Part shown: one piece after another, positions 1-64,000 of the stretch
Numbering within the stretch: position 1 is the first letter of the stretch
Layout of the letters: each line of letters begins with the position of its first letter
From: Dehalococcoidia bacterium
GTDB taxonomy: Bacteria; Chloroflexota; Dehalococcoidia; UBA2979
Length of the DNA: 64,000 nt
Direction of reading: 5' to 3'
NCBI GenBank assembly: GCA_965249675.1
Contig: OZ252250.1
Location: 644,731-708,730, forward strand
Notes under the pieces: model-generated
Told to the model about the DNA's origin: nothing
The model's input: the letters and a program-made list of their open reading frames with translations, nothing else
Databases searched by the model: none
Position numbers and translations under genes: made by a program

Positions 1-874
1 GCTGCGGATGCCGGCCTTCGGCCTGAGCGGGCCGTACAAGAACTTCCGCGGGTTCGGCACCCACGTCGAGGGGATGATCGGGCACCACCTGCTGCGTTCC
101 TACGAGGACCTCGGGCCCGAGCACACGGGGGAGGCATTCACCGCCGATGCGATCGCCGGGGTGCTCGGTGCCTTCGCCGTCACCTCGGCGCTCCGGCACC
201 GCGCCCGCACGGGACAGGGGCAGCTAATCGAGATGCCACTCGCCGAGGCGTTCCTGCCGGTCCTCGGCGAATGGATCCTCGACTACACACTGAACGGCCG
301 GGTCGCCGGATCGCAGGGGAACCGGCACCGCAGCCACTCACCCCACGGGATCTATCCGACCAGCGGCGACGATCAGTGGATCGCGATCGATGTCGCGACC
401 GACGCTGAATGGACGGCTCTGACTGACGTGCTGGAGGCCGGGGCGCTCGGAGCCGACCTGCGGTTCGCGACGGCCGGAGCTCGCTACGAGGCACGGCTGA
501 TTCTGGACCAAGAGCTCGGCGACCACACGCGGCGGTGGGAGAAGTTCGAACTCTTCCATGCGTTGCAGGCCCGCGGGGTCGTTGCCGGCCCGGTGATGAG
601 CGAACTCGACGCCCTTGCATCCCCCCAGCTCGCCGCCCGCGAGTGGTTCAACGAACTGACGCAGCAGGGCGTCGGCACCCACCGGCATCCGGGCATCCTC
701 TTCAAGATGACCGAGACACCCAACCGGCTGCGCACCCCACCGCCGCTCCTTGGGGAACACAACGAAGAGGTCTACCTCGACCTGCTCGGCTACTCCCGCA
801 CGGAGTACGAGGAGCTGATCGAGAAGGGACTGGTCGGAACGACCTACCCGCCCGAACTCCTCCGCAACGCCTAG
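1..874 (+). CDS. CoA-transferase family III (CaiB/BaiF), 5'-truncated by the window edge (C-terminal ~290 aa present)
   Basis: The ORF runs to the window start and its translation has the family III C-terminal domain architecture. TAG stop at 872-874. A hairpin ccgatgcagcatcgg lies ~90 nt downstream. Confidence 0.8.
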   Translation, partial: LRMPAFGLSGPYKNFRGFGTHVEGMIGHHLLRSYEDLGPEHTGEAFTADAIAGVLGAFAVTSALRHRARTGQGQLIEMPLAEAFLPVLGEWILDYTLNGRVAGSQGNRHRSHSPHGIYPTSGDDQWIAIDVATDAEWTALTDVLEAGALGADLRFATAGARYEARLILDQELGDHTRRWEKFELFHALQARGVVAGPVMSELDALASPQLAAREWFNELTQQGVGTHRHPGILFKMTETPNRLRTPPPLLGEHNEEVYLDLLGYSRTEYEELIEKGLVGTTYPPELLRNA

Positions 875-1125
875 CTCGGTAGAGGGGTCGACCCACAGTC
901 CGGGGGAGGACGCTCGCACACCCGGCCGGAGGTCCACGCCCCCGAGCAGCGCTCGTCCACGACGCCGATGCAGCATCGGCGAGCTGCCATTCTCAGCGGG
1001 ACTTTCTCGGCGAATCGCGTGCGGACGCCCAGGGTAACTGTGCACCCCAGCGCGAAGTGGCGATGCTCCGTCGCGTTAGAGTGGGATCTCTGCCTGAGAG
1101 ATGGGGTCGAGGGAAGCGGAAATCG

Positions 1126-2430
1126 ATGTTCAGCGAACGACGCACGCGACTGATGGCTCTGCTCGCGGACCGTTCACCGGCCGCGGCGGCGCTCTTCCCC
1201 TCAGCACGCGAGCAGTCGCGAAACTCCGATGTCGATCACGAGTTTCGCCAGGAGTCCGGCTTCCACTACCTGACCGGGTTCGATGAGCCGGACAGCGTCG
1301 CGCTGCTCCGGCCCGGGAGCGACGCGCCGTTCGTGCTCTTCGTCCGGCCGGTCGACCCGGAGATGACGATCTGGGTGGGTGCTCGCGCTGGCATCGAGGG
1401 GGCGCTCGAACGGCACGGCGCCGATGAGGCCTACCCGATCGACGAGCTGGAGAGCCGCCTGCCCGGCCTGCTCAGCGGGCACTCGGATCTCTACTACGCG
1501 CTCAGCTCAGATCCGGAACTCGACCAGCTCGTCGCCACTCAGATCGCCTCCCGGCGCCGGGGCGCACAGCGCGGCGCTCGGCCACTGGAGGCACTGCGCG
1601 ATCCGAGCCCGCTGGTCGACGGTCTGCGCCTGATCAAGAGTGAAGCCGAAATCGCGGCGCTGACGAGGGCGGTCGAGATCACCGGGCTGGGCTTTCGGCG
1701 GGCTCTCGAAGCGACCCGACCGGGTCAGCACGAATACCAGGTGCAGGCTGCGATGGAGGCCGAGTTCCGCCGCCACGGCTCAGCCCGTAACGGCTATCCC
1801 TCGATCGTCGCCGCGGCCGACGATTCATGCACCTTGCACTACACGAGCAACCGCAAGGAGCTGCGGGATGGCGACCTGCTGCTGATCGATGCCGGCGCCG
1901 AGTATGACTACTACACCGCGGACGTGACCCGAACCTGGCCGGTCAACGGCCGCTACAGCCCCGAGCAACGCGCCGTCTACGACGTCGTGCTGGAGGCTCA
2001 GCTGGCGGGGATCGCCTGTGCCACGCCGGGTCGGCGCTTCGACGATGTCCACCGCGCGACGGTGCGCACGTTGACCGAAGGACTCAGAACACTCGCGATC
2101 CTCAAAGGCGCCACGGACGACCTCATCGAGCAGGCCGCCTATCGACCCTTCTACATGCACTCCACCTCCCACTGGCTCGGCCTGGACGTCCATGACGTCG
2201 GGCGCTACCGCCAGGGAGACGAGTCGGTGGTGCTAGAGGCAGGCATGTGCTTCACAATCGAACCGGGGCTCTATCTGGCGCCCGACAACGCTGACATCCC
2301 GCCAGCCCTGCGCGGCATCGGGATCCGTATCGAGGACGACATCGTCATCACTGAGTCGGGCTCCCTCAATCTCAGCGCCGGGATCCCGAAGGATGCTGAC
2401 GACCTGACCTCGATCCTGGCCGAGGTCTGA
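1126..2430 (+). CDS. pepP: Xaa-Pro aminopeptidase (M24B family)
   Basis: N-terminal creatinase-like domain (HEFRQESGFHYLTGFDEPDS) plus the M24 catalytic core (DGDLLLIDAGAEYDYYTADVTRTW, HSTSHWLGLDVHD, IEPGLY). Preferred start is ATG 1126 after GAGGGAAG; the ORF track begins at 1057. Confidence 0.85.
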   Translation: MFSERRTRLMALLADRSPAAAALFPSAREQSRNSDVDHEFRQESGFHYLTGFDEPDSVALLRPGSDAPFVLFVRPVDPEMTIWVGARAGIEGALERHGADEAYPIDELESRLPGLLSGHSDLYYALSSDPELDQLVATQIASRRRGAQRGARPLEALRDPSPLVDGLRLIKSEAEIAALTRAVEITGLGFRRALEATRPGQHEYQVQAAMEAEFRRHGSARNGYPSIVAAADDSCTLHYTSNRKELRDGDLLLIDAGAEYDYYTADVTRTWPVNGRYSPEQRAVYDVVLEAQLAGIACATPGRRFDDVHRATVRTLTEGLRTLAILKGATDDLIEQAAYRPFYMHSTSHWLGLDVHDVGRYRQGDESVVLEAGMCFTIEPGLYLAPDNADIPPALRGIGIRIEDDIVITESGSLNLSAGIPKDADDLTSILAEV

Positions 2431-2467
2431 GGAGAGCCCCCCTCTCTCACGCAACCCGGCCGCTTCA

Positions 2468-2514
2468 GTTTCTGATATATTCCTGTCCCCCTGCTTCGCA
2501 CAATGTGCCTAGAC
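2468..2514 (+). promoter_or_regulatory. Candidate tandem NrdR boxes in the nrdJ leader
   Basis: Two AT-rich imperfect palindromes (tctgATATATtcc and gCACAATgTGcc) about 30 bp apart, ~110 bp upstream of nrdJ in a GC-rich background. They only loosely match the acaCwAtATaTwGtgt consensus. Confidence 0.3.
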
Positions 2515-2621
2515 AGGTGAACAGTTTCCGCCAGCTCGCGGGATCAGGCTATCGTTTCGCCGCTCACCGCGAGCCAGCCGGCTTACGCGTCGGCGCGTAA
2601 GATCTTCCATGGAGTCCTGTT

Positions 2622-5600
2622 ATGCGTATCGGTCGCCGCTTCACCACCGCCGGACACAATCCCTACACGGGCATCCCCTTCGAGGGGCGCCTCTCGCGGA
2701 TTGTCAACCCGGACGGTTCCGTCGTCTTCGAGGCCCGCGACATCGAGATGCCGGCCCAGTTCTCTCAGGTAGCAACCGATATCATGGCTCAGAAGTACTT
2801 CCGCAAGGCCGGCGTACCAGCGGAGACCACGGCGGTGCCTGAAGAGGGCGTCCCCGAGTGGCTCGAGCGACGCGAGGCCGTGCCCGGCTCCCCGCTCAGC
2901 AGCGAGACCGACGCTCGCCAGGCGTTCCACCGACTGGCCGGTACCTGGGCCTACTGGGGAACCAGATACGGCTACTTCGACACGGACGAAGATGCGCGCT
3001 CCTTCTACGACGAGCTCGTGCACATGATGGCCAGCCAGCGCGCCGCCCCGAACTCGCCTCAGTGGTTCAACACGGGCCTCCACTGGGCCTATGGCATCGA
3101 GCGCCCCGCCCAGGGGCATTCCTATGTCGACCCCGGGACCGGCGAGCTAACCATGTCGCGCGGGGCATACGAACACCCCCAGCCGCACGCCTGCTTCATC
3201 CAGTCCGTCAAGGACGACCTGGTGAACGACGGCGGGATCATGGACCTGTGGACCCGCGAGGCTCGCATCTTCAAGTACGGCTCGGGCACCGGTTCGAACT
3301 TCTCGGCGATCCGCGGATCTGCCGAGGGGCTCTCGGGCGGTGGGAACTCGTCGGGGCTGATGTCGTTCCTCAAGATCGGCGACCGGGCCGCCGGCGCGAT
3401 CAAGTCAGGTGGCACGACTCGTCGCGCCGCCAAGATGGTGATCGTCGACGCCGACCACCCCGACATCGAAGAGTTCATCGACTGGAAGGTGTCTGAGGAG
3501 CAGAAGGTAGCCGCGCTGGTGGCCGGTTCCCGGCTGGTGCGCCGTCACCTGAGCGCGATCTTCGAGGCGACCGAGGGCGGACACGACCCCCGCCAGAACC
3601 GAGCGCTCCGCCGCGCGATCTCGCGGGCACGCCGTGACGCGGTGCCCGAGGGGTACCTGCAGCGAGTGCTCCAGCTGGCCGAGCAGGGCGAGGCGGAGAT
3701 CGACTTCCGCGAGTTCGACACGGACTGGCAGGGCGAAGCCTACGTCACCGTCTCCGGGCAGAACTCCAACAACTCGGTGCGCGTCTCGCAGGCCTTCATG
3801 TCCGCCGTCGCCAGCGACCGCGAGTGGCAGCTGACCCGGCGCACCGACGGCGCCGTCCACCGCACCGTGCGCGCCCGGGACCTCTGGGACCGGATCGGCC
3901 GTGCTGCCTGGAACTCAGCCGATCCGGGCCTGCAGTTCGATACAACCATCAACGAATGGCACACCACGCCAGCAGGCGGGCGCATCAACGGCTCCAACCC
4001 CTGCAGCGAGTACATGTTCCTGGACGACACCGCCTGCAACCTCGCCTCGATCAACCTGCTCGCCTTCACCGATCTGGAGAGCGGCGAGTTCGACCTCGAC
4101 GGCTACCGCCACGCGATCCGGTTGTGGACGATCGTCCTTGAGATCTCGGTGCTGATGGCCCAGTACCCGAGCGCGGAGATTGCCCGCCGCTCCTACCAGT
4201 ACCGCACCCTCGGTCTCGGCTACGCCAATTTGGGCGCTCTCTTGATGCTGGAGGGCCTTCCCTACGACTCTCCCGATGCACTGGGGTGGAGCGGGGCGCT
4301 CTCGGCGATCTTGACCGGCGAGTCCTACGCTACCTCCGCCGAACTGGCCGAACAGCTCGGTGCGTTCCCGTCCTACCCGGAGAACCGGGAAGAGATGCTG
4401 CGGGTCGTTCGCAACCACCGGCGGGCAGCCTACAAGGCGACCGCTGGCGAATACGAGCAGCTGTCCGTGCTGCCCCACGGGATCGATCCGGCAGACACGC
4501 CGGAGACGCTGCTGGAGGCCGCGCGCAGCGCCTGGGACCGCGCTCTCTCCCTCGGCGAGCAGCACGGCTACCGCAACGCGCAGACCACCCTGCTCGCCCC
4601 GACCGGCACCATCGGCCTCCTGATGGACTGCGACACGACCGGCGTCGAGCCAGACTTCGCCCTGGTCAAGTTCAAGAAGCTCGCCGGCGGCGGCTACTTC
4701 CGGATCATCAACCAGTCCGTCCCGACCGCGCTGCGCCGGCTCGGCTACTCACGCTCGGAGAGCGAGCAGATCGTCGCTTACACCGTCGGAACCCAGCACC
4801 TTGAGAGCTCCCCGTTCATCAACCGCACGACGCTCGCCGATCGCGGCTTCACCCGCTCGGCGCTCGATCGTCTCGACGATGCACTCGGTTCCGCCTTCCA
4901 CCTCAGCTTCGTCTTCAACCGCTACCAGCTCGGGGACGACTTCTGCCGCGACGGGCTCGGTCTCAGCCAGGCCGATCTCGACAGCCCCGGCTTCGACATT
5001 CTCACCGCGCTCGGCTTCACCCCCGAGCAGGTCGAAGCGGCAAACGACCACATCCTCGGACGCATGACGATCGAGGGGGCACCGCACCTGCGCCCGGAGC
5101 ACTACGCCGTCTTTGACTGTGCCAACCGCTGCGGCAAGTACGGGACCCGTTTCATCGCGCCGCTCGCCCACGTCCGCACCATGGCCGCGGTGCAGCCGTT
5201 TATCTCTGGCGCGATCAGCAAGACGATCAACATGCCGGCCGAGGCGACGATCGAAGAGGTCAAGGACGTCTACCAGTCCGCGAACGACTCGATGGTCAAG
5301 GCGCTGGCGCTCTACCGCGATGGTTCAAAGCTCTCCCAGCCGCTCGCCGCCACCGCCTGGGACGACCTGGACGACTACGACCTCGCCGAGGACGAGGAGG
5401 CCGAGATGCTCGAGCACCCGGCCGTGCGTGCCGCCGAGCAGATGCTCACCGAGCTACAGCGGGGCAAGCGAGAGATGCTGCCCTCCCGCCGCTCCGGCTA
5501 CTCGCAGAAGGCGAAGGTCGGCGGGCACACGATCTACATCCACACGGGCGAATTCGAAGGGGCGGCGGGTGACAGGCCACGCCTCGGCGAGGTCTTCATC

Positions 5601-6140
5601 GACACCGCCAAGGACGGTGCGGCGTTCCGCAGCCTGATGAACTGCTTCGCGATCGCCGTCTCGATGGGCCTGCAGTACGGCGTACCGCTGCAGAAGTTTG
5701 TGGACACGTTCGTCTTCACCAAGTTCGAGCCAAACGGGATCGTGACCGGCCACGACCGCATCCAGTTCTCAAGCTCGATCATCGACTACATCTTCCGCGA
5801 GCTCGCCGTGACCTACCTCGACCGCGAAGAGCTGGCCCACCTCGGGCCGATCGACCTTGCCACGGACCCGACCGCCGACGATGAGCCGCCGGCCGACATT
5901 ACGCCGCTCGCTCGCGTGGTCGCGCCACCCCCTGCGGAGGCGCCGACGCCGGTTACGCCCGCTCGTCAGGCCGTCGCCGAAGCTGCGCTCGAGCAGCAGC
6001 GGCAGGCGACGCTGATCCAGCAGGCTCGCGAACGCGGGTTCGAAGGCGACCCCTGCCCGGAATGTGGCCAGCTGATGATGGTGCGGAGCGGTACCTGCCT
6101 GAAGTGCATGGCCTGCGGTACGACCACCGGCTGTAGCTAG
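2622..6140 (+). CDS. nrdJ: Class II adenosylcobalamin-dependent ribonucleoside-diphosphate reductase with C-terminal zinc-ribbon
   Basis: 1172 aa with RNR class II hallmarks (NPCSEYMFLDDTACNLASINL; TIGLLMDCDTTGVEPDFAL; QPFISGAISKTINMP). C-terminal CPECGQLMMVRSGTCLKCMACG zinc ribbon. GGAG RBS 8 nt upstream of the ATG. Confidence 0.95.
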   Translation: MRIGRRFTTAGHNPYTGIPFEGRLSRIVNPDGSVVFEARDIEMPAQFSQVATDIMAQKYFRKAGVPAETTAVPEEGVPEWLERREAVPGSPLSSETDARQAFHRLAGTWAYWGTRYGYFDTDEDARSFYDELVHMMASQRAAPNSPQWFNTGLHWAYGIERPAQGHSYVDPGTGELTMSRGAYEHPQPHACFIQSVKDDLVNDGGIMDLWTREARIFKYGSGTGSNFSAIRGSAEGLSGGGNSSGLMSFLKIGDRAAGAIKSGGTTRRAAKMVIVDADHPDIEEFIDWKVSEEQKVAALVAGSRLVRRHLSAIFEATEGGHDPRQNRALRRAISRARRDAVPEGYLQRVLQLAEQGEAEIDFREFDTDWQGEAYVTVSGQNSNNSVRVSQAFMSAVASDREWQLTRRTDGAVHRTVRARDLWDRIGRAAWNSADPGLQFDTTINEWHTTPAGGRINGSNPCSEYMFLDDTACNLASINLLAFTDLESGEFDLDGYRHAIRLWTIVLEISVLMAQYPSAEIARRSYQYRTLGLGYANLGALLMLEGLPYDSPDALGWSGALSAILTGESYATSAELAEQLGAFPSYPENREEMLRVVRNHRRAAYKATAGEYEQLSVLPHGIDPADTPETLLEAARSAWDRALSLGEQHGYRNAQTTLLAPTGTIGLLMDCDTTGVEPDFALVKFKKLAGGGYFRIINQSVPTALRRLGYSRSESEQIVAYTVGTQHLESSPFINRTTLADRGFTRSALDRLDDALGSAFHLSFVFNRYQLGDDFCRDGLGLSQADLDSPGFDILTALGFTPEQVEAANDHILGRMTIEGAPHLRPEHYAVFDCANRCGKYGTRFIAPLAHVRTMAAVQPFISGAISKTINMPAEATIEEVKDVYQSANDSMVKALALYRDGSKLSQPLAATAWDDLDDYDLAEDEEAEMLEHPAVRAAEQMLTELQRGKREMLPSRRSGYSQKAKVGGHTIYIHTGEFEGAAGDRPRLGEVFIDTAKDGAAFRSLMNCFAIAVSMGLQYGVPLQKFVDTFVFTKFEPNGIVTGHDRIQFSSSIIDYIFRELAVTYLDREELAHLGPIDLATDPTADDEPPADITPLARVVAPPPAEAPTPVTPARQAVAEAALEQQRQATLIQQARERGFEGDPCPECGQLMMVRSGTCLKCMACGTTTGCS

Positions 6141-6232
6141 CGGGGGCGCTCGCTGGGGCGAGCTGCTCCCACGCAGGCCGTCACTCCCGGTGCTAGTCTG
6201 TCTCCTCGCGCTCCACCGAAAGGGTGTGTGCT

Positions 6233-6562
6233 ATGGCAGGGACCAACGAGCAGGAGAACCGGACCTGGAGCGGGATCGCCCGGGTCATCGCTCCCGATGG
6301 CGCGGTCGTGATCGAGGTGGCCGCCGAGTTGTGGGCGCATCATGAGCGAGGCCGCGGCGGTCAGTGGGGTGGACACCTGGTCGCTCCGGCGCAGCTTGAG
6401 ACCCCGCATCTCCCCGACGCCGAGGACCGCTATACGCTCCGCTTGATCGGGGCCGGCGAGGGCACGGTCACGACTCACGGTCCGGTCAAGATGCATCTCT
6501 TCGAGAATACCGAGCCGACCGAAGAGGTCGAGATCCTGGGGATCGGCGAGGCGCCCTTCTAG
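6233..6562 (+). CDS. Hypothetical small protein (~109 aa)
   Basis: ORF with GAAAGGG RBS 9 nt upstream of ATG 6233, convergent with the GNAT gene. A shared hairpin GCTCAG-ccgctt-CTGAGC lies downstream. No recognisable domain. Confidence 0.4.
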   Translation: MAGTNEQENRTWSGIARVIAPDGAVVIEVAAELWAHHERGRGGQWGGHLVAPAQLETPHLPDAEDRYTLRLIGAGEGTVTTHGPVKMHLFENTEPTEEVEILGIGEAPF

Positions 6563-6610
6563 GCCGGCCCTGCGAACGCGGGCCACCTGCCCCCTACCTG
6601 CTCTTCACGG

Positions 6611-6628
6611 GCTCAGCCGCTTCTGAGC
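6611..6628. terminator. Weak bidirectional hairpin between convergent genes
   Basis: 6-bp stem gctcag/ctgagc with a 6-nt loop between the 6233-6562(+) and 6690-7313(-) genes. No U-tract. Confidence 0.25.
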
Positions 6629-6689
6629 TCAGGAAGCCGGGGCTGCTGCTGGCGGTGGATCCCCGGCGGCGATGGGCCTCGGGCCAGAG

Positions 6690-7313
6690 TCAGACCGAGC
6701 GCGGACGCTCCGCCTCCCAGCGGCGGCGTTCGGCGGGCCACTCATCTGAGATGATCGACATCATGTACGCATCAACGTACCGCCCATGTTTGAATGCGTG
6801 GTGGCGAAGCACGCCATCGGCGCGGAAGCCGGCCTTCTCGTAGGCGCGGATCGCTCGCGCGTTCGCCACCTCGGGATCGATCGACACGATGTGGATGCCC
6901 CTCACCCCGAACAGATAGGACAGCATCGTGCGCACCGCCTCGGTGCCGAGTCCACGGTCGCGCGCGCCGGGCTCTCCGATCAGGATGTCGACCGCGGCCG
7001 TCCAGACGAATTCGGCGCCCGGGTAGGGATGCCCGTACTGGATCTCGCCGATCCCCTCCCCATCTTCTTCGATCACAAAGCGCCAGACCGGGTTGACGCC
7101 CCGCTCCAGGTAGTCCTCGCGCAGCTCGCCGATCGAGTCGGGCCGCTCCCCGTAGAACCGCCGTACCTCGGGGTCCCCCAGCCAGCGCCAGAGACCGGGG
7201 AGGTCGGCCTCCTCAAGTGGCTTGAGCCGCAGCCGTGGGCCGACGATCGGTTCGTGATCGCCGGGGAGCGGAACCTCGCCGCGACCGCTCATCTCCGCTT
7301 CACTGGCAGGCAC
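6690..7313 (-). CDS. GNAT family N-acetyltransferase
   Basis: GNAT acetyl-CoA binding core (RGLGTEAVRTMLSYLF...ANARAIRAYEKAGF). Its start lies 6 nt downstream of the DtxR stop, so it is likely co-transcribed. Confidence 0.85.
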   Translation of the reverse strand: MPASEAEMSGRGEVPLPGDHEPIVGPRLRLKPLEEADLPGLWRWLGDPEVRRFYGERPDSIGELREDYLERGVNPVWRFVIEEDGEGIGEIQYGHPYPGAEFVWTAAVDILIGEPGARDRGLGTEAVRTMLSYLFGVRGIHIVSIDPEVANARAIRAYEKAGFRADGVLRHHAFKHGRYVDAYMMSIISDEWPAERRRWEAERPRSV

Positions 7314-7319
7314 CGTGTG

Positions 7320-8000
7320 TCACGGCCGGTCGTCGTGCAGCCAGATCTGATGTGCGACCGCCAGCCCAACGACGATCTCGGCACCACCGGTATCGCCGAC
7401 CCGGAGCTTGACGGTGCCGAGGTAGCTCGCCACCTCGATCACCCGCACCGGCGCGCCGGGGCGAATGCCCTCGGCATCGAAGAAGCGCAGGAGTTCCTCG
7501 TCTTCCTCGAAGACCCGTTCGATCTCCCCCACTTCTCCGTCGGTCAGATCGCTGACGCGACGAGTCGACATCACCAGGTTTCCGTTCGTACCGGGAATCG
7601 GGTAGCCGAACGGGGAGGATTCCGGCGCGGAGAGCAGCTCGATGATCAGGGGTTCGGTGACATCGGAGATGGAGTGCTCCATCAGGTGCGCCTCTTCATA
7701 GGCACGCCACCACTCCAGCTGCAGGACGTTCACGAGCAGGCACTCGGCCAACCGGTGACGACGCACCATCTGTTCGGCGCGCTGGAAGCCCGAGCGAGTG
7801 AGCGAGACGTGCTTGCGAGCGTCGATCGCGACCAGCTGGTCGCGGCGCAGTCGTGACAGCATCCCTGCTACCGAGGCCGGACGTGTCCCCAGACGTTCAG
7901 CGATGCGCGCTGCGATGGGCTCTTCACCCTCATCGTGGGAGAGACGGTAAATCGTTGTCAGGGCATCATCGGCTGCAACGTTAGTGACCTGCTTAGGCAC
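7320..8000 (-). CDS. DtxR/IdeR/MntR-family metal-dependent transcriptional repressor with C-terminal FeoA/SH3-like domain
   Basis: Winged-HTH N-terminus (TTIYRLSHDEGEEPIAARIAERLGTRPASVAGMLSRL), metal-binding/dimerisation region, and a C-terminal FeoA-like domain. GTG start at 8000 is preceded by GAGGAGG; the ORF track's upstream ATG at 8054 is less likely. Confidence 0.85.
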   Translation of the reverse strand: MPKQVTNVAADDALTTIYRLSHDEGEEPIAARIAERLGTRPASVAGMLSRLRRDQLVAIDARKHVSLTRSGFQRAEQMVRRHRLAECLLVNVLQLEWWRAYEEAHLMEHSISDVTEPLIIELLSAPESSPFGYPIPGTNGNLVMSTRRVSDLTDGEVGEIERVFEEDEELLRFFDAEGIRPGAPVRVIEVASYLGTVKLRVGDTGGAEIVVGLAVAHQIWLHDDRP

Positions 8001-8225
8001 GAGACCTCCTCTCGGCCGACCGTGCCACGCTGGAGTTTCGCGCCGGGCGGTCACCGCCTCCCCGGGGTATGATCTGGAGCGGCCACTGCCGAACAGGCTG
8101 GCGACCGTTGGCAGTCGGAGCCGATCTTAGCACCGCGTCAGGCAGCTCGTGCACAGGCGCAGGGGGTCACTACCGGACCAGCGGTCCAGTGAGTTGCACT
8201 CCGATCGGATGAGAGGTCAGCAGGG

Positions 8226-8804
8226 TTGACGAACGATCTTCCCTCATCAGCGCAGGACGCCGCACTCGGGAGCGTCGCCCGTCTGATCGAAGAGGCCGCC
8301 GACCGCTCGCCGTGGGCGCTGGTCGGCAGCGCCGCACTGCGCCTGCAGGGCGTGGCGACCGACGCACAGAACCTCGAGTTCATCACCAGCAGCGACGTCG
8401 CCACGACACTCAGCCAGGTGCTGGGGATCGAGCCTGGCTGGAACCAGGGACCGCACCTGGCCTCCGGGTCTCTGCGCTTCCTGCGGCACGGCGTACCGGT
8501 CTTTGTCCTCGCCGATCCGGTCTTCCATGGCCCCTACGAGACACTCAAGCCGATGGAGATCCCCTCGTTCTGGGACGCGCGCATCCACCGGCACTCGGCG
8601 GCGGACGGTGTCCCCTGCTCGACAACGGAGTGGGAGCTGGTGCTCGCCGTGGTGACCGGGGCCCGCGACCGATCTGACCTGCTCGGCCGGCACCTGAGGA
8701 CCGAGGGATTCGACAGCCGATTGGTCGTCCGGCTGCTCCGGGAAGGCCGTGTCGAGCGGGAGACTGAAGAGGCGGTCTGGTCCATCTTGGAACGGGGCGA
8801 GTGA
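8226..8804 (+). CDS. Hypothetical protein with a nucleotidyltransferase-like N-terminus (resembles ANT(2'')-type aminoglycoside nucleotidyltransferase fold)
   Basis: PWALVGSAALRLQGV...NLEF is arranged like the LPLWIGGGWAIDARLG...DIDL nucleotidyltransferase motif. The similarity is weak. Confidence 0.4.
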   Translation: MTNDLPSSAQDAALGSVARLIEEAADRSPWALVGSAALRLQGVATDAQNLEFITSSDVATTLSQVLGIEPGWNQGPHLASGSLRFLRHGVPVFVLADPVFHGPYETLKPMEIPSFWDARIHRHSAADGVPCSTTEWELVLAVVTGARDRSDLLGRHLRTEGFDSRLVVRLLREGRVERETEEAVWSILERGE

Positions 8805-8840
8805 GTTTGCCCTCCTGAACCGATGTCGAAGGGAAGTCCA

Positions 8841-9893
8841 ATGTCGATGCTCATCAGCGGCGGGATCAACTCCAGTGACATGCACTCGATCCCCGAGCGG
8901 GTCAAGCGGCTTGAGGATCTCGGCTGGAACTCGGTGAGCGTCGGGGAGACCTCGCACAACCCGTTCCTGCCCCTCGTGCTCGTCACCGAGCACACGCGCG
9001 AGATGCAGTTCGCCACATCGGTCGCCATCGCCTTCCCTCGCGTCCCCCACATCAGCGCGAACCTCGGCTGGGACCTCTCGAAATACTCGGGCGGGCGCTT
9101 CGTCCTCGGCCTCGGCACGCAGGTCAAGGGGCACAACGAGCGACGGTTCTCCGTGCCCTGGGCGCCGCCCGGGCCGCACCTCCGCGACTACATCCGTTGC
9201 GTGCGAGCGATCTGGGACTCCTGGCAGAACGGCACCCGACCCGACTACGAGGGCGAGTACTACCAGTACAAGCTGACGAGCCCCTTCTTCAATCCCGGCC
9301 CGATCGAGCATCCCGACATCAAGATCATTGTGTCGGCCGTGAACCCCTTCAACGCCCGTCTCGCCGGCGAGGTCGCGGACGGGATCGCGATCCACGGCTT
9401 CAGCACGTTCCAGTACATCCGCGAGGTGTTGATCCCCGCCGTGCACGAAGGCGCGCGGCGCGCTGGCAAGAACCCGGCCGACCTGCAGATCCGTGGCGGC
9501 GGGATGCTCGCCACCGGCCGCAGCGAGGAGGAGGTCCGGGCCGGACGCGAGGTGATCCGTCGCCGGATCTCCTTCTACGGTTCGACGCGGTCCTACTCAA
9601 ACGTCCTCAAGCTGCACGGCTGGGACGATGAAGCCGCCCACCTGCACCGCCTGTCGATCGATGGCAAATGGGACGAAATGGTCGGCGTTGTGACCGACGA
9701 CATGGTCGAGGAGTTCGCCGTCAGCGGCACCTGGGACGTGATCGCCGGCAAGCTCCGCGAGGCTTACGCCGGCATCAATACGCAGATCGGCTTCGAAGCC
9801 AGCCCCCGGAATCCCGATGAAGAGGACCAGGTTCGCGAGATCCTCGCCGACATCAAGGAGATCCCGACGGTCGGCCAGGCGACCGCCTCCTAG
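8841..9893 (+). CDS. LLM-class (luciferase-like) F420-dependent oxidoreductase
   Basis: TIM-barrel LLM signature (RFVLGLGTQ, GFEASPRNPDE) and overall family similarity. ATG 8841 with GGGAAG RBS is preferred over the track's ATG 8823. Confidence 0.8.
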   Translation: MSMLISGGINSSDMHSIPERVKRLEDLGWNSVSVGETSHNPFLPLVLVTEHTREMQFATSVAIAFPRVPHISANLGWDLSKYSGGRFVLGLGTQVKGHNERRFSVPWAPPGPHLRDYIRCVRAIWDSWQNGTRPDYEGEYYQYKLTSPFFNPGPIEHPDIKIIVSAVNPFNARLAGEVADGIAIHGFSTFQYIREVLIPAVHEGARRAGKNPADLQIRGGGMLATGRSEEEVRAGREVIRRRISFYGSTRSYSNVLKLHGWDDEAAHLHRLSIDGKWDEMVGVVTDDMVEEFAVSGTWDVIAGKLREAYAGINTQIGFEASPRNPDEEDQVREILADIKEIPTVGQATAS

Positions 9894-9926
9894 CACCGAG
9901 AGCGACGGGCCCGCGGCGCAGGGGGT

Positions 9927-11108
9927 CTACCGCTCCTGCCGCGCGGGCGCGATCCGGGTCTCACGCAGCCTCGGACCGACCTCACCGGCGATCCGGCGCC
10001 AGCGGTCGGTGGCGGCACGCTGAACCTGGTCGAAGGTCGGGACAGCCTCGACCATCGCCCCGCACAACGCCACGAGATGCTCCAGATCGCCGAGGTCAAT
10101 CGTCTCCGCGCGCACCCGCCCTCTGGGGCCGGCGTTGTGCCAGTTGCCGAGTGCGAGACAGGCGGCACCGGTCTCGTAGCCGAGGAGATCGAAGGCGGTC
10201 GCCTCGGTCGTGCCGGCGTCCATCAGCTTCCGCTGGTACCGGAAGTCGGGATCGGTCTCGCTCAGCGCGGCCGCGATCCCGGTCATCCAGCCGGTCATGG
10301 CGGGTGAGAAGATGTGACCGCGATCACCGACGCGGATGATCCCGCCGCCCCCGGACCGGGCGCGACCGCCAGCGCTCGATGAGGTCTCAATTGCCACGAC
10401 CAGGGCATCGTGCGGCAATGTGCCGGCATCGGCAGCGGCTGCCGCACCCTCCAGACCGACCTCTTCAGCACGGGTAAAGAGGCCGATCAGATCGCCATCG
10501 CCTGCCCGAGCGCAGAGGCGATCGAGCACTGCGAGCACCGTCACGCAGCCCGCCAGGTCATCACACTGCCGCGCATAGACCCGGCTCCCGCGGATTCGGC
10601 AGCGGTCGACATCCCAGAGTGCCAGGTCGCCCGGGGCGATCTCCTCCCCTTCAGTTTCGAGCACCGCGCGCGCCCCGAGGATACGAGCCGGCCCGGACCC
10701 TGCAGCCGTCGAGGAGATGACCCGGGTCACCCTCGCCCGTCCGCTCGCCTCTGGCGAGCCTGGTCGATAAATGCGGAGTCGTTCACCATCTCCGTAGGCG
10801 GCCGAGAGCCCGCCCCGGAATTCGAGTGTGAGCTCCGGGCCCCGCACCTCGGTCACGACGAAGCCGGGGTGGTCGGTGTGCGCCTGCAGCACCAGCGGTC
10901 GCCGCTGCTCGCCCGCCCGATAGCGAACCGTGACGTTTCCGAAGTCGTCCTCGGCCGTCTCGAGTCCGCGAGCGCCCGCGAACCTCCGGACAAACTCGAG
11001 CACCTGATGTTCGTGATGAGGAGCGGTCGGGATCGGCAGCACCTCGCGCAGGAGGTCAGGCAGGGGCACCGGATGGTGGGGCGGCGTCTGATCTGTCGGC
11101 TCGTTCAT
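9927..11108 (-). CDS. M42 family metallopeptidase (glutamyl aminopeptidase/FrvX-like)
   Basis: LQAHTDHPGFVV and the DD(L/I)AG / VGLEGAAAAA motifs typical of the M42 family. 393 aa. Confidence 0.85.
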   Translation of the reverse strand: MNEPTDQTPPHHPVPLPDLLREVLPIPTAPHHEHQVLEFVRRFAGARGLETAEDDFGNVTVRYRAGEQRRPLVLQAHTDHPGFVVTEVRGPELTLEFRGGLSAAYGDGERLRIYRPGSPEASGRARVTRVISSTAAGSGPARILGARAVLETEGEEIAPGDLALWDVDRCRIRGSRVYARQCDDLAGCVTVLAVLDRLCARAGDGDLIGLFTRAEEVGLEGAAAAADAGTLPHDALVVAIETSSSAGGRARSGGGGIIRVGDRGHIFSPAMTGWMTGIAAALSETDPDFRYQRKLMDAGTTEATAFDLLGYETGAACLALGNWHNAGPRGRVRAETIDLGDLEHLVALCGAMVEAVPTFDQVQRAATDRWRRIAGEVGPRLRETRIAPARQER

Positions 11109-11203
11109 CTTCCCCTCACGCGGCTCTGGTCAATGCTATCGGAGCGGACGGCGCCACCGAGTCGAATATCGACCGAAGGGCACCCTCCCTGTAGCGTCGG
11201 GGG

Positions 11204-12508
11204 ATGCAGACATCCCCTCAGACGGTCAGGCTGCCTGCCCCCCGGGTTCCAGAACCGATCCCCAGGCGACGGCACCGCAAGGACCGACACCTCCATAACC
11301 GCCCGCTCGTGCCTATCGAGCTTGAGCTCACGGGCTTCGCGGCCGGTGGGCGAGCGATCGGCCATGCCCTGGACGGCCGGGTGGTCTTCGTCGAGTACGG
11401 CATCCCGGGCGAGCGGGTCGTCGCCGAGATCACGTGGGATGGCCCGAGCTTCATCGAGGCGACAGCCGTCCTCGTGCTGAGATCCGCCGCGGCACGGGTC
11501 GACGCACCGTGCGGCTACTTCGGACGGTGCGGCGGCTGCCAGCTGCAGCACATCGACTACCCGGAGCAGCTGCGCCTGAAGACCGAGATCGTGCGCGATC
11601 AGCTGATGCGGCTCGGCGGCTTCGCCGAGGACGAGGTCCGATCGCTCGTGCTCGGAATGATCGGCATGGACGACCCGTGGCACTACCGCAACCACATGCG
11701 CTTCACGGTCCGCCGCGATGGACAGGTCGGCTTCATGCAGCGCGGTAGCCACCGCTTCCTGCGGATCGACAAATGCGAGATCGCCGGGGATCGGGCCAAT
11801 GAGCTGCTCGGTGCCGTGCAGGACCGTACGATGCAGACGGCCCAGATCTCGATCCGCGTCGGCGAGCACGCAGACGACTTCCTGATCCAGCCCCACCTCA
11901 AGTGGCGGCCGCGGGCCACCGGCGCTCGCCCCTCAAGCGGTCAGCGGTCCTATCACGAGGAGCTTGGGGGTCACCGCTACCGCATCTCTTCAGCAGCCTT
12001 CTTCCAGGTCAACACTCGCCAGGCAGAGCAGCTCGTGCGGCTCGTCGTCGAGCGGGTGCTCGAGGCTCGCCCGGACGTAGTGATCGATGCCTACTCCGGC
12101 GTCGGGACCTTCGCAGCGCAGCTCGCACCAGAAGTCACGCGTCTCCTCACGATCGAGCTCTCGGCGGCGGCCGATGGTGATGCTGCGGTCAACCTTGCCG
12201 CGTTCGACAACATCGAGCGCCTCGAGGGGACGGTCGAACGTCTGCTCCCCGATCTACGCTCCGGCGACGTCGTGATCATCGACCCGCCACGCTCAGGCCT
12301 CGAGCAGGTCACGGTCGAAGCGATACTGAGCTCCAGAGCCAGGCGCGTCGTCTACATCTCCTGTGACCCGGGGACGCTGGCTCGAGACCTGCGCCTCTTC
12401 CGAGCCGGAGGTCTTGCGATCGTCGACATCCAACCGCTCGACATGTTCCCGCACACCCAGCACATCGAGTGCATCACCACCCTCGATCGACCGACGGGCG
12501 CGGCTTAG
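11204..12508 (+). CDS. 23S rRNA (uracil-5)-methyltransferase RumA/RlmD-like (TRAM + 4Fe-4S + class I SAM MTase)
   Basis: TRAM domain (GRAIGHALDGRVVFVEYGIPGERVVAEI), Fe-S cysteines (CGYFGRCGGCQLQH), SAM-binding (DAYSGVGTF), and C-terminal catalytic Cys region (YISCDPGTLARD). The true start may be internal (GTG/TTG). Confidence 0.8.
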   Translation: MQTSPQTVRLPAPRVPEPIPRRRHRKDRHLHNRPLVPIELELTGFAAGGRAIGHALDGRVVFVEYGIPGERVVAEITWDGPSFIEATAVLVLRSAAARVDAPCGYFGRCGGCQLQHIDYPEQLRLKTEIVRDQLMRLGGFAEDEVRSLVLGMIGMDDPWHYRNHMRFTVRRDGQVGFMQRGSHRFLRIDKCEIAGDRANELLGAVQDRTMQTAQISIRVGEHADDFLIQPHLKWRPRATGARPSSGQRSYHEELGGHRYRISSAAFFQVNTRQAEQLVRLVVERVLEARPDVVIDAYSGVGTFAAQLAPEVTRLLTIELSAAADGDAAVNLAAFDNIERLEGTVERLLPDLRSGDVVIIDPPRSGLEQVTVEAILSSRARRVVYISCDPGTLARDLRLFRAGGLAIVDIQPLDMFPHTQHIECITTLDRPTGAA

Positions 12509-12556
12509 TCGCAGGTCGCATTCCGAGATCGGGCGCGATTTGGAATGAGGTCCGAT

Positions 12557-13258
12557 ATGAGCGAGCCAATCATCAGTGTCGACGGCCTGGTCAAGACCTA
12601 CGAGAGCGGCGAGGTCGTGGTCCAGGCGCTCCGCGGAGTAGACCTCCGTGTCGAGCGCGGCGAGATGGTCGCGATCATGGGGCCCTCGGGCTGCGGCAAG
12701 ACGACCCTGCTCAACTGCGTCTCCGGCATCGATGATGCGACGGCCGGACAGGTCGTGATCGAGGGGTCCGACCTCGACGACCTCGACGACAACTCGAAGA
12801 CGAGCTACCGCGCCCGGCGCATGGGATTCATCTTCCAGTTCTACAACCTGCTTCCGGTCCTGAGTGCCGTCGAGAACGTCGAGCTGCCGCTGCTCGTCTC
12901 CGGCTCACCACAGGCTGAGGCCAGGGAGCGAGCAGCCGCGGCGCTTGAGCGCATGGGCCTCGCGGACTGGGCCTCACACAAGCCGGCGCAGCTCTCAGGT
13001 GGACAGCGCCAGCGCGTCACCATCGCTCGTGCTCTCGTCAACAACCCGGCGATCGTCTGGGCCGACGAGCCGACCGGCGACCTCGACACGGCAACGGCCG
13101 ACAGCATCATGGCGCTGATGCAGGAACTCAACCGAGAGCAGCACCAGACCTTCGTGATCGTCACCCACGACCCGTCGATCGCTGCCCGCTGCCACCGCAC
13201 CATCCACATGGTCGACGGCCTGATCGAGCGCGAGGAAGTGATGGCGACCGGTGGATAG
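12557..13258 (+). CDS. ABC transporter ATP-binding protein (MacB/LolD-like)
   Basis: Walker [10 protein letters not shown], signature [15 protein letters not shown], Walker [14 protein letters not shown]-loop. Overlaps the permease start by 8 nt. Confidence 0.9.
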
Positions 13259-16200
13259 CCTCTTCGGAGTCCCGATCAACTCGATCATGATCGGGCTCCT
13301 CGTGCTGATGAGCATCTCCTTCGCCGTGCTTGGCTGGATCGCCTACCGACAGCCACTGCTGGTGCGGATGGGGTTCCGAAACATCCGCCGCCGCGTCTCC
13401 CAGACGATCCTGATCGTGGTTGGAATGATGCTCGCGACCCTCATCATCAGCGCCGCGTTCGCCACCGGGGACACCGTCGGCTACTCCGTCACGAACTCCA
13501 TCTACGAGCAGTTCGAGGAGGCCGACTTCGTCATCGTCCTCGATGACGATGACGCAGCGAACCGCCCTGAGGACTTCAGCGAGATCGCATTCCTCGAGGA
13601 CCTCCAGGCCACGTTCTCAGATGACCCGGGCATCGATGGCATCACCGGCTCGGTCGGGCGAACGTTGCCGGTCCTCAACCTCGCGGCTCGTCTCTCTGAG
13701 CCCTCGGCTCTGGTCGTTGGACTCGAACCGGAGACAGCCGACGAGTTCGGGGGCCTGCGCTCGCTCGACGGCAGTCCAGCCATGACCGCCGCGCTCTCCG
13801 GCGACGCCGCCTACATCACCGAGAACCTGTCCGAGGAGATCGACGCTGCTCCCGGCTCGACCGTGACCGTCTTCTTCGAGGGCGAGAGCATCGATGTTCA
13901 GGTCTTGGACGTGGTCCGCGATAGCGCAGTAACCAGCCAGAACGGCACCAGCACCGGCGGACTGGTCCTGCACATCGACAGTGCCCGGGCGCTCTTCGGC
14001 GAGGAGGACTCGGTCGACGCGATCGTCATCTCTGCGACCGGTGGCGTTCGCGACACGCTAGAGATCAGCGATGAGGTCCAGGGCCGCCTCGAGACGTTCC
14101 TGGAGGCACGGCCCGAGTCGGGCGCTGAGATCGCCGTCACGAAGAAGGAATTCGTCAGCCTCGGCGAGCTGATCGGTTCGCTCTTCGTCACGATCTTCCT
14201 GATCTTCGGCCTGTTCTCGATCTCGGCCGGGATCCTCTTGATCTTCCTGATTTTCATCATGCTGGCCGCCGAGCGACGGTCGGAGATGGGAATGGCTCGG
14301 GCCGTCGGCATGAGCCGGCTGAATCTGACGCAGACCTACATCGCTGAGGGCATGGCCTACAACATCGGGGCGGCGCTGGTGGGGGCGCTGCTCGGGCTCG
14401 GAGTCTCATGGCTTCTGATCCAGATCCTCGGGCAGGCGCTGAACGACCCGTCCATCGGCTTCGCCATCGCGTTCCACGCCAGTCCGCAGCCGTTCGTGAT
14501 CGCCTACGCCAGCGGGATCACCATCACCTTCGCCACGATCGCCTTCTCAGCGTGGCGCGCCGCCAATCTCAACATCGTGCGGGCAATCCGAGACCTCCCG
14601 GAACCACAGCCGCTGAGCAGTCGCAATGCATCGTGGTCCGAACTCCTGCGGGCTACGGCCGGGGCCCTCTGGCTCGTGGCCTGGATCGCGCTGCTGACCC
14701 TACTCGTCACTCTCGGCCTGGCCCAGGGGGTGTTCCTGCTGACCCTCTTCTACGGCCTGCCGCTACTCGCCATCGTGCCCATCGGGTTCTTCTACGTGTC
14801 TGGGATGAGAGACGCTGCAGCCAGCAGACGGCGCTGGCTGTTCTGGCTCTGGCTCGTCTTGCTGCTACCCCTTTCCCTTCCCTCCTTCGGCCTCCTCAAG
14901 GCGAAGGGCTGGGCGGACCGGCACCGCAGCGGGGGCGGCTGGGCGGTCGTGATGCTCCTGCTCGGAACCGCCCTGACGTACTTCGGCGGCTGGCAATGGG
15001 GTCAGGCCTTCGCCTACGCCAGTGGCATCTCGCTGGTCGTGCTGGCTGCGGGGATGCTCGCCGTCTACTGGGGTGTCAGTGCCAACCGCTCGCTCTCGAT
15101 CGCCAGCCTCGCCCTCGTCTGGTTCTGGCTGCTCCCGCTGCCGTTCTCGCTCCTCTGGGAGGGCGGCAAGGGCTGGATCGACCCGATCGACGGGTTACTC
15201 TCGCCGTTCGGGTTGGGGCCTCGTGAGATCGCCGGGAACATCGAGATGTTCTTCGTCTCCGGGGTCTGCATCACGACCGCGGCGACGATCGCGGTCGTCT
15301 TCAACTCGGAGTTCATCCTCGGCCTGGCCTCACGCTGCGGGCGCTTCATGGGGGGCGTGGCGCCGGCAATCCGAACCGCGATCGCCTACCCACTGGCCGC
15401 CAAGTTCCGCACCGGCCTGACCATCGCCATGTTCGGCCTGATCGTCTTCAGCCTGGTCGTGATGGCGTTCCTCAACTACAACTTCTCCCAGCTCTTCATC
15501 GGGGCGGAGGCGGCCGCCGGGTTCGACGTCGTCGCGTCCGGAAACCCGTCCAACCGCATCTCCGACCTCGAAACGGAGCTCCGCACCGCGGGCTACGATG
15601 TCGACCGGAACCTGAGCGGTATCGGCAAGGTCGTCAGTAGCTTCCCCGAGTTCCGCGAGGTGGGCACAGATGGCCCCTCCGGTGGGTTCCCGCTGCGCGG
15701 TGGGAACCAGGAGTTCTTCAGCCTTGCAGAGATGCCGCTGCAACAGCGCGCGCAGGGATACCCATCCGACGAGGCCGTGATGGCAGCCCTTGCCGCCGAT
15801 CCAACGCTCGTCATCGCCAGCGCGGAGATCCTGGGGAGCGACGATCCGTTCGGTGACGACGACCAGTTCCGGGTGGGCCTGCCGCCCGACGACCCGGCGC
15901 GCGAGGTCGGATTCGAGCCGGTCGGGTTGATCGCGCAGGACCCGTCCAGCGGCGAGACGCAGGAGCTCTCGCTGATCGGCGTCTTCGAGCCCCAGGTGAG
16001 CGGAATCCTGCTGGGGCTGATCGGCATCTTCGGCCAGGAGCAGACCGCGGAAGCACTCCCCGGCGGGAGCTCGAGCGAGCGCTACTACATCCGCGCCGTC
16101 GACCGCTCGAAATCGTCGGAGATCCAGACCGCCCGCGCGATTGAGTCGACTCTTCTTGAGCGGGGGATCGAGGCGTACTCGATCGAGCAGGACATCGACG

Positions 16201-16625
16201 CTGCGGCCGAACAGTCCACGAGCTTCCAGCTGCTCTTCGAGGGCTTCATGGGTCTCGGGTTGATCGTCGGTATCGCCGCACTGGGCGTGATCGCCTTCCG
16301 CACGGTCGTCGAGCGCCGCCAGCAGATCGGTATGCTCCGTGCGATCGGTTACTCAAAGCGGCTCGTCGCCACCTCCTTCTTCTTCGAGTCGAGCTTCATC
16401 GCCCTGACCGGCGTCGTGATGGGCGTGGTCCTTGGCTCAGCCCTCTCCTACAACCTCCTCACCAGCCCCGAATTCACGGGGGGCACCGAGCTCGACTTCC
16501 AGGTTCCCTGGGTTCGTCTCGCACTGATCGTCGGCATCGCCTATGTCGCCAGCGCCCTGACGACGATCTGGCCGGCGAGAAGCGCCGCCTCAGTCGCTGC
16601 TGCTGAGGCGCTCCGCTACGAGTAA
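13251..16625 (+). CDS. ABC transporter permease with two FtsX domains (MacB-like, 1124 aa)
   Basis: N-terminal MacB_PCD-like region and two FtsX-like 4-TM blocks. Highly hydrophobic. Overlapping start suggests translational coupling to the ATPase. Confidence 0.85.
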
Positions 16626-16799
16626 CCACGGCGGTCGGGGTCGTTGGCGGGTAGCGCACTGACAGCGGGCCGTGAGATCGCCAGCGCGACCCGCTGTTCT
16701 GGCAGTGGGTGGCGGGGACCGTCTACCGCGATCGCGGCAGTCGCCTCTGGGCGCGCCTGAGCTCGGCTCGTCGTGCGGCTGGGTGCGGTTGGGTGGTCG

Positions 16800-19700
16800 C
16801 TAGCGGGCTGCCGCCGCCTGCTCCCGTAGCTGGCGTACCGCGCGCAGATGACGCTCGGTCACCGTCATCGCGCCGCCTTCGGTGACGGCGAACTTGGGCG
16901 CCACCTTCCAGAACTGCGGCAGGCGGCGGCGCCAATCGGAGAGCAACTCCGTCGCTCGGGGCGACCCGGTCTCCTCCTGGTGACGGCGGACCAGCGCCTC
17001 GAGCAGCTCGATGTCCTCTGGAACCGTCACCTGCTCAAGGCCCACCAGCTCCTGGTTGACGCGCGAGCGGAAGTCCCCGCGCTCGTCCAGCACGAAGGCC
17101 ACGCCGTTGGACATTCCGGCGCCGAAGTTGCGGCCGGTCTCGCCGAGGATCACGACTACACCGTCGGTCATGTACTCACAACCGTGGTCGCCGATCCCCT
17201 CGACGACGGCGAGCGCTCCTGAGTTTCGGACGCCGAAGCGTTCGCCGGCGCGTCCGGCAACGAAGAGGCTGCCGCCGGTCGCCCCGTAGAGCACCGTGTT
17301 GCCGACCAGTACCGTCTCGTGTGTTCGGGTCGGCTGCAACGGGTGGGGGCGGACCATGATCGCGCCGCCGCTCATCCCCTTCGCCACGTAGTCATTGGCC
17401 TGACCCGTCAGGTGCAGGCGGACGCCGCGCGTCAGGAAGGCGCCGAACGACTGACCGGCCGTGCCGTCGAAGTTGATGTTGATCGTCCCGAAGGGCAGGC
17501 CGGTGTCACCGTAGCGCAGGGCGATGCGCCCGGACAGACGCGCGCCCACGGTTCGGTTGGTATTGCGAATCGGATAGCGCCGCTGCACCGGGATGCGATG
17601 CTCGATCGCGTCCTGGACATCCTCGATGATCTGCTCGTCGAGCACGACATCCTCATGGCGGTCGTTGCGGGTCGAGAGCGCCATGTGGGGTTTCGACCGC
17701 TCGGGATCAATGGGGGTGACAAGGCGCGTCAGGTCGATCTGGTCGGATCGCTGACCGCCGCGCACCGGACGCTGGCGAAGCAGGTCGGATCGACCAATCA
17801 GCTCGTCGATCGAGCGGTACCCCAGCTCGGCGAGCGTCGTGCGGACCTCGTCTGCGACGTGAACGAAAAACGAGATCAGCATCTCCGGCGTGCCGAAGTA
17901 CTTCTCCCGGAGGTCCGCACGCTGGGTCGCCACGCCTACCGGACAGGTGTTGAGGTGGCACTGGCGGGCCATCTTGCAGCCGACGGCGAGCATCGCCGTC
18001 GTGCCGAAGCCGTACTGCTCGGCCCCGAGCATCGCAGCCATCACGACGTCGCGGCCGCGCTTGAAGCCACCGTCGGTCCGGACCGTCACCCGACCGCGCA
18101 GGTTGTTGTTGACCAGCACTTCTTGGGTCTCGACGAGGCCGAGCTCCCAGGGTGAGCCTGCGTACTTCATCGAAGAGAGTGGCGACGCGCCGGTCCCACC
18201 CTCGGCACCGCTGATCTGGACGACGTCGGCGTAGGCCTTGGCGACGCCTGCAGCGATCGTCCCGACGCCCTCGCAGGAGACCAGCTTTACGCAGACGCGC
18301 GCCTCCGGGTTGACCATCTTGAGGTCGTAGATCAGCTGCGAGAGGTCCTCGATCGAGTAGATATCGTGGTGTGGCGGCGGTGAGATCAGAGGCGTGCCGG
18401 GCATCACGTGACGGAGCTCGGCAATGTATGAGTTGACCTTGAAGCCGGGGAGCTGTCCGCCCTCGCCGGGTTTCGACCCTTGCGAGATCTTGATCTCGAG
18501 CTCGGACGCAGCGGCGAGATAGGAGGTGGTCACACCGAAGCGACCCGACGCCACCTGCTTGACCTGCGAGTTGGCGTCGAGCTTGTCGCCGTCGGGCAGG
18601 TAACGCCTCGGATCCTCCCCGCCCTCACCGGTGTTCGATCGAGCTCCGAGCTGGTTCATCGCGCGGGCGATGTCCTCGTGGGCCTCCGGGCTGAGCGCGC
18701 CCAGCGACATCGCACCGGTCTGGAATCGCTTCGTGATCTCGTCTGCGGGCTCGACCTCTTCCAGCGGGATCGGTGGGCGATCGGGAGCGAATTCGAGGAG
18801 GTCGTGGGGAGAGGCCGGAGGTGCCTGCTCGAGGATGTCGAGATACTGCCGGTACTCGGCACCACTGCCGCCCTGCACCGTGCGGTGGAGGGCGCGCCAC
18901 ATCTTCGGCGAGTGACCGTGGTGGTCGGCGTTGCGGCGGAACTTGTACCAGCCGCCGCTCGGCAGGTCGCCTGCCTCGGGGAAGGCGCGCGCGTGGCGCT
19001 CGAGCACATCGTGAGCGATGTCCTGCCAGTCGATGCCACTGATGCGAGAGGTGGTACCGGCGAAGCAGCGTTCGATCACATCTCGGCCGACCCCGACCGC
19101 TTCGAAGATCTGGCCGCCGTGGTAGGAGGAGACGGCCGAGATGCCCATCTTCGACATGATCTTGAGGATCCCGGTATCGACGGCCTGGTAGTAACGGCGG
19201 AAGACCTCCTGCAGGGAGGCCTCCCCGAACTCGCCACGCTCAACCAGTCCACGCAGCAGATCGAAGGCCAGGTAGGGGATCACCGCGCTGGCGCCAAAAC
19301 CGATCAGTGCGGCGAAGTGGTGGACGTCCCTGGCGTCGCCGGTCTCGGCGATAATGCTGGCACGCATTCGTTTGCCAGTCTGGATCAGGTGGTGATGGAC
19401 CGCCCCGACCGCCATCAGCATCGGGATCGGCGCCCAGTCGCTGTCCACGAGTCGATCGCTCACCACCAGGATCGAGTGCCCCTCGTCGACCGAGAGGACA
19501 GCCGCCTCGCAGAGATCATCGATCGCCTGCTGCAGACCGGCGGCACCCTCCGCGGCGGGGAACCTCGCGTGCAGGGTTGCCACCCGGAAGTCGTCGATGC
19601 CCAGCCGGCGCAGCGCCGTCAGCTCCTCACCCATCATCAGCGGACTGGTCAGGTGGACCAGGCGCGCCGCCTCCGGCGCAGTCTCCAGCACCGAGCACCG

Positions 19701-21476
19701 ACGACCGAGGTACATGTCCAGCGACATCACGATCTCTTCGCGGATCGAGTCGATCGCCGGATTGGTGACCTGGGCGAACCGCTGCTTGAAGTAGGTGTAG
19801 AGCAGCCGCCCTTCGTTCTGCAGTGCCGAGAGAGGCGTATCGTCACCCATCGACCCGACCGGCTCCTTGCCGTCTCGCGCCATCGGCTTGATCACCGTCT
19901 CGATCTCTTCCCGCGTGTAGCCGTGGAGCTGCTCCATCGCCAGGATGTCGGACACGGGCGCGCCCCCGCGCATACCACTGCGGTCGTCCGCCATCAGGTG
20001 GACGAGGTTGCGGTCGACCCACTGGGCATAGGGCTGTGCTTCGACGAGCTCTCGTGCGATCTCCTCTGTGTGCAGGAAGCGTCCGCGCTCGTTGTCGATC
20101 GCGATCATCTCGCCCGGACCGAGTCGTCCGGACTCCACGATCTCGTGGAAGGGTGTATCGACGAGGCCGACCTCGGAGCCCATGATCACGAGGCCGTCGC
20201 TGGTCACCTGGTAGCGGGCCGGACGCAGCCCGTTCCGGTCCATCACGGCCGCCGTCACGCGCCCGTCAGTAAAGGCGACGGCTGCCGGCCCGTCCCACGG
20301 CTCCATCAGCGTTGCGTGATATTCGTAGAAGGAGCGCAACGCCGGGTCGATGTTCGGCATGTTCTCCCACGCCTCGGGGATCAACATGCGCATCGAGTGG
20401 AGGAGTCCGCGCCCGGACTGCACGAGCAACTCGAGCGCCTCATCGAGTGAGGCGGTGTCCGATCCGATGGGCGAGATCACCGGGAGCAGCGCCTCGAGCT
20501 CGTCCCCCCAGAGCTCGGAGGTGAGATCGGCCTCGCGCGCCGTCATCCAGTTGCGGTTCCCGACGAGCGTGTTGATCTCCCCGTTGTGGGCGACGTAGCG
20601 GAATGGCTGTGCGATCTTCCACTGCGGCAGGGTGTTCGTCGCGTAGCGCTGGTGGAAGAGCGCGGTGCTGGACACCGTCCTCGGGTCGGCCAAGTCAGGA
20701 AAAAATATCGCCACGCGGGGGGCGACCATGAGACCCTTGTAGACGACCGTCCGGGCCGACATCGAAACGATGTAGCCGTCGAGCCGGCGTTCGCGGAAGG
20801 TGCGCTCGGCCCGCCTCCTCGCGAGGTAGAGCAGGCGCTCGAATCGGGCATCATCGAGACCCGGTGGCCTGCGCACCAGCAGCTGTTCGATCCCCGGGAG
20901 CGAGGCGAGGCTCTGCGGCCCGAGTTGGCTCGGATCGTGTGGCACCGGGCGCCAGCCGATCAGGCCGATGCCGAGTGCGCGCACCTGCTCCTCTAGCGCC
21001 TGCCGTGCCGCTGGCCGGTCCGCCTCGAGCGGGGGCAGGAAGACCATCGCCACGGCGAGGTCGGCGGGATCTGAGATCGGGTGGCCGAGGCGCTCACATT
21101 CCGGCGCCAGCAACTCAAAGGGCACCTCCACCGTGATGCCGGTGCCGTCTCCGGTGAGCGGGTCGGCGTTGACGGCCCCGCGATGGGTGAGCGAGATCAC
21201 CGCCTCGACGGCCAGCGCCACCACACGGTGTGATCGCTGGCCGGAGATGCTGGCAATGAAGCCCGTGCCGCAGGCGTCGTGACCGGGCCCAGGCGGCGCA
21301 AGCAGACCACCAGCCTCGGGGTTCAACGGGGAAACCGGGCCCGCGAGGGGCCGGCTCAGGTCATCAGCCACGGCAGACCATTTCCATCCACGGACGAACG
21401 CGCAGTCCGCAGGGGGCCGATCATCGTAATCGATCGGCGGCGCGGGCGTTATCCCCCATATTGCGCGAGTTGTCAC
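16800..21476 (-). CDS. gltB: Glutamate synthase large subunit (GltB/Fd-GOGAT-like, ~1500 aa)
   Basis: N-terminal Ntn amidotransferase with catalytic Cys (ACGTGFIAS), FMN domain, and C-terminal GXGXG domains. About 70 codons of open frame precede the catalytic Cys, so the true start is uncertain. No gltD is adjacent. Confidence 0.9.
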   Translation of the reverse strand: MTTRAIWGITPAPPIDYDDRPPADCAFVRGWKWSAVADDLSRPLAGPVSPLNPEAGGLLAPPGPGHDACGTGFIASISGQRSHRVVALAVEAVISLTHRGAVNADPLTGDGTGITVEVPFELLAPECERLGHPISDPADLAVAMVFLPPLEADRPAARQALEEQVRALGIGLIGWRPVPHDPSQLGPQSLASLPGIEQLLVRRPPGLDDARFERLLYLARRRAERTFRERRLDGYIVSMSARTVVYKGLMVAPRVAIFFPDLADPRTVSSTALFHQRYATNTLPQWKIAQPFRYVAHNGEINTLVGNRNWMTAREADLTSELWGDELEALLPVISPIGSDTASLDEALELLVQSGRGLLHSMRMLIPEAWENMPNIDPALRSFYEYHATLMEPWDGPAAVAFTDGRVTAAVMDRNGLRPARYQVTSDGLVIMGSEVGLVDTPFHEIVESGRLGPGEMIAIDNERGRFLHTEEIARELVEAQPYAQWVDRNLVHLMADDRSGMRGGAPVSDILAMEQLHGYTREEIETVIKPMARDGKEPVGSMGDDTPLSALQNEGRLLYTYFKQRFAQVTNPAIDSIREEIVMSLDMYLGRRCSVLETAPEAARLVHLTSPLMMGEELTALRRLGIDDFRVATLHARFPAAEGAAGLQQAIDDLCEAAVLSVDEGHSILVVSDRLVDSDWAPIPMLMAVGAVHHHLIQTGKRMRASIIAETGDARDVHHFAALIGFGASAVIPYLAFDLLRGLVERGEFGEASLQEVFRRYYQAVDTGILKIMSKMGISAVSSYHGGQIFEAVGVGRDVIERCFAGTTSRISGIDWQDIAHDVLERHARAFPEAGDLPSGGWYKFRRNADHHGHSPKMWRALHRTVQGGSGAEYRQYLDILEQAPPASPHDLLEFAPDRPPIPLEEVEPADEITKRFQTGAMSLGALSPEAHEDIARAMNQLGARSNTGEGGEDPRRYLPDGDKLDANSQVKQVASGRFGVTTSYLAAASELEIKISQGSKPGEGGQLPGFKVNSYIAELRHVMPGTPLISPPPHHDIYSIEDLSQLIYDLKMVNPEARVCVKLVSCEGVGTIAAGVAKAYADVVQISGAEGGTGASPLSSMKYAGSPWELGLVETQEVLVNNNLRGRVTVRTDGGFKRGRDVVMAAMLGAEQYGFGTTAMLAVGCKMARQCHLNTCPVGVATQRADLREKYFGTPEMLISFFVHVADEVRTTLAELGYRSIDELIGRSDLLRQRPVRGGQRSDQIDLTRLVTPIDPERSKPHMALSTRNDRHEDVVLDEQIIEDVQDAIEHRIPVQRRYPIRNTNRTVGARLSGRIALRYGDTGLPFGTININFDGTAGQSFGAFLTRGVRLHLTGQANDYVAKGMSGGAIMVRPHPLQPTRTHETVLVGNTVLYGATGGSLFVAGRAGERFGVRNSGALAVVEGIGDHGCEYMTDGVVVILGETGRNFGAGMSNGVAFVLDERGDFRSRVNQELVGLEQVTVPEDIELLEALVRRHQEETGSPRATELLSDWRRRLPQFWKVAPKFAVTEGGAMTVTERHLRAVRQLREQAAAAR

Positions 21477-22906
21477 AAACTAGCAAGAACACGCTCACCG
21501 CAGGTCCGTGGCCCGGACGCGGTCTCGAACCGGTGCGCCGGCAAGCCGCGAGAGAACCTCCGGTACCGATCTGCGTGGACGTACCGGTGGCCGCCCCGGC
21601 GGTTTGCGCGGGCATCGACTCGGTGCGGGCAGAGGAGTGGATCAACGCCTTCGACTACGACTACGACCTGTCACCAGACGACGTTAGCTTCGCAATCACG
21701 AGCGATGTCGTGGAGCACCCGCTCGGCGGCGGCCGGCACCTGGCCCGCGTCACCTTCCAGGCGCCCCGCGTGCGCGACGAGGCGCCCCTGAACGTGACGC
21801 TGGTGCTCGACGCCTCGGGCTCCATGGCCGACGGGAACCGTGTCGCCATCGCCCGGGAGGCGGCGGAGACGATCCGCCAGAGCCTGAGCGAACGCGACCG
21901 CATCGCCGTCGTCCAGTTCAGCAGCGACGTTCTGCGCTCCTTGACCGTCGAACACACCCGGCCCGATGATCGCGATGCCGAGTGGTCGATCCAACAGCTC
22001 GAGCCGGGCGGGAGCACGAACGTACAGGCCCGGCTCAACCTCGGCGTGCGGCTCGCCGACGAGGCTCGCCGGGAGCGACCAGATGCATTCAACTACATCA
22101 TCCTGATGTCCGACGGCGTCGCGAACGTGGACGCCACTGACCCCTTCGCGATCCTTGAGTCCTCACGGGAGACCGACCCCCGCAACCCGCTGCGGCTCAT
22201 CACCATCGGCGTCGGTATCGCCAACTACAACGACTACCTGCTCGAGCAGCTGGCCCAGCACGGCAACGGCTGGTAGCGCTACCTCGACGACACGGCGCAG
22301 GCACGCGCGACCTTCAGCCGCGAGAATTGGCTCGCGCTCTCCACGCCGTTCGCCGACCAGACACGCGCGCAGGTGAGCTGGGACCCGCGCCTGGTGGATG
22401 CATGGCGCATCGTCGGCTACGAGAACCGGATCTCACCGGACCACACCTTCGAGCAGAACCGCCAGGAGTTCGCCGAGTTTCCCTCGGGGGCCGCGACGAC
22501 GGTCTTCTACGAGCTGGTGCTGCGCGATCGCGCGCTCGGCCACTCGGTCGTGCTGGCCGAGGTTGAGGCGCGTTGGGTCCACCCGAGCACCGGGGAGACG
22601 TGGAGCCAGCGTTCCGAGGTTGCAGGGCGGACGGACGCGCCCTTCGATAGCAGGGACCGCTACCTCCGCCTAGGCGCGATCGTGGGTCTGGCCGCGGACC
22701 GCTACAGCGCGCTCTCACCGCAGCACGAGAACGCGGAGGTCGATGCGGGGGGAGTCGCTTCCGATCTCGCTGCACTGCTGGAGGAGTTCGACTCGCTGGC
22801 AGCGCGTCTCGGGTCGCTCGACGCCTACCGCGACTTCCGCTTCCTGCTGGAGTGGCTCTCGGCGAACGCCGAGGAGCTGGCGCCTTCCTCGGGCTACAGC
22901 CAGTGA
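21461..22906 (+). pseudogene. YfbK-family vWA-domain protein interrupted by an in-frame TAG at 22274-22276 (two ORF pieces, same frame)
   Basis: INAFDYDYDLSP N-terminal motif, vWA MIDAS (LVLDASGSM), the GNG-W-*-RYLDD block (YfbK-family consensus GNGNYAYID), and C-terminal DUF3520 (WRIVGYENR...FYELV). The amber codon sits at a conserved Tyr position. The start is uncertain because the annotated TTG overlaps an AT-rich promoter-like stretch. Confidence 0.7.
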
Positions 22907-22945
22907 CCGGGCCCACCTGGCGCCGGGGCGATCGATGCGGTCGGC

Positions 22946-23021
22946 GCCCCGGCAGCGAAGGTGGCGCGCGCACGACGACCGATGCCCCGGCAGCGGAGGT
23001 GGCGCGCACACGACGACCGAC
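22946..23021. repeat. Two tandem 38-bp direct repeats (3 mismatches) in a convergent intergenic region
   Basis: gccccggcagcgaaggtggcgcgcgcacgacgaccgat followed immediately by gccccggcagcggaggtggcgcgcacacgacgaccgac. Confidence 0.55.
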
Positions 23022-23135
23022 GCTCCGGACGGGCGGTGACGTCCCGCCTCGATCACGAGTCGGGAACGACGCGATCGGGGCGGGCGGCAGAACAGCCGAC
23101 CGGCCGGTGAGCGCAGCGGGCCCATGTCTCGGGGT

Positions 23136-24404
23136 TCACCCCAGTTCGATCGCTGCCCGCTCCTCAAACACGATGCCGCGCTCAACCAGCCCGTCGAGTT
23201 GGTTCTCGCTGGTCCCCAGGAGCTCGGACAACACCTCTCGGCTGTGCTCCCCCATGTCGGGGGAGGTGCCCTTGATCCCGCCAGGCGTCCGCGACATTCG
23301 GACCGGCGTGTTCGGTAGCGGAATCGATCCGAGCGTGTGGTGTTCGACCGGGACCAGCATCTCTCTGGCGGCGACCTGCGGCAGCGCCGCCGCGGTCGGG
23401 ATGTCGTTGAGTGGGCCGCACGGAATCCCGTAGCGCTGGAGCGCTTCCACCCACTCGGCAGTCGTCCGACCGGCGAGGGCCCCGGTGAGCAGCCGCTCCA
23501 GCTCCGGATGATGCCACGAGCGCTCCTGGGCCGTCGAGAAGCGTGGGTCGTCGATCAGCTCGGGCAGCTCCAGCTCGGCGCAGAGTAGCCCCCACTGGTT
23601 GGGCACGCCCCATGAGAGGGCGATCACGAGGTGCCCGTCGGCGGTCGGGAATGCCTGGAACGGGACCGCCGTCGGATGTCGCGTCCCGAGCTTCTCAGGC
23701 GTCTTGCCGGTCACGTGGTAGCGCATGTAGGCGTTCTCGAGCACTGCCAGCTGACAGTCGAGCATCGAGATGTCGACGAGCTGGCCACGGCCGGAGCGCT
23801 CTCGCTCCCGCACCGCGGCCAAGATGCCGACAGCGCAGTAGAGCCCGGCTGCCAGATCCCCCAGCGAGAAGCCGGGACGGATCGGACCGCCGCCCGGCTC
23901 GCCCGTGATCGACATCACACCACCGGCCCCCTGCACAACCACATCGAGCGCCGGCAGAAGGCGCATCGGTCCGGTCTGCCCGTATCCGGAGATCGCCGCG
24001 TAGACGAGGCGCGGGTGAAGCACCGACAGCGCCTCATAGCCGAGGCCGAGGCGATCCATGGCCCCCGGTGTGAAGTTCTCAACGAGCACATCGACCTCGC
24101 CGACCAGCTCTCGGAAGAGTTCCTTGCCGGTGTCCGATTTGAGGTCGATGGAGAGCGAGCGCTTCCCGCGGTTGACCGAGAGGAAGTAGCCCGACTCGCC
24201 ATCGACGACAGGACCTGTCGTGCGCGACACATCGCCCCAGGGGGGCCGCTCGAGCTTGATCACGTCTGCACCGAGATCGCCCAGCGTCATCGTCGCGAAG
24301 GGCCCGGAGAGCACCCAGGTCAGATCGAGGATTCGCAGTCCCGCCAGGGGACCGGTGGTGGGAAGTGCCGGCATCGTCGGAGGCTCCTCGCTACGACCGC
24401 TCAA
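23136..24404 (-). CDS. CoA-transferase family III (CaiB/BaiF)
   Basis: N-terminal LAGLRILDLTWVLSGPFATMTLGDLGADVIKLE Rossmann motif and catalytic Asp region. 422 aa. Confidence 0.85.
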   Translation of the reverse strand: MSGRSEEPPTMPALPTTGPLAGLRILDLTWVLSGPFATMTLGDLGADVIKLERPPWGDVSRTTGPVVDGESGYFLSVNRGKRSLSIDLKSDTGKELFRELVGEVDVLVENFTPGAMDRLGLGYEALSVLHPRLVYAAISGYGQTGPMRLLPALDVVVQGAGGVMSITGEPGGGPIRPGFSLGDLAAGLYCAVGILAAVRERERSGRGQLVDISMLDCQLAVLENAYMRYHVTGKTPEKLGTRHPTAVPFQAFPTADGHLVIALSWGVPNQWGLLCAELELPELIDDPRFSTAQERSWHHPELERLLTGALAGRTTAEWVEALQRYGIPCGPLNDIPTAAALPQVAAREMLVPVEHHTLGSIPLPNTPVRMSRTPGGIKGTSPDMGEHSREVLSELLGTSENQLDGLVERGIVFEERAAIELG

Positions 24405-24549
24405 CCCCCTGAGGCTACCGGCGATCGTCTCTCCGGTCCCTCCGGGGCGCCGGATCGCACGCCTCCTGGGCGGCAGCGCCGGCGGGCCGGAGATTGACAG
24501 GTCGCGATCGGGACCGGAAAGATGGTCGGGTTGGCAAGGGGGCGCGCCG

Positions 24550-25413
24550 GTGCAACTGGGAGTGGTCTTTCCGCAGACGGAGATCGGAGCCGATCCGGCG
24601 GGCGTGCGAGACTACGCGCTCGCCGCCGAGGCCGCCGGCTACGAGCACCTGCTCGCCTACGACCATGTGCTCGGCGCCGACCCCGGTCGGCCGGGCGGCT
24701 TCCGTCGCCCCTACACGCACGAGTCCCTCTTCCATGAGCCACTCGTGCTCTTCGGCTTCCTGGCCGCCCTGACCGCCCGCCTCGAGCTCGTGACGGGCAT
24801 CCTGATCCTGCCGCAGCGGCAGACCGCGCTGGTCGCCAAGCAGGCAGCGGAGGTCGACGTCCTCAGTGGTGGCCGGCTGCGCCTCGGGATCGGCGTCGGC
24901 TGGAATGCCGTCGAGTACGAGGCGCTGGGCGAGGAGTTCGGCAATCGCGGCCGGCGCGTCGAGGAACAGATCGCGCTCTTGCGCCAGCTCTGGGCGGAGC
25001 CGGTGATCACGTTCGCCGGGCGGTACCACACGATCACGCGTGCCGGCCTGAAGCCGCTGCCGCCCGGCCGCTCGATTCCCATCTGGATCGGCGGAATGTC
25101 CGATCGCGTGAAGGAGCGACTGGGCCGACTCGGCGACGGATGGTTCCCGCAGTACCAGGACCCGGCACAGCTGGCCGCGGGCGTCGCCGAGATCCGCGAA
25201 GCGGCCCTGGCGGCAGGGCGTGACCCCGAGGCGATCGGGATCGAGCCGCGGCTCAACCTGACCGACGACCTCTCGGCCGACACCGCGCTGGCAGAGAGGT
25301 GGCGCGAGGCCGGCGCCACCCATCTCTCCGTCAACACGATGGGTCGTGGGCGCGAAGGCGTCCGCCAGCACATCCTCGCGATCGAGCGGTTCAAGGCCGC
25401 CTACCCGCAATAG
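24550..25413 (+). CDS. LLM-class F420-dependent oxidoreductase (~287 aa)
   Basis: VQLGVVFPQTEIG...LRLGIGVGWN...IWIGG typical of LLM F420 oxidoreductases. GTG 24550 with AAGGGGG RBS. The ORF track's 5' extension to 24220 is antisense to the neighbouring gene and rejected. Confidence 0.8.
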   Translation: MQLGVVFPQTEIGADPAGVRDYALAAEAAGYEHLLAYDHVLGADPGRPGGFRRPYTHESLFHEPLVLFGFLAALTARLELVTGILILPQRQTALVAKQAAEVDVLSGGRLRLGIGVGWNAVEYEALGEEFGNRGRRVEEQIALLRQLWAEPVITFAGRYHTITRAGLKPLPPGRSIPIWIGGMSDRVKERLGRLGDGWFPQYQDPAQLAAGVAEIREAALAAGRDPEAIGIEPRLNLTDDLSADTALAERWREAGATHLSVNTMGRGREGVRQHILAIERFKAAYPQ

Positions 25414-25433
25414 TCACCCACGGAGGGATCACG

Positions 25434-26753
25434 TTGACAACCACGGCAGAGCCGCAACTGGACTGGAACGCACTGACCGAGGAGGCCACGGCATGGCTCT
25501 CCGACTACATCCGCGTCGACACCGTCAACCCACCGGGGAATGAGACCCGTGCCGCGCGGTGGTTCGCCGAGATCCTCGATGCCGAAGGGATCGAGTATCA
25601 GACCTTCGGCCGCACCGACAGCCGGCAGAGCCTGGTCGCCCGGTTGCCGGGCGACGGCTCACGGGGCGACGCGCTGATCCTGCTCAACCACACAGACGTC
25701 GTCCCGTTCGAGATCGAGCACTGGACGAAGGAGCCGCTCGCCGGCGAGGTCAGCGATGGCTTCATCTGGGGCCGCGGCGCCGTCGACATGAAGGGGATGG
25801 GGATCATGGAGTTCGTCTCCTTCCTCCTCCATCACCGCTACAACCTCCCGCTCAAGCGAGACCTGGTGTTCATGGCCGCTGCCGATGAGGAAGCCGGATC
25901 GGACTACGGGGTCGAGTTCTTCGACCGCGAACACCCCGAATTGCTCAAGTGTGACTACGTGATCAATGAGGGGGCCTGCGGAACGGTCGACATCCTCGGT
26001 AAGGAGCGGCCCACCTTCAACATCGGCGTCTCCGAGAAGGGCCCCTTCTGGCTGACGCTGCGCACCACCGGCAGGCCCGGCCACGGCTCGGTGCCGACCG
26101 ACGACAACGCCGCGGTGCGGCTCGTGCGGGCGCTCGATCGCATCAGCGAGTGGGAGCGGCCGCTCCTGCCGACGCCGGTGGTGAGCGAGTATTTCCAGCA
26201 GCTTCACGACCATGGCGTCCTGGACGAACCACCGAGCGAAGAGGTGCTCGCCCGCCTGGCCGAGCAGCACCCGCGCCTCAGATCGCTCCAGACGAACTCG
26301 ATCTCACTCACGATGCTCGATGCCGGCGTCAAGATGAACGTCATCCCCGCCCACGCCACGGCCACCCTGGATTGCCGGTTGGTGCCGGGCTACGACCGCG
26401 AGCAGTTCATCGAGGAGCTGCGCAGCGTGATCGACGACCCTGAGGTGGAGATCACGCGCGAATTCGAGTCATCGACCGAACCGTCCACCATGGACACCGA
26501 GCTCTACCGGTTGATGACCGCCACGGCGAAGGATGCGGTCGAGGACGCGATCGTCGTGCCGAGCGTCTCGACCGGCTTCACCGACTCCAGGGTCTTCCGG
26601 CGGCGGGGTGTTCCGGCCTACGGCTTTATCCCGGTCCTGCTCGGACCGGAGGAGAACGGTACCGCCCACGGCAACGACGAGTGTCTCTCGATCGAGAATC
26701 TGCGGATGGGGATCCAGATCCTGCACCGCACGATCCGCGGCATCTGCGGGTAA
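25434..26753 (+). CDS. M20 family metallopeptidase (ArgE/DapE/CPG2-like)
   Basis: LLNHTDVVP, GRGAVDMKG, AADEEAGS metal-ligand motifs and the dimerisation domain. TTG 25434 follows a GGAGGG RBS. Confidence 0.85.
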   Translation: MTTTAEPQLDWNALTEEATAWLSDYIRVDTVNPPGNETRAARWFAEILDAEGIEYQTFGRTDSRQSLVARLPGDGSRGDALILLNHTDVVPFEIEHWTKEPLAGEVSDGFIWGRGAVDMKGMGIMEFVSFLLHHRYNLPLKRDLVFMAAADEEAGSDYGVEFFDREHPELLKCDYVINEGACGTVDILGKERPTFNIGVSEKGPFWLTLRTTGRPGHGSVPTDDNAAVRLVRALDRISEWERPLLPTPVVSEYFQQLHDHGVLDEPPSEEVLARLAEQHPRLRSLQTNSISLTMLDAGVKMNVIPAHATATLDCRLVPGYDREQFIEELRSVIDDPEVEITREFESSTEPSTMDTELYRLMTATAKDAVEDAIVVPSVSTGFTDSRVFRRRGVPAYGFIPVLLGPEENGTAHGNDECLSIENLRMGIQILHRTIRGICG

Positions 26754-26789
26754 CCGGGCGCCGCAACCGGGCCGGGCCCTCGCCTGGCT

Positions 26790-27569
26790 CTACTCGCCGG
26801 GCTCAACCGTGAAGCGGCCGCTATCGGAGCGCCCGAATACCTCGGGGAAATAGGTCTCCTGGGCATGCGTGGGGGCGACGAAGAAGTCGTCTGGCGCCGT
26901 GGCGCGCGCGTAGTAGACGTACTCGTGGACACCTCTCGGGAGCCGCGCGGCGTGCAGCGTCAGCCGGTCGTCGCGAATGTCTACCTGGTCCCAGGGGCTG
27001 TAGTACCAGCGGTACCAGGGGGCGGCGTACGACTGCCCGCCTCCCTGGACGGCCTCCGCGCGCTCTGCCTCAAGCTGCCGCTTGAGCCAGTCGGAAACGA
27101 TGTTGAGGCGCGGATCGATGGGCTCCAGCCCGGCGGGCAGGAAGTCCTCGACCCTGGCGAAGAGGCGGTCGGCCGGCGCCACCATCGTCACGGTCACCCG
27201 CACCACGTCGCCTAGCCGGACAGTCGTGACCGCTCGGTCAGGCTCATCAAGGAGCGAATAGCGATGAGAGACCGAGAAGCCGCGGTTGAGCGCCTCAACC
27301 TCGCTCGCCGGGGTCAGGTATCTGAGGTTGAGGCCGTAGTACATGCGCCCTGGGCCGCTCGTGTCTCGCTCGAACTGAAGGCGGGCCACCTCGCCGAGCG
27401 GCAGCTCCCCGAGCGCGACCAGCGCACCGTCGCGATCGTCGCCCCCGGGTACGTCAAAGTGGCCCTGGAGCAGCTGGCGGGTGTCCAGCCAGACCGCGTA
27501 GTCGTAGACCCCCCGGGTTAGGCGCCGGATAGCGTCTCGCCCCCGGGCATCACACCCGCCGATCGCACC
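26790..27569 (-). pseudogene. Stand-alone alpha-2-macroglobulin C-terminal (MG/receptor-binding-like) fragment of ~200-260 aa; the rest of the usually >1500-aa protein is absent
   Basis: DIRDDRLTLHAARLPRGVHEYVYYARATAPDDFFVAPTHAQETYFPEVFGRSDSGRFTV matches the bacterial A2M C-terminal consensus (D.RDDRV.LF...L..G.H...Y..RA..PG.F..PP..AE.MYYPE). The open frame runs to a TAG at 27570-72 and the first start codon is GTG 27389. No upstream A2M ORF exists. Confidence 0.55.
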
Positions 27570-27605
27570 CTACCGCGTTCTCGGGGGGCTTACCGGTCCG
27601 ACCTG

Positions 27606-28487
27606 TCAGGGCTGGTGGACGGCGACGAGCCGATCGAGCACCTCCCGCAGGTCGGACTCACTGAGCGGGCCGAACGCCCGGTCGCCGGCAGTGTCGGGAC
27701 CGCTATTCGGCGGCACGGTCGCAAATGCCGGGTGGCGGGCCACGCCCATCTCCCCCGCCAGGGAGCGCTGGTCACGATCATCGAAGTCGAGGATCACGAA
27801 GTTGACTTGTGATTGGTATTCCAGCCTGAGCCCGTTCACGACGGGCCGCGTCAACGCGCAGGACGGTCACCAGATGGCATCGACGAAGACCAGCGTCGCT
27901 TTCCCGTTGGTCGGGAGATAGGCCCCGGTGTGGTCCACGTAGTCGGTCGGCAGTTCGTAGTCGGCCGAGATCGTGCGGGCCGGTCCGGTTGGGAAGTCGT
28001 AGACGACCGCCGGCTCGGGGGTTGCGGTCGCTCCGGGCGTCGGCGTTGCGTGCACCAGTGTCGGCGTCGCCGTCGGCACGGCAGTGGCCGGCGTCGCTGT
28101 CGGCGCGGCTGGTGCCCCAGTGGTCGGCGTCGCTGTCGGCGCGGCTGGTGCCGCAATGGTCGGCGTCGCTGTGGTTGCCGCCGTGGCCGGTGCCGGCGTC
28201 GCCGCCGGCGTCGTCACCCCGGCCTGGGTCGACTCTACGGTCGGCGCCGCCCGGGCGGCCGTCGTCTGTTGCGGTGCCGAGGGCGCCGTCGGCGCCTGGC
28301 TGCTCGCCTCTGCCGTGGAGGTCTCGGTCGCCCGCCCTGCCGCCGGCGTTCCGACGGTCTCTGCGGTCGCGGCCGTTGCAACCGGGCTCACCGCCGCCGG
28401 AGCATCGTCACCGCCGCCGCTGCAAGCCAGTGACGCCACCACGACCAGCACACCAGCCAGCCACGACGCGCGCCGCACGTCGCCCAT
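27606..28487 (-). CDS. Thioredoxin-fold lipoprotein with in-frame TGA at the first Cys of the CxxC motif (W-[TGA]-P-S-C): candidate selenocysteine UxxC thiol-disulfide oxidoreductase, or opal-disrupted pseudogene
   Basis: Signal peptide plus lipobox (MGDVRRASWLAGVLVVVASLAC|SGG) and an Ala/Thr/Pro-rich tandem-repeat linker. The thioredoxin fold (TLVFVDAIW-TGA-PSCALTRPVVNGLRLEYQSQVNFVILDFDD...HPAFATV...) continues in the same frame across TGA 27867-69. Confidence 0.6.
27830..27858 (-). ncRNA. Two hairpins 9-37 nt downstream of the in-frame UGA (candidate bacterial SECIS-like element)
   Basis: mRNA: UGA CCGUCCUG [CGCG-UUGA-CGCG] [GCCCGU-CGUGA-ACGGGC]. Second hairpin has a perfect 6-bp stem with a G/U-containing 5-nt apical loop ~27-31 nt after UGA. 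Confidence 0.3.
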
Positions 28488-28574
28488 GGTCGAACTCCCG
28501 GCAGCCAACAGAGAGGCGCACAGTGGACCGCCCACCAGACGATCAGTCTATGTCAGTCCCCTGGCAGGTCACAG

Positions 28575-29450
28575 TTAGGGCACCCGACTCCTCGCCCATC
28601 GGTCTCCCAGCAGATGCTTGGCGAGCTCTGACCCGCCCGGCGCATCGGGGTCGTCCTTGAACCGTTCGAGCCGGCGATAGACATCGGCCGCCGCCCGGTG
28701 GAAGCCGTCGGGCAGCTGGTTCGCCTCAAAGGTCTGCGCCATCTCCTCCATCTCGCCGACGAAGCGCCACGCCTTGGCGGCCGCGACGGGTAGACCTCGC
28801 CGGGAGCGCTCGAGCAGCTGTGGCTGGGACTGCTCCCACTCCTCGGTGAGCGGCTCGAGTACGCCCTCGGCGAGGGCCAGCGCCCAGATGTTCGCGAGCA
28901 GCGCACTCGTACCCTTGGTCCATGCTGAATAGGCCATCTTCAGAGCCGAGGCGGCGCCGATACGGTTGCCCATGCATCTCACGCCGAGGTCCCCGCCACT
29001 GAGTAGCAGCGCCACCTGCTCGGCCTGGTCGCCCGAGAGATAGAGTCGGGTCGATCCGGGTTGCCGGGCCGGGGGACCGATAAGGCTGCCATCGACGTAG
29101 CTCCCGTGGTTTCGCTCCACGATCTCCCCGATCGCGCGAGACGTCTCGGGTGCAATCGCGTTGGCGTCGACGTAGATCCCGCGGTAGCCAAGCCCGCAGA
29201 CCTCCTCGGCAACGTCCGTCGCGAATTCCGGCGGACAGACCGAGATGATGACGCGGCTCTGGTTCACGAGCGCGTTGAGCCAGAAAACGTCCTCAAGCCC
29301 GTCCGCCTCGGCACGCGCCACCGACGCCTCGCTACGCCCCTCGGAGACCCAGGCCACGCGCACCCCGGAGGCCTTCGCCGCCGCACCGATCGAAGAGCCC
29401 ATTGCCCCCGGATGGAGGAGTCCGACCGTGGTCACATCAGGATCCTGCAT
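28575..29450 (-). CDS. NAD(P)-binding oxidoreductase, 6-phosphogluconate/3-hydroxyisobutyrate dehydrogenase-like N-domain with DUF1932-like C-domain
   Basis: VGLLHPGAMGSSIGAAA Rossmann motif. Start ATG overlaps the stop of the upstream MBL gene (GCTGATGCAG). Confidence 0.7.
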   Translation of the reverse strand: MQDPDVTTVGLLHPGAMGSSIGAAAKASGVRVAWVSEGRSEASVARAEADGLEDVFWLNALVNQSRVIISVCPPEFATDVAEEVCGLGYRGIYVDANAIAPETSRAIGEIVERNHGSYVDGSLIGPPARQPGSTRLYLSGDQAEQVALLLSGGDLGVRCMGNRIGAASALKMAYSAWTKGTSALLANIWALALAEGVLEPLTEEWEQSQPQLLERSRRGLPVAAAKAWRFVGEMEEMAQTFEANQLPDGFHRAAADVYRRLERFKDDPDAPGGSELAKHLLGDRWARSRVP

Positions 29451-30349
29451 CAGCCCGTCTCCGCACGGAAGGTCTCGTAGAGGTTGCCGATGTTCATCTC
29501 CTTACGTTCGGCCTCGGGCCACTTCGCCCAGTCCCCGATGTCGATCGCGCGGGCGGCGTCGGCCTCGGACAGGCCATTCTCGAAACAGTCCCTCGCCCGA
29601 TCGACCATGAACTCCATGAACTCCTGCATGTCCTGGAGCTGCCGCTTGCCGCCGGGCGGACCGTGGCCGGGGATGATGGTCTCCACGTCCATGCCGCGGA
29701 TCAGGTCGCAGATCCGCACCCAGTTGGGCATGTCGCCGCGGCACAGGGGCATTGCGTAGAAGAAGGCGAGGTCACCTGTGAACAGCACCTTCGCCTCGGG
29801 AAAGTAGACCAGTGAATCGCCGAGCGTGTGGGCCGGCCCATGGTGGGAGAGCCGCGCTTCCCGCTGCCCGTAGTGCAGGGTCAGACGGCTATCGAAGGTG
29901 GTCTCCGGCATGACCGGATGCACGTCAGCCAGCTCTTCCCACCACGAGTCCTGGATCCAGAACGGCCGGGGACCGCGATCCCCGGGCGCCCTGGCGCGCG
30001 CCTGTTCGCGGGCGAACTCGTCGGCGGCCACCATCTCCCGGCGGCAGCCTTCGGAGGCGACGATCTCCGCCCCCTCGATGAACTGGTTGCCGTTCGTATG
30101 GTCGGCGTGCATGTGCGTGTTGACGAGATGGCGAAATGGCAGTGGGCTGATCTCCCGCATCGAGCGGACGAAGGCGTTGGTCATCTGGGGGGCCATCAGG
30201 GCGTCGATCACGAGCAGCCCCTCTTCACCGACGGCGAAACCGGCGTTGCTGATGCCCCAGCCACCATCCCACTGCAGGTAAGCGTAGAGATCCTCGCCGA
30301 CCTCAACGGGGCCGGTCTCGTAGGCGGGCATCGGGTGGTAGGTCGTCAT
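29450..30349 (-). CDS. MBL-fold metallo-hydrolase
   Basis: HxHxDH motif (NTHMHADHTNG) and downstream His/Asp ligands. Preferred start at MTTYHP; the track ORF extends to 30484. Confidence 0.8.
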   Translation of the reverse strand: MTTYHPMPAYETGPVEVGEDLYAYLQWDGGWGISNAGFAVGEEGLLVIDALMAPQMTNAFVRSMREISPLPFRHLVNTHMHADHTNGNQFIEGAEIVASEGCRREMVAADEFAREQARARAPGDRGPRPFWIQDSWWEELADVHPVMPETTFDSRLTLHYGQREARLSHHGPAHTLGDSLVYFPEAKVLFTGDLAFFYAMPLCRGDMPNWVRICDLIRGMDVETIIPGHGPPGGKRQLQDMQEFMEFMVDRARDCFENGLSEADAARAIDIGDWAKWPEAERKEMNIGNLYETFRAETG

Positions 30350-30523
30350 GGCGTGCTCCTCCCGCCGGAAGATAGCAGCGCCGTCGACTGGCTGCCGTCC
30401 CGGGTGGTGGGGATGCCCTCCAGATGCCGTGCCGGACGCCCGAAGTGCACCGGACGCCGAGATGCGGCGGGGGCTCCGCCGCATCTCATGCGCCCGGGGG
30501 GCGGCTGCGGTCTGGCTCGCTCC

Positions 30524-32188
30524 CTAGTGAGCAGCGCTCGTCAACCAACCAAACTTCTGCGGTTTCCGCTTGGCATCGGCGGCGATCGGCACGTTGATCA
30601 GGGATGGTCGGTCAAGCGTGAGCGCCTCGGCCAGCGCGGCATCGAGCTCCTCGATCGTTTCGGCGTTGTAGCCGACGCCTCCCAGGCCCTCCATCATCAC
30701 GTCGTAGCGGGCGGCCGGATTCATCGCACCGGGCGGCACCATACCGCTGTCGATCTGCTCCTGAGTGTGGCCACCAATCCCGCCGTTGTTGAAGACGACC
30801 CAGACGATCGGCAGGCCGTAGCGGACGGCCACCTCGCACTCGGTGCCGGCGAAGCCGAATGCCGCGTCCCCCTGCAGGCAGAGGATCTTGCGATCCGGGT
30901 GCTCAACGGCCGCCGCCACGGCGAAACCGTGTCCCAGACCCATAGACCCGAACGAACCGGCGTCGAGACGCGTGCGCGCCTCGTAGTTGTTGAGCACCGT
31001 CCTGCTGATGTCCATCGTCGAAGCGCCCTCGGCAACGATGATCGCATCGTTCGGTAGCGCATTGTCGATCGACTTCAGGGCGGGGTAGTACTGCAGCGGT
31101 GTCGAGTGATCGGCGTACATCGCCTCGATCGCCTCGGCGTTCTGGCGAGCCTCGGCCCTGACGGAGTTGAGCCACTCAGAGTCCTGCGGGAACTGCCACG
31201 GCTCCTCATCAAGGGCATCGAGCAGCTGCCCGAGCGTCGCCCTGGCGTCGCCAATCATCGCCACCTCGGAGGGGACGTTGACGCCGATCTCCTCGGGGTT
31301 GAAGTCGAGCTGCACGACCCGCACATCCGCGCGGAAGCGCGGCGGCAACCCGAAGTGCAACATCCAGTTGAGCCGGGCGCCGGCCAGGAAGATCAGGTCG
31401 GCGTTGGAGAGCACGAACGATCGCGCCGCTGCGGCCGCCTGCTCGTGGTCGTCCGGGAGAATGCCCTTGGCCATCGGCATCGCCAGGTAGGGGATGCCGG
31501 TCGCCTCGACGAAGCGGCGCATCTCGGCCTCGGCGCGTGAGGCGGCGATCCCCTTACCGATGATAATCAGCGGCTGTTCGGCGCTCTTCAGTGACTCGAG
31601 CGCCGCCTGCACGTCGCTGGGATCGGACATCAGCCGACTGGCGTCGGGCACGCGCGGCGCCCACTGGACGTCCTCCTCCTCCACCTGGCCAGTGATGACG
31701 TCACCGGGCAGATCGAGGTAGGCGGGCCCCGGAACACCCATGAGGGCCTTCTTGACGGCCTCAGCGATGTAGATCGGGAGGCGCTCGACCGACTCCGCTC
31801 GCTTGGCGTACTTGGCATACGGCGCCATCGCCGCCACCTGCTCGGCCTCCTGAAAGAAGCCCATGTCGACACCGCTCTGCTCACCGGCGCCGCCGAGCAA
31901 GAGCAGCGGCCAGCGGTTCGACCAGGCGTTGGCGAAGGCGGCGACCGCGTTCAGGGCGCCCGGGCCGGAGACCAGGAGTGCCGCGCCGATGCGGCCGGAG
32001 ATGTAGGAGCTGGCCTGCGCAGCGTAGGTCGCCGGCATCTCGTGCCGCATCCCTACGTAGTTGATGCCCTCACGCTGGGCCGAGCCCGCGATGATGGCGA
32101 CGGGGATACCGACCACCCCGTACATGTTCTTGACACCCTGCGTCTTGAGCGCCTTCGCGATGATCTGGTGCCCGCTGATCTTGCCCAC
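30524..32188 (-). CDS. oxc: Oxalyl-CoA decarboxylase (ThDP-dependent)
   Basis: Full-length similarity to Oxc: N-terminal ThDP PYR domain (MYGVVGIPV...GPGALNAVAAFANA), ThDP binding (LQGDAAFGFAGTE...NNGGI), C-terminal YDVMMEGLGGVGY. GTG 32188 with GGGAGG RBS gives ~555 aa. Confidence 0.85.
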   Translation of the reverse strand: MGKISGHQIIAKALKTQGVKNMYGVVGIPVAIIAGSAQREGINYVGMRHEMPATYAAQASSYISGRIGAALLVSGPGALNAVAAFANAWSNRWPLLLLGGAGEQSGVDMGFFQEAEQVAAMAPYAKYAKRAESVERLPIYIAEAVKKALMGVPGPAYLDLPGDVITGQVEEEDVQWAPRVPDASRLMSDPSDVQAALESLKSAEQPLIIIGKGIAASRAEAEMRRFVEATGIPYLAMPMAKGILPDDHEQAAAAARSFVLSNADLIFLAGARLNWMLHFGLPPRFRADVRVVQLDFNPEEIGVNVPSEVAMIGDARATLGQLLDALDEEPWQFPQDSEWLNSVRAEARQNAEAIEAMYADHSTPLQYYPALKSIDNALPNDAIIVAEGASTMDISRTVLNNYEARTRLDAGSFGSMGLGHGFAVAAAVEHPDRKILCLQGDAAFGFAGTECEVAVRYGLPIVWVVFNNGGIGGHTQEQIDSGMVPPGAMNPAARYDVMMEGLGGVGYNAETIEELDAALAEALTLDRPSLINVPIAADAKRKPQKFGWLTSAAH

Positions 32189-32648
32189 TCTGCCTCCCAG
32201 TCTGCTGATGAATCTCGTCCAGGTAACCGTCACCCCAGCTCGGGTCGGCACGCACGATGCTGATGATACACGTCCGCCCCACTTCGCGCGGCCCCTGTCC
32301 GCTCTGGCGCGGACGCCGTATCGGCCCCGGCTTGAGGAACTCCGTCTGCGCCCCGGGGCGGGGCGCCGGCTCGCGTCGAGACGGGCATCCAGTCGCCCTG
32401 CTGGCCGCCGGCCCGGCTCGGCTGTGGAGGCTGTTGTCCTCGTTCTCCTTCTTCCTCCGTGCGCTCTGACTTGCGATCACTGCGCCCTGAGCCGGCTGGC
32501 GAGTACGCTACCGGGAGCGGTGCTGTCGATCGGCCACGAGGCCGGGTGGTGCGCACCGGCCGGAAGCGGAGGCCGCACCACTACCGCCCCGTGCCACCAA
32601 GAAGGAGCAAGGGGTCGGGCGGACGACAGCCACAGTGGGAGTGTGCCA

Positions 32649-33869
32649 ATGGCCCGTCCGGACCTTGACCCGCCGAGCGGCGAGGGAGAGCCGCGCTCGG
32701 CCCTGAGCGGCATCCGCATCTTGGACTTCACCCGCTACCAGCAGGGTCCGTTCGCGACGATGCTGCTCGCCGAGATGGGCGCCGAGGTGATCAAGGTGGA
32801 GGAGCCCGGGGGAGAGCCCGGCCGCGCCAACGGGCGGGACGCGAGCGGGTTCTCCGCCTACTTCGAGGGATACAACCGCAGCAAGAAGTCGATGACGCTG
32901 AACCTGCGCACCGATCGAGCGCGCGATGTTGTCCGCCGCCTCGTCCCGAGCTGCGACGCCATCGTCGAGAACTTCCGACCCGGCCAAATGGAGCGCTGGG
33001 GCCTCGGCTACGAGGATCTGCGCGAACTGCACCCCACCATCATTGTCGGCTCCGGCTCCTCGTGGGGACGCCACGGGCCGTGGGCCAACCGACCGGGCTA
33101 CGACCACGTCGGGCAGGCACTGAGCGGCATCATGTACGAGCAGGGCGAGGGGCCGGGCGGCGAACCGCACGCCCTGGTCGGGGGGTTTGCCGACCAGATC
33201 GGGGCGATGCTGCTCGCCTTCGGCGTCAGTACAGCGATCGTCGCTCGCGAGCGGTTCGGGGTCGGTCAGCACGTCGATGTGTCGCTGATCGGCGGGATGA
33301 CGGCGCTCCAGTCGATGCAGTTCACGCGCTACTTCCGGACCGCCTTCCAGAGCGGCTTTCAGCGGCGCCGGGCCGCCACCTACACCAACTACGAGTGCCA
33401 GGACGGCGGGCACATCGCCATCGCCGCCAACACACAGCGGTTCTGGGAGCGTCTCTGCGAGGCGATCGGACACCCGGAACTGCGGACGGATCCGCGGTTC
33501 TCGAACCCATTCGGGCGCGCCGAACACAAGGACGAACTGGTCGCGACGCTCGGGTCGATCTTCCTCGAGCGGCCACTGGCGGACTGGCTCGAGCCGATCA
33601 GCTCGGCGGATGTCCCGAACGCCCCGGTGCTCGACTACGCGGGCGTGACCGAACATCCCCAGTTCTGGGCGAACGACTACTTCCAGGAGATCACCCACGC
33701 CCAGCTCGGTCCGATGCGTGTCCCCGGTCCCCCCGTGCAGATGAGCGAGACCCCGCCCCAGATCAGGGGCGGCAGCCCTGAACTGGGTATGCACACCGAG
33801 GAACTCCTGCTCGAGGCGGGCTACGACTGGCCAGAGATCAGCGAGCTCCGCGACGGCGGGGCGATCTAG
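32649..33869 (+). CDS. CoA-transferase family III, divergent from oxc (candidate formyl-CoA:oxalate CoA-transferase, Frc/YfdW-like)
   Basis: LSGIRILDFTRYQQGPFATMLLAEMGAEVIKVE family III motif. ATG 32649 after a GGGAG RBS. ~400 bp shared divergent leader with oxc. The 5' extension in the ORF track is rejected. Confidence 0.8.
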   Translation: MARPDLDPPSGEGEPRSALSGIRILDFTRYQQGPFATMLLAEMGAEVIKVEEPGGEPGRANGRDASGFSAYFEGYNRSKKSMTLNLRTDRARDVVRRLVPSCDAIVENFRPGQMERWGLGYEDLRELHPTIIVGSGSSWGRHGPWANRPGYDHVGQALSGIMYEQGEGPGGEPHALVGGFADQIGAMLLAFGVSTAIVARERFGVGQHVDVSLIGGMTALQSMQFTRYFRTAFQSGFQRRRAATYTNYECQDGGHIAIAANTQRFWERLCEAIGHPELRTDPRFSNPFGRAEHKDELVATLGSIFLERPLADWLEPISSADVPNAPVLDYAGVTEHPQFWANDYFQEITHAQLGPMRVPGPPVQMSETPPQIRGGSPELGMHTEELLLEAGYDWPEISELRDGGAI

Positions 33870-33871
33870 CG

Positions 33872-34531
33872 GTGGCGACACCCCGAATCGACATCGTCGT
33901 CTTTGATCTGGGCGGGGTCCTCGTCGAGATCGCGAGGGACTGGCGCGAGGCTCACTCCCTGGCCGGCCTCGGGCCGGGCCATCCAGGCCTCGCCTCGGCG
34001 GCCTTCCACGAGCACGGCCCAAAGCTGGCCGATGCCCATCAGCGCGGCGAGATGACGCCCCCCGAGTGGGCTCGTGCCATCTCCCAGGCCTCCGGGGGTG
34101 CCTACAGCGAGGCCGAGGCGATCAGCATCCTCGATGCCTGGACCATCCGCGAGTACCCGGGCATCGTGAACGTCATTGACGCGATCCACGACGCGGGCCT
34201 GGCCACCGCCGCGCTCTCCAACACCAATGCCCGCCACTGGGAGCTGCTCGGCGTGACCGGCGGAGACTTCAGAAACTACCCGACGCTCCAGCGGATCGGG
34301 CAGCTCCATGCCAGCCACGTGCTCGGGGCGATCAAGCCCGACCGCGAGATCTTCGAGGCCTTCACCGGCGCTGCCGGCCTCGGGCGAGCGAGGGTCCTCT
34401 TCTTCGACGACCTCTCACCCAATGTCACAGCGGCAAGGCGTTACGGCTGGGCCGCCCGCCAGATCAACCACCTGGGCGACCCGGCGGCGCAGATGATGGC
34501 CGCCCTCAGGCAGCACCGGATCGTCGACTAG
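33872..34531 (+). CDS. HAD-superfamily hydrolase (subfamily IA-like)
   Basis: Motif I DIVVFDLGGVLV, motif IV FFDDLSPN. Starts 2 nt after the CoA-transferase stop. Confidence 0.75.
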   Translation: MATPRIDIVVFDLGGVLVEIARDWREAHSLAGLGPGHPGLASAAFHEHGPKLADAHQRGEMTPPEWARAISQASGGAYSEAEAISILDAWTIREYPGIVNVIDAIHDAGLATAALSNTNARHWELLGVTGGDFRNYPTLQRIGQLHASHVLGAIKPDREIFEAFTGAAGLGRARVLFFDDLSPNVTAARRYGWAARQINHLGDPAAQMMAALRQHRIVD

Positions 34532-34553
34532 ACCCTCGGGCGACCGGCCGCGG

Positions 34554-36113
34554 CTACGGGCGTGTGCCCCTCGCCTTCGGACCGACGATCACCCCAAGCG
34601 AACGATAGACCAGCTCTACCCACTCGCAGAGCAGCGGTCTCGTATCACGAGGATCGATGATGTCCTCGATGTTGAACGCCTCGGCGGTCCGGAACGGAGA
34701 CCGCAGCGCGTTGAGGTTGGCCTCGATCTCCGCGCGACGCGCATCCGGATCCGGCGCCGCCTCGATGTCGCGCCGGTAGGCCGCCATCACACCACCCTCG
34801 ATCGGTAGCGAGCCCCAGTCTCCCGACGGCCAGGCAATCCGGTAGTTCCAGCGAGAGTGGTTCTGATGCCCGGCGCCCGCCACGCCGTAGGCGCGCCGCA
34901 CGACCACCGACGCCCATGGCACCACCGCCTGGTTGACGGCCGCCAGCGCGCGCACACCGCGGCGGGCGACACCGGACGACTCGGCAGCAGTGCCGAGCAT
35001 GAAGCCGGGTTGATCGACGAAGTTCACGACCGGCAGGTTGAAGGTGTCAAAGAGATCGACGAAGCGAGCGAACTTGTCTGAGGCCGCTCCGTCCATCGAC
35101 CCACCGAGTTTCGTCGGGTCGTTGGCCAGGATGCCGACCGGGCGGCCGCCGAAGCGCGCCAGGCCGACCACGAGCGACGGACCGAAGTGTCGCGCGATCT
35201 CGAAGAAGCTGTCGCGATCGACGATCAGCTCGAGTAGCTTGCGAATGTTGTGCGGGCGGCGACGGTCGCGCGGGATGACCGACAACAGCTCTTCCTCGCG
35301 ACGGTCGGCCGGGTCGGAGGCGTCGCCCACGGGCGGCAGTTCCCATGCGTTGGATGGCAGGTAGGAGAGGAACTGCCGGATCTGCTCGAACGCCTCCTCC
35401 TCGCTGTCGACCTCGTTGTCGACCACACCACTCCCGTGCGCATGAATCTGAGAGCCGCCCAGTTCCTCTTTCCCGATCGGCTTGCTGAAGGCGCGCTCGA
35501 CAACGGGCGGTCCGGCGATGAAGACCTGCGAGTTCCCCTTGATCATGATCGAGAAGTGACTGGCCGCCACCCGCGCCGCGCCGATCCCGGCAATCGACCC
35601 CAGCGCCGTCGCGATCATCGGAATCTCGGACATTGCGTTCACCAGCGTGTCCCAGTTGGTATTCCCGGGGATGTAGGTCCGCCCGATGTCCTCGATCGTC
35701 TTCACCGACCCGCCGCCGCCGGTGCCGTCCACCAGCCGAATCACCGGGACTCGCAGCTCGCGTGCCATCCGCTCGGCGTGGCCGGCCTTGCCGCCGACCG
35801 CCCCGTCGGCTGCTCCACCGCGCACGGTGAAATCATCGCCACCGGCCACCACCGGCCGGCCGTCGATCTTCGCGACGCCCATCACGTAGTTGGAGGGGAT
35901 GAAGTCGCTCAGCGAGCCGTCTTCGTCATAGGTCGCTTTTCCGGCCAGCACCCCGCGCTCACGGAACGTGTCACGGTCGACGAGGAGCTCCATCCGCTCG
36001 CGCACCGTCAGGTGACCGCGATCGCGGTGACGCTGCACGCGATCGGGGCTACCCATGCGGTGGGCGATCTCGCGCCGTCGTTCGAGTTCGTCGACCTCAG
36101 CCTGCCAGACCAT
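34554..36113 (-). CDS. Acyl-CoA carboxylase carboxyltransferase subunit (PccB/AccD5/transcarboxylase 12S-like)
   Basis: Two crotonase-like CT halves (GGSMDGAASDKFARFVDLFDTFNLPVVNFVDQPGFMLG and the N-terminal GRPVVAGGDDFTVRGG). 519 aa. Confidence 0.9.
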   Translation of the reverse strand: MVWQAEVDELERRREIAHRMGSPDRVQRHRDRGHLTVRERMELLVDRDTFRERGVLAGKATYDEDGSLSDFIPSNYVMGVAKIDGRPVVAGGDDFTVRGGAADGAVGGKAGHAERMARELRVPVIRLVDGTGGGGSVKTIEDIGRTYIPGNTNWDTLVNAMSEIPMIATALGSIAGIGAARVAASHFSIMIKGNSQVFIAGPPVVERAFSKPIGKEELGGSQIHAHGSGVVDNEVDSEEEAFEQIRQFLSYLPSNAWELPPVGDASDPADRREEELLSVIPRDRRRPHNIRKLLELIVDRDSFFEIARHFGPSLVVGLARFGGRPVGILANDPTKLGGSMDGAASDKFARFVDLFDTFNLPVVNFVDQPGFMLGTAAESSGVARRGVRALAAVNQAVVPWASVVVRRAYGVAGAGHQNHSRWNYRIAWPSGDWGSLPIEGGVMAAYRRDIEAAPDPDARRAEIEANLNALRSPFRTAEAFNIEDIIDPRDTRPLLCEWVELVYRSLGVIVGPKARGTRP

Positions 36114-36262
36114 CGCGACCCCCTACGGGCAACACCCCGCCCTGCCAACATCGTACCCGCTTGTACAGCGCGTTAACAACTCAGGACACTAGCGGCATCG
36201 GTATGCCACCTGTACCTGAGGTCTCGGTCGTCGTGCGCTGCCCGACCGAAGGGGCGGCTTGC

Positions 36263-36490
36263 CTAGTCGGGACGATCGAGGCGAACGAGCAGCCCGCCTT
36301 CGTCCACGTAATCGTCCACGGCGACGGAGATCTCGGCGACCGTACCTGCCGCCGGCGCCTCGACCGGAGTCAGCATCTTCATCGACTCCAGTGTGACCAG
36401 CTCATCGCCGTCGGCAACGACGGCTCCGGCGGTGACGTGGATCTCGGCCACCCGGCCCGGCCACTCCGCGACTACCTCGATCGTTGCCAT
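36263..36490 (-). CDS. Biotin carboxyl carrier / biotinyl-domain protein (75 aa)
   Basis: Biotin attachment motif ESMKM in a lipoyl/biotinyl hybrid fold. Immediately upstream of the carboxyltransferase on the same strand. Confidence 0.8.
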   Translation of the reverse strand: MATIEVVAEWPGRVAEIHVTAGAVVADGDELVTLESMKMLTPVEAPAAGTVAEISVAVDDYVDEGGLLVRLDRPD

Positions 36491-36634
36491 GCTGCCTCCA
36501 TTGACCAGGCCGGACGGACGAACCCGCCGGTACCTTCTCAGCGCGGCGCCCGCAACGTCAAGATGAGCGAACGGGGTCGGGGGACCGCGCCGGCCGCGCG
36601 GCTGTCAGCGGCGCAGGAGGCGGGGGCGCGGCCG

Positions 36635-37030
36635 TCAGCCGCCCAGCACCACCTCGAGGGGCAAGGCGACAACTTCAGCGCCCCCAACGGTCAGCTTCGC
36701 CTCGTGTGGCCCGGCCGTCGTGAACTTCGCGTTCGCGATCTGCACGATGATGTTCGCCCGGGAGATCCCCGATGCCTCATCGGCGCGCACCTTGAACTCC
36801 CCCTGCACAAGGGGTGTCACCCGGCGTCCGTCGGGACCGATCAGCTCGATCGAGAACGACTGCTGGTGGCTGTCCTCAAGGTCGAACGCGACTCTCGTTA
36901 CCAGCGCGAGCTGCGGGTGGGCTTGTGGTAGCTCGCGAACGACGACCCGATCGATACCGATGCCGAGCGCGTTGAGCTTGCCGCCAGCCTCGGTCGCCGC
37001 GTCAGAGAGGAAGGCGAAGTCGATCTTCAT
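36635..37030 (-). CDS. Hypothetical protein (131 aa)
   Basis: Clean ORF between the TlpA-like gene and the biotin carrier gene on the same strand. No recognisable motif. Confidence 0.4.
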   Translation of the reverse strand: MKIDFAFLSDAATEAGGKLNALGIGIDRVVVRELPQAHPQLALVTRVAFDLEDSHQQSFSIELIGPDGRRVTPLVQGEFKVRADEASGISRANIIVQIANAKFTTAGPHEAKLTVGGAEVVALPLEVVLGG

Positions 37031-37063
37031 CTGATCCCGCCCCTCCTCGGCTCTCCGCTCGGC

Positions 37064-37639
37064 CTATGTGCCCCCGGCAAGCGCCACGCCGGCCTGGAGC
37101 TGCTCCAGTTCGAGTGGGCCCAGCACCTGAGACCGTAGCACCCCCTCGGCGTCGACGAAGAGGGTCACCGGCAGCCCCGGCAGCCCGTACCGCTCGTAGA
37201 CCTCGCCGTCCGGGTCGAGTGCAACCGTGAAGGTGAGCTTCGTCTGCTTGAGGAACTGCCGCACCCGTTGAGGGTCGTCCCGCCAGTTGACCGCCAGGAT
37301 GATCAGGTCGCCCTGGCCACCTTCGGCCTGCCAGAAGCTCTCGAAGATCGGCAGCTCGGTCAGGCACGGCTCGCACCACTCCGCCCAGAAGTTCAAGACC
37401 ACCGTCTGGCCGCGGAAGTCGGAGAGCCGAACCTCCGCTCCGTCGGGTGCCCCGAGCGTGAAGTCGGGCAGGGGTCGCCCGACTTCGATCACGATCTGCC
37501 GCTCGGCCGCCGCGATCGCCGCCCGTTCGGGAGTCCGCTCTTCCTCAAGAGGCCATCCACGCCAGACGAGGAGGACCGCTAGCGCCACCAGCAGCGCGGC
37601 TGTGGCGAGTAGCGGCGGGATCGCGGCATGGACTCTCAC
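37064..37639 (-). CDS. TlpA/ResA-family thiol-disulfide oxidoreductase (membrane-anchored thioredoxin-like)
   Basis: N-terminal TM anchor and canonical VVLNFWAEWCEPC...GLPVTLFVD thioredoxin-fold motifs. Confidence 0.85.
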   Translation of the reverse strand: MRVHAAIPPLLATAALLVALAVLLVWRGWPLEEERTPERAAIAAAERQIVIEVGRPLPDFTLGAPDGAEVRLSDFRGQTVVLNFWAEWCEPCLTELPIFESFWQAEGGQGDLIILAVNWRDDPQRVRQFLKQTKLTFTVALDPDGEVYERYGLPGLPVTLFVDAEGVLRSQVLGPLELEQLQAGVALAGGT

Positions 37640-37720
37640 GCGGCCGGCCTCCTCCGCGATCCTACGGTCCGAGCGGTTGCCCGGCTACCATCAACCGGTG
37701 CTCGCCGGTAACCTCAACAG

Positions 37721-38539
37721 GTGCCAGATACTCCCGATCTCAACGCCCATCGCGACGCCCTCGACCGGGCCGCCGACCTCCTCGTCGCCGCCCGGCGCAC
37801 GGTCGTTCTCGCCGGCGCCGGCATGTCCAAGGAGTCCGGAATCCCGACGTTTCGTGGGGAGGGGGGGCTGTGGACGATCCACGGTGAGCCCCCGCTCAAC
37901 CAGTACGACACCTTCCAGGACGACCCCAAGCGCTGGTGGGAACGACGGCTGGAAGAGGGACGGAACGACGACTTCGCCCGGGCGCTCGAGAGCTCGGAGC
38001 CCAACCCCGGGCACATCGCTCTGGCGGAGCTTGAGCGGATGGGCATCGTCTCGCACCTGATCACGCAGAACATCGACGACCTGCACAGGCGGGCCGGGCA
38101 GACCTCGATCACCGAGATCCACGGCAACCGCTACTGGCTCCGCTGCGTAGGCTGTGAGCAACGCTGGCCGCGGCAGGAGTTCCCGATCGATGAACAGGCG
38201 CTGCCGCCGACCTGTGATCGCTGCTCTGAGGTCGTCAAGAGTGACACCGTGATGTTCGGCGAACCGATCCCGCCGTCCGCACTGAGCCGCTCATCTCTCG
38301 AGACGGCGATGGCTGACCTCTTCATGACGATCGGCACCTCGGCGGTGGTCTACCCGGCAGCCCAGTATCCGGTCGATGCGCTGAGACGGGGTGTGCCGCT
38401 GATCGAGGTGAACCCCGAGCCCACACCGCTGACCGAGTTCGCAACCGTCGTCGTAGCAGCCCCATCGGGGCAGGCACTGCCGGAGATCGTCTCGCGAGTG
38501 GTCGCCCGCCGCCGGGCCGACGACGGGCTCGGAGGCTGA
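37721..38539 (+). CDS. cobB: NAD-dependent protein deacylase, Sir2 family (CobB-like sirtuin with Zn ribbon)
   Basis: GAGMSKESGIPTFRG, QNIDDLH, HGN, and a Cys4 zinc module (CVGCEQ...CDRCSE). Confidence 0.9.
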   Translation: MPDTPDLNAHRDALDRAADLLVAARRTVVLAGAGMSKESGIPTFRGEGGLWTIHGEPPLNQYDTFQDDPKRWWERRLEEGRNDDFARALESSEPNPGHIALAELERMGIVSHLITQNIDDLHRRAGQTSITEIHGNRYWLRCVGCEQRWPRQEFPIDEQALPPTCDRCSEVVKSDTVMFGEPIPPSALSRSSLETAMADLFMTIGTSAVVYPAAQYPVDALRRGVPLIEVNPEPTPLTEFATVVVAAPSGQALPEIVSRVVARRRADDGLGG

Positions 38540-38540
38540 G

Positions 38541-39494
38541 GTGCTGGGGATTCTGCTCGCCGTCGACGACGGGCTACTGCAGGTGATCCCGGGCGCCGAG
38601 CCCAAGCGATCGGTCGATGGGCCCCGCATGAGCCAGGTCGACTACCGGGATGGGCTCGCGATCGCCGCGGCGCCTGGAGAGGGTCTGTGGGTGTACGACG
38701 ACGAGCGCTGGGAGCAGCGCTGGAAGGGCGATCCGAGCTTCGCCCGGATCGCGCCGGGCGGCACCGTGTGGGTCGGAACGCACGGCGCCCAGCTCCATCT
38801 CTCCGAAGACCGGGGCCGCAACTGGCAGGAGATGGACGGGCTACAGAACGTCATCAAACACCGCCGCATCGGCATCCCCCTGGGGTACCGGCAACCCTAC
38901 GTGGCCGGCGTGATCTTCCCCAAGCTCGGTGCACTGATCGGGCTCGCCGGTGGTGGCGCATGGCACACGCGCGACGGTGGCCGCAGCTGGCTCGAGCGCT
39001 CAGACGGCCTCGATAGCATGCTTCACCAGCTGGCCGAGCACCCCGAGCAGGCCGATCGCCTCTTCGCCACCAGCGGTACCGGGGTCTACAGATCGGACGA
39101 CGGTGGCTTCAGCTGGGTGCAGTCCCTGGGTGGCCTCGATCGCTCGTGGGGTGGCTCACTGGCGATCCTGCCCGGTTCACCGGACGTCCTGCTGCTGGCC
39201 GCCGCCCGCCACCCGCCGGGAGCCGAGGGCGCCCTCTTCCGCTCCCCCAACGGCGGCGTCACGTGGGCCCGCGTGCAGCTCGGAGATCCGCCCTCCAGCC
39301 GCTCCTCAAGTGACCGCGGCGCCGGAGGCGACGAGTGGGAACGCATCCCCTGCGTGGCCCGCCTGTGGGATTCGGAGGATACCGCTTTCGCATCGGCCGG
39401 CAACACCGTCTGGGCCTCGCACGACACCGGCCGCAGCTGGACGCCGCTGGCGACGGGTCTCCCGCCCGCTAACGCGATCGTGGCGGCCCTCTAG
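38541..39494 (+). CDS. BNR/Asp-box repeat beta-propeller protein (Ycf48/sialidase-like)
   Basis: Repeated S-x-D-x-G-x-(T/S)-W motifs (SEDRGRNW, TRDGGRSW, SDDGGFSW, SPNGGVTW, SHDTGRSW). GTG start lies 2 nt after the sirtuin stop. Confidence 0.6.
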   Translation: MLGILLAVDDGLLQVIPGAEPKRSVDGPRMSQVDYRDGLAIAAAPGEGLWVYDDERWEQRWKGDPSFARIAPGGTVWVGTHGAQLHLSEDRGRNWQEMDGLQNVIKHRRIGIPLGYRQPYVAGVIFPKLGALIGLAGGGAWHTRDGGRSWLERSDGLDSMLHQLAEHPEQADRLFATSGTGVYRSDDGGFSWVQSLGGLDRSWGGSLAILPGSPDVLLLAAARHPPGAEGALFRSPNGGVTWARVQLGDPPSSRSSSDRGAGGDEWERIPCVARLWDSEDTAFASAGNTVWASHDTGRSWTPLATGLPPANAIVAAL

Positions 39495-39527
39495 TGCCGG
39501 CCGCCCGAAGCCGGAGAGGGGGCGCCT

Positions 39528-40199
39528 GTGGAAGTCGCGAGTGAACTGATGGTTCGTGGGATCGTCGTCGGAGTCTTTCAGGAAAACTGCTGGGTGATCG
39601 GCAACCGCCGGAGCGGCGAAGCGATCTGCATCGACCCCGGCGATCAGCCGGACGAGGTCTTGGCCCTCGCGCGCGACATGGGCGTCACGATCAAGGTGAT
39701 CGCGAACTCCCACGCACACATCGACCACATCCTCGGCGTCGCCGGGGTGCACCGCGCCACCGGTGCCAGCTTCCTCCTCCATGAGGACGACCTGGACCTC
39801 CTGCGCACCGGCTGGCGGGAGTCGGCCGCCCGCTTCGGGTTCGACCTCGACGAGCCGCCGCCCGACCCGGCAGCGTTCGTTCGGCACGGCGACGTGGTGG
39901 AGGTCTCCGGGCTTCGCCTGCAAGCGATCGCCACGCCCGGTCACACGCCCGGGAGTGTCAGCTACTACGCCGACGAGGGGTTGCTCTTCAGCGGCGACAC
40001 GCTCTTCCGCGGCTCGATCGGGCGCACCGACTTCCCGGGCGGGGACTTCGCACAGGAGATGCAGAGCATCTGTGATCGGCTGCTGGCACTGCCTGATCAG
40101 ACGCGTGTCCTGCCCGGGCACATGGCAGAAACCACGATCGGCTTCGAGCGCGATCACAACCCCTTCGTCGCCGACTGGCTGAGGCGGCGGGAGCCCTGA
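39528..40199 (+). CDS. MBL-fold hydrolase (glyoxalase II / hydroxyacylglutathione hydrolase-like)
   Basis: ANSHAHIDHILG motif plus GHTPGS and D...GGD ligand positions. Confidence 0.8.
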   Translation: MEVASELMVRGIVVGVFQENCWVIGNRRSGEAICIDPGDQPDEVLALARDMGVTIKVIANSHAHIDHILGVAGVHRATGASFLLHEDDLDLLRTGWRESAARFGFDLDEPPPDPAAFVRHGDVVEVSGLRLQAIATPGHTPGSVSYYADEGLLFSGDTLFRGSIGRTDFPGGDFAQEMQSICDRLLALPDQTRVLPGHMAETTIGFERDHNPFVADWLRRREP

Positions 40200-40486
40200 A
40201 CCCACCTCCAGGTGCCCGGGGTCCCGGCCGATCCGTCGGGCGCCGCCCGTGAGTTCGCCCGGCGACAGCGATCCACGGGCTGCACGGAAGGCCAGGCGTT
40301 CCCCGAACCGGTGGCTGCCGGACGCCAGCAACCGGGGGAGCCTTCGGGAGTCGGCGTGATCGGGCATGTTCGCCCTGAGCACATCACTCGATTCGCCCGG
40401 ACGAGGCTCTCATGACAACCTGAGTCCGACAGCTGCGGCACCCCGGGGCGGTGCAGGCTGGCACCGCGCTCTGGAGGCAGCGGCCG

Positions 40487-41761
40487 ATGGCGACAGGACG
40501 GCGAGAGCGGCGAGCAGCGGCGTCGCGGCAGGCAGCCGCCGGACGCAACCCGATCCAGGAATTGATGGCGCTCCCCGACTTCCGGTTCTACTGGGGTGCA
40601 CAGTTCCTCGCCGCCTTGATCAGCGGCATCACCCGCTTCGCCTTCGTCTGGGTGGCGCTCGAGATCAGCGATCGCGCGGTGGCGCCAGCTCTCCTCGGGT
40701 TTGCCGTTGGCCTTCCCGGCCTGGTCGTCTCGCTCCCAGCCGGCGTCGCGTCAGACCGCATGGACCGCCGTCGCCTCGTGATCGGCGTCTCGCTGGTCGG
40801 GGCCGGCATGCTTGCCCTTACCGCCCTGGCGATCGCCGTTGACGCCGCCAATCTGCCGGTCGCAATGGTGCTCGCGTTCGCGGTCGGGACGACCGTGGCA
40901 GTCATCACGCCGGCACTCCAGGCGATGGTGCCACAGCTGGTGCCGACGGAACGCCTGATGAGCGCCGTTGGCCTCCAGAACATGGGCCAGGGGGTCGCCC
41001 ACATCGCCGGCGCTCTCGTCGGCGGCGGTGCGATCCAGCTTTTCGGGCTGGCTCCCGCCTTCGCCATCTTCGCCGTGATCATGCTCAGTTCGACCGCGCT
41101 TATGTCGCGCTGCAACCTGCCGCCCTACGTTGCGGTCGAGCGGGCGGCGGGCGGCTTCATCGCCTCGATGACCACCGACATCTGGCGCGGTCTGAGGTAC
41201 GCCGGGGGACGAGAACCCCTGCGATCCCTGATCATCGTCGGCCTCTTCATGGGATCGGGGGTCGGCGCCTACGGCATCCTCATGCCCGACATCGCCAAGA
41301 ACGAGCTCGGCCAGGGCGCCTTCACGACCTCGCTCCTGCTCGGCGTGCTCAGCGTGGGCATGCTCACGACTTCGTTCTATCTCGCCTCCCTCAGGCAGGT
41401 TAGCCGCCGCGGGCTGATGTTCCTGGCAGCATTCAACGGCTTTGGACCGGGGCTGATGGCAATCGGGTTGTCGAACGAATACTGGATGACCGCCGTGATC
41501 ATGGTCATCTGGGGTGGATGCGGTGGAGTCCTGATGACCTCCCAGCGGACCCTCCTCCAGGCCCATACGGAGCCCCCGATGATGGGTCGCGTGATGTCGC
41601 TCTTCGCCCTCACCTTCAACGGGCTGCTGCCGATCTCGGCCGTCTACGTCGGCCTGATGCGCGGCTACTTCGGGGCCGGCGACACGCTCGCGATCATGGG
41701 CGCCGTGATGATGCTCGGGGCCATGGCGATCGCCTCTCGCTCGCAGCTGCGACACCTCTAG
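40487..41761 (+). CDS. MFS transporter
   Basis: 12 predicted TM segments with MFS-type loop motifs. ATG 40487 (MATGRRER) follows GGAGG; the track start is at 40451. Confidence 0.8.
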   Translation: MATGRRERRAAASRQAAAGRNPIQELMALPDFRFYWGAQFLAALISGITRFAFVWVALEISDRAVAPALLGFAVGLPGLVVSLPAGVASDRMDRRRLVIGVSLVGAGMLALTALAIAVDAANLPVAMVLAFAVGTTVAVITPALQAMVPQLVPTERLMSAVGLQNMGQGVAHIAGALVGGGAIQLFGLAPAFAIFAVIMLSSTALMSRCNLPPYVAVERAAGGFIASMTTDIWRGLRYAGGREPLRSLIIVGLFMGSGVGAYGILMPDIAKNELGQGAFTTSLLLGVLSVGMLTTSFYLASLRQVSRRGLMFLAAFNGFGPGLMAIGLSNEYWMTAVIMVIWGGCGGVLMTSQRTLLQAHTEPPMMGRVMSLFALTFNGLLPISAVYVGLMRGYFGAGDTLAIMGAVMMLGAMAIASRSQLRHL

Positions 41762-41839
41762 ACGCCGGCCGCCAGAGACCGCGGGGAGTGGCGGCGATTC
41801 CCCGTTGCGTCTACCTTTCTGGCCAAGCGGGGAGCAGGC

Positions 41840-42725
41840 CATGCCAGTTCGGAACACGATCTCTATCGGCGATGCTCGCGTCACGCTCGTCGAAGAGCTG
41901 GTGATGCCCACCTCGGCTCGCTGGATGCTCCCCGATCACCCCGAACCCTGGAATTTGCTCGACCGCTGTCGCCCGTGGCTTGAGGATCACTTCCTCAACG
42001 AGCGCGGGCACATCTTGCAGTCGATGCACAGCTGGGTGATCGAGGCCGATGGGATGACGATCGTCGTTGATACGGCGATCGGGAACGACAAGGATCGTGC
42101 GGGCGGCGGCTTCGACGGCTGGCACATGCGCCAGGGGCCGTTCCTCGAGGAACTGACAGGAGCCGGCGCCGCGCCGGGGGATGTCGACATCGTCCTCAAC
42201 ACCCATCTCCACACCGACCACGTCGGCTGGAACACCCGCTGGGTGGACGGCGCCTGGGTGCCCACCTTCCCGGCGGCGCGCTACCAGCTGGTCGAGCGTG
42301 AGTGGCGCTACTGGAGCGAGCTGCCCGAGCCGCCGGGGATCATCGAGGACAGCGTCCGACCGGTGGTCGATGCGAGCCAGGTCGACCTCGTCGCTGCCGA
42401 TCACCGCGTCAGCGACTCGCTCTGGCTGGAGCCGAGCCACGGGCACACCCCCGGACACGTCTGCGTCAGGATCAGTTCGAGGGGCCAGGACGCCGTGATC
42501 CTGGGCGACGTCATCCACAGTCCGATCCAGTGCGCTGCCCCCCACGAACGGCCACCGCTCGACAGCGACCCCCAGCCCGCCCGGGAGGCGCGCCTCGCCT
42601 TCCTCGAGCGCTACGCGGACACGCGCACGGTCGTACTAGGCACGCACTTCCATCAACCCGCTACCGGCCTCATCAAGCGCGACGGCGGAGCCTACCGCTA
42701 CGAGGTGGTCCGGGCCGCGCCCTGA
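41840..42725 (+). CDS. MBL-fold hydrolase, N-acyl-homoserine-lactonase-like subfamily
   Basis: NTHLHTDHVGW motif and TPGH / D...H ligand positions. Preferred start MPVRNT. Confidence 0.7.
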
Positions 42726-42843
42726 GGCCGATGTCCGACCGGCGATTAGCGACGCGACACGGGGGTCTGGGAGCCCGCTCGGGCCGCCCGAAATCAGCAT
42801 CTGACCGCCACCACGAGCCCTGCGCCAGGGCGAGGAGCAACTC

Positions 42844-44823
42844 ATGTCCCGACCGATCGACCCCGGCATCGTCACCGAGCTTGAGGTGGTCGCCTCCCCC
42901 GCGCTCCGCCCCGACGGGCGCACGATCGCCTACGTGCGCCAGGGCGTTGAGCCCGGGACACTGCGGCGCTGGTCCTTCATCGAACGCGCCCCCTTCCCGG
43001 AGGGTGACGACGAGTCGGCGACCGTTCGCCGGCTCACGCAGGGCCCACTCGACTCGGCCCCGCTCTGGTCACCAGACGGCGGCAGCCTTGCCTTCCTGCG
43101 CTCGGCCAGGGAGCCGGGCGGCACGGTTGGGCCTCCGCAGCTCTGGCTGCTCCCCGCCGACGGCGGTGAGGCCTGCCAGCTGACCGATCTGGCCGGCGCG
43201 GTGCGATCGATCACCTGGCTGCCAGACGGCTCTTCCCTGGTGATCGCGGCCGAGGTCGATCCCGATCAGCCCGGCCCGGACGCCGACCCGGAGATCCCCA
43301 CCGTCAGACGCGTCAACCACATCTACTACCGCGCCGACGGCATCGGTTGGCGCGGCGACACGCACCGACAGCTCTTCCGCGTCGACGCCAGGGAGGGCGG
43401 GGTGCGACAGCTGACGAGCGACGACTACGACTGCTACTTCCCCGCGCCATCTCCAGACGGCAGGCTGGTCGCCTTCGCCTCGGGCGACCGCTCAGGTGAA
43501 CGGGAGCGCCGTACGCCGGGCAAGCTCGAGCTCTGTGTTGTCCCGACAGGCGGCGGAACGGTCGAGCGGTTGGTGACAGGCCTGAGCGGGCTCGGCCCGA
43601 TCACCTGGTCCCCCGACGGACGGCGGCTGGCATACGTCTCCGGTGGCGACGAGCCCTCCTACTCACAGAGCTACCTGTGGACACTCGACCACCAGCCGGA
43701 GGCGCGCCCTGTTTGCCTCAGCCCCGACCGTTTGCAGCCGACCGGCGGCGGACCACCCCTGACCGAGCCGCCCCCGCTCTCGTGGCGAGCGGGGGAGATC
43801 ACCTTCGCTGCGGAGCGACGCGGGTCGAGTGGCCTCTACCGGATCGCCGAGGCCGGGGGCGAGGTGACGGTGCTCCACGAGGCGGACGAGCTCTCAAGTG
43901 GGCTCTCTCTCTCGGCGGACGCTCAGCGCGGCGCCACCGTCGCCTCGACGGTCGACCGGCCCGGGGAGGTGATGACGCTCGACCTCGACCGCGGAACCGG
44001 CCAGCGGCTCACGCGGGTCAGCGACGGCTACCTCACCACCCACCCGCCGGCCGCCACCGAGCGCTTCACCTTGCGGCGGGCAGACCTCGAGATCGAGTGC
44101 TGGCTGACCTTCCCGCTCGACTTCGACCCTCAGCGCAGCTATCCCCTGGTGCTCGAGGTGCATGGCGGACCAAACGGCTTCTTCGGCAACGGCTGGATGC
44201 CGCTCCACCAGATGCTGGCCGGCGCCGGCTACCTGGTTCTGGCGACCAATCCTCGCGGTTCGTCGACCTACGGACAGGATTTCGTCTCGCGCGTCTTCGG
44301 GGACTGGGGAGGAGAGGACTATCTCGACCAGATGGCGGCCGTCGACCAGGTGCTCGAGCGCGGTTATGTGGACGCGGACCGGCTCGCCATCCACGGCTAC
44401 TCCTACGGCGGGTTCATGACCTCATGGACGATCGGTCACACCACTCGCTTCCGCTCGGCGATCGTGGCGGCGCCGGTGACGAATCTCGTCTCGATGTACG
44501 GACAGACCGACATCGCCGTGCAGTTCGGCGAGCAGCAGTGGGGAGGCACCCCCTGGGAGCGCGCCGACGCCTACGTTCGGCACTCGCCCATCACCTACGC
44601 GCCGCGTGTCGAGACGCCGGTGCTCCTGCTCCACGGCGAAGCAGACATCCGCTGTCCGATCTCCCAGTCCGAGGAGTACTACACCGTGCTCAAGCGGCTC
44701 GGAAAGCCGGTTGAGTTCGTGCGCTTCCCCGGAGGTTTCCACGGCTTCGTACGCAGCGGACACCCGGCGATGGTCCGCGCCTACCACGAGCACGTGCTGG
44801 AGTGGTTCGGGCGCACGCTCTAG
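42844..44823 (+). CDS. S9 family serine peptidase (acylaminoacyl-peptidase/prolyl oligopeptidase-like) with N-terminal beta-propeller
   Basis: Repeated WSPDG propeller motifs. C-terminal alpha/beta hydrolase with GYSYGG nucleophile elbow, plus Asp and His catalytic positions. GAGGAG RBS. Confidence 0.9.
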   Translation: MSRPIDPGIVTELEVVASPALRPDGRTIAYVRQGVEPGTLRRWSFIERAPFPEGDDESATVRRLTQGPLDSAPLWSPDGGSLAFLRSAREPGGTVGPPQLWLLPADGGEACQLTDLAGAVRSITWLPDGSSLVIAAEVDPDQPGPDADPEIPTVRRVNHIYYRADGIGWRGDTHRQLFRVDAREGGVRQLTSDDYDCYFPAPSPDGRLVAFASGDRSGERERRTPGKLELCVVPTGGGTVERLVTGLSGLGPITWSPDGRRLAYVSGGDEPSYSQSYLWTLDHQPEARPVCLSPDRLQPTGGGPPLTEPPPLSWRAGEITFAAERRGSSGLYRIAEAGGEVTVLHEADELSSGLSLSADAQRGATVASTVDRPGEVMTLDLDRGTGQRLTRVSDGYLTTHPPAATERFTLRRADLEIECWLTFPLDFDPQRSYPLVLEVHGGPNGFFGNGWMPLHQMLAGAGYLVLATNPRGSSTYGQDFVSRVFGDWGGEDYLDQMAAVDQVLERGYVDADRLAIHGYSYGGFMTSWTIGHTTRFRSAIVAAPVTNLVSMYGQTDIAVQFGEQQWGGTPWERADAYVRHSPITYAPRVETPVLLLHGEADIRCPISQSEEYYTVLKRLGKPVEFVRFPGGFHGFVRSGHPAMVRAYHEHVLEWFGRTL

Positions 44824-44913
44824 CGAAGAGACGCCGGGCGTGCCCCCGCGCCGCTCCCTCGACCCGGCGCGGCCTGGCGAGCCGTCCGGATCCCGGGGAA
44901 GCAGCGAGCGTTG

Positions 44914-45327
44914 CTATGCGGGCACGAACACCGGCACCGGGTACTCCCCGTCGTCCTGCTCCTCGAACTGGACGCGGACGCGCTGGCCGCAGGAGACATC
45001 GGCGAGCGGGTTGTCGACTCCGGTGACGTTGCTCATCATCCGGAACCCCTCATCGAGGTCGATGTAGGCCAGGGCGTAGGCACCGAGGTCGGCGAAGGCC
45101 GGGTTCCGGTTCTGGCGGACCACCGAATAGGTGTAGACGGTTCCCTCACCGGCTGAGACCTTCCACTCAAGGTCGTCGCTTCCGCAGGCGTTGCAGTTGC
45201 TGCGGGGGTAGAAGACGACCTCGTTGCAGGCCGAGCACTGCTGGTAGGTGAGCTCGCCACGCTTGCATGCGTCCCAGAAGGGCTGCGTGTCGGGCTCGGG
45301 GAATTGCGGCATCGATCGGTTTGGCAT
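44914..45327 (-). CDS. Zn-ribbon/OB-fold protein DUF35 (thiolase-associated, SCP-x partner)
   Basis: CxxC...CxxC rubredoxin-like ribbon (CSACNEVVFYPRSNCNACGS) followed by an OB fold. ATG 45327 after GAGGAG. Sits 25 nt downstream of the thiolase. Confidence 0.75.
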   Translation of the reverse strand: MPNRSMPQFPEPDTQPFWDACKRGELTYQQCSACNEVVFYPRSNCNACGSDDLEWKVSAGEGTVYTYSVVRQNRNPAFADLGAYALAYIDLDEGFRMMSNVTGVDNPLADVSCGQRVRVQFEEQDDGEYPVPVFVPA

Positions 45328-45352
45328 CTCTTCGCTCCTCGGGTGTCCGCTG

Positions 45353-46537
45353 CTAGTCCGCTGCCAGCACGATCGTGCCGCCGGTGTGAGAGCCACCGAG
45401 CAGTCCGCCATTGCCATGGGCGACGGCCAGCTTGGCGTTCTCCGCCTGTGAGGTGGATTCACCGCGCAGCTGGCGCGCGCTCTCCAGCAGCAGAAAGATG
45501 CCGCGCATCCCCGGATGGTTCGAGGAGAGGCCGCCACCGTCGGTGTTGAGTGCCGGGCCGCCGGGCATGTCGTAGCGTAGCTTGCCGTCGGAGACGTAGT
45601 CCCCAACCTCGCCCTTCTTGCAGAACCCGAGGTCTTCGAGGCAGACCGCCACCGTGATCGAGAACGAGTCGTAGATCATCGCGATGTCCATCTCGGCGGC
45701 CGACAGGCCCGCCTCGGCGAAGGCGATCGGCGAGCCCTGCGCACCGGCGCTGGTCGTGATATCCGCCCGGTTCTCGCGGTACTTGGTGGCCTCGCCGCTG
45801 CCGATCAGCCAGACCGGGGTCTTGGCCGTATCGCGCGCGACGTCCCCGGAGGCGATGACCACGGCGCCGCCGCCGTCACTGACCATGCAGCACTCCAGGA
45901 GGTGCAGCGGGTCGGCGATGACCCGCGATTCGAGCACGTCGGCTACGGTGATCTCGTTGACGCCGACGAACTGCAGGTCGGTCATCGCCTGCACCGCCTG
46001 TGGATTGCGCATCGCATGGTGGCGCGTCGCCACCGAGATCTGTGCAAGCTGCTCGCTGGTCGTGCCGTACTCGTGCATGTGGCGGTGCGCCACCATCGCG
46101 TAGTTGGCGATCAGCGTGGCGCCGTAGGGCGCCTCCATGTTGCTCTGCCAGCTACCGCCGCCTGAGGCGCCGCCGGTGCCGATCGGCCTGCGCAACGAGG
46201 CCGCCTTGGAGCCGTACGACAGCACGGCGACGTTGGCCTTGCCGGCAGCGATGTCACGCATCGCGTGGGCCGCCTGGAACTCGTACGACGAGCCGCCAAC
46301 CTGGGTCGTATCGATCACCGTTGGCTTGATGCCGAGATAGGCCGAGAGGCCGAGACCACCACCGCCCTCACCATCGTTCGCATCGTAGAGCGCATCGACA
46401 TCGCTCCACTTCAGCCCGGCGTCGCCGAGAGCCGCCCTGATCGACGACGCCTTGATGTTCATTGCCGACACGTCGGGCGCGTACCTGCTCGGGTACTCGT
46501 GTATCCCGACGATCGCGGCCTCTCGTTGCTGTGCCAC
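45353..46537 (-). CDS. Thiolase-like protein (SCP-x type / nonspecific lipid-transfer-protein thiolase)
   Basis: Thiolase N- and C-domain similarity (catalytic Cys region AHAMRDIAAGK..., C-terminal GGGL...HPGMRG). Confidence 0.85.
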   Translation of the reverse strand: MAQQREAAIVGIHEYPSRYAPDVSAMNIKASSIRAALGDAGLKWSDVDALYDANDGEGGGGLGLSAYLGIKPTVIDTTQVGGSSYEFQAAHAMRDIAAGKANVAVLSYGSKAASLRRPIGTGGASGGGSWQSNMEAPYGATLIANYAMVAHRHMHEYGTTSEQLAQISVATRHHAMRNPQAVQAMTDLQFVGVNEITVADVLESRVIADPLHLLECCMVSDGGGAVVIASGDVARDTAKTPVWLIGSGEATKYRENRADITTSAGAQGSPIAFAEAGLSAAEMDIAMIYDSFSITVAVCLEDLGFCKKGEVGDYVSDGKLRYDMPGGPALNTDGGGLSSNHPGMRGIFLLLESARQLRGESTSQAENAKLAVAHGNGGLLGGSHTGGTIVLAAD

Positions 46538-46678
46538 TCTTGTCCTCCGTCTCCTACCTGCGCAGGTTATAGCAGGAGTCCGGGCCCCGGCACCGCAACC
46601 GGGACGTGCACGCGCGTATGATCGCGCTGTCCCCTGACGGCACCCCTAGCGGCGGCGTGCCCTATCTCTGGAGCAGCT

Positions 46679-47635
46679 GTGAGCGTTCGCATCGGCATCG
46701 GCCTCGCCAACCTGCCCTTCGCCTCCGCCCGCGAGCTGTGGCGCTGGGTCGACCTCCTGGAGGACGGCGACGTCGACTCCCTGTGGCAGACGGACCGGCT
46801 GATCAGCCGCACGCCGATCCTCGAGTCGATGAGCCTGATGGCGGCGCTGGCGGGGCGCACCGAACGCCTCAAATTCGGAATGAATGTGGTGGTGGTGCCG
46901 TTCCGTGATCCGCTGGTCCTGGCCAGGCAGTGCGCCACCATCGACTATCTCTCCAACGGTCGCCTGCTGCCGGCATTCGGCGTCGGCCGCGCGATCTCTC
47001 CCGAGTTCGGGCGCGTCGATCGCTCGAGCCGAGGGCGCGGAGGCCGAACGAACGAGGTGCTCGAGGTGATGGCGCGGCTGTGGAGCGAGGACGATATCAG
47101 CTTCTCAGGCGAGCACCTCTCCTACCGTGGCGTCACGATCGAGCCGAAGCCGGTGCAGTCGCCGCTGCCGATCTGGATCGGCGGATCGTCGCCAGCGGCC
47201 GTCCGGCGCACCGCGCACTACGGCACGGGCTGGCTCGGCGGCGTGCAGTCGCCCGTGCAGATCGCGCCCGTAATCCGGGCGATCAGCGAGCAGTCGCGGG
47301 CGGCCGGGCGGCCGGTCGACCCCGATCACTACGGTGCCGGGATGCCCTTCCGATTCGGCTCGTGGAACGACCCGATCGTGCAGCAGGCCGCCGGAGCCAT
47401 GAACCGGCTGGCCGACGCCGGAGACCCGCGCCGGATGATGGGCGTCGGCGATGCCGCCGCCATCATCGCCCGCATCGACGAGTACATCGCCGCCGGCGCC
47501 TCCAAGTTCGTGCTGCGACCGCTGGCCGAGAGCGGCGCCGAATTCGTCAGGCAGACCGAGCGGCTGATCGAAGAGGTGATTCCGCTGGTGCACTCCACCC
47601 GCGTCACCGCTCCCCTCTCGCTCGTGGCTCCCTAG
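46679..47635 (+). CDS. LLM-class F420-dependent oxidoreductase
   Basis: MSVRIGIGLANLPF...KFGMNVVVVP...RLLPAFGVGR...IWIGGSS family motifs. Confidence 0.8.
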   Translation: MSVRIGIGLANLPFASARELWRWVDLLEDGDVDSLWQTDRLISRTPILESMSLMAALAGRTERLKFGMNVVVVPFRDPLVLARQCATIDYLSNGRLLPAFGVGRAISPEFGRVDRSSRGRGGRTNEVLEVMARLWSEDDISFSGEHLSYRGVTIEPKPVQSPLPIWIGGSSPAAVRRTAHYGTGWLGGVQSPVQIAPVIRAISEQSRAAGRPVDPDHYGAGMPFRFGSWNDPIVQQAAGAMNRLADAGDPRRMMGVGDAAAIIARIDEYIAAGASKFVLRPLAESGAEFVRQTERLIEEVIPLVHSTRVTAPLSLVAP

Positions 47636-47639
47636 CGCC

Positions 47640-48616
47640 CGGATCCGGGCGCTAGGCTCGGTGGCACGACCGAGCGGGCGGCGTGATCGCCTCCATGGGC
47701 GATCCGCACCTCGCTGCAGTAGCTGGCCCCGCAATGGATAGCCCCAGTGGATGCCGGGGCTTCGGTGACGCGGCCGCGATCGAGGCGGCCGCCGGGAAAC
47801 GGTCAGGTGCGGGCAGCAACGAGCGCTGCGTACTGATCGAGCCTCGCGCGCCGCATGCCCTCCGTCAGACCGCCGAGCCCCGCATCGTGAAGCTGCTCGA
47901 GCGCCGACGGAGCAGCGAGCACTTCGACGCGGGCGAGCGCGTCCATGCGGGGGTCCTGCCGCGCGCCCGAACTGGCCTCGTAGGCAAGTCGAGAGCGCTC
48001 GGCGGCAACGACCCCGGGGGGACTGGGCCAGATTCTGCCGGCACCAGCCCGCGTCGATCCCCGGTGGGCCGACGGATGCGTTCACCCAGTCCACGACGCC
48101 GCTCAGCTGCGAGCCCTGCCAGAGGACGTTCATCGGGTGGAAGTCACGATGGGATCATCCCCTCCCTATCGCCCTCGTGAAGATCGCCGCCACCGTCCGC
48201 GCTGCCGACCGTAGGCCGCCACTCCCGCGCCTGCTCGATCACGCCCGCCGATGCCGGCCGCTTCTGAGACCAGGTGGGCGGGGCGAGCGCGGAGAGATCG
48301 ACCCGGGGTCGGTAGCGCGGGAGCGTGTCGCCTCGGGAGCCGTCACCTCGTGGATCGGCGGCAGCGCCTCGGCCATCTGGCCGAGCCAGTGTTCCAGGTT
48401 GGGCGGCGCCATCACCAGCCGTCCCGGGAGGCGGGTCATCAGAACCGCGGGGACGCCCGCGCCAGTGGACGGCGGACTAGGTGCCGCCGCGCAGGTGCCG
48501 GACCGAGGCGACTCGCGCTCGCGCCGATACCTGCCGTTCGGCCCATCTGAGCGCCCGGGACGGCGGCGGAACGCGCAGGGCCTCAAGAGCGGGCCGATCG
48601 CCGACGCCGGGGCCAC
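47640..48616 (-). pseudogene. Aminoglycoside-phosphotransferase/protein-kinase-like (PF01636-like) gene broken by in-frame stops and frameshifts
   Basis: GTG 48616 with GGGAAG RBS, then a Brenner motif split by a stop (...*IHRDFHPMNVLWQGSQLSGVVDWVNASVGPPGIDAGW). Sub-ORFs 48239-48616 and 47105-48133 share a frame separated by TGA codons, and both flanks turn to junk. Confidence 0.5.
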
Positions 48617-48645
48617 CTTCCCGGGGGCTCACTCGCCAGAGCTAG

Positions 48646-49824
48646 GGACGCTCTGAACTGGCCGCGAAATGCGGCCGATCAGGCTCTTCTGGGGCGTTCA
48701 ATCGCTTGATGGTCAGGAATGCGGCCTGATCGGGGCTCGCGAGCGGCTCTGCGAGTGCCGTTTGGCGCTCGCTGCGGGATTCTGGGCGCACTGCGCCGTT
48801 GTTACGCAGCAAGTTGGCGCTCCGCTCGAACCATGTTGGCCAGCCCCAACAGCAACGCGAGCCGCTGCGTGTTCTTGAACAATCCGCGGTAGCGGACCTT
48901 GGCGTAGCCGAAGCGCACCTTCACGATCTGGAACGGATGCTCGACCTTCGCACGCACGGAGGCCTTGCGCTTCTCTTCGAGCCACTCCTCACCCTCCCGG
49001 TCGAGCAGTCGCCGCTTGCCCGGTCGCATGGCAACCTGCCACTGCACCGCACGCTCGCGCTGCTCCAGACGTTTTCCGATGCCCTGGTAGCCCGCATCGC
49101 CACAGACCAGCCTTTCGTTGCCGTGCAGCAGGTCGGGCGCCGCGGTGATGTCGCTCACGTTCGCCGCCGTCGTGTGGAGGCTGTGCACGATGCCGCTCTC
49201 AGAGTCCACCCCGATGTGCAACTTCATCCCGAAGTACCACTGGTTTCCCTTGCGCGTCTGGTGCATCTCGGGATCCCGTGCTCTGGTCGACGAGGGGGCG
49301 CTGATGATACTGGCATCAACCACAGTCCCCTGTCTCAACTGCAGTCCTTCCGCCTCCAGATGGCGGTTGATCTCCTCGAGCAACCCCCTCCCCAGCGCGG
49401 CCGCCTCCAGCCGGTGGCGGAAGTTGAGAATCGTCGTCTCATCGGGGATCGCGTCCGATAGCCTGAGCCCCACGAAGCGCTGCACGGTGAGATTCTCGTA
49501 CAGCGCGTCCTCCATCGCCGGGTCGCTGAGGTTGTCGACCAGTTGCACGATGTGCACCCGCAGCATCAGTGACAGTGGGTAGGGCTGGCGCCCCCGTCCC
49601 GGCATCGGGTAGTGGGGCGCAATGCGCTGCTCGAGTTGCCGCCACGGAACCAGCCGATCGAGTCGTTCCAGAAACCGCTCCCGGCGAGTCGTTCGCTTCT
49701 TCGCGTCGTAGTACAGCTCCGCGAACGTTGCCTCGCCCATCGCGCTCACCTCGTCATCTGGTCGAATGCCATACCATCCCGTGTAGGCATCTTAACAGAT
49801 CATGCGGGTCTGTTCAGAGCGTCC
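48646..49824 (-). mobile_element. IS5-family insertion sequence (IS5 group), ~1179 bp, with 13-bp terminal inverted repeats GGACGCTCTGAAC and a 4-bp CTAG target-site duplication
   Basis: IRL at 48646-48658 and IRR at 49812-49824 are perfect inverted copies, flanked by CTAG at 48642-45 and 49825-28. Encodes a full-length IS5-like DDE transposase. Confidence 0.85.
48802..49749 (-). CDS. IS5-family DDE transposase (315 aa)
   Basis: Collinear with E. coli IS5 transposase (RQPYPLSLMLRVHIVQ..., NLSDPAMEDALYE, DPEMHQTRKGNQWYFGMKLHIGVD, DAGYQG, RAKVEHPF). Confidence 0.9.
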   Translation of the reverse strand: MSAMGEATFAELYYDAKKRTTRRERFLERLDRLVPWRQLEQRIAPHYPMPGRGRQPYPLSLMLRVHIVQLVDNLSDPAMEDALYENLTVQRFVGLRLSDAIPDETTILNFRHRLEAAALGRGLLEEINRHLEAEGLQLRQGTVVDASIISAPSSTRARDPEMHQTRKGNQWYFGMKLHIGVDSESGIVHSLHTTAANVSDITAAPDLLHGNERLVCGDAGYQGIGKRLEQRERAVQWQVAMRPGKRRLLDREGEEWLEEKRKASVRAKVEHPFQIVKVRFGYAKVRYRGLFKNTQRLALLLGLANMVRAERQLAA

Positions 49825-51204
49825 CTAGCGGGCAAGCGCCCCCATCGGGTCCCACGGCGGCAGCACGATCGGCTCGAGTCCGAGCGCATCCTGGAGGTCC
49901 TCCGGGAGATCCTGACGCCGCACCGCCACCTCGAACATGTACTGATCGAACCAGGAGTCGTTCATCACGTAGAAGCCCTTGCGGCCGTTCTTTTCGCCCC
50001 AGCTGTTCTCCACACGCCAGCGCCGCGCGGAACCGTCCACCACATCAACGCCGGTGAAGAGCATGGCGTGAGTCATGAAGGTCTGGTGGTAGCGCAGGCG
50101 TTCGGCCTTGTCGAGATCGAACTCGGTCCCATACAGCGCGCCGTACTCAAACATCTGAGCGTCCCAGATCCCCTCATCACGCTGCATCATCTTGCCGACG
50201 TCGCAGCCCATCCAGACCGGCTCGCCGCGCTCGACGATGGAGCGCCTGGTGAGCTCCTTCATCATGTCGACCTCGACGTTGAGATAGTGGACCGGCGCGC
50301 CGCCGACCACGTTGCTCAGGTACTCCACCGTGTAGGTACGCCCGTAGGGGCTGCCCGGCCTGGGGTCATTGACGAGCGTCACGTAGTCGTCGACCGGCCG
50401 GTCGACGTAGCGCCGGGCGAACTCGAGCGGCGTCAGTTCGCCGTCACGATGGAAGTGGTTGTCAGCGTCCTGCCACTGCCAGTTGAATCGCTCAGGTGGC
50501 GTTCCGAGGTGGATGGCGAGGATGCGGTAGATGGTCCCCACCACCCGGTCCTTGGTCTCCCTGAGCGAGGCCACAGACCCCCCGGCCTCGTACCCGAGGC
50601 GGAGGTCCCGCGCCCCCTCCCTTAGCTTCTCAACGAGGTCCCGGTTCATCGGCCTCGTGCTCTCGGAGCTCTTCGTCTCCGGCATCACCGCCTTCGGCAC
50701 GAGACCATACTTCTGAACCAGGCTCGCGAACATGTTCCACTGGCCGCCGTCGTCCAGCGGGTGGCTGAGGAGCCAGGCGACGGTGCGGTCATCGATCGGA
50801 CGACCGGCGGTCTCGATGATCGCCTCGAGGAAGTAGTTGGCACGCTCGAACTTGTCCCAGAAGAAGAGGTAGTTCTGGCTGAACTCGAACCCCTTGAGGC
50901 CCATCTGCTCCATCGCGCCGACACGGAAGAGATTCATCCCGGCGAAGAGCCAGCAGCGCCCGGACTGCTTCTGATCGGTCACGGCCCAACGGTCGAGCAG
51001 GTGAGAGAAGGTGTGATCGGTCTCGGTCACGACCTGTCGGTTGACCGCGAGCTGATCGATCTGTGTGCGCGTCACGGCGTTCTGGGCGAGGCGGAGCCCG
51101 GGATCGGCCTCGAACGCCGAACGGAGGATCTGCACGCGCTCCCGGTCGAGGGCGCCGCCGTGCTGGTCCGCGCTCTCCGTCTTGGCCACAGTCTCAGTCG
51201 TCAC
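49825..51204 (-). CDS. pepC: Aminopeptidase C / bleomycin-hydrolase-like C1B cysteine peptidase
   Basis: QKQSGRCWLFAG catalytic Cys motif, plus C-terminal His and Asn region. GTG 51204 after GAGGAGG. Its TAG stop is the right copy of the IS5 CTAG duplication. Confidence 0.85.
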   Translation of the reverse strand: MTTETVAKTESADQHGGALDRERVQILRSAFEADPGLRLAQNAVTRTQIDQLAVNRQVVTETDHTFSHLLDRWAVTDQKQSGRCWLFAGMNLFRVGAMEQMGLKGFEFSQNYLFFWDKFERANYFLEAIIETAGRPIDDRTVAWLLSHPLDDGGQWNMFASLVQKYGLVPKAVMPETKSSESTRPMNRDLVEKLREGARDLRLGYEAGGSVASLRETKDRVVGTIYRILAIHLGTPPERFNWQWQDADNHFHRDGELTPLEFARRYVDRPVDDYVTLVNDPRPGSPYGRTYTVEYLSNVVGGAPVHYLNVEVDMMKELTRRSIVERGEPVWMGCDVGKMMQRDEGIWDAQMFEYGALYGTEFDLDKAERLRYHQTFMTHAMLFTGVDVVDGSARRWRVENSWGEKNGRKGFYVMNDSWFDQYMFEVAVRRQDLPEDLQDALGLEPIVLPPWDPMGALAR

Positions 51205-51289
51205 CAGGTACCTCCTCGCACCAACAACGCCAACGGCAGATCCGCCGGCCGACCGGCGAGCCGGCCCGGGGAACCCTCGGGCCACGGGG

Positions 51290-52546
51290 CTAGAAGAGCA
51301 CCCGTTCAGCCATCAGCCCACCGATCTCATCTCCCGACAGACCCAGGATCTCAGTTGCCACCTCGACGGTGTGTTCACCCAGCAGCGGGGCCGCTCTCTG
51401 CGGCTCACACGGGGTCAGCGACATCTTGAAACCGGCACCGTCATAGGCTCGGTGACCGGCTTCTGAGTGGTCGAGATAGCGGAAATACTCCCGCGCACGG
51501 AGCTGCTCATCGCCGAGCATTTCGGTGGCGTTGAGCACCAGCCCGGCCGGCACGCGGGCCGCCTGGAGTGCCGCCAGCGCCTCGTCACCGTCTTGGCCGG
51601 CCGCCCACGCCGCCACCAGCTCGTCGAGCGCGCCCTCGTTCGCCTTGCGACTCTCAAGCCCGGTAAACCTGGAGTCTCGGTTCCACTCCGGGCGTCCCAT
51701 CACCTCGCTCGCCCGCTGCCACTGCTCTTCGTCGAGGCAGGCGATTGCCAGCCAGCGGTCGCTCCGATCTGAGCGATCGCGCACGCGGTAGGCGGAGTGT
51801 GGCGACGCGTAGGCGACGTGGTTACCCGCGCGCTGGTAGTCAGGCCCGCCGTTCGCCGCGGCAAAGAGGGGGCCGGCGGTCGCCGCCACCGAGGACTCGA
51901 GCTGCGACATGTCGATCATCTGTCCCTCGCCGGTGCGCCGGCGATGGAAGAGCGCGGCCAGGAGCGCGGTCGCGGCATGCATCGGGTTGACGACGTAGTC
52001 GGGGTAGTTGGTCCCGACACCGGCCGGTGGGTGACCCTCGGAGCCGGAGAGGTAGTTGACACCACAGATGGTCGACAGCACCGCGCCGAAGCCGCCGAAC
52101 TCTGAGTGGGGACCGCTCATCCCCTGCATCGGCTGGTAGAGCGCGATGATCTCGGGGTTCACTCCCGAGACCGTCTCCCACGTCATCCCGATCTGGCGGA
52201 CGGCCCGCGGCGTCATGTTGGTCATCATGATGTCGGCCCAGCGGACCAGTTCGAGGCCCAGCTCGTGCCCTCGCTCGGTGGTCAGATCGATCGTGATGCT
52301 CTTCTTGTCGCTGTTGAAGTTGTTGTAGTAGCCAGAGAGGTTGTAACCCTGTGCGCCCTCGGGGCGGGGCGGCGCAACGCGCAGGCCGTCGGGCCGCTTC
52401 TCGGTCTCGACCCGCACCACCTCGGCACCCATCCCCGCCAGGGTCCTCGTGCAGATCGGCCCGGCGCCGAACCAGGTCAGATCGAGCACTCGCACTCCAT
52501 CGAGCACGCCGGCGCTCTCAACCGCCATCGCCGCTTTGGTCGTCAT
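51290..52546 (-). CDS. CoA-transferase family III
   Basis: LDGVRVLDLTWFGAGPICTRTLAGMGAEVVRVE motif. 418 aa. Confidence 0.85.
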   Translation of the reverse strand: MTTKAAMAVESAGVLDGVRVLDLTWFGAGPICTRTLAGMGAEVVRVETEKRPDGLRVAPPRPEGAQGYNLSGYYNNFNSDKKSITIDLTTERGHELGLELVRWADIMMTNMTPRAVRQIGMTWETVSGVNPEIIALYQPMQGMSGPHSEFGGFGAVLSTICGVNYLSGSEGHPPAGVGTNYPDYVVNPMHAATALLAALFHRRRTGEGQMIDMSQLESSVAATAGPLFAAANGGPDYQRAGNHVAYASPHSAYRVRDRSDRSDRWLAIACLDEEQWQRASEVMGRPEWNRDSRFTGLESRKANEGALDELVAAWAAGQDGDEALAALQAARVPAGLVLNATEMLGDEQLRAREYFRYLDHSEAGHRAYDGAGFKMSLTPCEPQRAAPLLGEHTVEVATEILGLSGDEIGGLMAERVLF

Positions 52547-53808
52547 GCCTGGGTCTCCCTTCTGGCCGCCCCCCCACCGCCGGCCAGTTCAGCGAAGATC
52601 TCTTCGTTGTGCTGCCCGAGAAGCGGCGCCGGACGGCGTAGCACGACGGGCGTCTTCTGCAGTTTCCACTGGGGCCCGGGGTAGCGGAACGTAACGCCGC
52701 GGCCCGGATCCTCCAGGGTCTGGAACCAGTCGCGCGCGGCCAGCTGTTCGCTCTCGAGAATGTCTTCGGGCCGGTTGACGATGCCGACAAGAATGCGGCG
52801 CTCCTGTCCGCCCTCGTAGAGGTAGCGCTTGGGGTGCTTACGGCAGAACGCGCGCACCACCTCATCGAGGTGGGCGAGGATCTCGAACATCGGCTCGGCC
52901 AGCTCGGGATCGGCGGCCATCGCCATGATGAAGCTTGTGTTCATCCGCTCATGGATGAAGCTCAGGTATGGCTCCTGGTCAAGGTCTGCCTGATCGCCAC
53001 TCTCCTGCATGAAGCCGAGGAGTCCGACGAAGCCGGTGCCGGCCAGCCCCGAGGCGACCAGGAAGACGTGACCATCGGCCGCCTCGTGCAGCCCCAGACC
53101 GGGCAGGTTGAGACCACGCATCGGCACGCCGCGTTCGCGATTCGTGCCGAGGATGTCGGCCTGCATCATGGCCGTCTCCTGTGCGATCGAGAGCGCCTCC
53201 TGCATCGACACCTCAACGCGCTGCCCCAGGCCTGTGGCCTGGCGGTGGAGCAATGCTCCCATCGTCCCCGCCGCCGCGTCGATCGATGCGCAGTGGTAGC
53301 CCTGCGTGTCCGGCAGCTGCTCAGGCGGACCGTCGGACCGTCCGGCCAGCTGCATCACGCCCGACATCGCGCAGCCGACGATGTCGGCGTAGGCCCAGTT
53401 GGCGCGCGGGCCGCTCAACCCCCAGCCGGTCACTGAGGTGTGAATGAGGGATGGATTGGCCTCGCCGAGATCGCTGGTCGTGAGCCCGAGCCGCTCGGCC
53501 TCCGCGGGGCTGAGCGAGTCGAGCACGACGTCGGCCGTCGCCGCCAGGGCGAGGTATCGCTCGCGGTCGGCGGCCTGCCCCAGGTCGAGCGTCATGCCTC
53601 GCTTGTTGGCGTTGAGCAGCAGGAACTGCAGCGCCGACTCCGGGAGGGCAACGCCGGGCAGGAACGGGCCCCAACCTCTCGCCGGATCTCCCTCGGGCGG
53701 CTCGACCTTGATCACATCGGCGCCGAGATCGGCCAGCAGCCGACCGGCGTAGTGGCCGATCGGCGCGCTCGCATCGATGATCCGAACGCCCTCCAGTGCC
53801 ATAGGCAT
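52543..53808 (-). CDS. CoA-transferase family III (tandem paralogue, 4-nt overlap ATGA with the downstream gene)
   Basis: LEGVRIIDASAPIGHYAGRLLADLGADVIKVE motif. 421 aa. Confidence 0.85.
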   Translation of the reverse strand: MPMALEGVRIIDASAPIGHYAGRLLADLGADVIKVEPPEGDPARGWGPFLPGVALPESALQFLLLNANKRGMTLDLGQAADRERYLALAATADVVLDSLSPAEAERLGLTTSDLGEANPSLIHTSVTGWGLSGPRANWAYADIVGCAMSGVMQLAGRSDGPPEQLPDTQGYHCASIDAAAGTMGALLHRQATGLGQRVEVSMQEALSIAQETAMMQADILGTNRERGVPMRGLNLPGLGLHEAADGHVFLVASGLAGTGFVGLLGFMQESGDQADLDQEPYLSFIHERMNTSFIMAMAADPELAEPMFEILAHLDEVVRAFCRKHPKRYLYEGGQERRILVGIVNRPEDILESEQLAARDWFQTLEDPGRGVTFRYPGPQWKLQKTPVVLRRPAPLLGQHNEEIFAELAGGGGAARRETQA

Positions 53809-54002
53809 GGGCTGCCTCCTCCGCCCGAATTATGCGCGCACCGTCACCCGGCTGGCGAACGGCACCCCCAGGGGGCCGATCCGGGCCCGCGCCCCGGCTC
53901 ACTCAGGCTGCCTGCGAATCGACTACGATTCGAGTGAAACACAGCCGGCCGAGGCATCTCGCCCGTGCCCGGGACAACCTGCCACAGCGAAGAGAGGTGA
54001 TC

Positions 54003-55061
54003 ATGAAACTGGGACTGTCGATCGGCTACTCCGGGGCCGAGATGGCGCTACCTGTCGAGCTCGTCAAGCAGGCCGAGCGGCTCGGCTATGACTCGATCTG
54101 GACGGCCGAAGCCTACGGGTCCGACGCGATCTCACCGCTCGCCTTCCTGGCCGCCCAGACCGAACGGATCAGGCTCGGCACCGGGATCATCCAGCTCGCC
54201 GCTCGAACGCCGGCGGCCGCCGCGATGGCGGCCCAGACCGTCGACGCCATGGCCGGCCGGGGCCGTTTCATCCTCGGGCTCGGCGTCTCCGGCCCGCAGA
54301 TCGTCGAGGGGTGGTACGGACAGCCCTGGGGAAAGCCCTACTGGCGGATCCGCGACTACGTCTCGATCATGAAGAAGATCTTCGCGCGGGAGGCCCCGGT
54401 CAGCCATGACGGTCCGGAGATCTCCCTTCCCTTCACAGGCGAGGGTGCGCTCGGCATCGGCAAGCCCCTGACGTCGATCCTGCATACCAACCCCGACCTG
54501 CCGATCTGGCTGGGCAGTGGCGGCCGCGCGAACGTGCGCATGGCCGGCGAGCTCTGCGACGGCCTGCTGCCGCTGGGATTCGTCCCCAGCCGCGCAACGC
54601 AGTACTGCCAGTGGATCGAGGAGGGGTTCGCGCGGGCCGGGAACGGCAAGGGCTGGGACAGCTTCGAGATGCAGGCCAGCGTCTCAGTCAACATCACCGA
54701 CGACGTCCGTGGGGCGCTGCGCGCCCTCAAGCCGGGCGTCGCGCTCTACGTCGGCGGCATGGGCCATCGCACCATGAACTTCCACAAGGAGCAGATGATC
54801 CAGCGTGGCTACGGCGAGGCGGCCGAGCGGATCCAAGAGCTCTACCTCGCCGGACGCAAGGCCGAGGCGCTTGAAGAGGTGCCCGACGACTTCCTCGACG
54901 AGGGCGCCCTGATCGGACCGCCGGACAGGATTCGCGAACGCTACCGTGCCTGGGCCGACTGCGGCCTCACCGGCATCACGGTCGACACGCGCCAGCCCGA
55001 GGCGCTTGAGTTCCTCGCCGACGTCGCCGAGATCCGGCCGCCCGTGGGGGCCCGTGCTTGA
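54003..55061 (+). CDS. LLM-class F420-dependent oxidoreductase
   Basis: MKLGLSIGYSG...RFILGLGVSGPQ...IWLGSGG motifs. ATG 54003 after GAGAGG. The track's 5' extension is rejected. Confidence 0.8.
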   Translation: MKLGLSIGYSGAEMALPVELVKQAERLGYDSIWTAEAYGSDAISPLAFLAAQTERIRLGTGIIQLAARTPAAAAMAAQTVDAMAGRGRFILGLGVSGPQIVEGWYGQPWGKPYWRIRDYVSIMKKIFAREAPVSHDGPEISLPFTGEGALGIGKPLTSILHTNPDLPIWLGSGGRANVRMAGELCDGLLPLGFVPSRATQYCQWIEEGFARAGNGKGWDSFEMQASVSVNITDDVRGALRALKPGVALYVGGMGHRTMNFHKEQMIQRGYGEAAERIQELYLAGRKAEALEEVPDDFLDEGALIGPPDRIRERYRAWADCGLTGITVDTRQPEALEFLADVAEIRPPVGARA

Positions 55062-55651
55062 GCCCGCGGGCGATCTACACGCGTACCGGTGATCGGGGCG
55101 AGACCGGCCTCTTCGGCGGGCCGCGCCTGCCCAAGGACGACATCCGGATTGAGGCCTACGGCACCGTCGATGAGCTCAACTCCCTGCTCGGCGTGGCCGC
55201 CGCGGGCATCGCCGACCGTGATCTTGGGGACTACCTGCGGGTGATCCAGTCGAAGCTCTTCGACCTCGGTGGTGAACTCGCCACGCCGGGCATCGAGCAG
55301 CGAATCGAGCGCGGGCAACCGGTCGGGCCGCGCGTCGAGGCCGAGGACGCAGCGGAACTCGAGCGCTGGATCGACCGGCTCGATGGCGAACTTGAGCCGC
55401 TGACGCGCTTCATCCTGCCCGGTGGCGACCCGGTTGCGGCGCAGCTGCACCACGCCCGCACGGTCTGCCGGCGTGCCGAGCGGCGGGTCGTCTCGCTGGC
55501 CGCTGCCGAGGAGGTTGCCGCGCCGCTCATTCGCTACCTGAACCGGCTCTCCGACCTGCTCTTCACGCTCGCCCGCTGCATCAACGCCCGGGCCGGCCAG
55601 GTCGAGCCCGAATGGCAGGGCCTCGCGCGGGCGGACGAGCCGCCCCGCTAG
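55058..55651 (+). CDS. ATP:cob(I)alamin adenosyltransferase, PduO-type
   Basis: IYTRTGDRGETGLFGG N-terminal motif and helical-bundle core. TTG start overlaps the preceding gene's stop. Confidence 0.85.
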   Translation: MSPRAIYTRTGDRGETGLFGGPRLPKDDIRIEAYGTVDELNSLLGVAAAGIADRDLGDYLRVIQSKLFDLGGELATPGIEQRIERGQPVGPRVEAEDAAELERWIDRLDGELEPLTRFILPGGDPVAAQLHHARTVCRRAERRVVSLAAAEEVAAPLIRYLNRLSDLLFTLARCINARAGQVEPEWQGLARADEPPR

Positions 55652-55718
55652 GCCCCGGAAGCTGACGACACCCGCGGGGGCCGGACGGGGCTCAAGGGTC
55701 GGCCGGAGGGGGCGTGCG

Positions 55719-56993
55719 GTGTCGGGCGAGCGCGGTAGAGACAGCGTAGCTCCGCCTGCGGGCGGGATCCCCCACGTGGCGATCGCCGCTCTCGGCCTCG
55801 TCACGATCTCGGTCTACGGCTCGACCTTCTATGCCTTCGGTGTCCTGCTCGAGCCGATCCTCGACGAGACCGGCTGGTCGGAGCCGCTCGTCACCGGCGC
55901 GTTCTCAGCGGCCTCACTGTCGGGGGCCCTGGCGGCCGGGTTCGTCGGCCGCCTCGTCGACGCACAGGGCGCTCGCCGGGTGATGCTCGTGGGCGGCATC
56001 GTCGGCTGCCTCGCCCTGGTCGCGGCCGCCCGGGCCCCCAACGTGCTCCTCTTTGCCGCCACCTACGCCGCCGGCGGTGGGCTGCTCTCGGGGGTCGGCT
56101 TCTACCACGTCACCCAGGCATCGGCGGCTCGCGTCGCACCCCACGATCCCAGACGCGCGATCATGCTGCTGACCCTCTACGGGGCGTTTGCCGGACCGAT
56201 CTACCTGCCCGTCACCGGCTTCCTGGTCGAGGCCACCGAGTGGCGGACGACCCTCCTGGCGCTGGCGATCAGCGCAGCGGTCGGGTTGCTCCTCGCGGCT
56301 GCTGCACTTGACGGACAGCCGAGCACCAGCGGCCGGCGCGGTCCGACACCGTCGGTGTGGAGTTTGCTCGCCGATCGGCGCGCTCGTGCGCTCATGATCT
56401 CGGCCCTAGTCGGCAGCCTCGGCCTGAGCACGCTGATGGTCTACCAGGTGCCACTGATGGTGGCGGCGGGCCTGCCGCTCGCAACCGCCGCCTCGATCGC
56501 CGGACTGCGAGGCTTCGCACAGTTCGGCGGACGGGTCGTGGTGATGGGGATGATCCGCCGCGTCTCACCGAGACGAATGCTGGCAGCCACCTACCTGGTG
56601 GGGGCGCTCGCGGCGGTGCTGCTCTCGGTGAGCGGCACGGTGCCACTGGCGCTCCTCTACATCGTCGTCGCCGGCGTTGGCATCGGCGTCTGGTCACCGA
56701 TGGAGGCGATCTACGCCTCTGAGGTCTTTCCGGCGGAACGGGTCGCAACCTTCCTCGGAACACAGCGCATGATCGTCGGGATCGGAGGGGCAATCGGGCC
56801 GGTCACTGCCGCAGTGATCGCCGAGACCAGCGGCAGTCGTGGACCGACGATCGTGCTCATGGCGGTCGCTGCGGTAGCCGCCGCCGCGATCCTGGCCGCC
56901 GGGGAGCGGGGCCAGCAGATCAGCGAGCGTGCGAGCGCCGAGGAGGCTCCGCCCGCATCGGCTCCGGGGCTGGAACGATCAGCGCGGGAGTGA
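55719..56993 (+). CDS. MFS transporter
   Basis: 12-TM hydropathy profile and G-rich MFS loop motifs. Confidence 0.75.
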   Translation: MSGERGRDSVAPPAGGIPHVAIAALGLVTISVYGSTFYAFGVLLEPILDETGWSEPLVTGAFSAASLSGALAAGFVGRLVDAQGARRVMLVGGIVGCLALVAAARAPNVLLFAATYAAGGGLLSGVGFYHVTQASAARVAPHDPRRAIMLLTLYGAFAGPIYLPVTGFLVEATEWRTTLLALAISAAVGLLLAAAALDGQPSTSGRRGPTPSVWSLLADRRARALMISALVGSLGLSTLMVYQVPLMVAAGLPLATAASIAGLRGFAQFGGRVVVMGMIRRVSPRRMLAATYLVGALAAVLLSVSGTVPLALLYIVVAGVGIGVWSPMEAIYASEVFPAERVATFLGTQRMIVGIGGAIGPVTAAVIAETSGSRGPTIVLMAVAAVAAAAILAAGERGQQISERASAEEAPPASAPGLERSARE

Positions 56994-57024
56994 AGGCAAG
57001 GTACGGCCGGCGGAGGGGGCAGCG

Positions 57025-58311
57025 TCAGGCGAGCCGGGAGAGCACCTCGCCTCCTGCAGCGGCGACCAGCACGACCGACCAGGCCGGTGCCCGCCAGGCA
57101 AAGAGTAGTCCGAAGCAGCCCAGGGCCAGACCGAAGTCGGCCGGTCCTCCGATGGCGTTACTCCACACCGGGTCATAGAGTGCCGCCAGCAACAGCCCGA
57201 CGACAGACGCACCGATGCCCCTGAGGGCGGCCTGCACGGCCGCTCGCCGCCGCAGCCGCTCCCAGAAGGGCAGCGCTGCGGCCAGCAGCAGGAAGGACGG
57301 CAGGTAGATTGCGCCGAGGGCGAGTACCGCCCCCGCCCAGCCTCCGGGCGCGGGCCATGCGATCCAGCCGAGGTAGGCCGAGAAGGCGAAGAGCGGGCCC
57401 GGTACCGCCTGGGCTGCGCCGTAGCCGGCCAGGAACTGATCGGTGCTCACCCAGCCCGTCCCCACGACCTCCGATTCGATCAGGGGCAGGACCACGTGAC
57501 CGCCGCCGAAAACGAGCGAACCGGTCCGGTAGAAGCTGTCGACGAGGGCGAGCGGTTGCCAGTCAGTGAGCTGGCGGGCGGCAGGCAGTGCAACCAGGAG
57601 CGCGACGAAGAGGGTCAGCGCCGCCACGGCGAGCGGCGTCCCAAACCGCCAGCCCGCCCGCTGACCCGCATCACCCCGTCCCGAGTCCGGTACCGACACG
57701 TTCGCCAGCAGCCGCCACCCGATCAGGCCGCCGGCTGCGATCACCAGCAGCTGCGAGAGTGCGCTCCGCTCGACCAGCACGACCACCGCGGCCGCGATCG
57801 CCAGCGTGATTCGGGCGCGATCGGGGGAGAGGGTCCTCGCCATCCCCCAGAGTGCGTTCGCCACGACCGCCACGGCGGCGACCTCGAGTCCGGCGAGCCA
57901 TCCAGCACCGCCGAGATCGAGCGCCCCGACACCGGCCGCGAAGAGCGCGAGGGCGAGCGCTGACGGCAATGTGAAGCCCAACCACGCCAGAAACCCGCCG
58001 AGGAGGCCGGCCCGCAGCCAACCGATCGCGATGCCGAGCTGGCTGCTGGCGGGTCCGGGCAGGAACTGGCAGAGGGCGACGAGATCGCCGAATTCGGCGT
58101 CATCCAGCCAGCGTCGCCGCTCCACGTACTCGCTGCGGAAGTAGCCGAGATGCGCTACCGGTCCGCCGAACGACGTGAGGCCGAGTCGCAGGGCGACCAG
58201 CAGGACCTCGAATGGGCGGCGCCAGCTCACCAGAAGTACATCATTCCCGGGGTCACCCCCATCATCACCCGTCGTCCCGCACCACTCGCCCCGGACGCTC
58301 GCCTGGAGCAT
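57025..58311 (-). CDS. chrA: Chromate efflux transporter (two CHR domains)
   Basis: Duplicated CHR motif (GLTSFGGPVAHLGYF... and GSLVFGGGHVVLPLIE...). ~428 aa from ATG 58311; GTG ~58230 is an alternative. The ORF track's longer extension to 59343 is rejected. Confidence 0.8.
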   Translation of the reverse strand: MLQASVRGEWCGTTGDDGGDPGNDVLLVSWRRPFEVLLVALRLGLTSFGGPVAHLGYFRSEYVERRRWLDDAEFGDLVALCQFLPGPASSQLGIAIGWLRAGLLGGFLAWLGFTLPSALALALFAAGVGALDLGGAGWLAGLEVAAVAVVANALWGMARTLSPDRARITLAIAAAVVVLVERSALSQLLVIAAGGLIGWRLLANVSVPDSGRGDAGQRAGWRFGTPLAVAALTLFVALLVALPAARQLTDWQPLALVDSFYRTGSLVFGGGHVVLPLIESEVVGTGWVSTDQFLAGYGAAQAVPGPLFAFSAYLGWIAWPAPGGWAGAVLALGAIYLPSFLLLAAALPFWERLRRRAAVQAALRGIGASVVGLLLAALYDPVWSNAIGGPADFGLALGCFGLLFAWRAPAWSVVLVAAAGGEVLSRLA

Positions 58312-58450
58312 AGGCGGCCGGTGCACCAGCGTGGGAGCCGAGAGCCGCCGGGCGATCGCCAGCGGTCGGGGCCGGCCAACCCCGTTCGTGCTAGACGTCC
58401 TCGGCTTCCGAGGCACCGTCCGTCGGGGGCCTCGGAAGCGGCGCGGGCCG

Positions 58451-58800
58451 TCACTTCGGTTCCTCCCCCGCTCGCTCGCCGATCGCCAGAATGCCACCGG
58501 GGAGCTCCGCCTGCTGTGCGACCCGTGCCAGCCCCAGTCCGCTCCCGCTGCCCGCGGCACAGACCCTCGCTCAAAGGGGTCGAGCACCCGCAGTCCCTCT
58601 GACCAGGCCCGGGTCAGGGGCGGCTCCGACCGCACATCCAGGTCGATCTGAGCTTCGGAGAAACGCACCTGCAGCCGCGCCACCTCCGCGTCGATCAGCT
58701 CGGCGAGGTCCGTTCCCTCGAAGAGATCCGCGACCGCTGCGACCGATCCTCCGAAGGGCGCCAGCGCTTGACCGGCGGCATGAGAGACCGCTGAGAGATC
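58451..58800 (-). pseudogene. Degenerate histidine-kinase C-terminal remnant (needs a frameshift; N-box/G1 missing)
   Basis: TDLAELIDAEVARLQVRFSEAQIDLDVRSEPPLTRAWSEGLRVL in one frame, then G2-box-like AAGSGSGLGLARVAQQAELPGGILAI...* in another frame ending at TGA 58451. Too short for a full kinase; wedged between chrA and purK. Confidence 0.3.
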
Positions 58801-58888
58801 GGCTGTCCGCCCAGCACTCGCCGATTCGCGAGCCCTCGGGGGCGGTGGGCCCTGTTCAGGAACGGCCCGGGGGGCGAAACTGGCCCGA

Positions 58889-60070
58889 ATGTCGACCACA
58901 TCACCATCGACCGGCCGGGACCGACCGACCGTCGGCATTGTCGGCGCGGGCCAGCTCGCCCGGATGATGATCGAAGCCGCTACACCGCTAGACATCCCGA
59001 TCGTCCTGTTGGCCGCCGATCCCCGGGATGGCGCGGCGCAGATCTGGCCGTTCGTTGAGCTCGGGCAGCCCAAGTCGGCGAGCGATCTGACTCGCTTTGC
59101 CGAGCGCTGCGATGTCATCACCTTCGACCACGAGCTGGTCGATCTCGACGCGATCCGCACCATCGAGGCGACCGGGAAGCGCGCGTTTCCCTCACCGGCC
59201 ACCCTCCTGCACGCCCAGGACAAGCTGCACCAGAGGCGCCGGTTCAGCGAGCTCGGGTTGCCGGTGCCACGCTTCCGTGCGGTCGCGACCGGCCCCGAGA
59301 TCGAGGCCTTCGCGGCAGACTGTGGCTGGCCAGTCGTCTGCAAGGCGCAGCGGGACGGCTACGACGGCCGCGGCGTCTGGGTTGTGCACGACGCCAGCCA
59401 GGCGCACGCACTCGTTCTTGAAGCGTCCGACAACGGCGTGGCGCTGCTCTGCGAGGAGTTCGTCCCGATCGAGCGGGAGCTCGCGGGCCTGATCGCCCGG
59501 CGGCCCAGCGGCGAACACGTTCTCTACCCGATCGCTGAGACCGTCCAGCGGGACGGGATCTGCACCGAGGTGATCGCCCCGGCCGCGATCTCGCCCGGGC
59601 TACACGAGCAGGCCGCACATCTGACCCGAACGGTCGCCGACGCGATCGACCTGGTCGGCATCATGGCGCTCGAACTCTTCGAAAGCGCCGGTCGGCTGCT
59701 CGTCAACGAGATCGCCACCAGGCCGCACAACTCGGGTCACTTCACGATCGAGGCATGCCAGACCTCGCAGTTCGAAAATCACCTGCGCGCCATCCTCGAT
59801 TGGCCGCTCGGCCCGACCACGCTGCGGAGCCCGGTTGCGGTCATGGCCAACCTGCTCGCCGAGGGGACACAGATGCCGGCTCCCGGCCGGATCGCGCTGC
59901 CGGCCGGGCAGCTGGCGGAACTCTCCATCCACCTCTACGGCAAGAGCTCGCGTCCGGGACGCAAGATCGGGCACGTCACCGCGCTCGGTCGGGAGCGGGA
60001 GGCGACCTCGCAGCGTGCCCGCCTGGCAGCCAGGCAGCTGATGTCACAGACTACGGATCAAGCCAGCTGA
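58889..60070 (+). CDS. purK: N5-carboxyaminoimidazole ribonucleotide synthase
   Basis: ATP-grasp with VGIVGAGQLARMM N-terminal motif and overall PurK collinearity. Confidence 0.9.
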   Translation: MSTTSPSTGRDRPTVGIVGAGQLARMMIEAATPLDIPIVLLAADPRDGAAQIWPFVELGQPKSASDLTRFAERCDVITFDHELVDLDAIRTIEATGKRAFPSPATLLHAQDKLHQRRRFSELGLPVPRFRAVATGPEIEAFAADCGWPVVCKAQRDGYDGRGVWVVHDASQAHALVLEASDNGVALLCEEFVPIERELAGLIARRPSGEHVLYPIAETVQRDGICTEVIAPAAISPGLHEQAAHLTRTVADAIDLVGIMALELFESAGRLLVNEIATRPHNSGHFTIEACQTSQFENHLRAILDWPLGPTTLRSPVAVMANLLAEGTQMPAPGRIALPAGQLAELSIHLYGKSSRPGRKIGHVTALGREREATSQRARLAARQLMSQTTDQAS

Positions 60071-60082
60071 GGGGAGATAGCG

Positions 60083-60610
60083 ATGGCCCAGCAGCAGCCC
60101 ATCGTCGGGATCGCAATGGGCAGCGACTCTGATCTGACCGTGATGCGGAATGCGGCGGACATCTGTGAGCAGTTTGCCATCCCATTCGAGGTGCGAGTCC
60201 TGTCGGCCCACCGCACACCGGAGGGCATGTTCGAGTACGCCCGCGAGGCTCGCGGGCGGGGACTGTTGGTGATCATCGCCGGCGCCGGCGGCGCCGCTCA
60301 CCTGCCGGGGATGATCGCCTCGGCCACAACACTGCCCGTGATCGGCGTGCCGGTGCCCCTGGCGCGGCTCGACGGTCTGGACTCGCTCCTGTCGATCGTG
60401 CAGATGCCGGGCGGGGTGCCGGTCGCTACGGTCGGCATCGGCAACGCCCGCAACGCCGGGTTGCTCGCGGTCCGCATCCTGTCTGCCACTGACCAGCGGC
60501 TCGCTGCCGCCATCGATGACTTCGCCGCCGCGATGCGGGCGGAGACTGCCGAGAAGGACCAGCGCGTGCGCACCCAGTTCTCTCCCGAGGCGAGGTTGAG
60601 CCGACCCTAG
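60083..60610 (+). CDS. purE: N5-carboxyaminoimidazole ribonucleotide mutase
   Basis: [29 protein letters not shown] motifs. GAGGGGAG RBS. Confidence 0.95.
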
Positions 60611-60813
60611 TTCACAAGGACCGCTTCGCAAACCGGAAGCTGGAGCGATCCCAGCGATGCGCCGGTCCGCAGAGGTCGTACGAAGGTGCCGGAGCCAGCC
60701 GCAGCTCACCGAGCGGTGCGGGCACGGTCTGGCACGGGTGCCCGAGGCGGTGTCGGGAGCCGACCTCGGGCCAGCGGCTCCGTCTCGGCCGAAGCGTTCA
60801 AAGCATGACGCCC

Positions 60814-61494
60814 TTACAGATCCTCGAGGATGCGGGCGCGGCGCTCCTCGTACTGCTCCCCGGTGATCAGTCCCTCGTTGCGCAGGCTCTGCAACTCGCG
60901 CAGTCGATCGGCGGCGCTACTCTCGGGCATCGTCGACGTGGTGTCACCTGTGTCCCCTCTCACGGCGTGCCCTGGCGATCCGGCCAGCGGTTCGCTCGAA
61001 CCTGTCGAGGTGGCGGCCGGTTGCTCTCCACCGAGCTCCAGATCGACTGCGGTCAGGGGGCGGAATCCGAGCGCTGAGTACGCAACGTAGGTGGAGGTGA
61101 TCTTGTCCCAGAGGCACTGCCGCTCGCGGTCCCAGAGGCACCACAGCGGGGCGAGAAACCAGAGCAGGGCGACCCAATCGGCGGTCAGCCCGCTGATGAT
61201 GCTGATCCCGATGCCGAACAGCAGCCACTTGACGACGACCTCGCGGAGCCAGGTGTAGCCGCCACCGGCGCGGGTGCCGTCCTCGCGCATGATGTACATG
61301 CCGAGCAGCGCCTTGCCTGGCGTCTGCCCCCGCGGAGCCACCACCGCGAACCAGATCAGCCAGCCCATGCCCAGTGTCAGAATCCCGATGAGCGCATCCA
61401 GCGCCCAGCCACCGAGGCGGCGACCTTGCGCGGCCGTTTGAAGTTGCCGACGTGCGTAGAACTCCTCGATGCGTCGCGGCGGCGGCGCAGCCAT
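60814..61494 (-). CDS. RDD-family membrane protein with C-terminal SHOCT domain
   Basis: RDD region (RRLGGWALDALI...), TM segments, and a SHOCT-like tail (LRELQSLRNEGLITGEQYEERRARI). Confidence 0.7.
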   Translation of the reverse strand: MAAPPPRRIEEFYARRQLQTAAQGRRLGGWALDALIGILTLGMGWLIWFAVVAPRGQTPGKALLGMYIMREDGTRAGGGYTWLREVVVKWLLFGIGISIISGLTADWVALLWFLAPLWCLWDRERQCLWDKITSTYVAYSALGFRPLTAVDLELGGEQPAATSTGSSEPLAGSPGHAVRGDTGDTTSTMPESSAADRLRELQSLRNEGLITGEQYEERRARILEDL

Positions 61495-61674
61495 CGGATC
61501 CCCCTCGCGCGCCCACTCGCGGCCCGTGGAGCTTCAGCATCCCCTGTGCCGCCCCGGCCGATGGCCCTGAGCGGACGAGCTGCATTCTAGCCGCAGGGCC
61601 GGCACGGAGCTCGGCTGGGGGCCAGGCGCCGGGCCGACCGAGCTCCTCTCCCCATGCCGACTACCCCGCGGGAA

Positions 61675-62154
61675 CTAGAGACTACGCCGCCTGCCAGAGA
61701 TCCCGGCCCAGCGGGACAGTCGTCCGCGCTGCCCGGCGACGAGCCGGTAACCGAGCTCCCGCAGGCCGCGCAGCACCGGCCAGTCCAGCACTGCCGCCAC
61801 CTGGCCGCCCGGAACGAGATGCAGCGCCTGTGTCACGCTCTCGCCGCCGTGGTACTCAAACCCCCGCCGGTCGACCAGGTGAGCGCTGCCGCGCACCTCG
61901 TCCTCGCTCAGCTCGGTGAGCAGGCCCGGCCTGGGCAGAGCCGAAAATGGCACGAGCTCGAGATCCTCGCCCGCCCGGGCCCGCACGAGGGTGGCGAGAC
62001 GCTGGCAGAGGCCGCAGTCATCGTCGTAGACGAGGAGCGCCCGTCCGGGGGGTTCCAACGATCGCGTGCACGACCGGCCCAGCCAGAGAGCTGCCAGTTC
62101 CAGCGAAACGGCCCCGAGGGCCAGCGCCGCCATCCACGCGAAGGACCTGCTCAC
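61675..62154 (-). CDS. DCC1-like thiol-disulfide oxidoreductase (DUF393)
   Basis: LLVYDDDCGLCQ motif. Confidence 0.75.
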   Translation of the reverse strand: MSRSFAWMAALALGAVSLELAALWLGRSCTRSLEPPGRALLVYDDDCGLCQRLATLVRARAGEDLELVPFSALPRPGLLTELSEDEVRGSAHLVDRRGFEYHGGESVTQALHLVPGGQVAAVLDWPVLRGLRELGYRLVAGQRGRLSRWAGISGRRRSL

Positions 62155-62203
62155 CAGCCAACCCCGGGTTTGGCCTCAACCCCCACTGGCCGCGGGGGCC
62201 CGA

Positions 62204-62932
62204 TCATGGTGAGAGCTCACGACCAAGCGCTCCCAGCAGAATCGCGGCAGCACTCGCAACGTTGAGCGATCGCACCTGCGCTTCCGGCGCGGGCCTGACC
62301 GCTACCAGCTCATCGCACACGCCGGCGATCCTCCGGCGCAGACCGTCCTGCTCGTTCCCCAGGACCAGCACCCACGGCCTCCCCGTATCCAGCTCATAGA
62401 CGCTACGGGCGGCGTGCTCGCTGCTGCCGACGATCCAGAGCCCGGCGTCACGCATGCGAACGAGCGCTCGATGGAGATTGGTCTCGACCGCCGCGGGAAC
62501 CGCCTCAACACCCCCGCTGGCGACGTCGGTCACGGTCGCGTCGAGCGCGACCGACCGGTCACGAGCGGTGACAACGCCCCGCACCCCGAAGAAGGCGGCC
62601 AGGCGGAAGATCGCGCCGACGTTCTGGGGATCGTGGAGCGAGTCCAGAGCCAGCCAGCGACCGGTCCCATCGCCCTGCGCGCGGATCAGGTCGTCGAGGG
62701 GAACAGGAGGCCGCGGCGCCACGACGGCAAACCCAGCGCCGCCCCGACCGCCTCCGTCAGGCGCTCGACCGGGGGGATCACCCGGCTCCAGCGCCACACC
62801 CTGCTCGCGTGCAGTCCTCAGTACATCCTGCCAGGCGGGGCCACCCCCACCGGACGGCGGCCGCACGAGCTCGACATCGGCGGGGCGGGCCAGCAGCGCC
62901 GCCAGGATGCTGTGAGGGTTGCGCAGCTCCAC
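62204..62932 (-). CDS. SpoU/TrmH-family RNA 2'-O-methyltransferase (RlmB-like)
   Basis: SPOUT motifs (LDSLHDPQNVGAIFRLAAFFGV; LVLGNEQDGL; SLNVASAAAI). Confidence 0.85.
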   Translation of the reverse strand: MELRNPHSILAALLARPADVELVRPPSGGGGPAWQDVLRTAREQGVALEPGDPPGRAPDGGGRGGAGFAVVAPRPPVPLDDLIRAQGDGTGRWLALDSLHDPQNVGAIFRLAAFFGVRGVVTARDRSVALDATVTDVASGGVEAVPAAVETNLHRALVRMRDAGLWIVGSSEHAARSVYELDTGRPWVLVLGNEQDGLRRRIAGVCDELVAVRPAPEAQVRSLNVASAAAILLGALGRELSP

Positions 62933-63017
62933 CCGACAGGCTCCTTGCCATCGTCACCGCGGCTGCGGATCGCGACGCCAACGATAGCAACGCGCCAGGG
63001 CGGGGAGGCGAGAATTA

Positions 63018-63533
63018 CTAGAAGGCGCAGCCCTGGGGTTGCGGGTCGATTGTCTCGAGCTCTCCACCGAAGTCGGCAGCTGGCTCAAAGGGCCGCAGCC
63101 CTGAGGCGATCGACCCGCGCAGCGCCGTCCCGCTGTAGCCGAAGCGGTTGCTGTGCGCTCGCACCACCAGCGGCGTGGCGGAATCGATGGCGAGCGGGCC
63201 ACCACTCTGTTCAAACGGCTGTTCATCGACGTGGCTGTGCTCGAGGATGCGCCGGTAGATGAGCATCGAACCGTCCTCGTTCGTCACCTCCCACCAGTCC
63301 GCGTACTGCTCGCAGCCGGTGTCGGGACTGCTAATCGTGACGCTCAGCCGGTAGCCGCCCGTGGTCCCACTCGCCACGGCGGTCAGCACATCGGCGCGTG
63401 AAACGGCTACCGGTTGCCCGCGCTCGGCGAGCGGCGAGGTCGGCGGGGGCGACCCGGGCGTGCAGGCCAACAGCATCACCGAGAAGGCGAGTGCCACGGG
63501 GATGGCGAGCAGCGCATCGACAGCCGTCTTCAT
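63018..63533 (-). CDS. Hypothetical lipoprotein
   Basis: Signal peptide with lipobox (MKTAVDALLAIPVALAFSVMLLAC|TPG). The ATG lies 7 nt after the upstream gene's stop. Confidence 0.55.
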   Translation of the reverse strand: MKTAVDALLAIPVALAFSVMLLACTPGSPPPTSPLAERGQPVAVSRADVLTAVASGTTGGYRLSVTISSPDTGCEQYADWWEVTNEDGSMLIYRRILEHSHVDEQPFEQSGGPLAIDSATPLVVRAHSNRFGYSGTALRGSIASGLRPFEPAADFGGELETIDPQPQGCAF

Positions 63534-63540
63534 GACGCGT

Positions 63541-64000
63541 CTAGAACTCTTCCTGGCAGAACGGCCGGTAAACGGTCCGAAAGAGCGCGTCGGCGGTGGC
63601 CAGTACGCGCCGACCTGGAGCATCGAGCAGCTCCATACGTGCGAGCTCCCCGGGGCTTGCGTAGCCGCTCAGGAGCTGCGCCAGCCGCTCCACCGAAAGC
63701 GTCAGATCGGCCTCGTCCGAGGTCCTGGTGAGCTCCGTCTCGCTGCCCTCGGTCTCGATCCGATAGATCCCCCGATTCCAGTCGCAGAGCTCGTCGACGA
63801 CCGCGACCGTCAGCACACCGGACGCGCCGTAGGGCCGCTGGGCGAGGGCCAGCTCTGCCCACGTTGGTGATTCCAGTCATCGGTACCGGGGGCCGTTGAG
63901 TCGCCCGCGGAGCGGGAAGGAGCCGTAGGTCGAAACGAGTTGCCCATCGACGAAGGCGCAGATCGTCCGCGACGGATCGAAGTCCCATCGCCTCCGGTGG
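63541..64000 (-). CDS. Partial gene at the window edge; C-terminal SCP2-like domain resembling Eis/GNAT-family acetyltransferase tails
   Basis: ELCDWNRGIYRIETEGSETELTRT...LSVERLAQLLSGYASPGELARMELL resembles the Eis C-terminal sterol-carrier-like domain. The N-terminus runs out of the window. Confidence 0.35.

Follow-up and report, generated by a model that had tools for sequence, protein, structure and literature searches.

An IS5-group insertion sequence at the stop codon of pepC in an uncultured GC-rich bacterium, with a short in-frame deletion in its transposase gene

The prototype of the IS5 group, IS5 (IS5A) from Escherichia coli K-12, is 1195 bp long, encodes a single DDE transposase, InsH, of about 320 amino acids, and duplicates a 4-bp YTAR target. 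The element described here, identified in a window of 64 kb (the whole stretch of DNA analysed, 64,000 nucleotides) from an uncultured GC-rich bacterium, likewise has a single transposase gene of this type and a 4-bp YTAR duplication, and belongs to the same size class, being 1179 bp long, or about 1191 bp without a deletion considered below. The ends of the two elements, GGAAGGTGCGAAC in E. coli and GGACGCTCTGAAC here, are alike in the GGA start and the GAA core and differ after GGA. E. coli IS5 has a different host and only 53% protein identity, and a segment reading SSTKNKEQQRDPE in InsH corresponds to SSTR----ARDPE here, with four residues missing from the window copy.

The best annotated plasmid matches in PLSDB, namely ISAch1, ISPre1, IS1384, and ISPa16, are IS5-group elements of Pseudomonas and related plasmids that align over the full length with about 54% amino acid identity, far under the isoform level. 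By the ISfinder convention, a new name is given to an element below about 95% nucleotide or 98% amino acid identity to any registered one. IS5-group elements from marine metagenome-assembled genomes (L002–L081), with 54–70% amino acid identity among the matches listed, come from Dehalococcoidia, Caldilineaceae, Longimicrobiales, and Gammaproteobacteria and are different elements from that in the window; as here, they have GGA-NNNN-CTGAAC ends, lengths of 1150–1235 bp, and YTAR duplications. The same element, at 94–98% nucleotide identity, is found among the matches listed in sister assemblies only (L082–L085). In other subgroups of the IS5 family, IS427, IS1031, and IS903, the transposase is of the DDE_Tnp_1 type, the target is centred on TA in some cases, the duplications are of 2–4, 3, or 9 bp, and the transposase is in some cases expressed via frameshifting; the duplication of the window element is of 4 bp.

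The element is an ordinary, lineage-specific IS5-type insertion sequence that harms nothing, and it is a new example of a well-known IS5-group type. It occupies positions 48646–49824 and has its transposase gene on the minus strand; these limits are set by the empty sites in sister assemblies and by alignment to the four other copies. The terminal inverted repeats, at 48646–48663 (APH-proximal, the right end in the transposase orientation) and 49807–49824 (pepC-proximal, the left end), match perfectly over 13 nucleotides and, the match extending imperfectly beyond these, at 16 out of 18 positions overall; GGACGCTCTGAAC lies at 48646–48658 on the plus strand and its reverse complement at 49812–49824, and this exact 13-mer occurs within the window only in these two end copies. 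The first-pass annotation of this DNA had proposed a complete IS5-family element with perfect 13-bp inverted repeats; re-inspection of the sequence agrees on the repeats, and the element is complete insofar as it has its two ends and an open reading frame for the transposase. Related elements have the end motif GGA-NNNN-CTGAAC too, and the short inverted repeats start with GG(A), as is typical of the IS5 group and as observed in the relatives whose ends were found as well as in E. coli IS5, with the GAA core also present in the latter. The size and the gene content, 1179 bp with one ORF, fall within the range of the group (about 1.1–1.3 kb, one transposase gene, no passenger genes). Two other interpretations were rejected: the window contains a single copy of the element, leaving no place for a composite transposon or a nearby second copy, and the GC content of the element, 64%, is at the level of the adjacent pepC (vs. 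68% in the window), which does not fit a compositional island.

The transposase is encoded at 48802–49740 (minus strand) and comprises 312 amino acids from ATG 49740, with GAGG nine nucleotides upstream; the alternative start GTG 49749 (ORF 48802–49749, minus strand) would yield 315 amino acids, ATG 49740 being better placed. The NCBIfam model NF033581 (IS5 family) matches it with 317 bits at a cutoff of 140 (E = 1e-94, profile positions 1–284 of 285), whereas the models of other IS5 subtypes score far under their cutoffs (72 vs. 275, 45 vs. 110, and 42 vs. 140). The Pfam domains are DDE_Tnp_1 (PF01609, 1.7e-29) and DUF772 (PF05598, 4e-21), and the alignment with E. coli InsH is full-length (E = 4e-117, residues 5–310 vs. 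6–319). The motifs DASII, GDAGY, and VEHPFxxxK are kept in the alignments with relatives and InsH; their D, D, and E, together with the downstream basic residue, we take to be the catalytic residues.

Outside one gap of four amino acids, this protein has 100% identity to the transposase P0241, which occurs at several sites in sister assemblies. The gap is caused by a 12-bp in-frame deletion with the junction at 49283–49290 (minus strand), established by DNA alignment with the four other copies, protein alignment, and the fixed spacing of conserved residues: CCAGGAATCGGG has been lost between CCAG repeats, so that residues RNRA are missing, and the junction in the window copy reads CTCGTCGACCAGAGCACGG. 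None of the four other copies (L082–L085) has this deletion in the DNA alignment. It falls into the conserved S-T-[KR]-N segment directly after the first catalytic Asp, and modelling indicates a position in the predicted loop that follows the strand bearing this Asp; the model in question, made with AlphaFold for the transposase in its intact form, has a mean pLDDT of 60 and values below 50 in the catalytic part, which is too poor to judge the deletion, and a sequence search for a PDB relative found none. The segment from Asp to RDPE comprises 17 residues here, vs. 21 in all 74 parsed relatives and E. coli IS5, and among the lost residues is the Asn of S-T-[KR]-N, present without exception in the same 74 proteins and E. 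coli IS5. Hence the conserved segments expected at full length in an autonomous copy are not all full-length in the window transposase.

The element had initially been described as carrying an intact transposase and as possibly still active. The reading frame is indeed open, but a fixed-length conserved segment short by four residues makes this description doubtful: judging by sequence conservation, the window copy is most likely impaired, with autonomous activity in doubt, and it may not move by itself. That the copy is, on the contrary, a fully functional, autonomous IS which tolerates the loss seems to us unlikely, if still worth considering, given the open frame, the identity to the multi-site P0241 save for the gap, the perfect inverted repeats on both sides with a clean duplication, and the presence of all D, D, and E motif residues; it has to be reconciled with the removal of an invariant Asn, with the shortening of a segment that has the same length in every relative, and with the absence of the deletion from all other copies of the element.

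Copies of the tetramer CTAG flank the element at 48642–48645 (left) and 49825–49828 (right), as read from the sequence, the sisters having a single tetramer at this place. All five sister assemblies in which the region is element-free (L001, L086, L087, L088, L091), with flanks 98–99% identical to those in the window, carry an empty site, CTAG in four of them and TTAG in L091. If 48646–49828 (1183 bp, the element together with a single CTAG) is taken out of the window, the result is exactly the L001 sequence across the junction; the empty site is reconstituted base for base, and there are no extra bases between repeat and duplication that would indicate a different boundary. The CTAG target duplication and the recent insertion, both suggested earlier along with a search for the empty site in relatives, are thus upheld by the single tetramer in the five sisters and by the lack of the element in all of them. 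Duplication of YTAR is published behaviour of IS5 (PMC5009759), and the 4-bp YTAR duplication observed here is consistent with membership in the IS5 group.

As CTAG is palindromic, comparison with the empty site at this locus alone agrees with a duplication length of 4, 2, or 0 bp. The true duplication could then be TA, of 2 bp as in some IS5-family subgroups, and the inverted repeats would be 14 bp long (GGGACGC...GCGTCCC); the copies in L084 and L085, whose flanks are unequal, one being TTAG and one CTAG, could be taken to favour this. Yet the copies in L082 and L083 are flanked by direct TTAG/TTAG repeats, so that the own support of the element for the 4-bp rule amounts to three perfect cases out of five copies, the remainder coming from statistics of the family. 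YTAR is found on both sides in 61 out of 68 family elements, and the two tetramers are identical in 48, compared to a mean of 20.7 and a maximum of 35 in 20,000 permutations, none of which reached the observed number. Position 1 of the tetramer agrees in 56 and position 4 in 52 out of these 61 elements, and non-palindromic flanks form 20 direct repeats vs. one inverted. By these data, the YTAR flank of 4 bp is duplicated in direct orientation and is not a part of a longer inverted repeat, and the 2-bp variant is very improbable.

The right CTAG contains the stop codon of pepC (TAG, 49827–49825, minus strand). This gene, at 49825–51204 on the minus strand, encodes an aminopeptidase C/bleomycin-hydrolase-like C1 peptidase of 459 amino acids, starts at GTG 51204 with GGAGG upstream, and is intact: its product matches Pfam Peptidase_C1_2 over the full length (E = 5e-169) and is 99% identical to the 459-residue P0121. 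The first reading, an insertion on the pepC stop that leaves the gene intact, therefore stands, with TAG supplied by the right CTAG. Exact-sequence look-ups of the transposase and PepC, with two candidate starts for each, gave no match, and no match was located for P0001 and P0259 either.

On the other side of the element lies an APH-like phosphotransferase pseudogene (47803–48632, minus strand), delineated by three-frame translations and DNA alignment. Its ancestral start is GTG 48632, nine nucleotides past the pepC stop, with the element 13 nucleotides upstream; tblastn with the intact homologue P0260 places the N-terminal homology in the frame of this codon. The start assigned previously, GTG 48616, does lie 26 nucleotides from the left CTAG, but it is not the ancestral one, and the ORF beginning there is a frame chimera produced by a deletion of 175 bp. 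The reconstructed protein matches Pfam APH with E = 4.5e-24, and an intact orthologue adjoins pepC in a more distant relative (L090). The proposal that the element sits at the position of the APH promoter fails, since the nine-nucleotide gap between pepC and the APH gene is too short for any promoter. The idea of promoter displacement is also moot for another reason, the gene being dead beforehand.

Several lesions of the pseudogene are lineage-specific, namely, the nonsense codon TAG 48479–48477, the 175-bp deletion near 48467/48468, and an extra C in the run 48016–48021. Others are shared with IS-less sisters. The window has one frameshift, near residue 150 of the homologue, in common with the IS-less L086 and L091, and a +1 insertion at ATCCCAT (within 48143–48159), across which a solved APH-like protein aligns, is present in the window and L086, the two being identical through it; in L091, about 155 N-terminal amino acids are open from the ancestral start. 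The gene is broken in all five element-free sisters, each with further private lesions, such as a 417-bp deletion of its own in L001. Because element-free sisters carry at least one of its frameshifts, the APH gene was dead before the insertion, and its early characterization as already decayed was correct. An insertion that killed the gene by depriving it of its promoter or of read-through from pepC, with decay following afterwards, would explain why the element parts the remnant from pepC immediately upstream of GTG 48632, but the shared frameshifts and the broken gene in every IS-less sister leave it hardly any probability. Just as little credit is due to misassembly, by collapse or misjoining of a repeat at this locus: IS elements are commonly misassembled and the evidence comes from one window, but a misjoin would not yield a perfect 4-bp duplication of a tetramer present just once in each of five independent sister assemblies, nor flanks collinear with all five.

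We thus favour the following account, at a probability of about 0.88 for the whole of it: an IS5-group element inserted at the pepC stop next to an already decayed APH gene, and this copy, carrying a deletion acquired later or already present, is most likely impaired. An element with a DDE transposase moved into the CTAG tetramer in which pepC has its stop codon TAG; by a chemistry assumed from the family, the target would have been cut with a 4-bp stagger and the gaps repaired, so that CTAG was duplicated and the last codon and the stop of pepC were preserved. The insertion is lineage-specific, recent in terms of sequence divergence (a scale of about 1%), and essentially cost-free, the downstream gene being already a pseudogene. 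The 12-bp deletion, likely due to slippage, may have been acquired after the insertion or carried in with the element, and any further move would presumably depend on transposase from other copies.

A look for outward-directed -35 hexamers at the IS ends had been suggested as a further check. A sigma-70 promoter and terminator scan of 48300–50100 found none, so that neither end shows signs of a promoter of outward or hybrid type, and the inverted-repeat TTCAGA, read by eye, has no usable -10 at the correct spacing. RNA folding of the pepC-proximal end and the transposase start showed nothing unusual (z = -1.7), and Rfam had no match in the whole window. Megablast of the element against plasmids yielded no nucleotide match, and a 25-mer of the IS end, searched for exact matches in JGI metagenome contigs, had zero.

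Outside annotation, the locus is of little importance. Here an IS5-group insertion is cleanly and completely documented for an uncultured GC-rich bacterium, both the occupied and the empty site being known, and the insertion is usable as a strain marker among sisters 98–99% identical in the region. It also illustrates that an open transposase ORF and perfect ends are insufficient to call a copy intact, a 12-bp in-frame deletion being visible only against other copies, and it corrects the annotation of the APH pseudogene, both in its start codon and reading frames and in the succession of events.

The position of the insertion can be related to the availability of targets. YTAR tetramers are about seven-fold depleted in the window, which comes from a GC-rich genome (55 sites in 62.8 kb vs. 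395 expected from the base composition), and 21 out of these 55 sites, roughly 40%, are stops of GC3-supported ORFs. TAG is the commonest stop codon in the window. As some two fifths of the scarce targets coincide with stop codons, an insertion at a stop calls for no particular explanation. Active targeting of stop codons was considered and rejected, seven out of 47 insertions of relatives being at stops vs. 106 out of 833 control YTAR sites. It is conceivable, though we hold this only tentatively, that YTAR depletion would passively channel IS5-group elements to the ends of genes, the stop being restored there by the 4-bp duplication; the arithmetic covers one window, and the relatives show no stop preference past target availability. 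If such channelling operated, it would render IS5-group elements nearly harmless and, speculatively, could help to explain how they persist and spread in host-associated bacteria that are unrelated to each other.

The insertion is genuine, lineage-specific and recent. The closest homologues of pepC (99% identity) led to five sister loci in ENA metagenome assemblies (L001, L086, L087, L088, and L091), in which the gene order is the same, the flanks are 98–99% identical to the window, and the element is absent from all five. The empty site with a single CTAG, proposed as a check on the insertion, is thus borne out, and exactly so in L001, whose junction equals the window minus 48646–49828, base for base. 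The target tetramer itself is polymorphic: CTAG in the other sisters, it is TTAG in L091 (4377–4380) because of a synonymous change of CGC to CGT in the last pepC codon, and remains a YTAR site.

The perfect 13-bp terminal inverted repeats claimed in the first-pass annotation are both present, since the 13-mer GGACGCTCTGAAC is read from the sequence at 48646–48658 and its reverse complement at 49812–49824; neither has a further exact occurrence in the 64-kb window, and the repeat extends imperfectly, with 16 out of 18 positions matching. CTAG abuts the element on the left (48642–48645) and on the right (49825–49828). The sole long ORF noted between the ends encodes the transposase (48802–49749, minus strand), its probable start being ATG 49740, with GAGG 9 nt upstream, which yields 312 aa. 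A 220-aa ORF rich in Arg, Leu, and Pro runs antisense to it (48799–49461, plus strand); most likely this frame stays open because the GC content is high, and is not a gene. No second copy of the element was found in the window.

CTAG is palindromic, hence the pepC locus alone would also be compatible with a duplication of 2 bp (TA) or with none. Four further copies of the same element in sister assemblies (L082–L085, 94–98% nucleotide identity) and more distant relatives bear on this choice. L082 and L083 are flanked by direct repeats, TTAG/TTAG. We pooled 68 elements with both ends locatable, namely, 63 of the 80 related genome-contig loci listed (54–70% amino acid identity) together with L082–L085 and the window copy. 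Among these matches, YTAR is present on both sides of 61 elements, and the flanking tetramers are identical in 48 (CTAG in 25, TTAG in 11, CTAA in nine, TTAA in three), whereas shuffling the right flanks among elements in 20,000 trials gave on average 20.7 identical pairs and at most 35. Non-palindromic flank pairs comprise 20 direct repeats vs. one inverted. The same pattern of YTAR duplication has been published for IS5 (PMC5009759). Taking all this into account, the element is 1179 bp long and flanked by a 4-bp CTAG duplication, as initially proposed. The two flanks differ in the copies at L084:1917–3111 and L085:1917–3111, with TTAG next to the end upstream of the transposase and CTAG at the opposite end; recombination between copies, hence a rearrangement, or a point change after insertion could account for this.

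The assignment to the IS5 family holds as well: the transposase ORF scores 317 bits against the curated model NF033581 (cutoff 140) with the whole profile covered, and contains the Pfam domains DDE_Tnp_1 and DUF772. None of the models of other IS5 subtypes, IS1182, IS982, and IS4 comes anywhere near its own cutoff. The transposase is 53% identical to E. coli IS5 InsH over the full length, and the ends of the two elements are similar (GGACGCTCTGAAC here, GGAAGGTGCGAAC in IS5). The closest named plasmid elements, ISAch1, ISPre1, IS1384, and ISPa16, are about 54% identical; no nucleotide match to the element was found in the plasmid collection. Thus, it is an ordinary IS5-group insertion sequence, a fresh representative of a well-known type. 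Among the matches listed, related elements are present in MAGs of Dehalococcoidia, Caldilineaceae, Longimicrobiales, and Gammaproteobacteria. Individual MAGs from unrelated phyla carry many copies of transposase relatives (L002–L081, 54–70% identity); for instance, among the matches listed, one Dehalococcoidia MAG (CBDBJK) has at least 12 loci and one Longimicrobiales MAG (CBDBJW) at least eight. This pattern suggests that IS elements have expanded and been exchanged in these communities.

The open frame of the transposase is confirmed, but not the intactness that had led to the element being considered possibly active. The protein is identical to P0241, a relative encoded at several sites of sister assemblies, save for one 4-residue gap: it reads SSTRARDPE where relatives have SSTRNRARARDPE, due to the loss of 12 bp (CCAGGAATCGGG) between two CCAG repeats (junction 49286/49287). 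The flanking repeats point to replication slippage as the probable source of the deletion, which is absent from all four other copies (L082–L085). In all 74 parsable relatives and in E. coli InsH, the segment spanning the first catalytic Asp to RDPE has a fixed length of 21 residues, and S-T-[KR]-N is kept; in the window this segment has 17 residues, and the conserved Asn is among the four lost. Judging from this conservation, the in-frame deletion is probably damaging, and the window copy is probably impaired, movable only with transposase supplied by other copies. The structure model of the transposase is poor in the catalytic domain, and a sequence search found no solved relative.

The pepC gene remains intact, as had been noted: its stop TAG (49827–49825, minus strand) lies within the right CTAG, and the 459-aa product, of the same length as its homologues, has a full-length Peptidase_C1_2 match; the probable start is GTG 51204, preceded by GGAGG. 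In the window with 48646–49828 removed, YTAR sites are about seven-fold rarer than expected from base composition (55 vs. ~395), and 21 coincide with stop codons of ORFs showing coding-type GC3, so that hitting a stop is roughly a two-in-five event. Special targeting of stop codons is not needed: among the matches listed, stops of long ORFs were hit by seven out of 47 insertions of related elements, compared with 106 out of 833 other YTAR sites at the same loci, i.e., without excess. The 46 GC3-supported ORFs of the same sequence end in TAG (28), TGA (15), or TAA (three); it is unusual for TAG to be the commonest stop in a genome with 68% GC.

The APH-like gene on the other side has become a pseudogene throughout, in the window as well as in the five sisters. 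L090, a more distant relative, has an intact 318-aa orthologue at this position beside pepC, which confirms the gene order as ancestral. The first-pass annotation placed the start at GTG 48616, in the promoter region of which the element would lie; neither claim is retained. An intact homologue, P0260, mapped onto the DNA, has its N-terminal homology (residues 7–46, E = 9e-9) in the frame of GTG 48632, and in L091 the frame from exactly the equivalent codon is open for ~155 residues. GTG 48616 is in a different frame, and its ORF runs into genuine APH sequence solely owing to a 175-bp deletion that joined the two frames, consistent with Pfam matching only its residues 50–99. GTG 48632 lies 9 nt past the pepC stop in the same frame as pepC, and this gap leaves no promoter to be displaced. 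Neither promoter-like nor terminator-like sites were detected by a consensus scan of 48300–50100, the element ends included; no effect of the element on neighboring genes is detectable.

The description of the gene as already decayed is correct. A frameshift near residue 150 is common to the window, L086, and L091, and a +1 shift at ATCCCAT to the window and L086, where the DNA is identical; a solved APH-like protein aligns straight through the latter after correction. As these sisters lack the element, the gene was dead before its arrival. Three lesions are private to the window: a TCG codon has become TAG (nonsense, 48479–48477), the 175 bp noted above are missing near 48467/48468, and the run at 48016–48021 has gained a C. 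Comparison of the pseudogene regions (window 47803–48632; L001:7381–7957; L086:6381–7564; L091:4381–5560) indicates independent decay in each lineage, with a private 417-bp deletion and small indels in L001 and extra frameshifts in L086.

The sisters also differ elsewhere. L001 has 794 bp (about 10695–11489, locus coordinates) where the window has 78 (44822–44900); the extra ~715 bp, missing from the window and L086, include a 201-aa ORF without a Pfam match and were either inserted in L001 or deleted from the other two. Just past the equivalent of window position 55651, an MFS transporter gene follows in the window and the remaining sisters, but at L086:1–421 there is instead a 532-aa transposase, IS1182-like as judged from its domains (DUF772, DDE_Tnp_1, DDE_Tnp_1_6); this is a further IS event confined to one lineage, at a distance of a few kb.
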